Below are positions 1-64,000 of a stretch of DNA of 64,000 bases, one piece after another. The DNA comes from Antedon mediterranea. Lineage: Eukaryota; Animalia; Echinodermata. The notes under the pieces are model-generated. The model was not told the DNA's origin and did no database searches. It was given only the letters and a program-made list of their open reading frames with translations. The stretch is taken from assembly GCF_964355755.1 (NCBI RefSeq), contig NC_092679.1, forward strand, positions 3,068,201 through 3,132,200. Direction: 5' to 3'. Every line of letters starts with the position of its first letter. Positions within the stretch are counted from its first letter, which is position 1. Position numbers and translations under genes: made by a program.

Positions 1-280
1 ACTAGTCCATTATGGTCCAGGAGTGTTATAGGAACTTTTACTTTTTGTATCTAAGCCCTCCCTCTGGAGAGCACAGGCTATTGTCGATTTATCCAGGTAA
101 GTCTGGCACAATATAGATTATTTATGAATAAATAATATATTTCTCCTACTACTACATGCACAACTAAAATAAAAATACAATTAATAATCCACAAACATTC
201 TAAAACACTCAATTGAAAAAGTTTGTGTTTGTAATTGTCATGTTCATTATTTACAACTGTATTGTAAAGTGATACATATT

Positions 281-325
281 AGTTCTGAGGACGATCAAAG
301 CATATTGATCGAAACGTCAAGAAAC
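281..325 (+). ncRNA. Minimal hammerhead-ribozyme-like motif (Penelope/retrozyme type)
   Basis: CTGAGGA-C-[GATCAA agcata TTGATC]-GAAA-CG-TC: core boxes, stem II hairpin and a GTC site; stem I is weak. Confidence 0.4.
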
Positions 326-669
326 TCAAAAGTTCTTTTCAGAACTAATATACGTGGTGTACCGCAAACTTTATATCAACATTTGATTTCGCCATGCAAA
401 CCTTCAAACAATACATGATATACTTTTTTTCATTTTGATAAACAATAAAAAATATATAATACCGAAAATGATACAGTAAACTTTCCCAACACTGAACTCT
501 CTGAAAACGGGAAACTTGCCCACAACCAGACTTTCCTCAAACTCAAATTAATTTTACCATTAAAAAACACATTTCGGAACACCAGACTTTGCAGAATAGA
601 CCAGCCCAAAGGTGTCCGGTATTAAGAGAGTTGAAATTATTCACATTACAGCTTTTGCACTGTACTTAC

Positions 670-3600
670 ATTATTATCTACAAATGCATTATCACAATCA
701 GAGAAACGAAGAACCCACTTGAGTTTGATTTGGCAATTAGAATCTTGACACTTGGCTGAAAATGAAAGTAGAAATGTAGTTAATGACTTATGAGTAACAA
801 AAAGAGGCTAACCCTTGATGAGGAATACTGTAATTTGTAATTACATTACACATGTGATAAACAGCGCATAGAGACTATTTGTATTTTGCGCTATATAAAT
901 TTAAAAGTTAAAATGACTATAGCGAGGCATTTAATAAAAAGGCAAACTGCCTTAGATTGTGACATGTTTCGAGAAACTATTCTCATCATCAGAACAGTAA
1001 ACAACGCCTAGAGTGCTTATATACCAACAGGACATGTTGTATGTAAATAAGTAAGTAATTAGCATAATAAAAGAACAAGGAATGTAGGCTACAAACAATC
1101 ATATGGCAAGTGTGACACCTAAGTTATAGATTTGTTTGTTCAAGGAAGGTTTACTCCACGAGATGTGGAGGGCTTCCTTGACCTTAAGTTTGAAAACGGA
1201 ATCTGCAGAAATCAGAACGGTGAAGCATTCCGCCTTAGCGAGGACCTCAAACCGTTCTGAATCATGCAGATGTTGAAAAATGTGAGAAGCCTTGTCCCTG
1301 AAATGTTCACGCACCCGCATTGATAACCGTCTATTGGTTTCACCAATATACATGGAATTACATCCCATAAATTTAAAACCATTGTAAATGTACAGTACTT
1401 TTTCACACAGATATCACTTTATACATATTATCACACCTTATCACACCATATTGGAAAGCATCTGCATTGTGTATAATTGAATTTGAAAATGTTTAAAAGT
1501 CTATCATCATACCTATCAGTGTCACGTTAGTGTTGTTATACATACTCTTAGAAATTGTAATTACTTCATTCCTCTAAAACAAAACAAGTAGAAAAGATAA
1601 ATTAAAACAACATAAGAAATTATTCGATTGACAGACGATCAGGGGGCAGATGATCGGGCTTTTTTTTAAAGACGATCGGGTACAAACACGTGCGGACGTT
1701 CGGGCCCAACTTTGTGGACGTTCGGGCTCAACGACTCGGACGATCGGGCCAATATAATTAGACGATCGGTCCATAAAAATAAAGGAAAAACGAATGAATT
1801 TATAATTGTTCACCATAAAATAAATTAAGGGTGTTCTTTCCACGAGTTTGTGATACAAATGTAATAAACTATGTACATTGTAAGATATGGGTCTATCTAT
1901 ACTGTGATATACGCTAAGACTTTATACGAGACATGGACTCATAATCGCCATTTTTGTAAGAGTATTTATTGATCCACACATAGGTGGCAGCATACACGAT
2001 TTAAGTTATGTCAAGTACGTATTACTATATTATTCTGGGAAACACTACATACATACAAATAATGTTAGTGACGATCGGGCCAAACATATAAGACTCGTCT
2101 CTATGGCCCGATTGTCTGTTCACCAATTACTCAATCAAAATATGGAGCCTATGAGGAATAACTTTATATAATGTGTATATAATATTAATATTCTATTTTA
2201 GAAGACATTGTGATATGATTGATACTTCGTATCTAATTATAATTAATATCATAGGGTTTAATGTTTATGCGCAAAATACTTTTTTTCTTCAATAACTTTG
2301 TAACTTCAAAATATTAATATTATATTGTATCTGTCCCTGTGTCATCTTGAGACAAGTTATTTGAGCTTCTAATTGTGTTAATCTAAATATGGATCCAAAA
2401 TCTAAATTTAAATCTGGCTCCAATATGTACAGGGATACAGTAAATGTATTTTCTGTTAATCAATTAATTAATAATATCGAAGAAATTATAAATGTTTAAA
2501 ATAATAATAAAATAAATATGGAATAAAACATTTTTTTAACAAAGAAATTGGGAGCTCAGGTTCATGTGACCAATATGAGGTTGATGATAAATCTGTCAGC
2601 TACCTGTAAGGTTAGAAATGATAAAATAACATATATTAATTCATTTTGAAAGAATATAATAAGTACTAAACTAGGCCTCCTAAATAAATGTAAATATAAA
2701 TAATTATTTTATATTATAATATAGGCCTATATATAAGGCTAGGCCTTTATTGTGCATAAATAATTAAATTATGTTAATTTAAATTACCGTTAATTGGTAC
2801 ACACCACACACACATACAACGCAATTGGTACATCTGTCTGCTTGGCCTATCTACTCTCGACTAGGCCTAAGCCTACCAGCGGTTACCTAGGCCTAGCACT
2901 AGTTTAGAGACTACTACTGTAGGCCTAGCTAGCGGCGGGGAACAGACGATCGGGACCACGGACGATCGGGCCCAAGACGACCGGGCCCAGAAAACGTGGT
3001 CCCGATCGTCTTTGGCGTTGGGCCCGATCGTCTTCGGCGTTGGGCCCGATCGTCCAGTGTTTTCAGAACCACGTTGGGCCTGATCGTCTTACCAGTTGGT
3101 CCCGATCGTCTTAGCGTTGGGCCCGATAGTCGTTTGTGTTATATAAAATAATGTGCCACATTTCATCATTTTTAATTCCTAGTGCTAGTGTCAACGTGCT
3201 TTTCTTGCATAATTAAGATTTTAATTAAAAAGGTTAGATTTTTTTCTGATTTTATCATCCTCTAATTAACACTATCACTACTACTGGTTTTAAGAATTTC
3301 TTACCAATACTCTCCATTTATGAATAAATGTGATTGTTTTGATTGTTATTATTGTGTTGTTTGTATTCGCGTATTTATTTAATTTTCCGAGAATGTTTTG
3401 GGCCCGATCGTCTTGTTTGTTGGGCCCGATCGTCTTGTTTGTTGGGCCCGATCGTCTTGTTTGTTGGGCCCGATCGTCTTGTTTGTTGGGCCCGATCGTC
3501 TTTCACCCTGACTGGGGCTTGATGGGCCCGATCGTCTTTCACCCTTGATGGTCCAGATCGTCTCACGATTTGGGCCCGATCGTCTTTCACCCTGGGGCTT

Positions 3601-3993
3601 GATGGGCCCGATCGTCTTTCACCCTTGATGGGCCCGATAGTCTCACGATTTGGGCCCGATCGTCTTGAAGTGGGCCCGATCGTCTGATAACCCTAGCGGC
3701 CTGGCCATAGCCCTCTACTTACTACTACTAGCTAGGCCTAGGCTAGAGACAGGCTAGGCCTAGTAGGCCTAGGCCTAGTACTAGAGTTAGGCCTAGGCCT
3801 AGGCCTAGGCTAGGCCTACTAGGCCCCTTTTCTCAGCTGTTTGTTAGGCTAGTTTATACAATACAATTAAAGCAAATCTTACAGAAACTGTATACTTAAA
3901 TACACCTGGTTCAAGTGCAGCATTAATTAATTGCAATTTAGTAAAACATAATGCTATAAATAAAGCAAAGTTTAGCTTCCACGTAGAACCCAT
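670..3993 (-). CDS. TMEM87: TMEM87A/B-like (GOLD + 7TM) protein, first three coding exons; gene continues toward or beyond the left edge
   Basis: Exons 3993-3883 (signal peptide MGSTWKLNFALFIALCFTKLQLINAALEPG...), 1573-1513 (RNEVITISKSMYNNTNVTLI) and 755-670 (KCQDSNCQIKLKWVLRFSDCDNAF). All are GT-AG and phase-compatible, and they resemble the TMEM87 N-terminus (K..F.NT.I.L...C...L.I.W.L.S.DC.N). Confidence 0.7.
930..1400 (-). mobile_element. Penelope-like retroelement 3' remnant (GIY-YIG endonuclease fragment)
   Basis: ORF 1368-1099 contains C..MYIGET.R.L..R.REH...HIF.H...E.L.I....P.LN.Q, the PLE GIY-YIG signature. Confidence 0.85.
958..996 (-). ncRNA. Minimal hammerhead ribozyme of a Penelope-like element
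   Basis: Minus strand reads tgtt-CTGATGA-T-GAGAA-tagt-TTCTC-GAAA-CATG-TC-aca, about 100 nt downstream of the GIY-YIG ORF stop in the same orientation. Confidence 0.65.
1626..2124. mobile_element. Non-autonomous DNA transposon with GACGATCGGG subterminal motifs (older copy)
   Basis: Termini gattgacagacgatc ... gattgtctgttcacc; 8-bp flanks aattattc / aattactc; related to 2937-3692. Confidence 0.6.
2937..3692. mobile_element. Non-autonomous DNA transposon with GG termini and 8-bp TSD (Merlin- or Mutator-like)
   Basis: TIRs GGGGAACAGACGATCGGG / CCCGATCGTCTGATAACC; perfect TSD ctagcggc (2929-2936, 3693-3700); many GGGCCCGATCGTC motifs, including a 23-bp tandem array at about 3398-3500. Confidence 0.8.
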
Positions 3994-4079
3994 CTTTTCG
4001 TAAATTTTATCACACATCACCAAAGAATATATATCACTCTTTGACATCACACATACAGTCACACGCAACACATCCACGT

Positions 4080-4330
4080 AACTCGAGAAATTCGTACATC
4101 AGCTGTGTGTCGTATAATATGATTGGTGGTTCAAAGGGATAAACAATTGAACTATCCAATCAAAACTAATGTACAAAGTTTTCTCGCAACATAATTTTAA
4201 TTCTGATAACGCCCTCTTTATTTATAATAGTTGAGTTTTTTTTTACAAGGAAGAAATAAAAAGTTAGAGTGACATGCGACAAAAATAATCTGATAAACTA
4301 CGAAGAAAACAACGATATACTTAATCCGTA
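4080..4330. promoter_or_regulatory. Probable bidirectional promoter between TMEM87-like and MKKS
   Basis: Head-to-head genes; inverted CCAAT (gattgg at about 4121) and ccaat (about 4156); possible first-exon donor cc|gtaaat near 4328. Confidence 0.4.
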
Positions 4331-4873
4331 AATAATAAATATAACTGCTTTATTGAACTATTGAATTATTAGAACCAGGACTATACGGTGTAATACGCAC
4401 ATTTGTTTTTAGTACAATAGTTTCGGTAGATAATAAATAATTTGCTAGGCCTAGGCTAGCTAGGCCCTAACCTAGCTAGTAGGTAGCCTAGGTACTATAT
4501 TCTAATAGGACTATGGGCCTGGCATGATATGGCCTCTCTACACTACAGTAGTTTATCCTCTTCTACAACTACACACTAGGCTCTAGCCAGGCTAGGCTAC
4601 ATAGTAGGTAAGGCCAATCTACACTAGGCTAGCTAGACCTCAGCTCAGCCTACATATAAATAAAATATAATTCTAGAGTAGGGCCAGGCCGGGTTAACTT
4701 GGTCCATATTTCTATTTCTACGAGTGATGAGAGAAAAATTAATGATGATATAAATAATGCAATGGGCCTATCTAGTATAAAAATAAAGGGCCCAGATACT
4801 CTATTTCTAAAATTCAAATATATTTTCAATACATTTTTTTTCCTAATCTAGATGCTGGAAGCCTAGAGAAAGA

Positions 4874-5038
4874 ATGTCATTCGTCCAGAAGTATAAAGTT
4901 TCATTTGCAATTATAACTGGATTGGCGATTGTGCACCTTGGTTGGTACTCACTAGCGAACAACTCAACATTCAACAATAAAAAAAGAGAAGCAGGAATCG
5001 TCACGGCAGATTATAAATCAACTAACAGTAAAAAGTGA
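4874..5038 (+). CDS. MKKS upstream microprotein 1 (uMKKS1-like), 54 aa
   Basis: MSFVQKYKVSFAIITGLAIVHLGWYSLANNSTFNNKKREAGIVTADYKSTNSKK; own exon with acceptor ctag|4852 and donor gtatgt at about 5059; YKV...HLGWY resembles human uMKKS1 as recalled. Confidence 0.75.
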   Translation: MSFVQKYKVSFAIITGLAIVHLGWYSLANNSTFNNKKREAGIVTADYKSTNSKK

Positions 5039-5094
5039 CAAATAACAAACCATACGTAGTATGTATGCATATTTGTTGTTGACTTTAAAATTAA

Positions 5095-5395
5095 AGATGT
5101 ATTATCGCCCAAAAACATGAAAAATAAAGATTAATAAAATTAGATTTTGATTAGCCCATTTTGCATTTTTTTTAATAAAGTTATTCACTTCTTATTTCAA
5201 TTTTATAAAAAGACAAAAGAAATTGTTAATGTTAATTTTACTATTAGACAAAAACCATTGTCTGATACACAATTTAGGTATATTTTTTCAGGGAAAATTT
5301 TTTTTTTTTTTTCAAAGTGAATAATTATTATGTGACATTAAAATGGCATATTCAACAAAATTAAAAAAATATTTTTTTAGGGAAACAATATATCT
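5095..5395. mobile_element. Kolobok-type MITE (family C)
   Basis: TTAA|AGATGTATT ... AATATATCT|TTAA. Confidence 0.6.
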
Positions 5396-5835
5396 TTAAG
5401 CTGTTGTTAATTAATTATGATGTTTATTATACTCTATATTTATTTGTTCATTAATAAATAATAACCATGGAATGAGGCTAAACCTTTGAAACAGATTCTG
5501 TACTACTTAAACTCTATATTAAAATAAAAATGTGAAAAAAACAAAAAAAATTAAAAACTACTTTACAGTTACTTTAAAAATACAAAATACGGGCTAAAAT
5601 ACAACTAGACATCAGCCCAAAATATTTATTGAAATTACAGTATTGCAGGCCTTGTCTTTTGAAAATTATAGGTGTGCTACAAATTGCACTCCTCAATACA
5701 TTCAGGGATGCTGTAGGTGTGCTGTTTGTATTTCGGTGTGTAGAAGTTTGCCAAATTTAAATTAAATTTAAATTTAATTTGCCTCAAGGGCAGTTTAGGA
5801 GTGTGTTAAGCGAGTGAGTGAGGAGCTTGGTATTG

Positions 5836-6072
5836 CTGTTGATGAACTTTGAACTTTTCATTGAACTGCAAGAGATTATGATTATGATGTTGTTTGAATG
5901 TAGAATGTATTATTTTTAGTGGATGTAATGTATTGGGTATGTCAGCCAAAAATTTGTATTGAAATTATTGCTGATTGTTGAACTTTGAACCTTTCATTGA
6001 ACTGCAAGAGATATGATTATGTTGTGGTTTGAAAGAATGAATTACTATATTAGTCCATGGAATGTATTGGGT
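5836..6072. repeat. Degenerate ~135-bp tandem duplication
   Basis: gaactttgaac.tttcattgaactgcaagagat...aatgtattgggt occurs twice. Confidence 0.7.
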
Positions 6073-6176
6073 TTTTTTTGGCAGATTTAGTTTTCCTTCA
6101 CTTGGTATTTGTGATCATTATTTGAACGTTTTTATTCCTTAAATTTCAGAAAAGTTGAGTTGCTTTTTTTTGTAAA

Positions 6177-6362
6177 ATGGGTATTGTAAATTGGGTCAAA
6201 CATAACAAGTACGTGTCAGTTGGCATTGGCTTAGTGGTCTTTCATCTTGGCGCATATACATTATTTAAATCTGCATTTTCACCTGAAAAGCGTTGGACAT
6301 CATCTGTCAATTATGGAGCATACAGCAGGTCATACGAAGAGAAACAAGAAACCAAAGAATAG
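6177..6362 (+). CDS. MKKS upstream microprotein 2 (uMKKS2-like), 61 aa
   Basis: MGIVNWVKHNKYVSVGIGLVVFHLGAYTLFKSA...; exon 6150-6362 ends exactly at TAG|gtatat; W..N....GI.....HLG.Y.L..SA resembles human uMKKS2 as recalled. Confidence 0.75.
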   Translation: MGIVNWVKHNKYVSVGIGLVVFHLGAYTLFKSAFSPEKRWTSSVNYGAYSRSYEEKQETKE

Positions 6363-6487
6363 GTATATTTATAATTCTATTTTTATTTTTAATCTAAGTA
6401 TAGAGTTGGAGAATTTTACTAAAAATATGAAATTTACACATAAATGTGTGATTAAAGTGTATATGTAACTTTTATTTTCAGATAATT

Positions 6488-9400
6488 ATGAATAAATCAA
6501 ACATCTCAAAAAGCTTCTCATCAAATTTTGAATCATCCGTTTTGAATAATGAAGATAATTGGTTGGCACTCCAAACATTTAGAAATCTTATCAAATCTTG
6601 CTATGGGCCTAATGGCCATCTCAAGACTGTCCAGCATCATAGTGGTGGCCAGGTAACCTTAACATCCAGCTCTTACAACCTCTTAAGGAATCTACCAATT
6701 AAAAGAGCATTTCTGAGATTGCTGGTGACTGCTGTTACTGAGCACCTGCGATTATTCAGCGACGGAGGACTCTTTGTTGCGCTGTTTGCTTCGGAACTCA
6801 TTTCTCTTTCTTGTTTTACTGATCTTCCACGGATATTATGCTGTGACGTTAACAGCATACTATTAAGTTGGTGCAAAGAATTTATGAGTATCTGCAAGAT
6901 TCCTGTTGACATCAGCAGTATGGACCAGATGATGGCAGTGGTTCGATCAGTCATATCAACCAAGCCAGCTTGCTCATTTTCTCAGACAGACATCTTGCAA
7001 ATTTCGAGTTTGATCATACAAGCTTTCTTAAAAACTCTGCCACCTGCTGACTCTCATAAACTCATGGATCAATTTGTCCAATATATCGAGGTCGGAGGTT
7101 ACGATACAGCGAACTCACAGATTGTTGATGGTGTGTTGTTTCAGCTTCCAAATGACCTTCAAGAGGACTTCCTTCCACCAGAAGAGAGTTTTCATTCTGG
7201 TTCTTTAAAGATTGCCCTCTTCAAAATCTCTTTAGCAGGAGATACTGACGATTTTGTGAACACCGTTTACGAGGTTACAGAAGGGTTATCCCCAATGGAT
7301 GTTGTTACTCAAAAGCTCTTTGACATTGCAAACAAACTGATTGAAGATTCCGTTGATGTTTTAGCCTGTCAAAAAGTGATTCACCCAAGCCTTAAGAAGT
7401 TTCTTACAAAGAATAGAATATTAGTAATTGACCGTCTGTCTGTTGTTAATATTGGCGCCATTGAGACTCTTACAGGTGACTTTTATACTTTAATATTTCT
7501 TTAAACTAGATTTTGAATTGAATTGAAATATATATTTATACTGGGTAACCTCTTCAGTCAAAGACTGGTCTCCCAGGGGGCCCAGTTGGTGATCAGTGGC
7601 TGTGATGTACTAATACACCGGGGTCACCCCCTACTCGTCTCAAAAGATGTACTAGGTTTTTTAAAGTGCACATGAGCTATGTGTGTACACTGGGCCTACG
7701 GTTTATAGGCCTTATCCGAGAAGACTCGTTCTACCACCAGAACCATGGAGTGAGTGAGCCTCGAACCCCTGCCGATGTAATGGCTACGTAATTACGGTTC
7801 CACTGTCTTAACCGCTCGGCCACTCACTCACATTTATATTGTGAATGTTTAATGCAAATAAAAACCCATTAGACTCACAAGCTATAAAGTTTTGTTTTAT
7901 TGATTTTAAAAAAAAGTATTTTCATGATCCGCTATGCAACTATTATTAAGTTTAACAAACATTCTGCAAATGCTCTTATGTTTCTGAGCATGCTCAGTTG
8001 TATGGTCCTAAAACGTGTTGTTATTTTTTCTTTTTTTCATTTTTATTCACCAAGGATAGCCCAATAATTCTGTATCATGCTGAAATTCAAAAATAAATTT
8101 TAATAAATTATTTTGTTTAAAAGGTGCACAGTGTATTTCTAGCTTGCATTGGTCCGACCGAATGGAGGGTATGTATGGAAGACTGGAGAAGCTTGAAAGA
8201 GCAAGTTATTTCAAGAAAAGCTATTACCATTTTGTGAATACTGCTACTCCGGTGTGTACATTGATTTTGTGTAGTATACTTCAAGAAACATTGACTGAAA
8301 TAAAGGTAACAATAAGCCAATCTTATGTCAGTTACAAATATTTACATATTTTTTGATTAATATTTATTATTTGTATTTTTATCTGTTTTAACCTCTGTTT
8401 ACACTAGTTTGACAAAAAAAGTGTGATGTGTCCAAATATGGTAGTGATATGACAACATCATGTCCATATATGGGCATATCATATTTTTTTCGCATAGAGT
8501 TTGATAGTGTAGACAGACCTTTAGACTTTAGAGGTGTAAACTAATTCTTCTCTATTTTTTATTTTCACCCTTTTAGAGTGTTTGTATGGTTGCGCAAAAT
8601 GTCTTGCGAAGCCTGCTTGTAAATCCAGTCGTTTTACCTGGTGCCGGGTGCTTTGAAGCGTTGCTTACTGCTTATTTGAAACAGAAAGTAAGTGTATGAT
8701 GTAAGGTGTGAATGGGGTTTAAACAGGGAAATCCAATTACACTTTAAAGTGAGATACTTAGTATTTCACTTAAGTGAGATACTAAATATTTCACTTAAGT
8801 GAGATACTAAGTATTTTACTTAAGTGAAATATAAAGTATTTCACTTAAGTGAGATACTCAGATACAAATAAAACTATTCAAGCGCCGACTCGATCGCTAT
8901 CGTAGTCGTACGTCACTTTACAATATACAATGAGTTAAAAAGAAAAGAAATACAAACAATTTTTATATAGTACAGTTATAACTGACAAATTTTGTACCAA
9001 AATTTAAAAATAGTAATATTAAAAACTCGAAATAAAAAGATGTCTATACCGCAACAAAACAAAAACATTACATGCTATTTGCGAGTTGTATAAGATTGTT
9101 TCGTATTTTCCCTGATCTTGTTAGGTATACTGTACAAAATTTGTCAAGACACAATAAAACATTATTACTAATGGGAAGTGTATCCTTCCCAGAACATATA
9201 ACATTTTTCGTCATTGTTACTGGTGCAGAATGTTTCCCAAACATCTAACTCGTCTTGTTTAATTATATTTAACTGTTCTGCTCTTACACATTGTAATGCA
9301 TCACAGCTAAATAAAAAGTGAGATATGTCCTCTATATTTCCAGAGTTACATAATGAACAGAGACCATCATTCTCCATGGTCCATTTACTTAATTTAAAAT

Positions 9401-11332
9401 TTAAAGGTAGAGTATTGGAACGGGCTTGAAATTTAAAACGAGTACCATTAAAATTTGTTTTATCAAGTAAAAACTTTTCAAGATCCGGCTTTGATTTTAA
9501 CTTTGCATAAGAAGATAGCGACGATTTAGATGCGAGGTCCTCTGACCATTGATTATTTACATTATCTAAAATATTTTGTTTCAGTAAATTAAACCAATTT
9601 TCCATAGTGCGATTTTTAATAACATTGTTAAAAATATGCATGCATTCAAATCTACAGAAAGTGGTTCGTACACAACTAAGGAATTTAAACCGTAATTCTT
9701 TTGTGTTGTAATTAAGCATAGTCTTGTACAATAGGTTGGGCCATCGTTTCTCATTTAACCCGACTAAACGTTCAAAGAATTTTAGTTGTAATATGTTATG
9801 AGATACGGTTAAGGGTATCCATCCTAAATCTCCATATAAGGCCACTTTAGGTGTATACGCTGGTGCTTTTAGAATATATCGTGCCATCTGCATTTGAAGC
9901 CGTTCCAGTCTATCGATATCTAAATTGGACCCTCCAGTCCAAACAGAGCAAGCATAAATAATAGAAGGTAAAAATTTTGTTTTCCATAAGATATTTCCGT
10001 GGGCATCATAATTAATACATTATTTAAATCTAAAGCTGTCTACACTATCAATCTTTATGTGACAAAAAAAGGTCCAAGGACCTTTGCCAACAACTAGTTC
10101 AATCGCTCGTGCTGTCACATATTGATTACGCCAATGCATTGTATTATGGTCTACCTGCTAATACCCTTGCTCCAATGAAGAGGTTACTGCACCAAGCTGC
10201 GAAAATAATTGTCAGGAAAGGTCGGTATGACAGTGCAACTAACGCCATGCGATCCTTGCACTGGCTTCCGATGTCTAATAGATGTCAATTCAAAATAGCG
10301 TATCTTGTATGGCGTTCGCTTAAAGGTTCCGCTCCAAGTTACCTGAGAGATATTCTTACTGTGCGGAATGTTTCTCGTAGTACTCGTTCAAGCACCAGCA
10401 ATTATAACCTGACAATCCCACGAACTAAACGAAAGACATTTGCTGACCGTTCGTTCGCCGTAGCAGGACCCAAAATTTGGAACAGATTACCAAGTCACAT
10501 TAAACACTTAGACGACTATAATCAGTTTAAAAAACATTTAAAAGCACTATATTTCAAACAATGTTACGATACTAATTGATGTGAAGCGCCGCTGATTATA
10601 ATTAAATGTTGTATAAATGTGCGCTATACAAGTAATAATAATAATAATAATAATAATGTGCCCATATATGGACATGATATTTGGGCACACCACACTTTTT
10701 TTCCAAACTAATTTAATAGTGTAGACAGAGCTTTAGAGAGTTGAAACCACTGAGAAGCATACTTTATTTTGTGTTTACAAAAAAATATTAATTAATTGTA
10801 AATTAATTAATTTGTAAAAATATAGAGTAAATTTATGCATAGTGTCTTGTTTTTTTTTTTGTCAAAGGTGTTGAATGTTGAAAATGCACTATGTTCAAAT
10901 ATTGGTTGTTCTATCTACCAGTTTAAACTGACAGCTAAGAATTTTATCGTGGCTCTTCAAACCGTTGCTATTAGTAACCAAAATGGTTACCCCGTCACCA
11001 ACATCGGCCAATCACATCTGTGGATAGTTCCTGATCAACATAAACTAGATTCTGATTGGATCGTTGATAGAGTTTGTAACTGTGGACTGTGTACATTTGA
11101 TAGTTCACAGAAAACTGTGGAATTAAAAAATACCAATATGGAACTGTTTAGTGAAACTAGTGAGGTAAGGGGGGAAATCAAAACTAGTTTTGACACCAAA
11201 ACCATTGTTTTAAAGCTCAACAAAGATGCAGTCATTGATCAATATGATATAAAAATGAATGGGCTGAATATTGCCGTTGAAACTGGCAACCTTATTCTTC
11301 GTATAAATCATGCTTTTTCTATTTCTGAATGA
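6488..11332 (+). CDS. MKKS: McKusick-Kaufman/Bardet-Biedl syndrome 6 chaperonin-like protein (~581 aa)
   Basis: Exons 6488-7475, 8124-8305, 8577-8687, 10868-11332, all phase-consistent; motifs SCYGPNGHLK, FSDGGLF, CQKVIHPSLK, LPGAGCFE, C.CGL. Confidence 0.93.
7542..7832 (-). mobile_element. tRNA-derived SINE
   Basis: Minus-strand head gtgagtgagTGGCCGAGCGGttaag...GGTTCGAGGct has Pol III A and B boxes; second copy at about 30022-30242. Confidence 0.8.
8391..8520. mobile_element. Harbinger/Tourist-like MITE family A
   Basis: Matches family consensus AGCTCTGTCTACACTATCAAACT...AGTTTGATAGTGTAGACAGAGCT. Confidence 0.75.
8740..8862. repeat. Palindromic ~29-bp tandem repeat (CACTTAAGTG core)
   Basis: cacttaagtgagatactaagtattt repeated about 4 times; same motif as the element at 43505-45185. 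Confidence 0.7.
9060..10020 (-). mobile_element. LINE (non-LTR) ORF2 C-terminal fragment
   Basis: ORF 9893-9168 has ALYGDLGW.PL and a C..C....EDI.HFLF.C zinc knuckle typical of LINE ORF2 C-termini. Confidence 0.85.
10071..10657 (+). mobile_element. 5'-truncated L2/CR1-group LINE with (TAA)n tail, inserted in a family-A MITE (10034-10732)
   Basis: LSHIDYANALYYGLP...LHWLP...R.F..AGPKIWN.LP...FKK.LK; (taa)n tail at 10633-10657; MITE halves on both sides. Confidence 0.9.
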
Positions 11333-11455
11333 AAATGTGATCATAGTTGGCAAAGAAAGGAATTGTGTTATGTTTCACAATCTATGAGAACAAAAAAAGT
11401 CATCCCGATAATTACACATGGTTTCAAGAGTACATTAAAATATCCAGCAATTTAA

Positions 11456-11955
11456 AGATGTATTGTCCCTTTGATTCCCAAAAAATATAAAAAAAGATTT
11501 CAAAAAGTCATTTTGAAGTATCATAATAGTTATTAACTTTCCCCAAAAATTTGTAGAAAAAAAAATCATTTGACTGAAATACAGACTTTGACTTCCAGTG
11601 ACATTTTTTGGTCAAAACATATCTCATAATGCAACGCGCTTGTTTGGCTACTCTGTATGCATAATCATAAACTTCCTGTGTGAAAACACCTTCTCAACCG
11701 TGACGAGTTGTAAACAATCCTAAGGGCATCATGCTTAATGCATACTCGTACTTTGAAATCTTTGTTTACTTTCGCCGCGACGATTTTCCAGACGAAATGT
11801 AATCAAACTAATTTACCTGTTAATTACATAAACTTGTTGTTTTTGGCTCGAAATTTCGACTTAAAGTGAATAACTTTAATATTACTTTGATATGGCCAAT
11901 TTAAATTTAGAATATTTTGACCTTCATTTTTTGTGTTTCAAGGGACAATACATCT
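11456..11955. mobile_element. Kolobok-type MITE (family C)
   Basis: TTAA|AGATGTATTGTCCCT ... AGGGACAATACATCT|TTAA; partial copies at about 52277 and 63922. Confidence 0.8.
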
Positions 11956-13483
11956 TTAAACACAGTCAGGTTTGTTTCGTGTATGATGTCGCTCATAATG
12001 GTATCAATACATATTAAAAAGCTAGAATATAATTATACTGAAATGAAAAATAGATTGATAAAGAATTAAAATGTTATTAAAATAAAATGACTGTCTTTCA
12101 TTTATAAATTTGTCTGTTGAAAAGGAAATACAGAGAGGTAGTTGTGAGAAGGTATATGGTTGGATCCAGGAATTTCAAATAAGGTGAGGTGGGGGTGTAT
12201 AAAAACCGGAAAGATGTATAAATACTTAAGTACTGAGAACGAGCTTTCGACTCGATAGACGCGTTTCGAATTCGGCATAGATCATCTATTGGTAGAAACT
12301 AGTGTATCACAACAGCGATTGTTGTTTTAACAGCATAACTATACAGTATTTACTTTATACTAATTATGCAGGTCGATATTTATATATATATTCATTGTTT
12401 TGTTGTTTTGGCCTTTGCTTTTGAACTGCTTTGTGAATATTTTAAATCTAATTAGGCCTATACCTGCATACATTCGTATACTTGATGGTAGTTTTATAAG
12501 TATAAGTAGATTATTGCTTTTAAATTAGGTATTATAAATGAATATTGCTTTGCTGTGTGCATAGAAAGATTATACAGCCGCTAACTACCACGAATAGGGC
12601 TATACCATCGCTCTACCGAGAGCAGCATTTGCAGAGAAATTAACAATTATAGATGGGACGTTTTTTTGTTTTGTGATCACGTAAGTATTATTTCATTTTA
12701 AAGTTACCACAATTAATATGTATCTTCTACTGTTTGTTGACATTATTTTGTTTAAAAAGAGAAATTGAATCTTCTATTTTTATATAATATTTCTAGATTG
12801 ATAAATGTTGTAAATTTGAAAATCCAAATTACGGGACAACAAATAGATTTACCAACAACAATATTATACAATCGATTGTCCCACAGTTGTTATAATGTTA
12901 TTGGTTATTGACAATTATTAGTTTTCATGTTAATAAACCCTTATGTTCATAGGCCTTTATTCGGCATCAAGCACATCTTGCCAGGAGCAAGCAATTGTGT
13001 ATTTAATTTCAACGTACTGTTGCTCCACCACTCATTCTAAAAAAACGTAAGTACGATCCAAGCAGCTCTCAGATCTTGTTTCATTACACTGGCTGCCGGT
13101 TAAACAACGCATAGAATTCAAGATCCTCTGGTAGATATATTATTCAGAGAAGAGAGAAATTACGAAATTGTAATTTCACTCACTATGCGGGTAGATATTA
13201 TCACCTGGTTTTAATAATGCTCAATAAATAAAATCTTGAATATGTTAAAACATTGTTATGCATATCTAGATATATGGATCTCATTTTTGTTCACAAAACT
13301 AACATTCTTTTTTCTTCTTCATCCCACCCCGCCGCACCCCTTTACTTTGTATTTAAGCCAGGACCACAATGCAAAAACTTATTTTGTTTTACCTGATTGT
13401 GTAATCCTGTATAGGCCTAAAGATGTTAAATACATTTTAACAAATAAATCTTATTTTCTGTATAGCTTTCGGCATCATATACA

Positions 13484-16023
13484 ATGACTTCCTTACTCAA
13501 TTGGTGGATCATCTTCCACGTGATATTGTGGACTCGTGTAAAAAGCTATACTAATAAACCTAACATCATAGTCTTCCTGGCTGATGACATGGGCTATGCT
13601 GATCTGCAGAGTTTTGGAAACCCGTTATCGCGTACGCCACACGTAGACGCTCTCGAAGCAGGAGGCCTAAAGCTGACACAGATGTACAGTGCCTCAGCAA
13701 TCTGCAGCCCCGCAAGGTTAGAGAAGTTATAATTATAGAGAATATTCCGTGAATACAATATAACGAGTATACAATAATATTTAGTAGTAGTAGGCCTAAT
13801 AGGCCAAGGGTTAGACCTACGTAGCCACGTAACTTAAGGTACGCAATAGCAATCCAGTATTAACTACAATAGGCCTAAAGCCATGGTTCCCACACTAGCG
13901 ACGCAACCTACGCAACGTAAGAAAATGCCCTTCAAATAATGTTTTTCCCCGCCTGCGTGAAATCAAACCTGCGATGTTTGCAGCACTCATTGCGTCATCG
14001 GTTCCCACTTGTGATTACGCAATACAACACTTTGCGTCGATACGTCGCTGCGTTGCGTTCTAGTGGGAACCAAGCTTAAGGACCAATCTTGATGAAGTTT
14101 GGTGCGGATCTCCGTGGGTGTGTCACAGGGAGGTGTCAAAGTAGTATAACATATCCATTACGTGTTGATTTTTTTTTTCAGGGCAGCGTTACTAACGGGG
14201 CGCTATCCTGTTCGTAGTGGAGTCTGGACTCCAGACGACGGGCAACTCGTGTTTGCACCCAAGTCCGTGTATGGTCTTCCTCTTAACGAAACGCTTATTC
14301 CAGAAATGCTAGCCCAACAGGGTTACAAATCAGCTATTGTCGGCAAATGGCACCTTGGTGTTGGGCTTAATAAGAAATACCTGCCTACAAACCAAGGCTT
14401 CCACCATTATTTTGGAATGCCATACAGTCATGAGGGATGCGTATGTGCTGCATGTTTTTATCCAGACGTAGAATGTGTGAACCCTAACGTGTATAATAAT
14501 TCTAATGCTGTGACTTGTCCATTGTTATTAGAAGAAGATATTATTGAGCAGCCGATTAATTTGACATCTTTAGCTGAACGACAGACTAGAGCCGCTAGAA
14601 GCTGGATACGGGAATTCGTCTGCGAAGGAAGCCCTTTCTTTATGTACTATTCCACTCACCATCCACATACCCCGCAGTTTGCTAACAGACACAATGAGGA
14701 CGCAACACTGGGCGGACAATACACCGATGCACTGGCAGAGCTGGATTGGGAACTAGGAGAAATAATGGACGAGTTAAGAATAAACAACATAATAGAAAAT
14801 ACGTTAATATTATTCACATCTGATAATGGGTACGTTAATAAAATAATGATATGCCTATAATGAATAAGAAGATACAATTAAAAAAGATGATTCTCAGTTG
14901 AGGTGCAACGCAAGGACGTAGACGATGCAAGCGAGTTGACCAATGACAAGCGACAGTTCGAATAACAAATCGCTTGTGATTGATCGAATTACTTACGTTA
15001 CGTCCTTGTGTTGCGTCTGTAGTGTGAAACAAGCATGAAAATGCGCTTACGTCCTTGTGTTGCATTCCTATAGTGGGAACCAAGATTTATGCTGCATAAA
15101 GTGCTCATAAAATTAAAATGTTCTTAAAATTTCCTTTGCAATTGTGTAGACCTGATAGAGGAAGCCATACACTCGGTGGATTTTCTGGAGCAATGCGATG
15201 TGGAAAGTATACTACTTTTGACGGCGGGTCGCGAGTACCGACCATTGCGCACTGGCCTGGTCACATCCAACCGGGTGTGTCTAGAGAATTGCTGAGTCAT
15301 CTAGATATATGGCCGACTCTTAGGCGGTTAAGTGGTTCTTCTGCTGAAGATTTTGATGTCATCCTGGATGGGTATGATGTCACAGACGTCTTATTAAATG
15401 GAAAAGAGGTTAGTTCCATGGTTATTTACAGTTGGTTAGAGATTACTCGCATATTTATTTCTGATGAAAAATATTAACAGTTATCAGTTATATAAGGAGG
15501 CATACTGATAAGAAATGTAAGGTGTTTAGTGACGCATATTTTCTTTCAGAGTCCACGAAAGTCGATCTTGTATTACAATGTTGTAACAGACCCAGAAATA
15601 GGAGCATACGCAGTGAGGAACACTCAGTACAAAGCACATTTCTTTGTGGAAAAAGTTGTGTACACAGATGCACTGGATAACGATGAGATGTGTAGATCCG
15701 ATAATTTCACTGTTGATGCATTTTCACCGCCAGCTTTGTACGATTTGTTACTGGATCCCGAGGAACGGTTTGATATCAGCGGTAACTCTGAGGACATAGT
15801 GCAACTTATGACTAAACTGATGGAGGAAGAGTCTCGTAGAGTGACATTTGGGACAAGTGTTATTGGACCGTCGAATGTAACTTTAAAACTGTGTTGCAAT
15901 GAGGAATGTGAAGAACCCACTGTTGATTGTTGTGACTGTCCTTCTTTATACAATGACGATCTTTTACCATTACCATCTTTACCATACGCAGACTGCACAA
16001 CACAAAATCATTTCACAAGATAA
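13484..16023 (+). CDS. ARSA: Arylsulfatase A-like sulfatase (~537 aa, signal peptide)
   Basis: Exons 13484-13716, 14182-14829, 15150-15408, 15550-16023; motifs PNIIVFLADDMGY.D, CSPAR|AALLTGR, GKWHLG, FTSDNG. Confidence 0.85.
13879..14077. mobile_element. Harbinger-like MITE family B
   Basis: TIR (agc)TTGGTTCCCAC...GTGGGAACCAAGCT with acgcaacg motifs; other copies at about 14890-15086, 30694-30852 and 35025-35208. Confidence 0.7.
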
Positions 16024-16271
16024 TGAAACAGTATTTTAGTAGTAAGATTATAGAAATATATATAGCGCGCCACTATCCCACAAGATGTGGAAATAGACGC
16101 AACCTTTTTTGACACGCTTCTCCGATAAATCGATTATATCAACTTCAGAGAGAGCGCGAACTTCACTCCGCGTCTTATGGTGCCAGTCTCCTTAAACGCG
16201 GTAACTTAACAATGCGCGTGCCTCGCCATGGAAACCTGTCTGGTTCATAATAACAATTCATTTTAGACACG

Positions 16272-17923
16272 ATGTCTGACAACAAAGCAAGTGCCTATTG
16301 TAATTCAGTAAATAGAAATCATTTTGGAATTTATAGCCGCGATTTTGGAACTTTTGACATCACAGTCTGTCCTGGGTATGATAATTCTGAAATAGTTTTA
16401 GTAATCATGGACAATAAGTACATAATAAATGGCGTCCCAGTAGACCTTGACAGGTCTGGAGTACTGTTGACGAATGGTTCTGAAAGAAATCCTCGACTTC
16501 AGTCATTTTATACTTCTGCCATGCAAGCAAGAAAAAACAGATCAAAGAAGGATGACTTTATTGAAGAAAGGTATACAACGATTGTCGTATAATAGGGACA
16601 CATTAATACATTACTTATTATTCTGAATGAATTGTTGAATGTCATGTTTTGTTCTTATACTTTATTTCCTGTAGAAACTCAAAAGCACAATTGTTAGTTT
16701 CAACTAAAAGCTTGTTTCGAAAAATGAAATATTTACTCAAACAATCTCATAAGCTGGCAAACAGTCAACATCTTTATCTGGATGACGTCAGAGTTCTAGA
16801 TGATCTGGTTAAAAACGTCGTGAGAAGCATGTGTGTTAAAATGAAGTCTAGTCAGCATATTCTGATGATGAATGGAGAACTATCTGAACAGAGAGAAATA
16901 TTGATGAAAACATTGAAGATATTCTGTGAGGAGTCGATTCGTTCCAGTGAAATAAGTAAAGGACTGACGAATCGGTTGCAAAACTCTGTTGAGAAGGCTA
17001 TTGAAGAAAATCGACAAAAAGACGGTCTCGAAAGTCATGTATTCCATAAAGAAGAAAATGACCTAGAATTGTTTAAAAATCTTAAATCAGAAGTTAGTAA
17101 TTTAAGAGAAGATTTAGAAAAAATTAGTAAATCACAAACTTTAAATAGCACAGCACCGTCTTTATGGCAAACAATATGTAACTCTTGGAAACGGGATAAG
17201 ATTAAACGAAGTGATATGAATACCTCCACGATGCCTTCAACAGAAATAAGTGATATCACCAAAAGGCTTGTAAAACATGGTGCATCAACCCCTGACGAAG
17301 TCAATTTGATGAATCTCATTGATGTCAGTGTTCAAGAGGAAATAACAGAGTTAAAGAAAAAGAATTTAGAATCTGAGGAATTTGTACATGAATTACTGGA
17401 TGAAATTGGGAAACAAGAACAAATAATTCAGGTTAAAGATGTGGAATTAAATGAAGCTAGAGAACACATTGATGTTCTTTTAAAAAGGTCAAAAAATGAC
17501 CTTGCGACAAATGGAGAGTTGAGTCAACAGAAACGTCACGACCAAGATTGCTGTAAACTCCAAGAAGATAAGTCAATGATGAGTTTAGAATTGGAGAGAC
17601 TTCGACAAACAAATCGTCGTCTGCTTAACGAAGTATGTTGTCTACGTCATAGCAACAGAGAGTTGGAACAACTTATCGAAAAAGGACAGGATCAACGTCT
17701 TACAACAGAAACGCACAATGAACACGTGAGAGGCACGCAGTTACATGGTTTTTACGGCTCTGGACACTTCACGCCTGGATTGTACTTGCGAAACCAAATA
17801 ACAAATGCCTCTAGTCCTGCTCTTGTCACAACAGGTCGTCACGTGATTCCATCTTCACAATTTAGCCAGTCAATGTTTGATGACGTCACATGTCTATCAT
17901 CAAACAATGACGAAGCAAAATGA
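16272..17923 (+). CDS. Uncharacterised coiled-coil protein (~515 aa, 2 exons)
   Basis: Exons 16272-16570 and 16675-17923 join in phase 2 (aag|gtatac...tgtag|a); heptad-rich EQL/K segments; AATAAA at about 17940. Confidence 0.7.
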
Positions 17924-18069
17924 ATACCGTATACTTCTAAATAAAAGAAATGTTCGAAAAACATTATTATCATTGTTAATTTGTTTCTTCTTTCTTTGTA
18001 TTCCTTATGATTTCCGCACATTATCTACCCTCACGTAGTCGTGAGGTGTAGACCTACGTTTTATCTTGA

Positions 18070-18233
18070 CGCTCTGTGTACACTATCAGCCTAGTTTGAC
18101 AAAAAGAAAGTGTGATTTGCACAAAATATGGTAGTGATATATGCTCAAATATGGTAGTGATATGACATTATCATGTCCATATGGGCACATCACATTTTTT
18201 GTCACATAAAGTTTTGATAGTGTAGACAGAGCG
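18070..18233. mobile_element. MITE family A
   Basis: Family TIRs and the internal 21-bp unit. Confidence 0.75.
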
Positions 18234-19141
18234 TTAAACTCTTTTTTCGCGTATTCAACATTCATTCATTTAGGCTAAAGGGAATTTCACTGCACGATCT
18301 TTATTGACCTGAAATGATTAGAATTTAAATATCATTTAACATATGAAGAAGACTTAAAAATAGGTCATTTCGCAGTTTTCATAAAGTTCCGTAACAAACC
18401 CAACACAATTTTAAAAAAAATAACTTACAGTTAATTTGACTATTTTTGCTTTAAATTACAGTTTTTTCAGGTAAATACATTTTTTTCCTATCTAATTTTT
18501 GGTCAAAGTGAATAAATATTATGTGACATTAAACACGTAACATTAAGATCAGGTTTAGATATTCAGTTAAGTATGATTGGTGCTTTTACCACGAGTTAAT
18601 AAGTATAAATACATATTACACCGTGCACATGACTTTTATTGACGAACATCTATTATTTACTTTGCAAATGTACGTGTAGGACTGTTAGTGTTAGTTAGTA
18701 TACATAATTATGTTAATCAACGAATTAAAAGCTTTGCATGAAGTGAAAATCAAATGAAAATTAACATACAATTGTATGGGTTAATATTTTATTAAATATC
18801 AATATTTTTAGGCCAACATTTAATATTGTGCAAAACCGACGTGTATTCGGTCACGTAGGCATTTGTTTGTTTGTTTGTTATGGTCTAATGTGTCTATAAT
18901 GCATACTAAGTCTTATTTTTAATGCAAATAATTTTAACTAAAAAACAAATGTATTAAAAGAATTGATTTGTTTTATTTTGGAAGCGATAAAACCTAACTT
19001 TACTCAAAATGATATTTTGATATACAAAATACCATACATTGATCCACCACACATTCGGAAGTACCAGTATCTAGATAAAATAACTTGAGTTAGCGTAATG
19101 AGATAAACTTTTTGCTACCAAAAATCAAAACTTGGCCTTGT

Positions 19142-19364
19142 AAGTGTCTACACTATCAAACTTTATGTGACAAAAAAATGTTCTCATATATGGACATGAT
19201 GATGTCATATCACTTATCACTACCCTATTTGGGAACATCACTACCATATTTGGGCATATCACTACCCTATTTGGGAACATCACTACCATATTTGGGCATA
19301 TCACTACCCTATTTGGGAACATCACACTTTTTTTGTGAAACTAGTTTGACAGGTAGACTGAGCT
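19142..19364. mobile_element. MITE family A with expanded 21-bp internal minisatellite
   Basis: (atcactaccatatttgggcat)n; explains the SLPYLG(I/T) ORFs. Confidence 0.8.
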
Positions 19365-20172
19365 TTTATAGTGTTTCATCAGTATAGCAGTTTATTTTGT
19401 TATTCAAACATTATTGAAGCATTTATCACATTAAACGTGGCATGTTTGCTAAGTTAGTTACTATTTTACTAATAAGTAGATGCAATTTAAATAATGATAT
19501 AATGACATTCGTACAAAGTCTACGGGCGTGGTAACGAACGGTATTAATCAACTTCACAGTCGAAATAAGAAACTACTAAAATGCTAACATTACGGTAAAT
19601 ACACTTAATTTGTGTTGCTTGGAAGAATACGATATGAATACGTCATCATTACGTTGCCAAAATAATATAAAATAAGGAATAAAGTACTTAATTAAGTAAT
19701 TAATACAAAACTTTTTAAAACATTGTAAATGAAAATGAAAAATAGATGGGGAACATAATATATGGAAATAAAAGTGGGATAAACCCACATTAGATTAAAA
19801 AAATATTTACGTTGCCACAACTAATAAAATAAAGAAAATCCAATCAACACACGCAATCTCATTCAATATGTAATAATCGAATATCAAATTATTAGTGGGT
19901 CGCCTAACTAACTATGTCCTTCTTTTCTATTCTTATTGTTTATTTAAACACATTACTTAATGTTAATCATTAATCTCTCTTCTTTGTCGTTTTTGATGTT
20001 TCTTTTTTTTTTGCTTTGAACATTTAGCCTGAATGTTTTTTCTTCTTGAATCAATTAGCACATTGCTTTAAAACAAGTTCCCCTCATGTTCTCCTATAAA
20101 TAATGTCTTCAATCTGCGATCGTTTGTGACTCGTTTTGTTAATATTGATAAAGTGACGTCATGTCCCTGTTT

Positions 20173-21078
20173 CTATTCTTCTTCACTTCTTGATACGTCA
20201 TCTCTGTAATCTTGCAGTTCGTCGTCATCATTGAACCTAACTTTGGTTTGTACAGTAGTGAGGCTGTGTTCTTCTTCTTCGTTGTGCAAGCCAGAGTAAG
20301 GGAACGAGTATGACATTCCGGAAAAGCGCAGTGTAATCTTCATAGCAATTATCTGTACGATGATGACGATAATTGCTAGCATACAATGCCAAGCAAATAT
20401 CATTGAGAAGAATTTCACATTCAGGTGGTCATCTTCATCCCACGAATAATCGCTAAGAGGATGATAGAGGGTGCAGCCAATCTGCAACATCCAAGATCCC
20501 TGGATAAAAGTAGCCCATATACGTAACCATGGTAACACATCATCTTTCGGCAGCCAAATTTCTCCTAACGTAAACAGCAAACAGAGGAACACCATTATTA
20601 CCTGTATAACATGCATTCGTATGTTCAGTGCTGATCGACCGTGTAGATGGAAAGAAAACAGCGTGCATTCGATGAAAAAAGCAAACGCTAGAAAAACGTT
20701 AGCCCACCTTTCTTGACCTTTAAACCAGGTTCCGACGGCAATTTTTGCCGCTCCGTACATCGCAAAGCCGGCCCACATAGTACAATGCTGCCAAATGCTT
20801 GAGTATATAAACACACCGTCTTTGTTGAACAGTCTCCACCTCCATGTTTTGTAAACTTGTTCGCCTATAAGCCCACTAAGCGCTAAGACCAGCACGAGAA
20901 TCCCTTCAACCGGCAGTCGTCGAAGAAGGAGATGTAGTTTAGAATATCTGTTATTACCTTTTCGTCCACCACCACCAATTCTTGGGTAAGTTGAATTGAA
21001 AACTCTTTGTAAATTCCACCATACCGACAACGCCATGAACATAATACCAGAAGCGGCATGCCCAAAAAATCCACCCAT
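20173..21078 (-). CDS. TMEM45: TMEM45B-like (DUF716) membrane protein, intronless CDS
   Basis: MGGFFGHAASG..F...WW, EG, WQHCTM, F.FHLHGR..L...H, QGSW..QIG..LY.P, F.WH. Confidence 0.88.
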   Translation of the reverse strand: MGGFFGHAASGIMFMALSVWWNLQRVFNSTYPRIGGGGRKGNNRYSKLHLLLRRLPVEGILVLVLALSGLIGEQVYKTWRWRLFNKDGVFIYSSIWQHCTMWAGFAMYGAAKIAVGTWFKGQERWANVFLAFAFFIECTLFSFHLHGRSALNIRMHVIQVIMVFLCLLFTLGEIWLPKDDVLPWLRIWATFIQGSWMLQIGCTLYHPLSDYSWDEDDHLNVKFFSMIFAWHCMLAIIVIIVQIIAMKITLRFSGMSYSFPYSGLHNEEEEHSLTTVQTKVRFNDDDELQDYRDDVSRSEEE

Positions 21079-21717
21079 TATGACGTCTACAAACAAGCAA
21101 GTAAATTAGTGTATAGTGTATTCATATTATCAAATGGTATTTTTTTAGGCCTATACTTGTGACGTATGTGCGTTGTTGATCACGTTTGAAATGCAAATGC
21201 AAGGTCAGCTAGCTAAGAATCTATTTGTATTATCATGGATTAATCCATGGTATTATCCAAAGATCGCATTTGGTACTTAACACTCGATGAGTAACTTTTG
21301 ACCCAATTGAAACGGATCAATACAGTGGCTAAGAAGACAATGCCCATTGTATGACTTTTTAACTATGGTACTAAACGGTATTCTGTCTTGCTGTCTTTAA
21401 AGCCATTTTTTAACCATCATTTTAGACATTTGCATTGTTTTAGATTGTTTATAAGATTGTTTCTTCTTTTTAAATTTGAGTCTCAAGTTTTAACTTTCTG
21501 TATTGTAACATTGTTATATGTAATCATGTATGGAATGTTGATTTTGACCGAATAAATGCATGAATAGCTTAAACGGTTTTTCTCGAATATAATATAATAT
21601 CATAATAATAATATTATTAGTATTAAATTATAAGCCTGTCAAAAATAGATATGGTTGTATAATGAATGGCAATGAAGCTCTTCTGCCCACCCCGTGTCCA
21701 CACAACGTAAGCGCAAC

Positions 21718-21902
21718 CAGAGGCGGAACCCAGAGGCCTGAGGCAACTGATTTAGTAACCGTAAGTGGCCCTCTGATTAAGCTGGAGGCCTCGGGCGTTT
21801 TAGCCTTTTTTTCCCGACATTATTTCAATGCTTGTTTTTTCCCCATAAGCTCCGGGGCCCCCTGGGGTTAGCTAGTTAGCGCCCATAGCGGTTACGCCAC
21901 TA
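21718..21902. mobile_element. Degenerate hAT-like MITE
   Basis: cagaggcggaaccc ... ggttacgccacta termini. Confidence 0.4.
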
Positions 21903-22404
21903 AGCGCAACGCAAGTGAGTTGATCAATGACAACTTCGACAGATAATTATGACCACAGCCGCGTAGTGATTGGTCAACTGCTTTAGCTTGGTTCTAACTT
22001 GGACGGAACGCAGCGCAAAGACCGAAGCTACCGTGCCAAGTAATTTGACCAATCACGACGCAATTTATCTGATTACTCCGACATTTCAATCCAGTGTGTA
22101 CCTATTTATTAATTTCAGTACTTTTTAAGAAAATTGTGTTTAGGATGGTCGATTTTCCTCAATCCAAATTGTAATTTGTAATCTCTAAGTGTGGTTAATG
22201 GTTCTTTCAGTAAACATATAGGCCTACCTTATCTTGCGGTTGAATTAGTGTATATTATTTTGTTTGGTTAGTAAATTTAAGATGTGTGTTTATTTGGTGA
22301 GCGTGTTCTTGTGTGTGCTTTATTTTGTAAATTATTTTGTGTACTTGGAAATCTTTGAAATTCACACGATGGGATAAAATTGAATGGACGCCGCGACGTC
22401 TTAA

Positions 22405-22589
22405 TGGCCAATTTACACAGACGAGCGGTAACGGTAATAAAAATATAGAATATATCTATGTTAATCCTTATGAACATTTACACACAACGCGGAATGGACG
22501 GCGGTTTCCGCTCAGTGGAGATTCTACGTGGGACTGACAAGCTACGCGGTTTTCCGCTTACCGTTACCGCTTGTCTGTGTAAATTGGCC
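22405..22589. mobile_element. Harbinger-like MITE family D
   Basis: TIR ggccaatttacacagacgagcggtaacggtaa / ttaccgttaccgcttgtctgtgtaaattggcc; partial copy at about 54577-54672. Confidence 0.75.
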
Positions 22590-23298
22590 TTTTAGCCTAT
22601 ACTTGATGAAATGAACGAAGTTTTCGGTTTTCTCTATTATGCAATCTTATATTTTGTTTGGTTATAAATTAAAGATTGGTTTCTTCGTTGACCGTACTTG
22701 CCATTTTTTAAAATAGTTTGTGAACCAATTGAAGGCAATCCAAAGATCTTACATAAGCCGACTTAATATCACCTCTCTGAATAAATCCCAGTCTATCCAT
22801 GGATTAATGAATATTCATTAATCAATCCGAGTTATTGTTACCATATCACAATGCACCGTTCGAAATACGTTGTGCCCAAAAGGATTTCAAATCACGTGAT
22901 CAATTGAAAGAGAACTTTACGAAATGTATGTTTTAGTGCGAATTCTAGACGGCGATTCGCTTAATATTGGCATACATATGGCGTTTCATAAGGCAAAAAT
23001 CGAAACACCAACTGGTGCTCACGGGTACTGCTGTGAATTTCCTGTGAAGGATGGAATAAAGTTTATCTGTATCTGGTCGACTAACATAAAAGATGACATT
23101 ATAAGACTAATTTGTGTTCATTTGTTAACATCCTTCTTTCTGTTTTATCTAACAATATACTAATCAAATCCCGGGATTCATAAATTTTTTCATTAATCGT
23201 ATCGATTTATTTGAACTAATAGGCTTACTATAGGCCTGCAAAACACAAGTTAAACCCATAACATTGAATATGAATTATATTTTATTATTTTAATCACG

Positions 23299-24189
23299 TT
23301 ATAAACTATTGTCCGACCAGTTATTTTGTGATCTGTTCCCGCCTTGTAAACGTTCCAAATACATAGTGTCACTTCGTTGTTCATTATCACTGTCTTCCCC
23401 TATCTCGAGCTGAGAATATCCTCTCTTGTGTCCGAAGGTGAACTTCATTGCTATTGCCACGATCAAATACAACATCACCACTGATATAACATTTCCAATA
23501 CAATGCCAGGCGAAAATCATTGTAAAGAATTTCACACTTTGGTCGTCTGGTTTCCATTGGAATCGCCCGGTTCGTATCGGATACAATGCGCAGCCAACCT
23601 GAATCAACCAAGTACCATTTACAAACGTAGCCCACATTCTCATAAAAGGTAAGAACTTGTCCTTTTTCATCCATATCTCCATTCCCGAAAATAATACACA
23701 CAGTAAGATAGCAATTAACAATAAAACATGCAGTTTTGTGTTGAGTACATCGCGGTCTTTTAAGTGGTTTAGAAACACGATACTCTGAATGAAAAAAGAA
23801 AATGTCCTGAAAACTGGTATCCATGGTTTTAGATTGACGCAGCAGCACGCGGCCAGGATCTTAACCAATCCAAAGATCCAGAATGCCACCCAGATTGTAC
23901 AATGTTGCCATACATTAGCCTCTATAAAGTTTCCTTCCTCGTCAAACATCTTCCAGCGCGTGTAAGGGTACATATTTTCCGCTATGAACCCAAATGCTGT
24001 ACACAGACAAATTATGATACCTTCAAGTGGTATACGCCGACACAGCCTGAGAGGTCTTGACGGTACTCCAGCCCTTCCATCCCGTTCATACTTGTTTCGT
24101 AAGGTGTTGAACGATAATTGGAGCACCCACCAAGATGCCCAGATTAGAAAGAAAAACCCAGAGCCTACGTGGCCTAGCCAATTGCCCAT
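23299..24189 (-). CDS. TMEM45: TMEM45B-like (DUF716) membrane protein, tandem paralog, intronless CDS
   Basis: MGNWLGHVGSGFFFL..WW, PLEG, WQHCTI, GTWLIQVG..LYP, FAWHC. Confidence 0.88.
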   Translation of the reverse strand: MGNWLGHVGSGFFFLIWASWWVLQLSFNTLRNKYERDGRAGVPSRPLRLCRRIPLEGIIICLCTAFGFIAENMYPYTRWKMFDEEGNFIEANVWQHCTIWVAFWIFGLVKILAACCCVNLKPWIPVFRTFSFFIQSIVFLNHLKDRDVLNTKLHVLLLIAILLCVLFSGMEIWMKKDKFLPFMRMWATFVNGTWLIQVGCALYPIRTGRFQWKPDDQSVKFFTMIFAWHCIGNVISVVMLYLIVAIAMKFTFGHKRGYSQLEIGEDSDNEQRSDTMYLERLQGGNRSQNNWSDNSL

Positions 24190-24798
24190 TGTAGTACATC
24201 AATTCCTGTTAGAAACAACAAATCATAGTAATACTACATGAAAGTAGTCACCAAAAGTCCAAACTTTGTCATTTTTTTATAGACCGGCTCTTAAAAATTC
24301 TTTAAAAAGTGTGTATCGACCCTCGATACACACTGTACTAACAATAGTGGACTTTGAAACATGCCGAAAGTTTCATGTAACGAGTGTTGGCAAATTCCCT
24401 TTTGTACTTTTGTGATAAGGCATGTATGATTAACACTTCTGCTGATTGACAAAATGAATGTTTATCCCCGGATCGAGGTTTACTTACTGGTTCGGCTTGA
24501 CTGGCTTTGTTTTACTTCTGGCATGAAACGGTGCCCGCCGAGTCAATGATAGACTTTGAAGCTATCTTTGTTTGAAGGCACAATCGACGTTCCATATCAT
24601 CGACATTCTGTTTGTTTGAACGTTGAGGGCAGGAAAACAAATAGCAACAACCTAATTTTTCTGTCTTAAAAATAACCAAGTAAAAGTAGGAATTATTATA
24701 AAACTACTACTACTTTTTTGTAAAACAAACTAATCGCTAATGTAGAATATGCATTTACTCTAGTTGAAGATAAATAAGCGTTACATAATAAAAAAAAA

Positions 24799-27700
24799 AT
24801 GTCTTCAACGACAACATCAAAGGCTAAGCCTTCGGGTTCAGGAGCAGCAACAGCAGTAAGCCCGACTTCAACGGCCTCTGCAGAGTCCCCAAGGCCAAAA
24901 AATGTTACACCAAGGTAAGCCTAGCTTCTTTGCAGTTAAATACATTTTATTTTTGTGTAAAGAATTATAACACTGATGTAATTACACTTTACAGTCACAT
25001 TATTAAAGACTCCTTCTTGTCACTGACTGTGAAATAGGCCTATAAATTAATAATAATAGGCCTATAAGCCTAATATTATTAATAAATATAAAAAATCCCA
25101 GAATTATTGATAATTGTATTGTATTGATGATTAAATAAATGTGAATGTTTCTATTTTCACAGCAGCGGCAAGACTGGCCCTAGTGATGGTTCTGATAAAT
25201 GGTTAAATGCCCATTATGATCCTGTTGCAAGTCTCTATACATTCACAACGTGCATGTGTGAGTAATGAAGACGGCAATGTTGTGTGTAATTTTAATGATT
25301 TTTGCACAATTTGTCTCGGCTGCCTACTAGAGAGTTGGAGGGAGTATTAATTTATTAATGTGCCCAAATACGGAAGTGATCATCGTCATCATCATCACAT
25401 AAAGTTTGATAGTGTAGACAGAGCTTTATTGTCAGTTTTTTTTATTGAAGAAAAAATAATATTCTATGTTATTTTGAATTAATTCATAGGTCTGTCGGAC
25501 ATCAATGGAGATGGTGAAAACAAGCTAATAGTTGCTGACTTAGGAACAGGATCGTATGATATGAAATTGAAAGTCTACCGTGGAACAACATTGATGAATG
25601 AGAACACGATAATTGACTTACCAACAGGCGTCTGTGCTTTTCACATGGATAACAATGAACATAGAGTGCCAGGTAGGATAGGTCTTGTCTCTTGAGACGT
25701 GAGAGTGCGATCTCTCACCTAACACACTCCTAAAATGCCTTTTGGAAGTTTGATTTACAGCACACTTAAATTTGGTAAACTTCACACCAACCAACACCAA
25801 CTAAACACCTACAATACAGCACCCTTGAATGTATTGAGAGGAGTGCAATTTGTGGCACACCTGCACAAGGCCTTGTAGGAGGTTTTATCCTCCATAATAT
25901 TAACAGTCCATCCCATCTTTTAAAAGCTTTTTAGAAATCATACTGACATACATAAATTATATATTCAGACTCTGTTGAATAACTCCTGTCACTCTTGAAT
26001 TGATAACATTGGAACAATGTTTAAAAATTAAATATTAAATATTCTTATTTTAACAACAAAAATATTATTATTATACTATTTTTCAGCTATTGTTGCAGCC
26101 TCTGGTCCCTTCATATATGTGTACAAAAACCTACGTCCTTACTTTAAATTTACACTACCCCCTTTGGAAGTGAACCCCATCGAGAAGGACCTCTGGAACC
26201 AAGTAAAAGAGGTAAGAATGCTTAAGAGAGAGGGCCACTACTTTAAAATTGGGAATTATAACATCATCACAGAGAGACACATTCACTTGAATTGAACCCA
26301 AGACCTTAGGAATGGTAGACAGGAAAGTTAAACCCATGTTACACAGTCACACTAATGTACTGTAATTACAGTAGTTACAATAATATAATTTGTTTTTATT
26401 ATTTTAGGATAAGATTGATGTAGTCATACTTCAAGAAATGTTGGAGGGTATTCAGCGAGAGTCCAACGAGGGCGCTCTAACAGTTCGTTCTTTAAGGTAA
26501 CATGTGTATTGACATTTTATTATTTACTTTCTAAGTATATTATTACTAGAAGACTGTATAATAATTGTTATTATTGTTATTGATGCTGATGCTTTGTATG
26601 TTATGTATGGTTCTATGCTGAAATAAAAGATTATTGATTGATTGTTTTTTTTTTTATAGATTTTTGATGATTCCAGATAAGGAACAAAAAATGGATTTTG
26701 CAAATCTCTATAAAAATACTCCACTTAAAAGACAGGTGAGCTTATTGACATAATATTCTGACCCCATGAAGTGACTGGTGACATATTTAATGGCTGATTT
26801 TTCACTACTGTGTTTTTTATTACTCTAGACTGTCATTACATGTCTTGGCACACTCCGGAAAACAAGTGCTGATGACGATGCCATAAGCTGCCTTGTTATT
26901 GGTACAGAGTGTAGAGAAATTTACATACTTGACCCCGAAGCATTTACCGTTCTTTCTAAGGTTAGCATCGCGCAAATGAACATCCTGTTCAATAAAGTGA
27001 AACATTAAGACAGTTGTTTAAAAATAAAAAAGCTAGAATTGAAAAAAAACTAGTTTGACAAAAAAAATTGTGATGTACGCAAATAGGGTAGTCATGACAT
27101 GTGCTTAAATATGGTAGGGATATTACATCATCATGTCCATACAATATATGGGCACATCACATTTTTTTGATAGTAAAGTTTGATAGTGCAGACAGAGCTT
27201 AAGTCACAGAAGCTGTAATGATCGGTGCGGCCACATACCAGTGTTTACTCCCTTTTTATAAAATAGAGAAAATATCTGTATATCATAACTTTGTCTGTTT
27301 CCGTTGGTAGATGGACACTCCTAGTGTTCCAGTATTTATGACAATAACCGGTCTGTATGATGTAGAATACCGTATTGTGATGTCATGTCGAAATGGTAAT
27401 GTTTACACACTTAAAAGGTAAATAGTTCATTTATATATATATATTTATTTATTCAAGACTTGATGATATCAAGGATGGAGGTTTTCTGATGAAACGGAAG
27501 AAAAATTACAGTAGTATTGGCTTATGACTTTCGTATTGGCTTATGCCTTTCCTTTGGTCAAGGTGGCCACTGGACGAGAGAAGCCTTTGATCAATGTTAG
27601 GACCGATCAAGATGCTTTAAACAGTCCTGGCTTTGTTTGTATCAAACCTGTTAGTGGCGGTAATTATTGCTGTTGGTTTCGATTGAATAAAATAAAAAAT

Positions 27701-30686
27701 TAAAAAAAAATAAATAGTGGAAAGTTGTTATCGTAAGGTTTAACCATGGAATACAGGTTCTATCCGTCCATGTGTGAAGTTCCGCCCTCAATATAGTTCA
27801 TCCTTGATTCTATACTAATATTGACTGTGAAAATGATATTATTCTCTTCTGTTTAACAAAACATGACTTTCCGTATTATGTTAATGTTAAAGTGTAGGCC
27901 TAAAATGGTCTATAACTAGCTAGGCTTCTATTTTCTATGTTTTGTCAAACTTGAGTTGTGAGAGTACATTTTAAACCTTTCTCTTAGGGGAACCAAGATG
28001 GCAAGGCAGTGCTTTGAGTTAAACTCTCAGCCAGTAGGCCTAGAAAGAGTCGGCAAAAGTATAGTAGTTGGCTGCATGGATAAAACACTGCAGAGTTACA
28101 CTACAAAGGTATAGCACTGTTTGTTTTATTTAAATGAAATTTACAAATATTTATAAAAATCAGTTTATTGTAAACATTACATTCAATTGTTGTTAAACTA
28201 GGGTAAGAAGTTATGGACGGTAGGCCTATGCCTAGCCTAGGTACATTAGTGTACTGTATATTTTAAAATAATTTACGTTTTCATTAAAATGAAATTTATG
28301 AGTATCACTGTTATAATAAAATCAGTTTATTGTAAACATTCAATTCTTGTTAAACTAGGGTAAAAAGTTATGGACGGTATACCTAGCCAGTAGCATCAGT
28401 ACTATGGGGCTGATGGACCATCGACAAAAGGGCTACAAGGCTGTGTTAGTAGGCCTAACAAATAACCAGCTCCAGATCTATCGTGAGAAATACCTTATCA
28501 ATACTATTAACACAGAGGTAAATATAGAACAATAGTTTTCTTTTCAACATACGGTAAATCAAACAGAAAAGTGCTTAAGAGGTTTCACATCATTTGGTAC
28601 TTTATAAATCTGGTCAAAGTCAGTAGAGTCTTTTTGAATTTTCTAATCGTTTCTAATGCCAAGGGTATTTATTTAAATTTTTATTTTATTCTTTAAGGCT
28701 ACAGTAACTGGTGTTCAATTTGGAAGATTTGGACGAGAAGACAACACTCTGATAATGGTCACCAAAGGAGGTGGCATGATCGTAAAGATCTTGAAGAGAA
28801 ACTCCATACTTGATGAGAAGATGTCAATGGCACGAGGACCTCCAGCAGCGCAAGGACAGAAGCTGAACATCCCAAAGAAAACAAAGACGTTTGTTGATCA
28901 GACGTTAAGAGAGAAGGAGAATGGAATTGGTAAATGATTGGTTTATTTTACAGCTAAGAATTTTAGAAGAATTATAGACTTAGGGGAGAAGAAAGTTGTG
29001 GTATGTGTCATCCATACCTGTGCGCAATCCAGTCCAGTAGGTTCAAAGTTGCAGTTCCCCATTTATACTATTAATCGTTTAGTTAGTACTTACTATACTA
29101 AGAGCAAGTAGTTTCTTTTTAAACAGTGATGCATAGGACTTTTCAACATGATCTATATCGCATGAAACTGACGGCCGCCCGAGCCTTCCTGAAGTCACTA
29201 GATAACAGCATGAGTCCAATCTCATCAAATCCTGCAGAACCACTTAAGCTCTCTGCCCAGGTGAATATGCAAATTTTAGCTACTTCATATATTATGCTAA
29301 TTAAGTGATATTAGGATAAGTTTTACATAATCCAATAAATATCTACCGTAATAATTTAAGGTTTAAAAATCCTCTAATCTAAAAGTTTAAACTGCAATTG
29401 CTATATCGACCTCTTCCCTAGTAAAATTATATATTGTGTATATATTTAATAACTATTAATATTTAAGTAAATACTGATGATTTGCATTTACAAATATACA
29501 TACAGTACATTACAAATGTCAGATCAATGTCTAAACAATGTTGATATAGTAAAACATATTTACATTACAATTTTCAGCATACTACAGTAGAAAACTGATC
29601 CTTTGGGGACATTCCTATAAAGGGGACACTTTCGTGTAAAACAAACAAGTGGAACGCTAATACCAACCTCAGAGGACACTTTTTTAGCTCCCTAAAGCGT
29701 TCAACAGTATACCTGTTGTGTGCTAATTTATCTATTTTTTTATACTGTAGGTTCAAGGCATTGGTCCGACCTTTAAACTGAGTGTCAGTCTTCAGAACAC
29801 GTCCATCAACCATCCTTCAATTAACCTATTTATTAGTTTCCTTTTTGACGAGAAACTGTACTCGCTGCAGAAGGCTCTCATACAGGTAACAAACAGTTGT
29901 TTAACAAACAGTTGTTTAAATGTATTTTATTCATTTATTCAACTTCTCACTAAGATATACATTAGGTGTGTGTGACAGCGGCTGTGTGTGATATTTTTTT
30001 TTTTAATTTCAACTTTATTTATAGAGGGTAACCCTTCCAGCTGAACCTGCAGGTCAGCTGATATTCAGGGGCCCTCTTTAAAGTGCAAATGAGTTAGATG
30101 TGGACCTACGACTTATTATTTATTATCCGAGAAGACTCGTTCTACCAACAGAAACATGAAGTGAGTGAGCCTTGAACCCTTGCTGATTTTACGGCTACGT
30201 AATTACGGTGCCACTATCTTAACTGCTCAGCCATTCATTCACTATGTATGTTGCTAGTGCTATTATCATTATTGTAGCACTAACAAAATAAATACTTTTT
30301 TTTCTCTCCGTTTTTTTTTTTTCATCAACGCTTTTTTTTATTTCAATATGACATGAATACAGAAAAGGTTTACATAATAGATAACAAGAGAGAGAGAGAG
30401 ATTTTGTTATTATAGGAATTATATAATAATAGATGGCGTCTTCTCCATGATTTTCTTGTACGATAGTAACTATTTACCTTGAAGTAAAATTTGTTGTTCT
30501 TTTCTTGCCTAGGTACCGATGCTAGTTCCAGGCTTAAACTACAGCTTTGAGACACTAGTTGAATGCTTAAGTGACAAAGGATTGTCAGATGTCATCAAAG
30601 TGTTCGTATTGAAAGAGACTGAGACAGCACCCATCATCACTGCAGTCATCAACATGCCAGTTAGCGAGACGGTGGTTGTTGTCTAG
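24799..30686 (+). CDS. BBS1: Bardet-Biedl syndrome 1 protein (~625 aa, 14 exons)
   Basis: Exons 24799-24914, 25163-25257, 25490-25672, 26087-26211, 26408-26496, 26660-26735, 26829-26960, 27311-27417, 27988-28108, 28359-28517, 28698-28929, 29127-29260, 29751-29885, 30513-30686; motifs [55 protein letters not shown]. Confidence 0.95.
30022..30242 (-). mobile_element. tRNA-derived SINE (second copy)
   Basis: Shares tatccgagaagactcgttctacca...gagtgagcct.gaaccc...ttaac.gctc.gcca with 7542-7832. Confidence 0.75.
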
Positions 30687-31313
30687 TACTTTAAAGCGTG
30701 GTTCCCACTAAGGCGCGACGCAAGGACGCCAACGCAACCCCATGCGTGTTGACCAATGACAAGCAACAGTTAAAAAAAACAACCCTTGCGATTGGTCAAC
30801 TCACTTACGCTATGTTACGTCCTTGTGTTGCGCATCAATTGGGAACCAAGCATTATCAAGATTTTTGGAAAGTGGTCGAGCAACAACACATAGTTTTATG
30901 CTGGTACAAATGTGTGTGTTCAATTAATTCTTTAGTTTTTTATTACTGTACCATAATAGAATTCTGGTTAAAGGACAAATAACTTGTCTAATTTTGTCCT
31001 GTGTGCAAAAGTCTGAATTGGGGGGGTATTTGTGGCTTAAATATTATAAATAGTGTACAGTAAAGAACAGTCCAAGTCAGTTTGTTATTACACAGTATTT
31101 ATTATTATTAAACTACATGTTTAAAATTCTTATCACTTTTTACAGAAATATAAAAAGCCCAGGTCAATGCAGGACTGTACACATACACAATAAAATCACT
31201 GTCCAATTAAAATATTGTAACTATTGTAAACATTTTTATCTTTAATTAAAATATACTGTTAATTATGTCTAATATTTAACTAGAATGAATAAGTACTGAT
31301 TTTGGGTGAGTTA

Positions 31314-31524
31314 AGCTCTGTCTACACTATCAAACTTTATTTGACAAAAAAATGTGGATGTGGACGTGATGATGTCATATCACTACCATATTAGGACATA
31401 TCCATGCATTCATCAGTGGAAAATTACTTCCCATTTATTGTCATTTGCATATAAAATATACAAAAACAGTGATTTGGACACGTCACACTTTTTTGTCGAA
31501 CTAGTTTGATAGTGTAGACAGAGC
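31314..31524. mobile_element. MITE family A
   Basis: agctctgtctacactatcaaact ... agtttgatagtgtagacagagct. Confidence 0.8.
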
Positions 31525-31888
31525 TCAAGGTAGTAGACATAGATAACATTTATATTCTAATACATAACGCTTTTATTTGTAAAGAATCTTGTAAAAGTCA
31601 CCTTGGAAGTCTGTGTAATAAATATATGTACAAATGTAAACCTATTTTTATTCTTTTCACCCTAATTTTTATATACTCCATGAATACTTTTCAGTTTTTA
31701 TTTACAGCCATTAAATAAAATTCAGGATTGGGGTTATGTTTTCACCCCTGTTTGTCCATATACAATATATCTTATGAAATCCAATGGGATAAATTGTATA
31801 CTGTTAGTTGTTGGTCAATATCCTGATGTGATTGGGTAATTGCAATGATGACGAAATGTGGATGCACTCTTTCAGCGCTGTCTTGTTA

Positions 31889-32043
31889 AGCTCTGTCTAC
31901 ACGATCAAACTAGTTTGACAAGTGTGATGTGTCCAAATATAGTAGTGTTATAGCCAAATACGGTAGTGATATGACATCATCGTGTCTATTTATGGACATG
32001 TCCCATTTTTTTTCGCATAAAGTTTGATAGTGTAGACAGAGCT
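31889..32043. mobile_element. MITE family A
   Basis: Family TIRs. Confidence 0.8.
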
Positions 32044-32243
32044 GAAGATTCTATATACTATCCAGAATACGTTAAAAATTACATCTAAAATATTTAAAAT
32101 ATGAAACTACCTTAGTTAAAATTTAATTTAAGAGACTAATAATAAATTATTGAATTCGATTTAACACCTTGCATACAGCTACGAACGTTCCAATGAAATG
32201 CACTTTGGTGTCTCAAATAGGGCTTGTAAAATTCCAAAGGTCA

Positions 32244-35200
32244 TTAAACAGAACTGCCACTATTTTCGTCATTGCTTTGGTGTTCTTCCTCTTGTACTGG
32301 TGCAGCTGAAGAAGAAATACGATCTGGAATGCTATCATCATCCTTTACATCCTTGTCAGATTCACATTTGTCCTGCTCATCTTCTATGTAGCACTCTTCT
32401 TCACTCTGCTGCTCTTGAATGTCTTCAGTTTTATCTTCCTCAATTTTTTTTTCTTCTTCTTCCTCAATTTTATCATCTTCCTCAGTTTCATCTTCTTCTT
32501 CCTCAATTTTATCATCTTCCTCAGTTTTATCTTCTTCCTCAATTTTATCTTCTTCCTGATCGCTACTTTCTTTCTTCTCATCTGAGCAAACTTGAATTAC
32601 AGACGATTGTTCTTCTTCGTCATGTCCAGAATCGTTGTCACTATCTTCATCATTAACTGGCTCTTCTGAAATAACATGCGTCATTTGATCATCATCCAGG
32701 CCATCTCCGTCTTTGGTGTTAGATGCAGCGGACACTTCTTTAGTATCGGCAGAATGGACGTCTTCATCCCTGACTTCTGACTGTTCTTCTTCAACGGTTG
32801 AACGAAGCGAAGATGGAGCTGACGTGACATCCTGTTTAAATGAACCAGTTATGCCATGGTCTCTTACTTGTGAAGGCAATGGTCTATCAGCCTGTTGTGG
32901 AGACTTTCCATACATGTCTTCGTCCTCTTTCTCTTTTTCGATAACGCTATCAAAATCGTTTTCTTCTGTTTCGGAATCAGAATCATCGTCTTTCTGCTCA
33001 AGGTCTTTTGTAGAGTCTTGATCTTCAGTTTCGGGATCTTCCTGTCCCTGTTTCTCACTTCCTTCTTTCACATCAGCGTCTGCTGCATATTGTTTCTTTT
33101 CGTCTTTGTTTATTCCTTCGTTTTCATCATCATTGCCTCCAGGTAATTTGATGTCAAGCCCTAGTAAAACGCTTAAGATATTCAAAACCTCTGGACTTTC
33201 CAACTTACTAAAATAACAAATTAAATGCGTTACAGTTATAAAAAATATATTACAAGATTCTGTTTTGAATTATTCATAAAATAATACCTATAATCCCTCT
33301 TGTTCATCAAAAATTTTATCATTTCGAAATGTATATAACGTAAGCTTTGTCCATAGAGGGATATGATGATGTCATATAACTACCATATTTGGACATATCA
33401 CTACCCCTATTGGGAAAATCAAACTTGTTTTGTTAAAATAATTTAGACGGAGCTTTATAATCCCTTTGGGACACCTATTCGGGAGACACCCCTATTAAGT
33501 TCTACTGTCATATTGAATTTTTAACTCACTTCCCAAGTGATATTGGATCTGTTTTCAGTTGTTCTATTAGCTGTTGATAGGCTTCCTCTTCCATTAGTTT
33601 CTTGGTCCTATCATCATTCCTCAACTTCTCTTCAACTCCGGGCATAGCAAATGGGTTAGCTAACGGTTGGCTTAGCGCAGGACCTTTAAAACAAATTAGG
33701 ATATTGTCCTATCAACCAAAAATATGTATCAAATGCTGGTAAATTAGAATCAGATCTGGAAAATGATAACCGTGACACTTTTCTTTGAATTCATTCGATA
33801 TGTTTGAATATTATTACGTCATGCAGATAAATTATCAAGAGAATAAAAAAATCTCCGAACAAAAGGTTCCTTTAAAATTTTAAGAAAGTTAATTTAGTTT
33901 TTTCGACGCTTTTCTTACTTTTAAGCTTCTGGTTGCAGTTCTCCAACTCCTTCTTCATAGTCTCGTTTTCAGGATCATACTCAAGGCCTTTATTATAAGC
34001 TTCTTTTGCTTGTTCGTACTGCTCCAAGTAAAATAGTGCCGTGCCTTTTCGTGAATAACCCTAATTTGTATAAATAAAATATCATAACATACATGTAGAC
34101 ACATTACAGGATATCTTTCAATCGGCCACCATACTATCAATGAGGCATTCTTTCTCTTTATAGGGTGAAGCTCAGTCTACACTATCAAACTAGTTTGACC
34201 AAAAAGTGTGATGTGCCCAAATATGGTTGTGATATGCCCATATATGGTAGTGATATACCCAAATATGGTAGTGATATGCCCAATAATAGTGATATAACAT
34301 CATCATGTCCATATATGAGTACATCACATTTTTATTGTCACATAAAGTTTGATAGTGTACAGAGCTTCAGCCTTGTTTTACTTTTTAAAATATCAATATA
34401 TTATCGAAAATATCAATATATTATCGAAAATATGGATGTGAAGACAAACTTAGATGCGCTTGTGACGTTAGACAACATTCATTAGCAGACAACTTTTAAG
34501 GTGAAAAAGTAGATCCTACCTTCGCCCAATCAGGATTAAGTTCAATCGTTTTTTCTGCGTCTTTCAATGATAATTGGTACTCCTGCAGATGGGCATGCGT
34601 AGCAGAGCGGTTGCTATACAGGACGTGGTTGTCAGGGTCAAGTTCGATAGCTTGAGTGTAGTACTTGACTGCTTCTTCGTAACGTTCTTCAGATAATGCT
34701 TTGTTGCCCTTCTCCTTCAAATCAATTGCATTTGTAGACTTACGAAAGGTCTAGAAATAAACAAAGAAAGAATCACAATCACAAATGACAGGGATAAATT
34801 TCCCGCTCCCCGGATCAAGATCGGCCAACATAGAATTGGTTCATGAAGGTAAATATACTTCCTGTTATCAATTCCGATTTGACCGGAATCCGATTTATTC
34901 GGAATCCCGACCTCACATGCGTATATTTTACTCAGTGTTATTGACGCAACGCAGCGACGTAAGCAACGCAAGTGAGTTGACCAAGTTATTTGGTTCCCTG
35001 ATATCCATTTAACTAACTAACTAAAGCTTGGTTCCCACTAGAACGTAACGCAAGGATGTAAACGCAAAGCAAGCGTTTTAACCAATGACAAGCGAAGTTA
35101 TAGACAGTTAGCAATCACAAGCGAATAAGCCATCGCTTGTGATTGGTCAATTCACTTGCGTTGCGTTGCGTCCTTGTGTTGCGTCCTAGTGGGAATTGAA

Positions 35201-35440
35201 CCGCGCTTAATTAATGAACTAACTTCATGCTTATTATGTGCGCTACCATATGACACCATTTTCCAAATAGGCCATCGTCAATGGCCTATTTGGCATCGAT
35301 CAATATTGACGAAACAGCCCAACATCGAAATAAATAAACAATCATGAAAAGGTTAAAACCAGATTTTTAAAGATTTAGGCCTATACCTCTTGTTGTGTTG
35401 ATACGCCTTCTGTCTCCATGGAGCTAGCTTCAGCCATCAT
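32244..35440 (-). CDS. STIP1/Hop-like protein: TPR1 + DP1 + long acidic tail, lacking TPR2A/TPR2B/DP2 (~514 aa)
   Basis: Exons 35440-35387, 34750-34520, 34060-33919, 33683-33530, 33207-32244, all phase-consistent; LKEKGNKAL...DPDNHVLYSNRSA...PDWAKGYSRKG, NPFAMP..EKL..D.RT, LSVLLGLDI, then ~300 aa rich in D/E. Confidence 0.85.
34169..34366. mobile_element. MITE family A
   Basis: Family TIRs and internal 21-bp repeats. Confidence 0.8.
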
Positions 35441-36277
35441 TAAAATACTAAAAGTTAGTCTGTTAAAGGACAATATAACTCGAAATGTCGACAGAAACAC
35501 AGCCTAAGCTTCTCAGCAGTATATGAATGTTATTTTTGTTGTTTTGGTTTTCCCCATAATATCAATAATTCCAAGTAACGCTATTTGCATAACAAACATT
35601 CATGAATACAGTTATATACATGTAATAAAGCGTAAGTTCACAAGCTTTGAGGCTTAATGAAATAATAATTTATTGTGGATTCGTTTTCAAGAGAATAAGC
35701 ACTGAGATACCACGGTACATCTCATTAGGCCTACAAAAGAAATTATTATTTTAAAAACTTATTGATGCGCTTATGATGAATAATTTAGAAAATAAAGAAA
35801 ATTACCTATTTTAATTTAAAACATTCATCATCAACAAATAGGTCATCGCCGATGGATACTAAACACTCTTTGTGATTGGTCATCTCCCTTACGTTGATGC
35901 ACTGCGTCCATTAATGGGAACGAAGGCTTATGGGCAAAATTCAGTAATATGCTATGTAATTTTGTCGAAAATATGGATACTAGTAGAGGTTTATTATAAG
36001 CAAATGACAAAATTCCAAAAACAATTTATTTATTACGATAGAGGCCAATTTGAAAGAACCACTGTAATTTTGTATATTAGTTTTAGTAAAGGTAAATCAT
36101 TTATTTTTTGTGAAAATGTTGTAATTAGTTCCATCTAAATCGCTCCATTCTCCTCTCTTTACTCAAAACACCACGCGTGGCGCGCACGCACAATCGCACA
36201 ATTCGCGTAAGTATGGACTGCGCATGCCTATAGGTGGCAGACCGCACATCATATCAGCAGCAGAAGACACATTCAAT

Positions 36278-40055
<3,778 letters not shown>

Positions 40056-41263
40056 GTCTGTATCTGTAAATTATCTATCATTATTAAAGTATCTACAGTA
40101 CCTCCTTCCTCCAAGTTTCATAGAACCAACACATTCTACTACTGTACGATTACATTTCTAACATATTAGATGATATGGACATTATTTATTTTATGTTTAA
40201 AAAGTTAGTAAAACAAGTAGCCGCTATTTGCAACTCGCAGATTTTTTTACAGTATTTTAAAAGTAGATATTGGCTGACGTATAACCAAGGGAATCTAACA
40301 ACAGGATGCTGAGCTCCGGAAATCAAAGGGTTTATTGGTGGCTGCGACATGATCAGGTCCACACCCATTAACAGACACTACGCGCCGTGAAGAATATATA
40401 CATAGTACAGTGTTGTTGGTATTTGTTGCAGCCAGACATTAAGATAAGGGACTGTTACGAGTTTGTAACATGGCAAGTGTCCTGTTAGATTGCCTTGTTA
40501 TAACATAGGAACAATATACTATGTGTTTTTTGCCTTTTATGGATTTTGGTATTTGTGTGAATGCTCATGATTGGGTAGCTATAACTTGCCTTCTTATATT
40601 ATTTAGTAATGCATTCCGATAAACTTTATTGTATTAATAATGTGAATTTACAGAACCAACCAAAAGTTGGCAATCAGGGTTTTTTGTGGAAGGTACACTA
40701 TTTATAGGATCGATCCATTTCTGAATGGGGCTTCAAAACTCAATTTAAAGCCTGTAGATAGAAAAAGTATTTTATAAGTTGGTATAAATATTAATAGGCG
40801 AGTCTTAAAATGTTTGGTGGGAGTTTAAATAATGGATGATGTGTTCTTGGAGGTTTACTTGCTTCTGGTCCTACGTATCACCCTTAATTGTAATGTAAAT
40901 ATATGGATGCACATACAGGTGGCGTGAAAACTTAGTTTTCTAATTTACAAATTGGATATAGGGTTAGTGTATGATAAATTATTGAAGTGTGGAGGAGGGT
41001 AAAAAGTAATAAAAACATGTTTGCAGATTTAAAGCATACAATACTAGAAATTAAAAACAGATCGTGTATTTTATTATGTGTTTTTTAACCATTTATATAC
41101 TGTAGTATAAAAGACCATATGCTGTGCATTGTAACTTAGTCCAAGAGAATTAGGGTTTGACCCGGAAATTTCTGGTAACAAGCTAATTTTTTCAGGAAAG
41201 GTCCAGAACTATGGAACATCATACTGTAATTGTTAAATAAGTTCATTTGGATCTGATAATATA

Positions 41264-41406
41264 ATGTGATAACAAGTTACTTTTATATGATCCAATATAA
41301 TGTCAAGTTTGTAAGATGATATCGGTTCTTGCATTGCCAGAGAACCGATATCATCTTACAAACTTGACATTATATTGGATCATATAGAAGTAACTTGTTA
41401 TCACAT
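41264..41406. repeat. Near-perfect 66-bp inverted repeat with 11-nt loop
   Basis: Arms 41264-41329 and 41341-41406 differ at one position (a G.U pair in plus-strand RNA). Confidence 0.95.
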
Positions 41407-41773
41407 CATACTGTAGGCTAATAACTGTAAATGGAAATCATAATATGTACATTGTGGTGCATAGTCCAGTCATATGTAAAATTGGTACAAAAAAAACAAT
41501 TTTCCAAAATCCAATAGACATTTTTATTGTCATTTTACAGTACTGAATATCTAAAAAACATGATGTTTAATGATCATTATTTTAATGATGAATGGATGAT
41601 TTAAATGTGACTATATTACTGTATATAATATAATTTAACTTCTTGAAAAAATAAAATATCTAAAAGCATAATATTACACCTAAATAGACTGTCCCAAAAA
41701 GAATCCCTATCATGTATATAAAAACATCTACAAGAACCACAAACCAAAATTATTATTATTCTAATAGTTTCAA

Positions 41774-44700
41774 TTAGTTTTTAGATTTTCGCAGATTAAG
41801 TCTTCCAATGTAATTCCCCCCAAAGCTTCCCAAATACAGCTCATTTCCTGTGTCCAAAACTTCACTGACACTAGAGACGACCTCTCCTGTGGGGTCATGC
41901 AAACTTTGAACTATTTCACCTTTCTGGTTCACTTCTATTATAAGTCCATATTTTGGAATGAACCGGAAAAGTGTCCTTGGGTCGATGACCTGAAAAATGC
42001 ACAATTATTGAAATTAAAGAATTTGTCTACACTATCAAACTTTATGTGACAACAAATTGTGATGTGCCCATATGGACATGATGATGTCATATCACTACCA
42101 TATTTGAGCACATCAAACTAGTTTGATGGTGTAGACAGAGCTTTATGATACACATTCTATACTAAAAAGGACTGCTTAATTGATTTGGTAGTGGATTTTC
42201 TATTTATAGGTATAGAGTTTAAAAATATGTGGATCACTGTCAATGATTCCATTATATAAACCTACCTTTGCGATCATATTTCTGATCCATGGATGCTGAT
42301 ACAGAAAATCAATCACCGGCATTGATCCGGAACGTGCGCCTGGATAGGCTAAGCCTATCCAAAATCCACCACTACTGCTAGGACTGATGTTGTCTGGAAA
42401 TCCGGGCAAATTTGAAATGAATGTCTCTGTTTGTCCAGCCTTCTCTCCCTTTAGATAATATCTGTAAATAGAATTTTATTTTTTTTAAGCCTTAGCCACA
42501 TCCTTTTATATACAGTACCATAATATTGACACAGATGCAGGTATGTAGCCACATGAAATAAAGTGGTCCAGTTTTCGCAAGGAAAGAGCACAATTTGTGT
42601 TCAAGCCACTGGGGTGTCAAAGGCGTCAGTGGTCAGGTTGAAACCTTACTGGTGGCTACGGCCCTGAGATGTACAAGAATATTTTAGTAACCATTAAGGA
42701 TTAAAAACAATACGTACTTGTGAACACGGAATCGGGTTGTCTCACAAAACAGGAGGTATTCTCCGTCCGGTCCTATTGCCATGCCGTTGGGAAAATATGC
42801 CTTGTTAAGGAATGAATCCATTTGATTGGTTTTTTCATCAAACCATGAAACTCTGAAAGTATATATATATAATCAAATTATCATCATAAATATCATTAAA
42901 TGGCTTTTATTTTGTACTCTTTGCAATAAAAATTGAATTAGATTACAAATACATAAAAATCAATATAAATATAAAATGTTAAACTTTTTAGGAGAAAACC
43001 ATTATGTCTCCGGTTTGAATAACGTATATACAAAATCTTGAGTATAAAGATAGAGTAATAGCACTCCAAGATGTTGTGTTCAAGACCCCTGTCCGAACAC
43101 AATAGTACACGTCAACTGACTTATACCTGATTCACACTACACTAAATGTTTGTACAAGGTAAATCAGGTATTAAAATAAACATCTCAGTTGTGTGTATCT
43201 TCCATCGAGGTATTATACATTGGCTAGAGGGCATACTCCTGACTGGACTTCTCACCTTCCACAGTTTTCATTTTCCATTATAATGTATCCAAATTCTCTT
43301 CTCTGCCATTTGTGACTAGAATCGGTGAAAAATATTGTTCTGTCACTTCCCTTCACAATGTCATTGAAAAATTTAAAGTACACCCCTTTTGCCGACCTGT
43401 CATTCTCAACTAAATGTTTAAACTTTCCTGAAAATGAGAAGAGAAAATATTTTTAAACTGGCTGCAGTAATCTAATAGCAACCCTGTGATACTAGATACC
43501 CAGTGACCGTATTCACCATTACACTTCGGTTTTTTATGGGAAACACTTACCCTTAAAATTAGAAAAAATCTATCTAAAAGAATACAATTTAAGGGAAATA
43601 CTTTAACTTAAGTGAAACACTTATAGGAAATATCTCACTTAAGTGTGATTGGTGAATACAGTTGTTTGTAAGGAAACACTTACCCTTCAAAATTGAAAAT
43701 ATCTCCTATCTAAGTGAATACAATTTAAGGGAAATACTTAAATGTTTATTGAGAATACTTAAATATTTATTGAGTTAAGTAAAATACTTAAAGTGGAGCT
43801 ACACTCAGACTTTCTCAGCTTATATTATGTTTAAGTATGTTTAATTGAAAGTGATTACATAAAAAAAAAACAGGAAAAATACGGAAATATTTTTCAAAAA
43901 CTCATTTCTAAAAAATCGGTCAGAAAATAATGTTTTTTAACACATTACAGTTTTTCAGTAACTTAGGGGTTATTAGTTTACAATACGTCGCAAAACGCGT
44001 TAGACTTAGCGACTGACGCGTTTTAGTCGCCGGTCAACGCATTGATGAAATGTCTCCCCTTTGTTTTGGTAAATTATGTGAAAAATGGGGAATCAATTTT
44101 ATACACACAATTAATACGATTTGTTTAGGCCTAAGTAATATTTCCGATAAGAAAATACAAGTACAACAACAGCATAATAATCTTATCAGATTGCTTTTAA
44201 CTTTAAGCTAGGGCTAGGCCTAGCTCAGCCGTCTGCTCAGCCTAACTAGCCTTACATTTTTGTCTGGAGGCCTATGTATTCATAGGCATGGTCGTTTCGC
44301 CCCATTTATCGTTCCTGGGTTTTCTCGCACATTAAGAATTGTGAAACACAAAATCCTATAGTATGCAGAACAAGAGTAGTAAAGCGATGTGCAAGCTTAG
44401 ACCTGACTGAAAAGCAACTATTCAGGCACCCTATAATGGCCCATGGGTAGGCCAAGGTCGGGTGCCAGCAAAACAAACTTCACTGCTGTCAGCCTAGCCT
44501 AGCTAGAGGCCACGCAGCATCGGTACATACCTACACTCTAGTAGGCCTAGGCCTAGCTTTATTGAATATATAGCCACGTCTTTCTCAAATCTCGTTAAAT
44601 TTGACATTTTAGTAATAGTCTCATAATCACATTATTACACTGTGAAACATAATAGGGTCACATTCAGAATGTTTTAATATACTTTTCGCCCGTCAAAAAT

Positions 44701-47700
44701 AACATCGCGACAAAATAACAGATCGCCAGCTGCAGTAGTAGTGTGATTGTGAAAAATGTCACGTGATTGTACTCCCTAGCAAAATAAAAAACCCAATTGG
44801 ACCCGAACGGGGGAAAGTGTCTATTTACGCAAAATTGCGCAATGTATAGGTGATAAAAATACCAGAAATAGAAAGATCTGGAAAAATTACATAAATATAC
44901 ATTTTACATTTTTTTTTTGGTGAAGAAATGAATTTTTTAGGATTATTCAAATATACCCCCCTTTTGCATGTAAAAGAATAGGAAATTACAAGGTATCCCC
45001 CCAAAACGCAAAAAGGCGTGATTTTCAAGAAAATCGTACTCATTGAAAAAAATTTCAAAAAAATATGAAGTATAAGGGATGATATTTTTAAATAATAGTT
45101 GAAATGTATGAAAAATAGTAATTTTCTGGGTGGAGCTCCACTTTAAGGGAAATATCTCACTTAAGTGTGAGTGGTGAATACGGCCACTAGTTTTCAAGTT
45201 TTTAATCAATACTCACCAGTTTTAACATTTAATCGAAAAATGCCTAGGTATGCGTCGGCGACAAGGAGCTGATTCTCGGACTCAAACTTCAATCCTAGCG
45301 GCCTTCCGCATATATGTTCGTTTTCTTCCAAGCCTAAAAGAACGAACACAATGTTATACTGGATTATACAATAAGTCTTGCTACCAAGATGGTCAGTGGT
45401 TATCACTTTATCACAAGCATTGGGTCTTCCAGAAATTTTTTATAATTAAGATAATTTTTATTTATAACTCACCACAAGGCTTGTTTCCAAATGTTGCTAC
45501 TGTTGATATTTTGCCATCTTTAATTCTGATAATTTTACCATCGTGTGTGCCTGTATAGATGACGCCTAAAAATGTAATGAAATATAATTATGACTTTATT
45601 TTTCACCAGAATGTTAAAATAGGTTGTAAATACTAGCAAATAAAATGCTGTAGCTTAAAGCTAAAGTAATATTTTATAATTTTTATCTGAAATTTAGAAA
45701 GCCTCATCGGCCAGGTAATTTCCAACACCCCTCCTCGTAAATCCTCCCTCCTCGTAAATCCTCCCTCCCCCCACACCCTCTCCACGTCCCTAATTGTTGA
45801 ACATGATTTTTATTACCTTTCTGCATTGCAAATGATTCAGCTCCACTAACTTGACCTTCAAATAATCGTTCAACATCCTGTAATCGAGTATTTGGAGCAA
45901 GAGCTCCAGTGAAAGGCCTTGGGGTTGGTGCACTGAAATGTGTAATATAAATTTATATATAAATTTCATATATTTAAAAAATTTACCTATCTCCGAACAT
46001 CTGAGACAGCTGGGGGTGGGTAAAGCTCTGTCCACATTATCAAACTTTATGTAACAACAAAATTTGATGTGCCCATATATGGACACGATGATCACTACCA
46101 TATTTGGGCACATCACTACCATATTTGGGCATATCACTACCATATTTGGGCACATCACACTTTTTTTGTTAGTGTAGACAGCATTGTATCCACCTATCTC
46201 AGAATAGCATCCCCCACTCCAACTAAAAGGAAAAGTTAAAGTGAAATTCTTTAAATATTTTTACGAGAGAAAAATATAAAAATCAACGTTGGTATGCCTA
46301 TGCTAAAATGAACACAGTGAGTTGATCCCTGACATATTAAAACCAAGGATTTTAAACAACAATACAACAGGATCTAGATATTTATTTTTTTTAAATGACA
46401 ATGCAGAAAAAAATGTACGGTATATGACTATGCAGCTATTGAGTCTAAAAGTCATTTTGTGTAAGCTCATATGTTTCTGAGTCCGTGCAAAATGACTTTT
46501 CGACTCAACAGCTGCTTAGTCGGTAATAAAACTTACTTGAAAGTTGTGGCATGGATTTTATCTGGAATGACTAAAGCTATAAATAGTGTTATAGAACATA
46601 CAAAAAATACTCCGAACATCACGGTGTAAATTACGAATTTTAGTAAAGAACAAGAACGATCTCTGAAAAAAAACAAGATAAATTTACTAAATTAACGGTT
46701 CATCTGATATGAATCTGATTTCATTCTCAATATTCAAGATGGAGGAACCAGCATTGCATGATGGGAATGTAACCTGTGCATTACCATATTCGATGAATCT
46801 GTTAAGTACCTGTACTTATTTTATTTGAATAGTGTACATTGCAATGCAAGATTGCTCGTTTAATTACTGTTCGAAATACTAGTGACCATTACCACAACAA
46901 ATAAAATGGTGCAAAAACGGAACAATCTCTTTTCATGTCACTGGGTTGTCATAGGACTCTGTGAACAAGTGGTCAAGTTGAAACCTTACTCTGTAATTAA
47001 AATTACTCAACAGAAAAACAATACTCCCAATTGAATACACTAATTGTTGGCATTTCACTCAAACACGAGTTCATACTTCACACTGGAAATTAACTTCCAT
47101 CACAATCAGCCGATTATTTCCAAAGTATCATAGGAATATTTGTATGTGTTTCCCATGTATCTAGTAGTAACCTAACCCTTAACATAACCTTACATGATAC
47201 AGGCACCACATGTGATATAAATGAGATGCTGTATTACCAAAATATTTCTATGATACTTCGGAAATAGATAGTCGGAATACTTAGTTATGCAATACAAATT
47301 AATTATTATATATAGTAAAAGTTAGTGATTTTAAAATATATTTTTAAACTCATCAGGAATAGTATATCGAAGGATGTAATGATCCCATAGGAAGTGGTAA
47401 TCCTGTTTGCTCTCCCAGATACTTCCTGCTTTATTGTAAAAATCAAACATTTAACTTTGATGACTAGGCATATTTTTTTACAGTTTTACACCCATATTTT
47501 TATTTTATGAGATGGCTCTTGGAAAACCACCACCATTCTTTCCAGACTTTATGCGAGACAGTAAATAATCCTCATTCAAACCCACCTCTCCCTCCCAAAG
47601 GAAGTACTATACCATCCCAGTCACCTCCTACTACCCTCACAACCCAAGCCCATCTATGAAGCTCTGTCTGCACTATCAAACTTTATGTGACAACAAAATG

Positions 47701-48291
47701 TGATGTGCCTATATTTGGATATGATGATGTCATATCACTACATAATATTTGGGTACATCTTACACTTTTTTGATAGTGTAGGCAGCTTTAGAATGATAAA
47801 TTAATACAAATATTTGTCAGCTTATCATATTTTAATTTAATAAGTGTGATTGAAAGAAAGGCTGTATAATATTTAAATACAAAAACATGCAGGTACCATT
47901 ACATCAGTTTAGAAAAGAAATATGTAATATATATTCATATAATAATATAAATTTTTGCAACTAAATAGGCCTACATTATCAATTAATATTCATTCATTCA
48001 CAAAATATACAAATTAATTAAGTCTGACTAAGCTACATCAATATTTTTATATTAAAGATTATATATTTAGTTTTAGTCTCCAATTTAAAAGACCACTCTA
48101 TTTCAACATAAACAGACAAGTGCTAGCTAGCATGTGAACAATATTTCTACCACACTTGTAAAAACTTACACAATTGTTGGCGGTTTTAGCTTTCTTCGTC
48201 TTTTCTTTGGTGAATCACTTTGAGATTTTGTTTCTTCATTGTCTGGTTTTTGATCAGGTTTTCTTTGACGCAAAGATGATTCTGATTCCAT
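41774..48291 (-). CDS. APMAP: Adipocyte plasma membrane-associated protein (strictosidine synthase-like)
   Basis: ATG at 48291 (MESESSLRQRK); TM exon 46662-46537; exons near 45932-45817, 45566-45472, 45334-45216 (CGRPLG...VADAYLG), 43428-43256 (FFNDI...FFTDSS), 42852-42718 (FPNG), 42461-42266 (NLPGFPDNI..S..GGFWI), 41989-41774 (SLHDP.G...SEV...LYLGSF). Confidence 0.92.
43505..45185. mobile_element. Harbinger-like MITE (CACTTAAGTG-rich) interrupted by a Kolobok-type element
   Basis: Outer TIR gaccgtattcacca / tggtgaatacggcc. Confidence 0.6.
43792..45142. mobile_element. Kolobok-type non-autonomous element (~1.35 kb)
   Basis: TTAA|AGTGGAGCTACAC ... GTGGAGCTCCACT|TTAA. Confidence 0.8.
46024..46181. 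mobile_element. MITE family A
   Basis: Family TIR and 21-bp repeats. Confidence 0.75.
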
Positions 48292-49163
48292 TTTTCTGTT
48301 AAAAAAAAAATGTAGGCTCAATATTAATGTTGGCTGAGATTTATTTTTGACCAGTACGGTTCTTTATTATAGATCGGTGATTAACTGACTGATCTTATTA
48401 TGATACGTCATATTTTTGGAAAAGTAAATAAGGAAATTAATTGACTCTGAAAACCTTTACAACAAAACTCTATTGCCGATCACATAATAAATTGATTGAT
48501 GGATTGATCGATTAATTCAGGTTAAAGTGGTGTTGGATGCGCCTGAACAAGATATACTCCACAAGTAGCCTCAACCTTTCAACCACCTCTCATCATCCCC
48601 TCCCATCAATCTCCTGACCCCTCCTTCTTCCAGAGCTGATTGACCTCTCCCTTTCCAAACATCCTGGTGGTTTCCACCGTTTTTATTATTTAATAATAAT
48701 AAAATGTAACTTTAGTAACACAACTCTACCTAATAATATCTTACATTTTCTATTGTAATAAATCTAGGTTTACCTGAGGTTGTAGCTTACACTGGTTAAA
48801 TTTAGATAAAACTTCCTCTTTCCTGGACCTTGTTCACTGGCTCTCAACACGTAATGAGTAGGCTGAAATCCGAATTAAGTTTGGTCTTACAAACTTCCTG
48901 GTGGTAAAGTGAAAACCAACCAATCAGAAACCATAAGACTGTTGTTATCACTACTAAAATGATCTTATTGCTACTAAATTATCTATTTAACCAGCCGCCG
49001 TTTATAATTAATTCAGGAATATATCTCACTTTTAAAAACTGAGATCGTTCTGGGCCGCCAAATTATACTGTTTTAATAGAAACGAGGATCGCCGGGAGAA
49101 ATTTGACCCAATTGGTCGTCTGCTTTTTTCTGTTGTGAAAAAAGTTGTCCTTTTACACATAAA

Positions 49164-52100
49164 ATGGCAAGTTTACGAGATAAACAAATTGGTAAATATT
49201 TTCTTTAAACACCTATAGTTAATTTAATGTTTTTATTGAACTATTAATAGTCTATTAGTTTCGGTTCTTCAGTGTAGCCCGGTAATTTGTCAATGAATGT
49301 GTGACAGATGTGTGAGCGACCGGATCGATGATGTGGCAGGCATGCAGCACTGACGGTGTGTAGGCCGTACGTGCAGCCTCACCACCACCAGTCATTCGTC
49401 TAGCATAGGCTAGGCCTAGTAGGTAGCCCAAGAGATCCGCTGGTGGCGGTGACTTGCCAGTCAATTTTGTTCTAGGGCCTAGATAGACTAGGCCTAGCCT
49501 ACCCTATATTTATATGATGATGATAGATAATATCTTTTTTTTTGTAGGTAGGCTTAATACGCCCCCTTTTCCACGAAACGAAGACATCTTTGAGAGATGA
49601 CAAACAATGCTGTGCAGGGAAGCATAACTAACAGAAATAACAAGAGTTTTCAGGGGATTTCAGGACACCATGTCAATTAAAAAACTCTTGAATGGAGAAT
49701 TGTATGAGAAAAAAATTACTGGAAAATGTTTTTAAAAGAATTGCCATCATTGCGCATGATTGAAACAAATTGGAAAAATTGTTTTGACCGCTTAAAATCC
49801 AACCATCATTAAAGGACCACAGTGTATAAAAGCATACAATGGATTGTAAGCGTTGAAAAAAATTCAACTTTGTTTCAATCACACAGTTATGTAGGCTATT
49901 TTTTTATTAGGAACATTTTACATTAAAAATGTTTTCATTTAGGAGTTACAAATTTTTAAGTAACTTGTCCTCTGAAAATATGCTCGCCAAACTATGTTAT
50001 TTCTGTTGGTTACGCTTCCCTGCACAGCATTGTCATCGATCGAAGATGTCTTACATTTCGTGCAAAAGGCCAAACACTGAATGTTTTAAAACTGAGAGTA
50101 GGCTCAATATTGTCAATGCACGTCAAATGTGTGTATATATATTTTTCCTCTCCTTTACCATGTCACCTAGATTGTTTTAGATCTAATTTAAGTAGGGCGG
50201 GTGGCACCTGAATCCGGGATGACCGAGACACAACTGGTGCTGACCGGGGTTCAATTTGACCGATCCCTGGTTAGCGACGAAGGCGTATCCCCCTTACTTC
50301 GGTTTGGTTTTTTTTTTGGCATGGTTGGTTTTATCGTATTAGTTTATGTACAGTGCATAGAGGTTTCACAATATTAGGCACTAAGTAAATCCAGGATATT
50401 ATTATTATTATAGGCCTAGGCTGTCAACCGTGCTGATATTTACGCCCGTATTCTTAAACCGGACTTTAGTCGTAGTTCGAAGTTCGACTTGGAAAAGTCG
50501 TAGTTCGAGCTATTACTTCAAATTCGATTCAAAAACGAAGTAGTCGAAGTTTGCAGTTCGACTTAATGAAGTCGAGCTTTTAGTCGAGTTGCACACGTCT
50601 GGGTAACAAAGGCTATACATTGGCCAATGACAAGAGAGTATTTGAGGAGCAGACGAAATTTTGCGCATTGATATCACTTTCCATTTCTTACAACACTTTT
50701 TACGCATCAGGACTATATACATGAAAAATAATTTTAATCGTTAATTATTAGAACAATATCAGTATTAATTTAACAGTGAAGTATATTTGATTAAAAACAA
50801 ATAAAATCTTTAAAATATATTTAGGAACCATGGCGGTACGGTAACTTTTATATTTTCTAGGCCCCCAACAAAGTATGATCGCCACGAACCACGCACTTCA
50901 TAGCGTGACAAGAAAGCGCTAGGCCCCCTAAACATTCCATCGCGTGGTGAATTGCCGCATCTCCCATTGTCGCTATGGCGTGACGTAGCTCAAGTCGGAC
51001 TTGCGCGAAGAAAATAATGTAATTTGTATACAGTTGTAAATAAAGATGATTTTCATTATTATAATTTATACCAATGTATATTTAATTAAGCTAATATAAA
51101 TATAGATATTTCATTCTTCAATATCTGGCCAATATAACAACTCAATGACTGTTACGTTTTTAATAAACATCATTTAAAAACCATTTAGTCAACCATTTAG
51201 TCTGTCCCCTCCAGGACTAAAAAAATCAATCAAAATCCGTCTCGATTTAGTCGAGGTTGGCCTGATTTAGTCGGTGATTTAGTTGAAGTTCGGTTTATGA
51301 ATTAAAATGACGTCATTTTTTAAGTTTTAGCTCGAACTACGACTAAAGTCCGGTTTAAGAATACGGGCGATAAACTTAATTATACGCAGAGTCAAAACTG
51401 GTGATAGAAAATAATAAATTACACACAAGTTGGCCACCCATACACATGTTGATAGCCCTACAGTAGTCTAGGCCTTCAATATTTTCATAATTTGAAACAT
51501 TGACTGGTCTATTCAACGAGGTGGAGCCTTGCCAAATAGATAGACGAATACATCTATTAATTAGAATAGGCTATTTATTTTAATCACCTTTTTTACCTTA
51601 TCTTTTTCATATAAATTTTATTTTATTTTAATTTTAGCGTCATTGAAACGAATGCTCAATCTGAATGCACCACTTAGCAAAAGTTCCCTCAATGAACCAA
51701 CATGGAAGGTAATAAAAAAATAAATAATACTAAAAATAAATTGTATTATAAAAGATGTTTGTATCATTCTTACCTTTTTATAACATAGAGTAATTTTCAT
51801 TGTTGTAGTAAATGGTTATTTTTATATTGTATATCCTCAGGTGTAATCCCACTTCAGGTCTAATCCCACCCCTGCTTTATGTCTGAATGTCACAAACAGG
51901 CATAGTCCCAGTATTGACTTTTGATCTGGATGTAGGCCTCTCTATAGCCACTTCTGGTGATCTTTTTGATTCTTTTTACAAGGAATGCTTACCGATCATT
52001 TTTTTTTCTTTAACCAGGCTTTCCCCGGGTATAGTCCCACCCACCAAAGTCATCCCAAATTCGTGTTCTAGGTGGGTAGGATTATACCAGAGGATATACG

Positions 52101-55100
52101 GTATTATCTACCAATATTTTATTACAATTACTGTAATTTTATATAGGCTCTTGTATATGACCGATTTGGCCAAGATATCATCTCTCCACTTTTGTCTGTG
52201 CGTGAACTTAGAGACATGGGTGTCACTCTTCACCTGTAAGTATTTGTTACCGTATTTAATTATTAATTATCTATTTTAAAGATGTATTGTCCCTTTGACT
52301 AATTCCCAAAAATTTGAAAAAAAATTGTTTTCTGAAAAAAAGTGGGTCATTTTGAAGTAAAAAAATCATTTAACTGAAATACATACATTATTTTGTTCAA
52401 AAAATATCTTTTGCGAGCAGTGACGGATCCAGGATTTTGAAATAGGGGGTGGAGTGAGGCAGGACTAAAAATGGTGAAATGAAGGACTGAGCTTAATTTT
52501 ATGTCCTATATTTTGCATTACAATTTGTGAACTTTAGGGGTGGGGGAGGGCTGGTTGGGCCCTGCTTTGAAATCAGCAGCTCAAGCCACACAAACTGGAT
52601 TTCTAATAAAAAATGAAATTTATTTTTATTTAATTTTAATTTTTGTTATTGATTACTTTTCTTTCCTTAGTTTACTTCATTCTGACCGTGGCACATTATC
52701 AGATGTGCCAGCTGTTTATTTCGTCATGCCTTCTGAAGAAAATGTCTCAAGAATATGCCAGGTACAATGACATCATTTTTGTGAAATACAGAAAAACCTC
52801 TATTAAAGGGACACCAATAAAAAGTGTCCCCTTTAATCATGGTGTCACTGAATAGAGATTATTAAAACATTTCCTCATTCTTATTTCCAAAAAGGGGCAT
52901 AAATCACCATAAAAAAGGCTATAGTCCAGTTATTTAATATGTCAAAAGCTCTCTCTACACTATCAAATTTTATGTGACAAAAAAATGTGATGTACCCATA
53001 TATGGACATGAAGATGTCATATCATTACCATATTTAAGCATGTCACAACCAAATTTGGGCACATCACATTTTTTTTGTCGAACTAGTTTGATAGTGTAGA
53101 CAGAGCTTTAAGAGGGTGGGAAAAAGGTATTGGTCGAGTTCTAAAATACCATCTGCCTTAATTTTAGTTCTTATTAATAGCAATATGTTTCAATTGCAAA
53201 ATCTTTCCCAGGATTTCCAAAATCAACTCTACGAATCTTATTACATCAATTTTATATCAGCTGTTTCACGGCAACGACTGGAGGATTTAGCCAGCACGGC
53301 TCTACAATTCAATGTAGTTTCACAAGTATCAAAGGTATGAGCATTTGATTGGAATGGAAGTTAATTTACAAGAATTATTTATGGCTTACCATTAACCATG
53401 TACATTAAATTCTCTGTAGTTAAGACCATCATTTTGAAAACTACTTTTTAACATACATTGGAGTTGCAGTTTGTGGTTAAAATGAATGCCAACAGTGTTG
53501 CCACCTTTTAAAGGACAATGATTGAACACACGTTTGGCTATTCTTGGAAATTTTCCTAAAATAAAAATAAAGCTTTGTCAACACTATCAAACTTTATGTG
53601 ACAAAAAAAATGTGATGTGCCCATATATGGACATGAAGATGTCATACCACTACCATATTTGGGCTCATCACGCTTTTTTTGTCTAACTAGTTTGATAGTG
53701 TAGACAGAGCTTAATGTTTTTTGCATTTTATTATTTTAGGTGTTTGACCAATATTTAAACTTTATCAGCTTAGAAGATAAGATATTTACTGTTAGACACC
53801 AGAACAGGAATGCAATATCATATTATGGTATGTAATTAAGAGCATTAATTTTTTACTTCTAGCTACTCATAAGTATGACTTTCGCTTATCCAGCCAATAG
53901 AGAGAAATGGCGAACCGCGATGACGTCACTCAAATTTCACCGAGTGGGTATAGATTGTAAACAAACCATTTCGCCACATGTTTTTGTATGGGAAATTCCG
54001 ATGGGTTGAGTTAAAAAGGAAGGTAGAAAAGAACGTTTAAAACACACATAATAGCAGTATCTTTTTTTTTGCGCAACACCCTTAACAATTTTAATGTTAT
54101 ATGGGCAAATCTTAACATATTTTATTTTAATTTGGATTGAATTAAGACGCGTTTTTGTTATATACTGTACCCAGCTCTAGGCCCTAGATAGTTGGCCTGT
54201 ATGCTGTAGTACCTCGAGCCTAGCACTGATTATCGGTTATTATAATAATAATATTGGAAATTCGTTATTGCATACTGTACTACTACTACTACTACTTTAG
54301 CTAGGGTGCTGCTAGGCGTCTCCTAGCTAGGTAGTAAGACTAAATAGAGCATCTCTAGTAGATGTAGGCCTAGCATTAGTTTCAGCTTGACAACTGCCAT
54401 TTTGTTATGTGGCTAGTGGTGATGCTTCCTGCTTCAAGCCACACCAGCCTAAACTAAATTTCAAATACAAAGTAACATTTATAAATGTTTATTGATTTAT
54501 GTCATTATTGTCATTGACTACTTTTTGAATCTATGTTATTCCTTATGACCGTATGAAAAAAAAAATGTGGAGCTGACGAGCGGTTTCCGATAGACGATAG
54601 ATACAAATTCTACATGGGACAAGCTACGCAGTTTTCCACTTACCGTTTCCGCTCGTCTGTGTAAATTGGCCTTAATTTCCCCTGAAATAGGATTGGCCGT
54701 AGTATTGAAAAATTTGTTGCCCGATGTTTGTTTCACGGGAAAGTCCTGCTCAATAGTGGTGTCCCCTGAATGTGAACCCTGGAACTAGTTCTACGAATGC
54801 ATAGCATAAAGATTTCCTCATATAATTATTGTTGTAATTTTGTACAGCTATGAACAAAGCTGATGTAAAGGATATTGAAATAGAAGCTATCATGGATACA
54901 ATTGTAGACAGTCTGTTCTCAGTATTTGTGACCTTTGGCGCAGTACCTATCATAAGGTCACCGAGGGGAAATGCAGCAGAAATGGTGGCTGAGGTTAGTC
55001 TTAATATTCAATTAAGTTTGTACTTTTAATAATGATGTTATGCCATCGGTGAAAATATCTAAAATACTCAATCAATATAGATACATTAATCTAAAGCTCT

Positions 55101-58100
55101 GTCGACACTATCAAACTTTATGTGATGTGCCCATATATGGACACAATGATGTCATATCACTACCATATTTGGGGATATCACTACCATATTTGGGCACATC
55201 ACACTTTTTTGTCAAACTGGACAGAGCTTTATGATACTTTCAAGTATGAATATTGTAACTTTAGCAGATTTTTATTGTAAACTTCAACAATACTGATACG
55301 ATTTTAAAAACAAGAAATTGACCTTTAGTTGATGCAAACCAAATCCCCATGCGCCTCCCATACTATTTCCTCACCTCACCCTAATCATTTGTTTGAAATA
55401 TTCCTTGGTCATGGTATATAGGGAAATTGCATCACAATTGAAAAATCAAAGAATAACAAAAGATTTTTTTTGATTTTTTAAGAAATTAGATAAAAAGTTA
55501 AGAGAGAACTTGAGGGACGCCAGAAATAGTTTATTTACAACAGATTCAATGCAATCGGGACAGCTAAGGTAAGTAACTAGTCATTCTATGTCAATTGATT
55601 AGTTTGATGTTCGCTAAAGTGATCATAATACATAGTATAGTCAATAAATTCATTTTTTTCCATTTTATTTTATTTCTATACAACAGACAAAAATAAAAAA
55701 AAAAGTAAAAGAAAACAAGGTTAACTGAATAAACTGAGGATAACCCACAAAAGTTTAATGAAAACTTATTTCCATTGGGTGTCCTCAAATACAAAAAGAA
55801 CACATTGAAAACAATCCTAAGATTAACGTTATTTCTGAAAAAAAAACCCTGTAATTTAAAATTTATCTATAAATATATAAATTTTCTGATTCATTGCGAT
55901 TTTTTAATATTATTTTGTTTGTATAAGTTTTCAGAGGCCCCTTCTTGTGGTATTAGATCGAAACATGGACTTGGCCACGCCCCTCCATCACACCTGGACA
56001 TATCAGGCATTGGCTCATGATGTTTTGGTGAGTATAAAAACAAACTTCATATATCTGTATATGGACATGATGTCATATCACTACCATATTTGGGCATATA
56101 ATAATAATAGGAAGGAATGTCAATGTTATCGACGCAGTTTACAGGCGCGATGTTATTAGCCAAGTTAAGAAAATAATGGAAGATAACTCACACCCATTGA
56201 ATGATCAATATGTTGTTAATAAATCAGGTAGAATTCGTCCTTTAATGTGCAATACCACTCGATGTAGGAAATCATTTGTCCACAACTCTATTCATGTTTC
56301 CAACACTACATTCCAAAGATAGTTTGTTTACTACTGTATATAGTTTTAATGTATTGTATTGATATTTTTAATGTTTTATATATGGTATGTGTTTTTAAGC
56401 ATCAAAGGAAAACCAATTTCATGTTCGCCTTGTTGTGTTCATGACCATAAAGATTTATCTTATCTTATCTTATATCACCTTCATATTAGGCACATAACAC
56501 TTTATTGTCACATTAAGTTTGATAGTGTAGACAGAGCTTAAGCTAATCATGGCCACAAGGATATTTATTATTGTTATTGTATTCTATTTTAGGATTTTCA
56601 ACTAAATAGGGTTGTATTTGAGGAGAAATCACCACAAGATAGTCAGCAGTCAGGTGCTAGACCCAAGCCAAAGGTCAAGTCATATGACCTCGGACCATCG
56701 GACAAATTCTGGATGAATCAAAAAGGAAAGTGAGTACAGATGAAATAAATGTTTATTTTCTGGTATTTCAAGAACTTAAAATACACATAGAAGTAAAGAG
56801 GGATGTTAGCAGGGATTCTTAGAACAAAAATCATTCATTTTTTGATACATGTTGTATGGATGTATCTAAAAAGATTGGGGGGGGGAGGGGCGGACCCCAT
56901 CTGATTCAATGATTTTATATAGCTGAAGGCTAGATGTCAAAGAACAATGTTATCGCAGTTCAAAAAGTGATTCTTCATGGAGAGAGAACCAACAAGATGG
57001 CGGCTGCAATCGACCAATCAGATATACCCTGCGCAGTAAGCACTGCTATATGCCTTTGTTGTGCCTATCTGCGTGAGAACGATACGCAACGCAGTGTGTT
57101 AAGCGTATATCGAGAGCGCATTCTATATGATCCTCGTATACAAAAAATGCTAGGTTATCAAGACATTTTTAATTCCATTGCGATTAACAATATATTTAAT
57201 TTTAAATAAACTTCACTGTACTTTGGCAAGATAATTTATGTGTTCTTAATGTATTATATTACATAGCCTATGTAAATACGTGAACGTGATTGGTTGAAAC
57301 TGCGTCACATGACTACCGCTGCGAGGATCGTAAATCGTATATATCCTCGAGAACGATGGTATTGACTGAGTAATTTTCGCGTAATTATCGTGTCCTCTGT
57401 CATTAATCATATAAATTCTCGAGTTCGATGATATTGACTGTGTAATTTTCGTGTGCACCACTCGCGTTTGCCGATAAATAAACAAAAGTCATCTACTGGA
57501 TCTTGAACTCGGGATGGAATTGTCACTCCATCACAAGACAACGCTTCAACCGCTGCGCCACGGAACTTGATTGAAGAAATTAATCTTTTAAACTATTTAA
57601 GCTATGCATACATAGCGCCCTCATTTGTTATTAGTCCTCCCTAAATGTGATGAAACACTGTTTGTGATTGGTCAAAACTCACGGTAGTAACCTAGTAACT
57701 AGTACGCGCTGAACATCCGGCGATTCGGCTCCTCGAAGAGAAGAAGGCGAATTGTTTATTCGGCCTACCTGATTATAATATTATTATTAGTAGGCTTATT
57801 GATGGAAATTCTTCTGTTAATTTAAACGACCTAGGCCTAAGTGAATATTTTATTGCCAAGGAATCATTAATTAGTAATTATCTGTATATTATTCTTCGTC
57901 AAGGTAAGGTGTCTAGGCAGGCTTGTTTACATACAATACAAATACTATAGGAGGCCTAGCCTAGCTTCACCCAACCCAGCAGACTTGTTCTTGGCTATAT
58001 AATATAACAGATATCGCCTTTTATATCGGTAAAATATAAGATTTGACATCCCCTCGGGAATGATATTAAGTTCTTGGGGAATATATATTTCCCTCAGCTG

Positions 58101-58710
58101 GCGCTTCGGGAAATATATATTCCCTCAAACTTAATATCATTCCCTCGGGGATGTCAAATCTTATATTTAACCTCTAAGCAGTCAATATCTGTATAATATT
58201 AGATTATTATTTTTTATATTAAATAATGTTTTTGAACACAATACGGCCGCCATCTTGTTGATTCCCCCTACTGTTGGAATCACTTTTCAGTCTGGAGTAC
58301 GCCCTCTAGCCTTCAGCTTTACATCACTGATCTGTTTTCACATGTTATAATCCCCCATTTTGGAAACACAAGATGGCCGACAAAAAATTCAAATATAGTG
58401 ATGTATGGTATCATTGGAAAGGCAATTATATGCCGATCAAATAATTGCATTACACATTAATATTTTTTGATTTCATGTTATATGACAGTCTGTCTTTATT
58501 AAAATGTAAGCAATCTACCTGTTTTTTTGTGCTAGGAACTCCTACTATATCTCTCTACTTACATTAAAAGAAGTAAATAAATGAAATAAAATAATGCAAT
58601 ATGAATTGTTTTCTTTCAGTCCATTCCCAGAAGTTGCGGAAGCTGTACAAAGTGAATTAGAATCGTACCGTGCTTCGGAAGAAGAGGTCAAAAGGTTAAA
58701 AAGTGCAATG
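49164..58710 (+). CDS. SCFD1: Sec1 family domain-containing protein 1 (Sly1), 5' part; remaining exons not seen in the window
   Basis: Exons 49164-49191, 51638-51708, 52147-52235, 52671-52761, 53212-53334, 53740-53827, 54848-54993, 55483-55568, 55928-56027, 56593-56729, 58620-58710; motifs [63 protein letters not shown]. Confidence 0.95.
50443..51369. mobile_element. Harbinger-like non-autonomous element with long TIRs
   Basis: TIR cgcccgtattcttaaaccggactttagtcgtagttcga matches at both ends; flanks tta/ata. Confidence 0.85.
52947..53107. mobile_element. MITE family A
   Basis: Family TIRs. Confidence 0.8.
53571..53711. mobile_element. MITE family A with TAA target-site duplication
   Basis: taa|agctttgtcaacactatcaaact ... 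gtagacagagct|taa. Confidence 0.85.
55095..55228. mobile_element. MITE family A
   Basis: Family TIRs. Confidence 0.75.
56101..56473 (+). mobile_element. Rex1/CR1-group LINE 3' end with (TCTTA)n tail, inside a family-A MITE
   Basis: Hand translation of 56101-56332: [20 protein letters not shown]...SGRIR...[11 protein letters not shown]; tail ttatcttatcttatctta; MITE sequence on both sides. Confidence 0.7.
56921..58318. mobile_element. Non-autonomous DNA element containing nested insertions
   Basis: TIR agctgaaggctaga / tctagccttcagct with inverted subterminal aacaagatggcggc / gccgccatcttgtt. Confidence 0.7.
58002..58200. repeat. Palindromic foldback MITE
   Basis: aaatataagatttgacatcccc.cgggaatgatattaagtt...gggaatatatatttccc versus its inverse, with a short loop. 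Confidence 0.85.
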
Positions 58711-58861
58711 GTAGGAATTTAGTGTTACTATTATTAAGGATCGTGTCAAAATTATTATACTGCAGTTACTGCAGTAAAAACCTTTGTTTATTTGTAAACC
58801 TGTTATTTATTTGAAATTATATAGCAAGCTTTTTGTTTGGTAATCATACACACTGTTTATT

Positions 58862-60013
58862 CAGGGCTCGATTTTTGAAATTTTACTACCTAGACCACTG
58901 GGCTTGTTCAATGTGAGTTTCACTAGCCCACTGGATGTTTCACTAGTCCGCTTACTAAATCTTACTGGATAAATACCACACACCTGAATCAAAACTAACT
59001 AAACTACTGTAAGTTCTAGTTAGTTTATAAGTAGTGCCAAAAAGTTTATCATGTAAAGCAATGAGTGAATGCACTAAATTGCTCTCCTTGTACTGTATTT
59101 CAAATAAAATATGACCACCCAACCCCACTATCCTCACACACCAAATTCTAGCACCTACTCATCATGGACTTCGAACTATACTGCGGTAATTTTTTTTATA
59201 GAAATCCGGCCATGGCCTAACTTGACTGGGTGCCATTGGCCAACCAGGCATACTTAACCTCTGGCTAGCTAGGCTACTACTAGCCTACTAACTAGGCCTA
59301 GCTAGGCCTATAATAAATAATATAGGGCTAGGCCTAGAAATTCAAAACAAAAAAGTACCTGTATTTCACAAAGTAATAAAAAAAAATATCAAAAATATCA
59401 TTGCTAAGTATCATTTTAATATTACATCTTAAAAATGTAATTAAGGAAAGGGTATTTGGCTGTGTTTACATACGGCGGTCACACACGCGATGCTGGCTAG
59501 AAGAGCTAGACCAGCTGCAGGGATGGTGAGACTAGAGCACATGTTTTGCCACTAAATTTGGGTAACCAAATTGGTTGATTTTTTCAGAGAAAAAATTGAT
59601 TAAAATTCCAAAGACAGAAGTGAAGCATCTTTCTCTAATTAATAAATATAATAGGCCTACTTCTATTTTTATTAACTATATAATAAAAGAAACCATTTGG
59701 TTGGGTACTTATTCTGGCTTAAGAGACTAGTTGAGGCGTTTATCTGACACCGCACTGGATACACTGTGAGGTGTAATGGAGTAAATTAAGGAGGAACGTG
59801 ATTTTGAAGAGCGCTCTATAAAAATGATGGACTACAAAAAAATTAGGCCAGTGGCTAGAGTATTTTAATAATGCATTTTGAAAGTCTAGGCCTCTAGTCT
59901 CTTGCTTAATTATTTACACACTAGACACCCAGGCTTGACGGGCGGAAGATTGACTAACCCAGAGCAGTTTGAACTAGACATTGTACGCCGGACTAGTGAA
60001 ATATCGAGCCCTG
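58862..60013. mobile_element. P-element-like non-autonomous transposon (~1.15 kb)
   Basis: TIR CAGGGCTCGAT / ATCGAGCCCTG; perfect 7-bp TSD gtttatt (58855-58861, 60014-60020). Confidence 0.8.
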
Positions 60014-60276
60014 GTTTATTGCAAGGACTGTCTCATAAACTTCTACATGGAAATATACAACAATCGTGCATTACTTCAGTCAAAAAATATAGGTACTGCA
60101 ACAGAATATAATATATATATTTTGATCAGGATACCTTATTAAATTATCAAAACTCTTCAAAATCACATTGTGCAAAGGCATGTAAACTTCGAAAGTGTTA
60201 AAAGCGGCATATGAATTAAGTTTAAAAAGAAATATATTTAAATAAAATAATTCAAGCTCAGGTTTAGTGGTGAATA

Positions 60277-62590
60277 CTAAATAAATGACCTGCTATCATT
60301 TCTACCCTTCATCATCATGTTCTTAATTCTAGGGACAAACTTAGTTGGTATTGTTTGTAAATTCTTGCACATTGTCTTAAAATTAAACGACATAATTTGA
60401 CCGTTGCCAAAATCGCATTCCTGAAGCGATCCATCTCGTTTACACGTACTAACATCAGTTGAAAAGTTAGCGTCAAAATGAAGTCTCCGTTCGTATGACA
60501 TTACAGGCACACCATTCATTTTTACCACTTTTTCTTTAACCACACACACGTTATAAAGAAACAGTTTGAGTTTACGAAAGACGGCAAGATCAGATTCAAA
60601 ATTCGGTCCGTACTCTTTTATGTGATCGTGGAAACGTTTTTTAAAATAGTTATAAAGTTTCATGTCGAGGAGATTCCAGTTGCCTATCTTTTGAACGAGA
60701 TCTTCGGACAATGGCACTTTAAAAGTGCGTTTCTTTTTGGGCAAATAGACAATATCATCAAATTTCCAGCACATTACCTTCTTTAATATTATCAACGATT
60801 CATCAAATAGTTCCGTTATCATAACAAGATCGAAATCTTTGTCCAAGTTTTTGATGGATTTATCCACTACAAATGTGTTAACATCAAGCAATGGGTCGAC
60901 TCCCAAATCAAACATTTGTTGGTTATGACAAACAAAAGGTTGTTTGCTGCGTTTGCAGTTTTCGAAAGGATTTCGCATCCATTCTGTTAATTTTCTTGTC
61001 TTATTTCCACCATGGCCGGCGACGCCAAAATAATCAAATGCGGATTCAAACTGTGTTATAGGGTTACGTATTATAGTTACATACATCGGGTTTTTTTTCA
61101 TCAAAGAGTCTAGAATAGTTCTGTTGTACCGGGTATGTATGCTAAACATATTGTACTTATATTTGCTGTAGTCGCCTACACGAACTCCCTTCGGTGGAAC
61201 TAGAACTTTTACCGTATTGTTATTCATAAAATGATCTCCAATAGGTTTTGTTCTTTTTGGTATAAACACTTGTAATTTGTTTAGAAGTGCAAAATTCTGC
61301 ATTATCCACCATATTGTCGATCCACCAGTTTTGTGAGTCTTCAAAAAGACAACAGTTTTCTTTTTTACACAATTCTTTGTTTTATTAATCCATTGACTGT
61401 CATGACTCCTTAAAAATAATATATGAAAATTGTTTAAACAAAATTAAGAAAAAAGAAATGTTGTTCATTTTCTTTTGATGAATTTTTAGCTATACAGCTT
61501 CATGTTTTTTCCACTCTTCAAATGATTTTAAAAAGTTACCTAACATAAGTATAGAGCGTATATGGGGGTGGATGGAGGTCACAGTAAGTTCATTGAACTT
61601 TAAGTCGTGACCCCTGCTTCAGTATAATAATAACATGCTACAGAGTAGACTAAAATATATGTTTAAAAATGAGATATTTACCTTGTTTGTGTTAAATTTT
61701 TTCTGTTTCTAGCAGAAAGTTTGGTTAATGAGAGTTTCCATAATAAATGCATTGATAAAACAGCTAATATCATCGTAATAATGAAAAACCGAAGAACCTG
61801 GGAAAGATTCAAAATCATTAGTAGTTATTTCTTTAGTTAGAATAATTATAATTCTATTGTTTAATTAACATTTTCAATTTTAATAATATGTCTATTTAAA
61901 ATACACAGTTCAGGACTCTTTTAAAAGAAACTTCAAAAACAATATATTGACATTGTAGGGGTGGGGTGAGAAAATTATACAATGAACAAAAAGTATCAAT
62001 AATTTTGATTTTAAGCCCTGTCTACACTATCAAACTAGTTTCATAAAAAAAAGTGTGATGTGCCTAAATATGGTAGTGATATGCTTAAATAGGGTAATAT
62101 CAATAATTTTGATTTTAAGCCCTGTCTACACTACCAAACTAGTTTCACAAAAAAAAGTGTGATGTGCCTAAATATGGTAGTGATATGCTTAAATAGGGTA
62201 ATATCAATAATTTTGATTTTAAGCCCTGTCTACACTATCAAACTAGTTTCACAAAAAAAAGTGTGATTTGCCTAAATATGGTAGCTAGTGATATGCTTAA
62301 ATAGGGTAATATCAATAATTTTGATTTTAAGCCCTGTCTACACAAAAAAAAGTGTGATGTGCCTAAATATGGTAGTGATATGCTTAAATAGGGTAATATC
62401 AATAATTTTGATTTTAAGCCCTGTCTACACTATCAAACTAGTTTCACAAAAAAAAGTGTGATGTGCCAAAATATGGTAGTGGTATGCTTAAATATGGTAT
62501 TGATATGACATCCTCATTGTCTTTGTCACATAAACTTTGATAGTGTAGACAGAGCTTTCCGACTATCCTTACCTTTTTCTTGGTAAACAT
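60277..62590 (-). CDS. GAL3ST: Galactose-3-O-sulfotransferase-like type II membrane protein (~421 aa)
   Basis: Exons 62590-62573, 61797-61682 (TM anchor), 61408-60277; PAPS-binding VFLKTHKTGGST, TIIRNP..QFESAF.YF, FDLG, FDLVMITE.FDESL. Confidence 0.9.
61994..62556. repeat. Five tandem ~90-105-bp units made of flank plus the left half of a family-A MITE
   Basis: tatcaataattttgattttaagccctgtctacac...gtagtgatatgcttaaatagggtaa x5, ending in one right TIR. Confidence 0.9.
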
Positions 62591-64000
62591 GGTTCACTGA
62601 AAGAATGATGAAGTTCAATGAATAACAGTATACAATATAATGTACAAAATACTGGTTCAAAAGTGGAGTATAATTTAATACTCACTGATTAGACTGGACG
62701 CCCAGAGAGTTTAATCTAAGCCACAAAAGGTTTGATGGTCTGGTCATATTCAATAATCAATAGGTGATGGCAGATTCTGTATATTTAGCCTTGGGACAAC
62801 AAATGGGAGAGGTAATGTGAAGGCTACACATATGTAGATTGAACTCTGAATTAAATTTATTGGTGTACATTACACAGTGACCAAACAGATATACAATACA
62901 GTTGTGTTGGAGTGAATACAATACAGTTGTGTTCGAGTGGGGATGACTCTTTGTATACTGGTTCACTCCAAAGCAAACAACAACTGTTACCAAGTTATTT
63001 GATTGCTAAATAATGACATGTGTCCTACTTGTGATGAGTAAATAGTCAACTTGTCTCTAGTGTAAAATAATATACATCATTTATTAAAAAAAAAAATACA
63101 TAAGAATGTAACAAACATCCTTAAGGTCACAGCTTGGAGGACCAAACATATGCAGAGGAAAACAAGACAAACAAATACAAAAGACTTAAAATAAGAAGGT
63201 AAATAATAGTATAAAACACATCCAAAAGGCATACAATTCAGGTTGTTATAAAAAAAAATGACATTATTAATTCGGGAAAAATTTTTTTATGTCGGTTTAA
63301 AGCGGGCATTTCATATGTTAAGTAATTAGTGAACCTTAAGTTTGTTAACTATTCTAGTTTTACAGACCTTTAAAAATTAAGAATAAAAAAAAATTATTTT
63401 ACAGTTTGTGGCATTCTCAAGCGAAATCAGACATAACTAGGAGTTCTTAAAATTCTGATTTTCACAAATATTGAAACTACATAATCCAAGATTTAAAATA
63501 CTGAAAAAAATAGCTTACCATATGCCCTACTTCCAGAGATCAAAGTCTAAATGTTTGGTTGTTACAATGAGTGTTCTAAGAAAAATGCAGGTATAGAAAG
63601 TGTTCTGGAAATGACAAGTACAGTACAAAAAAAGGTGTTTACGCCTTAGCAAAGGGGTATTCTAATTGTTGTATTTCAATAAAACTTTGCACCTTAATTC
63701 ATTAACTATTGTTCTATTATTATGCAAAATTGTTATGCAAAACAACCCATTGACACCTTCAATTTAAACAACAGGTAACACCAAATTTGTAAAATTCCTT
63801 AATTTATTTGTCTCAAAATAGAAAAACACCAAGGTAATGTAAATAAATACGGTTTCAACTATCATCTTCTGAAAAAAAATGTGTTTTTTTATAATTTTTC
63901 AGCCTTTTTTCACATTTATACTTAAAGATGTATTGTCCCTCTAATTTTTTTTTATGAATATGCAATTTTAATGTTACATAATAGTTATTCACTTTCACAA

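Follow-up and report, generated by a model that had tools for sequence, protein, structure and literature searches.

The closest described counterpart of the locus considered here is the human MKKS locus, which is polycistronic, with uMKKS0, uMKKS1 and uMKKS2 preceding MKKS (Akimoto et al., 2013, as cited in PMC11837024). Of its products, uMKKS1 has 63 aa (Q9HB66; LOC128706665, also micro-MKKS63), uMKKS2 has 50 aa (V9GZ13; LOC128706666) and MKKS/BBS6 has 570 aa. The uORF products are mitochondrial and the uORFs repress MKKS (PMC11837024; PMC7066179), a repression that depends in part on the peptide sequence (PMC7530721). Human brain data show a poor correlation between the small and main ORFs (r = 0.15), and the microprotein lies far above the MKKS protein, with thousands of spectra as opposed to 14; a link of uMKKS1 to respiration and Alzheimer's disease has also been reported (PMC13577902). 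[quoted passage not shown] The uORFs have been placed in mammals (PMC11837024), amniotes (alignment list, PMC4568590) and at least lobe-finned fish (10.1101/2024.11.14.623419). Here, we describe a likely orthologue of this locus from a probable invertebrate, found in a 64,000-nt stretch of DNA that was analysed as a whole (hereafter the window).

Organization of the locus

One spliced transcript carries two small ORFs (ORF1 and ORF2) and an MKKS-like ORF, and is seen as a single assembled contig of 2,445 nt that runs from the two small-ORF exons through all four MKKS-like coding exons (Table 1). A BCKDHA-like gene is a neighbour of the locus. It comes from one public sequencing run (X1) taken to be RNA by guess, the spliced contig itself directly showing the RNA origin. 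The contig blocks (4852-5058, 6150-6360, 6480-7473, 8122-8303 and 10868-11500) are consecutive in contig coordinates and fit a GT-AG exon model, once 2 nt of AG ambiguity are allowed for and an exon of 111 nt is placed at 8577-8687. As the contig has 69 more upstream bases without placement, 4852 is not the 5' end of the transcript. A candidate first exon for these bases would end at the only GTRAG/GTATG donor in 2607-4851, at position 4608; the 69 nt before it contain no ATG, and X1 depth is near zero in the bin of this candidate.

Table 1. Features of the MKKS-like locus, in coordinates of the window.
Feature	Position	Strand	Basis and remarks
Candidate non-coding first exon	4539..4607	+	Guess; fits the 69 unplaced 5' bases of the X1 contig
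Leader exon A, 207 nt	4852..5058	+	X1 contig positions 70-276, 0 differences; AG before (4850-4851), GT after (5059)
4-codon uORF	4852..4866	+	Sequence; stops 7 nt before the ORF1 ATG
ORF1, 54 aa, one predicted transmembrane helix	4874..5038	+	Likely uMKKS1 (LOC128706665, Q9HB66) orthologue
Intron, 1,091 nt, GT..AG	5059..6149	+	X1 contig and sequence
Leader exon B, 213 nt	6150..6362	+	X1 contig positions 277-487 plus the 2-nt ambiguity
ORF2, 61 aa, one predicted transmembrane helix	6177..6362	+	Likely uMKKS2 (LOC128706666, V9GZ13) orthologue; stop abuts donor
17-codon ORF in another frame, within ORF2	6313..6485	+	ATG scan of the spliced model; spliced stop 2 nt before the MKKS ATG
Intron, 119 nt, GT..AG	6363..6481	+	X1 contig and sequence
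MKKS/BBS6-like coding exon 1, 988 coding nt	6488..7475	+	Exon starts at 6482; X1 contig; Pfam Cpn60_TCP1, E 4e-32
MKKS-like coding exon 2, 182 nt	8124..8305	+	X1 contig and exon model
MKKS-like coding exon 3, 111 nt	8577..8687	+	GT-AG model; length exactly fills the gap in contig coordinates, block itself absent from the listing
MKKS-like coding exon 4, 465 nt to stop	10868..11332	+	X1 contig and exon model; 3' UTR continues past 11500

A preliminary description of this DNA had proposed that a single transcript joins the exons at 4852, 6150 and 6482, which the short-read contig now matches. Its reading of the leader likewise held in every coordinate: two exons with one complete small ORF each (54 and 61 aa), the 4-codon uORF, and an ORF2 stop at the donor followed by the 119-nt intron and an MKKS ATG 6 nt into the next exon. 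The stop codon of ORF2 forms the last three bases of exon B, the leader spacings are 7, 47 and 6 nt, and three ATGs within the 119-nt intron are gone after splicing. The single hydrophobic helix and charged tail that had been ascribed to each peptide are also recovered: both have the tail, and the one hydrophobic 19-mer of each averages 1.64 and 1.66, respectively, on the Kyte-Doolittle scale.

Two ATG-initiated ORFs of at least 54 codons arise in just 3 of 5,000 shuffled 426-nt leaders. Across the window, 23 of the 89 ATG ORFs of 45-70 aa have a hydrophobic 19-mer, and the motif H-L-G-x-Y, which was picked after seeing ORF1 and ORF2, occurs in these two only. The leader holds 4 ATGs vs 8.4 expected, a depletion that is not significant (P = 0.06). 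Similarly, the small ORFs have no differences in 351 nt vs 11 in 994 nt, which is not significant as a sign of constraint (Fisher P = 0.077), and two DNA runs show one difference, unplaced, within 4869-5134.

The four MKKS-like coding exons make one 581-aa frame. The first scores no more than 42.6 bits with CCT/thermosome models, whose cut-offs are 400-800. In human, MKKS comprises 4 exons and 570 aa, BBS10 2 exons and 723 aa, and BBS12 1 exon and 710 aa (PMC2846930). By elimination on domain, scores, exon count and length, the main ORF appears to be MKKS/BBS6 and not a CCT subunit, BBS10 or BBS12. Among metagenome contigs, none of 158 pattern matches to the MKKS exon and none of 37 to the peptide profile was confirmed, and neither set yielded a second locus.

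ORF1 and its relatives

Sequence comparison points to ORF1 as a likely orthologue of uMKKS1. Its top ESM-Atlas match is the LOC128706665 cluster (0.94; 207/256 features; recognition 2943); the best two clusters are mostly Chordata and a close third mostly Arthropoda. In ungapped comparisons by eye, ORF1 has 12/54 identities with human uMKKS1 vs 7/48 with uMKKS2. Among 1.84 billion proteins, phmmer gave three matches, with one true relative (P0002, E 2.4e-5) and no vertebrate uMKKS1 among the three; P0001 (3,161 aa) and P0003 (1,355 aa) were rejected as chance hits to proteins that are long or repetitive. A word-seeded protein search gave no candidate for ORF1, and a three-sequence profile search of proteins returned P0002 only. 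No PDB relatives of either peptide were found (best E 0.28), and an AlphaFold model of ORF1, built from three sequences, is helical at low confidence (mean pLDDT 67.9, pTM 0.35). Two other assignments were rejected: NDUFA1/MWFE (PF15879) scores 12.1 bits (E 0.26) against a Pfam gathering score of 27 bits, and SMIM4/DUF4516 (BRAWNIN) gives no Pfam match, standing at rank 26 in the Atlas (0.83).

A further relative is Drosophila CG15922 (67 aa, Q9VDL5), which resembles both ORF1 (11 identities in residues 2-33) and human uMKKS1 (10 over 19 positions; both by eye, ungapped), including the H-L-G-W motif, and is likely a member of the uMKKS1 family on that comparison. It differs in that its annotated transcript, of 344 nt and two exons, carries it alone, and a literature search by name returned only unrelated methylation-probe matches. 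In a mouse sORF table without a uMKKS1 row, H-L-G-W has three matches, all unrelated, and hence the motif alone is weak evidence; it was not found in a zebrafish sORF table.

Proposed translation order and persistence of linkage

We think it fairly probable that the spliced transcript represents the invertebrate orthologue of the human uMKKS1-uMKKS2-MKKS locus, and that it is mainly a microprotein mRNA with MKKS as a weakly translated last cistron. Repression of MKKS by the uORFs is inferred here from the start contexts and the spacings. Ribosomes scanning past the 4-codon uORF would make ORF1, and those that translate this uORF would resume too near (7 nt) for the ORF1 ATG and re-initiate at the strong ATG of ORF2. 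MKKS would be made rarely, via leaky scanning or re-initiation, because just 6 nt lie between the ORF2 stop and its ATG; such rare initiation would make the mRNA chiefly a microprotein message, on which MKKS is a low-dose passenger. On hydropathy, and by analogy with reported or predicted human roles, both small ORFs may encode mitochondrial membrane proteins that aid respiratory-chain assembly. The linkage likely persists since MKKS relies on the common promoter and a low dose of it is tolerated or required, rather than through joint action of the proteins.

Alternatively, the three ORFs might constitute a co-regulated functional unit, in which the dosage of ciliary chaperonin is set by the microproteins, themselves reporters of mitochondrial state. 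The order and linkage, apparently kept over a very long time, would fit such a unit, as would the peptide-dependent part of the repression in human (PMC7530721). Against this, the uMKKS1-like gene of the fly is on its own transcript, and insects have no detectable BBS6 (PMC12491567), the human small and main ORFs are decoupled in expression (PMC13577902), and the interactome preprint deems LOC128706665 unrelated to MKKS function (10.1101/2024.10.01.615885). We accordingly regard a functional unit as unlikely; the suggestion in the preliminary description, that selection acts on a cilium-chaperonin plus mitochondrial-microprotein unit, loses its support to the first two of these observations. 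If CG15922 is indeed the fly orthologue, it would make the function of uMKKS1 genetically separable from the cilia gene.

Integrity of the transcript and the origin of ORF2

The tricistronic molecule could itself be an artefact, if the assembler merged two mRNAs with exon B in common, one carrying ORF1 and ORF2 and the other ORF2 and MKKS. The RNA evidence consists of one contig built from short reads of a single run, and contigs that cross two genes need not mean one transcript; short microprotein-only isoforms also exist in human. However, this contig is single and unbranched across both leader GT-AG junctions and all MKKS exons, and the uORFs and MKKS sit together on the human canonical mRNA, which renders a merger quite improbable and favors one tricistronic transcript. 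At the human locus, polyadenylation within the leader has been shown to yield the microprotein-only mRNAs, whereas here only AATAAA hexamers are read from the sequence. The hexamers noted earlier after the first small ORF are present (5123, 5133 and 5174), but at least three also occur in 4 of 30 equally AT-rich 202-nt intervals (shuffle P = 0.028, counted in 5059-5260). As evidence of intronic polyadenylation the hexamers are rejected, being not above the AT-rich background; contigs do not reveal RNA ends.

On this transcript, ORF2 is likely the orthologue of uMKKS2. A word-seeded protein search gave no candidate for it, the Atlas has nothing at 0.9 or above (best 0.86, recognition 2206, below the 2300 mark), and neither Pfam nor NCBIfam contains a family that matches; the assignment therefore rests on comparison by eye and carries no E-value. 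Aligned ungapped and in register from Met1, ORF2 has 14/50 identities with human uMKKS2 vs 9/61 with uMKKS1; it shares Trp6, Asn10, Gly16-Ile17 and the residues after the motif with uMKKS2, and both are without the motif's Trp. The uMKKS1 and uMKKS2 motifs given in the preliminary description agree with the human sequences in a paper supplement; of the similarity to both that it had asked for, ORF1 has the Atlas match and the by-eye identities, and ORF2 the by-eye identities only. Both peptides are 22-28% identical to their human counterparts over their length, and as ORF1 is best matched by uMKKS1 and ORF2 by uMKKS2, the order is kept as in human.

The two peptides also resemble each other (BLASTP E 9e-5, with H-L-G-x-Y common to both) and are reciprocal best matches among 88 ORFs of the window, a score as high as theirs arising once in 5,000 shuffles and 18 times in 5,000 that preserve segments. 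This resemblance suggests that they arose by an old tandem duplication. That ORF2 is instead an independent, lineage-specific duplicate of ORF1, in a two-peptide layout convergent with the vertebrate one, would agree with its resemblance to ORF1 and P0002 and its lack of a database relative, but is very improbable given its greater closeness to uMKKS2, in register and with common residues.

Age of the locus and comparison with known systems

The window has a CpG o/e of 0.74 at 35% GC, which is unlike vertebrate DNA. A vertebrate or close chordate source, with which the locus would hardly extend the known age, accords with the mostly Chordata make-up of the two best Atlas clusters, but is very improbable given this CpG value, the low identity of the peptides to human (22-28%) and the close Arthropoda cluster. 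With the same ORF order as human in a probable invertebrate, the three-protein message is likely older than vertebrates. The earlier proposal that the microproteins, their order and their coupling to MKKS predate vertebrates thus stands as regards the ORF1 and ORF2 matches, the order and the splicing to MKKS, with the age as likely and ORF2 matched by eye. An intact invertebrate copy would make the known uMKKS1-uMKKS2-MKKS locus much older, and few polycistronic mRNAs are kept across animal phyla. Moreover, such a copy marks invariant residues (H-L-G-x-Y/W) for mutagenesis, and the suggested paralogy of uMKKS1 and uMKKS2 offers a first testable idea for the role of uMKKS2.

The human and mouse loci share with this one the two small hydrophobic ORFs before MKKS, their order, motifs and register, another tiny uORF ahead of them, four MKKS coding exons, and an intron preceding the uMKKS2 exon, with the start lying 42 nt into the exon in mouse and 27 nt in ORF2. 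They differ at the downstream junction: in human, one exon holds both uMKKS2 and the MKKS start, with about 220 nt between the end of the former and the latter, whereas here a 119-nt intron follows the ORF2 stop, leaving just 6 nt to the MKKS ATG. The small ORF in frame with MKKS is ORF2 here, not ORF1, and uMKKS1 in human. By position, which alone was compared, the 4-codon uORF is the counterpart of human uMKKS0 (named in PMC11837024).

Another parallel is the Drosophila sloth1-sloth2 pair (SMIM4 and C12orf73/BRAWNIN; PMC9681215), in which two distantly paralogous single-helix mitochondrial peptides likewise come from one ancient transcript and are balanced by leaky scanning. ORF1 and ORF2 are an analogue only, since the sloth peptides are of another sequence family and have no third large ORF; further, sloth1-sloth2 has come apart in jawed vertebrates, unlike the MKKS locus, which remains joined. 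It is conceivable, if rather doubtful, that the tricistronic mRNA descends from early bilaterians and has persisted unbroken for more than half a billion years, with the paralogous pair acting in complex IV assembly, the tiny uORF setting their ratio and the ciliopathy gene BBS6 as a deliberately throttled third cistron. Were this so, the microprotein pair would be the complex IV counterpart of the complex III pair Sloth1/Sloth2.

Leader architecture and transcript

The leader of the MKKS-like gene displays, in order, a 4-codon uORF and two small ORFs, ORF1 and ORF2, each combining one hydrophobic stretch with a charged tail (see the table). This layout, down to the ORF2 stop codon at the splice donor and the short intron thereafter, is as the preliminary description had it, and two ORFs of such length emerged in only 3 of 5,000 shuffled leaders. 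The AATAAA hexamers that it had also pointed to are indeed present, but are of little weight because at least three also occur in 4 of 30 equally AT-rich windows.

Coordinates of the leader elements and neighboring features in the window
Feature	Position	Strand	Remarks
4-codon uORF	4852-4866	+	sequence; directly 3' of AG at 4850-4851
ORF1, 54 aa	4874-5038	+	sequence; splice donor downstream at 5059
Leader exon B	6150-6362	+	contains ORF2; last three bases are its stop codon
ORF2, 61 aa	6177-6362	+	sequence
Intron, 119 nt	between exon B and exon of main ORF	+	sequence
Main (long) ORF start	6488	+	sequence
LINE-like fragment, zf-RVT domain	9168-10019	-	last MKKS intron; Pfam
LINE-like fragment, opposed to the preceding	10034-10579	+	last MKKS intron; no Pfam match
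Sulfatase gene	14150-16023	+	neighbor
Two tandem single-exon DUF716 (TMEM45-like) genes	20173-21078, 23299-24189	-	both same strand
Branched-chain keto-acid dehydrogenase E1-alpha gene	36656-40055	+	neighbor
Galactose-3-O-sulfotransferase gene	60277-61443	-	neighbor

Five public sequencing runs, whose records carry no RNA label, contain the stretch, and we aligned contigs of four of them to the window. A single 2,445-nt contig from one run (X1) comprises 4852-5058, 6150-6360, 6480-7473, 8122-8303 and 10868-11500 at consecutive record coordinates, joining the small-ORF exons to the MKKS-like exons as had been proposed. A GT-AG exon model agrees with these pieces and yields one 581-aa frame, with a 111-nt exon (8577-8687) filling a stretch unlisted in the contig layout. 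The 69 bases at the 5' end of the contig are unplaced, and RNA ends are invisible in contigs. The introns are present in the other three runs compared, all from one sample. Because it was assembled from the short reads of a single run, the X1 contig may conceivably merge overlapping isoforms.

Within ORF2, in a different frame, there is also a 17-codon ORF (6313-6485) whose start context is strong and whose stop, once spliced, ends 2 nt 5' of the MKKS ATG. Further, splicing places ORF2 and MKKS in the same frame, separated by one stop and two sense codons (6360-6362/6482-6490); hypothetically, readthrough of this stop would generate a membrane-anchored MKKS fusion.

Affinities of the encoded proteins

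The first coding exon of the main ORF matches the Pfam Cpn60_TCP1 model (E 4e-32); against CCT and thermosome models it attains at most 42.6 bits, with cut-offs of 400-800, and it matches CCT structures only at E 6e-8. Human MKKS has 570 aa and 4 exons, BBS10 723 aa and 2 exons, and BBS12 710 aa and 1 exon (PMC2846930). With its product encoded by four coding exons, the main ORF appears MKKS-like by elimination.

The top ESM-Atlas cluster for ORF1 is 'uncharacterized LOC128706665 homolog' (0.94; 207/256 features), followed by one chordate and one arthropod cluster (0.92); LOC128706665 is the 'alternative protein MKKS' of the MKKS 5' UTR (10.1101/2024.10.01.615885), i.e. human uMKKS1. Of three phmmer matches to ORF1, one is credible (P0002; 65 aa, 43%, E 2.4e-5). 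ORF2 recovered no candidates in the protein sequence search, no relative in the Atlas (best 0.86) and no family in domain and family model searches. Hence, we compared both ORFs by eye, ungapped, with human uMKKS1 (63 aa) and uMKKS2 (50 aa; PMC13577902 supplement), anchored on the common His-Leu-Gly. In these counts, which have no E-values, ORF1 shares 12/54 residues with uMKKS1 versus 7/48 with uMKKS2, and ORF2 shares 14/50 with uMKKS2, in register from Met1, versus 9/61 with uMKKS1. The pairing is thus reciprocal and in the human order. ORF1 is likely the uMKKS1 counterpart, as proposed; for ORF2, the in-register identities lean strongly towards uMKKS2, and the database searches yielded no relative.

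ORF1 and ORF2 also resemble each other (BLASTP E 9e-5) and are mutual best matches among 88 similar-sized window ORFs. In 5,000 trials each, complete shuffling attained their score once, and shuffling with the hydrophobic segment kept in place did so 18 times (0 and 1 of 5,000, respectively, for P0002 versus ORF2). Human uMKKS1 and uMKKS2 likewise have an H-L-G-x-Y core in common (PMC13577902 supplement). From these similarities we infer that the two stem from an old tandem duplication; the sections of the literature examined hold no mention of uMKKS1-uMKKS2 paralogy.

X1 departs from the window at 0/351 nt of ORF1 plus ORF2 and at 11/994 nt of MKKS exon 1, a non-significant contrast (Fisher P = 0.077); of ten listed differences in this exon, 6 are synonymous. 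Two DNA runs have one difference within 4869-5134, its exact position not fixed.

Host, neighborhood and antiquity

The window has a CpG o/e of 0.74 at a GC content of about 35%, unlike vertebrate DNA. There are 43 copies of TAGGCCTA, clustered (e.g. 2722-4446) and in several cases 5' of genes, an arrangement which we take to be reminiscent of echinoderm or hemichordate DNA. The host is probably an invertebrate. None of the sulfatase, E1-alpha and galactose-3-O-sulfotransferase genes is known to neighbor human MKKS. A 322-nt high-copy repeat in an MKKS intron (7510-7831) looks polymorphic for presence/absence, contigs of two runs (X2 and X4) jumping from 7509 to 7832. Short GGGCCCGATCGTC-type units are arrayed in both orientations (1630-1780, 2080-2120, 2940-3135 and 3395-3690) and are possibly termini of a non-autonomous transposon; a short frame lacking a Pfam match (1099-1413, minus strand) resembles, on visual inspection, what is left of the GIY-YIG endonuclease in a Penelope-type element.

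The uMKKS-MKKS polycistronic locus is already known from human and mouse, and LOC128706665 homologs already figure in RefSeq-style annotation, going by the Atlas cluster name. The searched literature, as far as its text was available and with most subscription papers outside it, yielded no invertebrate uMKKS-MKKS link; the taxonomic range of MKKS uORFs in PMC7530721 may extend beyond vertebrates already. The present locus is likely an ortholog of the human one, and, within this single genome, support is good for the ancient uMKKS1-uMKKS2-MKKS order put forward earlier.

Is the linkage a functional unit?

The locus had been read as a selected unit of cilium-chaperonin and mitochondrial microproteins. 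In favor of this, the linkage itself appears long-lasting, and repression by a human MKKS uORF depends partly on sequence (PMC7530721). However, the one H-L-G-W match in a fly sORF table (PMC4568590, supplement 13) is CG15922 (67 aa), annotated by itself on a 344-nt transcript. Three matches to the same motif in a mouse sORF table are all unrelated, and the assignment of CG15922 therefore depends on flanking identities: by eye, 11 residues in common with ORF1 over positions 2-33 and 10/19 with human uMKKS1 around the motif. On these grounds it likely represents the uMKKS1 family in the fly (the literature search found no dedicated paper on it), while BBS6 is not detectable in insects (PMC12491567). 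In human brain, the correlation between the small ORFs and the main one is r = 0.15, 3 of 7 isoforms lack the MKKS ORF, and MKKS has 14 spectra against thousands for the microprotein (PMC13577902). A functional unit is thus not supported.

A model for translation and peptide function

The leader has four ATGs 5' of MKKS, with spliced gaps of 7 nt (uORF-ORF1), 47 nt (ORF1-ORF2) and 6 nt (ORF2-MKKS); both ORF1 and ORF2 have A at -3, the latter also having G at +4. Given how scanning and re-initiation are known to operate, ribosomes having translated the 4-codon uORF would bypass ORF1 and initiate at ORF2, leaky ribosomes would translate ORF1, and few would reach the MKKS start. Human reporter results are consistent with such a scheme (PMC11837024). 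Tagged human uORF1 and uORF2 locate to mitochondria (PMC7066179), respiration falls when the 63-aa peptide is knocked out (PMC13577902), and LOC128706665 is predicted to be linked to complex IV (10.1101/2024.10.01.615885). By analogy, the crinoid peptides might be mitochondrial with a respiratory role, the nearest working analog being the sloth1-sloth2 pair of the fly (PMC9681215).

Follow-up and report, generated by a model that had tools for sequence, protein, structure and literature searches.

Hop (STIP1, or Sti1 in yeast) is the protein that hands clients over from Hsp70 to Hsp90. Its TPR1-DP1 module is described in PMC4403447 as a flexible, low-affinity 'Hsp70-client-recruiter'. In yeast Sti1, according to the same source, TPR1 is a low-affinity site whose deletion leaves client activation intact, and Hsp70 bound there is at a 'dead end' once transfer to TPR2B is blocked. 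TPR1-DP1 also drives droplet formation of tagged HOP, as reported in a 2025 paper that calls the module 'poorly understood' (PMC12247213). A TPR domain followed by STI1 is the design common to Sgt2 and Hip, where it provides a hydrophobic client groove (PMC8010706).

Natural losses of Hop modules are on record. Nematodes have lost TPR1-DP1 (PMC12247213), the passages of PMC4522979 that deal with Hop forms mention only those lacking DP1 or TPR1-DP1, and T. brucei is described with a single full STI1 gene (PMC9538636). The published natural truncations that we found remove TPR1-DP1 or part of it. Here we describe a gene of Antedon mediterranea, a feather star (crinoid), that keeps this module and continues into a long acidic tail, and which we call half-Hop. 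It lies in a 64,000-nucleotide stretch of genomic DNA (the window), from which it had been predicted as a STIP1 paralog with an acidic tail in place of the Hsp90-binding half (hereafter the original prediction).

Gene structure, transcription and genomic setting

The Antedon half-Hop lies on the minus strand, where five coding exons join into a product of 514 aa with no internal stop. All four introns are GT-AG, in phases 0, 0, 1 and 2, and the conceptual product is identical, letter for letter, to P0079 (NCBI XP_071962651.1), a singleton cluster annotated 'uncharacterized protein [Antedon mediterranea]'. The intron borders, the open frame and the identical NCBI model bear out the five phase-consistent exons of the original prediction. 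The coding part of exon 1 (35387..35440, residues 1-18) is placed by its GT donor and by the agreement of the joined product with the NCBI model. Exon 2 (34520..34750, residues 19-95) encodes most of TPR1 by alignment and Pfam, including K30, N34, N65 and K95, and is covered by contigs of sequencing run X1 at 34526-34651 and 34622-34750. The third TPR motif, with R99, and the capping helix are encoded by exon 3 (33919..34060, residues 96-143), which is spliced to exon 4 in an X1 contig. Exon 4 (33530..33683, residues 143-194) carries the TPR1-DP1 linker and, by Pfam, most of DP1, and is spliced on both sides in an X1 contig. Exon 5 (33207-32244) begins with the last DP1 helix (33150..33207, residues 194-213, placed by alignment); its remainder (32244..33149) encodes the tail, residues 214-514, which is predicted to be disordered, and the stop codon. 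X1 contigs cover this exon at 33207-32498 and 32481-32018, the latter extending through a 3' UTR (32018..32243) with an AATAAA/ATTAAA-type signal about 117 nt past the stop. The gene model thus agrees that the DP1 exon runs on into a D/E-rich tail with its stop at 32244.

Transcription was assessed by comparing four (X1-X4) of the five sequencing runs that contain this stretch, none of the five on record as RNA; the RNA status of X1 is our guess. One X1 contig of 1,042 nt consists of three consecutive pieces corresponding to exons 3, 4 and 5 and extends over the first 710 nt of exon 5, ending at codon 431. Another contig starts at codon 436 and continues through the stop and 226 nt beyond it, and the gap between the two falls in a repeat with an 18-nt period. 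The pieces of X2-X4 among the alignments listed cross exon-intron boundaries, as DNA would. The evidence for splicing consists, among the alignments listed, of one contig that spans junctions 3-4 and 4-5. Since the contig spliced across exons 3-4-5 enters exon 5, the tail is transcribed as part of the spliced form of the Antedon half-Hop gene. This is the opposite of exon 5 being spliced to downstream TPR2 exons, and, with the RNA label of X1 guessed, it speaks against an untranscribed locus. Minor isoforms may arise from candidate donors within exon 5 at 33058, 32913, 32867 and 32600.

We looked for the Hsp90-binding half by tblastn with five full Hops, and by an unfiltered scan of 2,848 six-frame segments with an HMM that represents the C-terminal half of 22 full Hops. 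No TPR2A, TPR2B or DP2 exon was found in any of the six frames across the 64 kb window; the matches were the TPR1 and DP1 exons alone, and the best other match had an E of 4.4. The TPR2A-TPR2B-DP2 module likewise had no match in the half-Hop protein of Antedon or in that of Anneissia japonica, described below. The absence of these exons, which the original prediction had noted as far as the convergent end of BBS1, extends in this search to the whole window, and the C-terminal BBS1 exon itself was confirmed at 30513-30686 (+).

On the other side, a dehydrogenase E1-alpha gene (36656-40055, +), presumably BCKDHA-like, lies divergently, head-to-head with half-Hop and about 1.2 kb from its start, and a shared promoter is possible. 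A single-exon Cpn60/TCP1-family ORF at 6452-7504 (+), about 23 kb from the last BBS1 exon, gave no PDB match at E 1e-10. It resembles MKKS/BBS6, and if it is this gene, two Bardet-Biedl genes would be near neighbours. The window also holds two tandem single-exon DUF716 genes (20173-21105 and 23299-24198, both -), which we assume to be TMEM45-like, a sulfatase gene (14150-16023, +) and a galactose-3-O-sulfotransferase ORF (60277-61443, -). High-copy short interspersed elements with a MITE-like look occur in introns and intergenic DNA at about 31310-31520, 31890-32045, 33300-33500, 34170-34370 and 35020-35190, with very deep contig coverage in the four runs.

The TPR1-DP1 module and its paralogy

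In the Antedon half-Hop, Pfam detects TPR repeats and a single STI1-HOP_DP domain (157-210, E 9.7e-11), in keeping with the DP1 originally predicted after TPR1, and the DP1 family PF17830 lies above its cut-off in both the Antedon and the Anneissia orthologue. The top PDB match is Hop itself (7KW7, E 2e-83), with 1ELW at E 1.4e-31, and residues 28-223 align with residues 6-194 of human Hop. AlphaFold2 models TPR1 with a pLDDT of about 96-98 and DP1 with about 81-93, at an rmsd to 1ELW of 1.2-1.3 A.

Residues K30, N34, N65, K95 and R99 of the Antedon protein correspond to K8, N12, N43, K73 and R77 of human Hop, which we take to be the full TPR1 carboxylate clamp, so that the clamp is complete (5/5). 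The Anneissia protein keeps four of the five (K8, N43, K73 and R77), with N12→K in the gene model, at a position that is invariant in 205/205 full Hops. This change rests on a single gene model; the second isoform and a partial copy begin past that helix. The intact clamp of the original prediction therefore stands for Antedon, by all five aligned residues, and fails for the Anneissia model. K8 and N12 are described as Hsp70-peptide contacts of TPR1 in PMC9139896, and TPR2A equivalents of the clamp residues are given in PMC2865030. In DP1, the D-P-R motif of Hop has become S-P-E in the Antedon half-Hop and S-K-E in that of Anneissia, so that D198S and R200E are common to both.

Antedon mediterranea also encodes a full Hop with all five domains (P0137, 552 aa), which supports the claim that half-Hop is a STIP1 paralog, and Anneissia japonica has its own full Hop (P0134, 555 aa). 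A HMMER search with residues 116-225 against 1.84 billion representatives gave 102 matches at E≤0.001. The second of these was P0222 of A. japonica, annotated 'hsp70-Hsp90 organizing protein 2-like', with 58% identity and 126 bits vs 73 bits for the next match; its longer isoform, P0325, has 453 aa. P0325/P0222 consists, like the Antedon protein, of TPR1-DP1 and a tail, here of 252 aa. Two further A. japonica proteins, P0323 and P0324, are partial models on small contigs, corresponding to the N- and C-terminal portions of the half-Hop; they probably represent a second haplotype, and one of the two is annotated 'RPGR-interacting protein 1-like'.

Thirteen of the 331 proteins compared have DP1 followed by at least 60 residues and lack a TPR2 domain. 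Tails above 250 aa occur in P0079, P0222 and P0325 only; the other ten are 70-134 aa long, and the three of these shorter-tailed proteins that we inspected resemble Hop fragments. No half-Hop orthologue beyond the two crinoids appeared among the matches listed. A word-based search with residues 118-245 returned the query alone among 218 candidates; its blanks carry little weight because it missed the Anneissia orthologue.

Both species are feather stars, of different families: Antedonidae (Antedon) and Comatulidae (Anneissia). A TPR1-DP1 tree was built from 23 rows; of the comparison set, 12 rows were left aside, 11 of them unnamed and one named. The half-Hops of both species group together (100/99), as do the crinoid full Hops (99/99), and both clades sit on long stems. 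A sister pairing of the two Antedon proteins was rejected (p-AU 1.3e-5). Since the half-Hop clade spans both species, the duplication is older than the split between Antedonidae and Comatulidae, for which we found no divergence date in the literature. The tree is compatible with more than one position of the duplication above that split: a clade of half-Hops and crinoid Hops has a support of 72/0, and the alternative clade of crinoid and starfish Hops is not rejected (p-AU 0.17).

Between Antedon and Anneissia, TPR1-DP1 identity is 62.5% for the half-Hops and 80.2% for the full Hops, and the corresponding divergence is 0.59 vs 0.22, about 2.7 times. Of 44 columns with a conservation of 90% or more across 205 full Hops, 39 and 37 are retained in the two half-Hops and 43 in each crinoid full Hop, so that 12/88 are lost in the former vs 2/88 in the latter (Fisher p=0.01). 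Within Antedon, we classed 14 single-base coding differences among the variants listed, leaving out the clustered rows at 33020-33031 (a compensated indel). The four in TPR1 are all synonymous, with no non-synonymous change, and the two in DP1 are adjacent and both non-synonymous. This gives 4/6 synonymous variants for TPR1-DP1 vs 20% expected (p=0.018). In the tail, 6/8 of the listed variants are non-synonymous (p=0.44), which looks neutral, and the indels listed there add up to whole codons. Judged from these sequence comparisons, the TPR1-DP1 of half-Hop is constrained yet faster-evolving than that of Hop; the Anneissia orthologue and the four synonymous variants out of four listed in TPR1 speak against a neutrally evolving locus.

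In the TPR1 groove of the full crinoid Hops (P0137 and P0134), Hop position 15 is occupied by Q and position 50 by N; among 205 full Hops, 176 have L at position 15 and 166 have K at position 50. It may be that TPR1 of the full crinoid Hop also drifted once the gene had duplicated, which would agree with a split of roles between it and half-Hop.

The acidic tail

In the Antedon tail (residues 214-514), 116 of the 301 residues are D or E (39%) and 31 are K or R, giving a pI of 4.05 and a net charge of -85; the 252-aa Anneissia tail has 27% D/E and a net charge of -50. AlphaFold2 gives the Antedon tail a pLDDT mostly below 50, except for one helix (437-472) inside a repeat that is specific to Antedon. 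This repeat of E/D/K runs lies at about 32450..32572 on the minus strand, has an 18-nt period and shows a one-codon length polymorphism at 32444. The EEDK(I/T)EE repeats of the original prediction are found in the Antedon tail and are missing from that of Anneissia, so they are not the conserved element.

Alignment of the two tails with BLOSUM62 was marginal: over three settings, the score was equalled by 43-77 full and 6-15 window shuffles, out of 1,000 of each kind. With a composition-adjusted matrix, 0-15 of 2,000 full shuffles and 0-23 of 2,000 window shuffles matched it, and the strictest gap setting shifted the register. Three short collinear matches recur (all on the minus strand): an acidic run followed by F-x-x-V, or F-x-x-I in Anneissia, at residues 273-282 (32943..32972); E-D-M-Y, identical in Anneissia, at 290-293 (32910..32921); and an S/T-rich stretch, 8/9 identical, at 325-333 (32790..32816). 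These alignments weakly suggest that the two tails are homologous.

The first of these matches has a core like that of an LC3-interacting (LIR) motif, for which PMC3320095 gives the consensus D/E-D-W/F/Y-x-x-L/I/V; a corresponding function would be putative. Each tail contains five aromatics and a single [FWY]xx[LIV] core, at an aligned position after the acidic run, in a region with a pLDDT below 50 in Antedon. The Antedon motif fits the consensus except at position -2; in Anneissia, N-N precedes the F, which places it two positions off. In 20,000 draws of shuffled tails, a core appeared in both in 19% and a core in acidic context in both in 2.8%. As the motif was spotted post hoc and these chance levels span 2.8-19%, we treat it as a lead.

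A decayed TPR2A inside the tail was rejected (no HMM match of at least 15 bits), as was a conserved C-terminal motif, the tail ends of the two half-Hops being different. An ESM Atlas search with the tail returned no usable match, and a complex prediction of tail residues 262-340 with TPR1-DP1 scored 0.02. A motif scan found no K-K/R-x-K/R nuclear-localisation-like motif in either half-Hop. By hydropathy scan alone, neither has a signal-peptide-like stretch, the best N-terminal window lying below 0.

Possible functions and comparison with known systems

Given the recruiter role of this module in Hop and the TPR-STI1 design of Sgt2 and Hip, we favour a reading of half-Hop as a cytosolic TPR-DP co-chaperone of Hsp70 alone, similar in design to Sgt2 and Hip. 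This reading holds about half of our confidence, and the binding properties it implies are predicted by analogy with Hop and Sgt2 biochemistry. On that analogy, TPR1 would clamp the C-terminal EEVD of Hsp70 with low affinity and DP1 would cup hydrophobic client segments. Because TPR2A and TPR2B are missing, neither docking to Hsp90 nor transfer is predicted, and half-Hop would hold Hsp70-client complexes with no hand-over to Hsp90. Our most tentative suggestions concern the tail, which may derive from a DP1-TPR2A linker exon that expanded once the 3' half was lost, and which may act as a charged solubilising spacer whose few short motifs recruit another partner.

It seems rather unlikely that the protein is instead a neofunctionalised holdase or scaffold with a decaying EEVD clamp, in which the TPR surface and the DP1 groove bind other partners and the polyanionic tail shields basic clients, for instance histones or ribosomal proteins. 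The N12→K change in Anneissia, the conserved DP1 residues D198 and R200 lost in both species and the faster evolution of the half-Hops would all fit such a role, as would the strong negative charge of both tails, in which composition is better kept than sequence. However, both species retain K8, N43, K73 and R77, Antedon has the whole clamp, and the K-K/R-x-K/R motif is absent from both proteins.

The tail motif raises the further idea of an autophagy adaptor or triage receptor, in which TPR1-DP1 would catch Hsp70-bound clients and the F-x-x-V/I motif would dock ATG8/LC3/GABARAP, diverting them from Hsp90 folding. The single aligned core per tail, the preceding acidic run and the near-consensus sequence in Antedon point this way. 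We nevertheless regard it as quite improbable, considering how often shuffled tails yield such cores, the post hoc choice of the motif and the N-N of Anneissia; moreover, the F-D may be left over from the beginning of TPR2A.

When the linker of Sti1 is deleted, Hsp70 becomes trapped on TPR1 and client activation falls (PMC4403447), and a full Hop is co-encoded with half-Hop in both species, which is what one would look for if half-Hop were a dominant-negative competitor of Hop that sequesters Hsp70-client complexes and tunes their flux into Hsp90. But TPR1 is described in the same source as the weaker Hsp70 site, so a free TPR1 module should compete poorly, and a tail of 250-300 aa is left unexplained; this reading, too, has a low probability in our view.

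That the gene is a drifting truncated duplicate or an artefact of annotation, without a selected function, is very improbable and largely refuted already. Faster evolution, one clamp change, a near-neutral tail and the failure to find an orthologue beyond two crinoids among the matches listed could be read in favour of this view; set against these are intact frames and the same architecture in two families, 62.5% identity in the domains while the tails can barely be aligned, the synonymous excess in TPR1 and the spliced transcript. Finally, a Ca-binding skeletal matrix protein, suggested by the very acidic tail and by the fact that crinoids biomineralise, is scarcely credible: the lack of a hydrophobic N-terminal stretch in either protein disfavours the secreted or biomineral form of the Ca-binding role in the original prediction, and the term STIP1/Hop is absent from four supplementary files of the A. 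japonica skeletal proteome of 280 proteins (PMC7351957), whose list may use gene ids.

The Antedon and Anneissia half-Hop genes were already known as automatic annotations. What is new is the same gene pair, half-Hop and full Hop, in two crinoid families. We found no description of such a half-Hop gene in the literature, with subscription journals outside the search, in line with the original suggestion that it may be undescribed. That two families maintain, under selection, a TPR1-DP1-only gene next to a full Hop suggests a separate role for the module, and half-Hop offers a natural construct for testing TPR1-DP1 alone, in yeast or in vitro. The reach of this is limited to two non-model species and a function read from sequence.

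Among known systems, half-Hop is closest to the TPR1-DP1 of Hop/STIP1/Sti1 (1ELW, 7KW7), with about 42-52% identity to 34 full Hops, the same fold and direct ancestry. Unlike Hop, it lacks TPR2A, TPR2B and DP2, and thus the known Hsp90 site, and an acidic tail of 252-301 aa replaces the 38-39-aa linker of the crinoid full Hops; on this comparison it is Hop-derived and not a canonical Hop. Sgt2/SGTA and Hip/ST13 resemble it in having one HSP-binding TPR domain followed by STI1/DP (PMC8010706, PMC4403447), and Hop scores far above SGTA and Hip in the PDB search with half-Hop. Whereas Sgt2/SGTA and Hip carry N-terminal dimerisation domains (PMC8010706), Pfam finds none in either half-Hop, which has about 25 residues before TPR1 and a long acidic tail. 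The top feature match in the ESM Atlas (0.96), compared by its listing alone, is a short TPR protein of 335 aa, mostly from plants, in a cluster automatically named 'putative STI1 domain-containing protein'. C. elegans STI-1, without TPR1-DP1, and Drosophila Hop, without DP1, are likewise cases of natural module loss (PMC12247213, PMC4522979). Half-Hop is their mirror image: those forms keep the Hsp90-binding half, whereas half-Hop lacks it and stands beside a full Hop.
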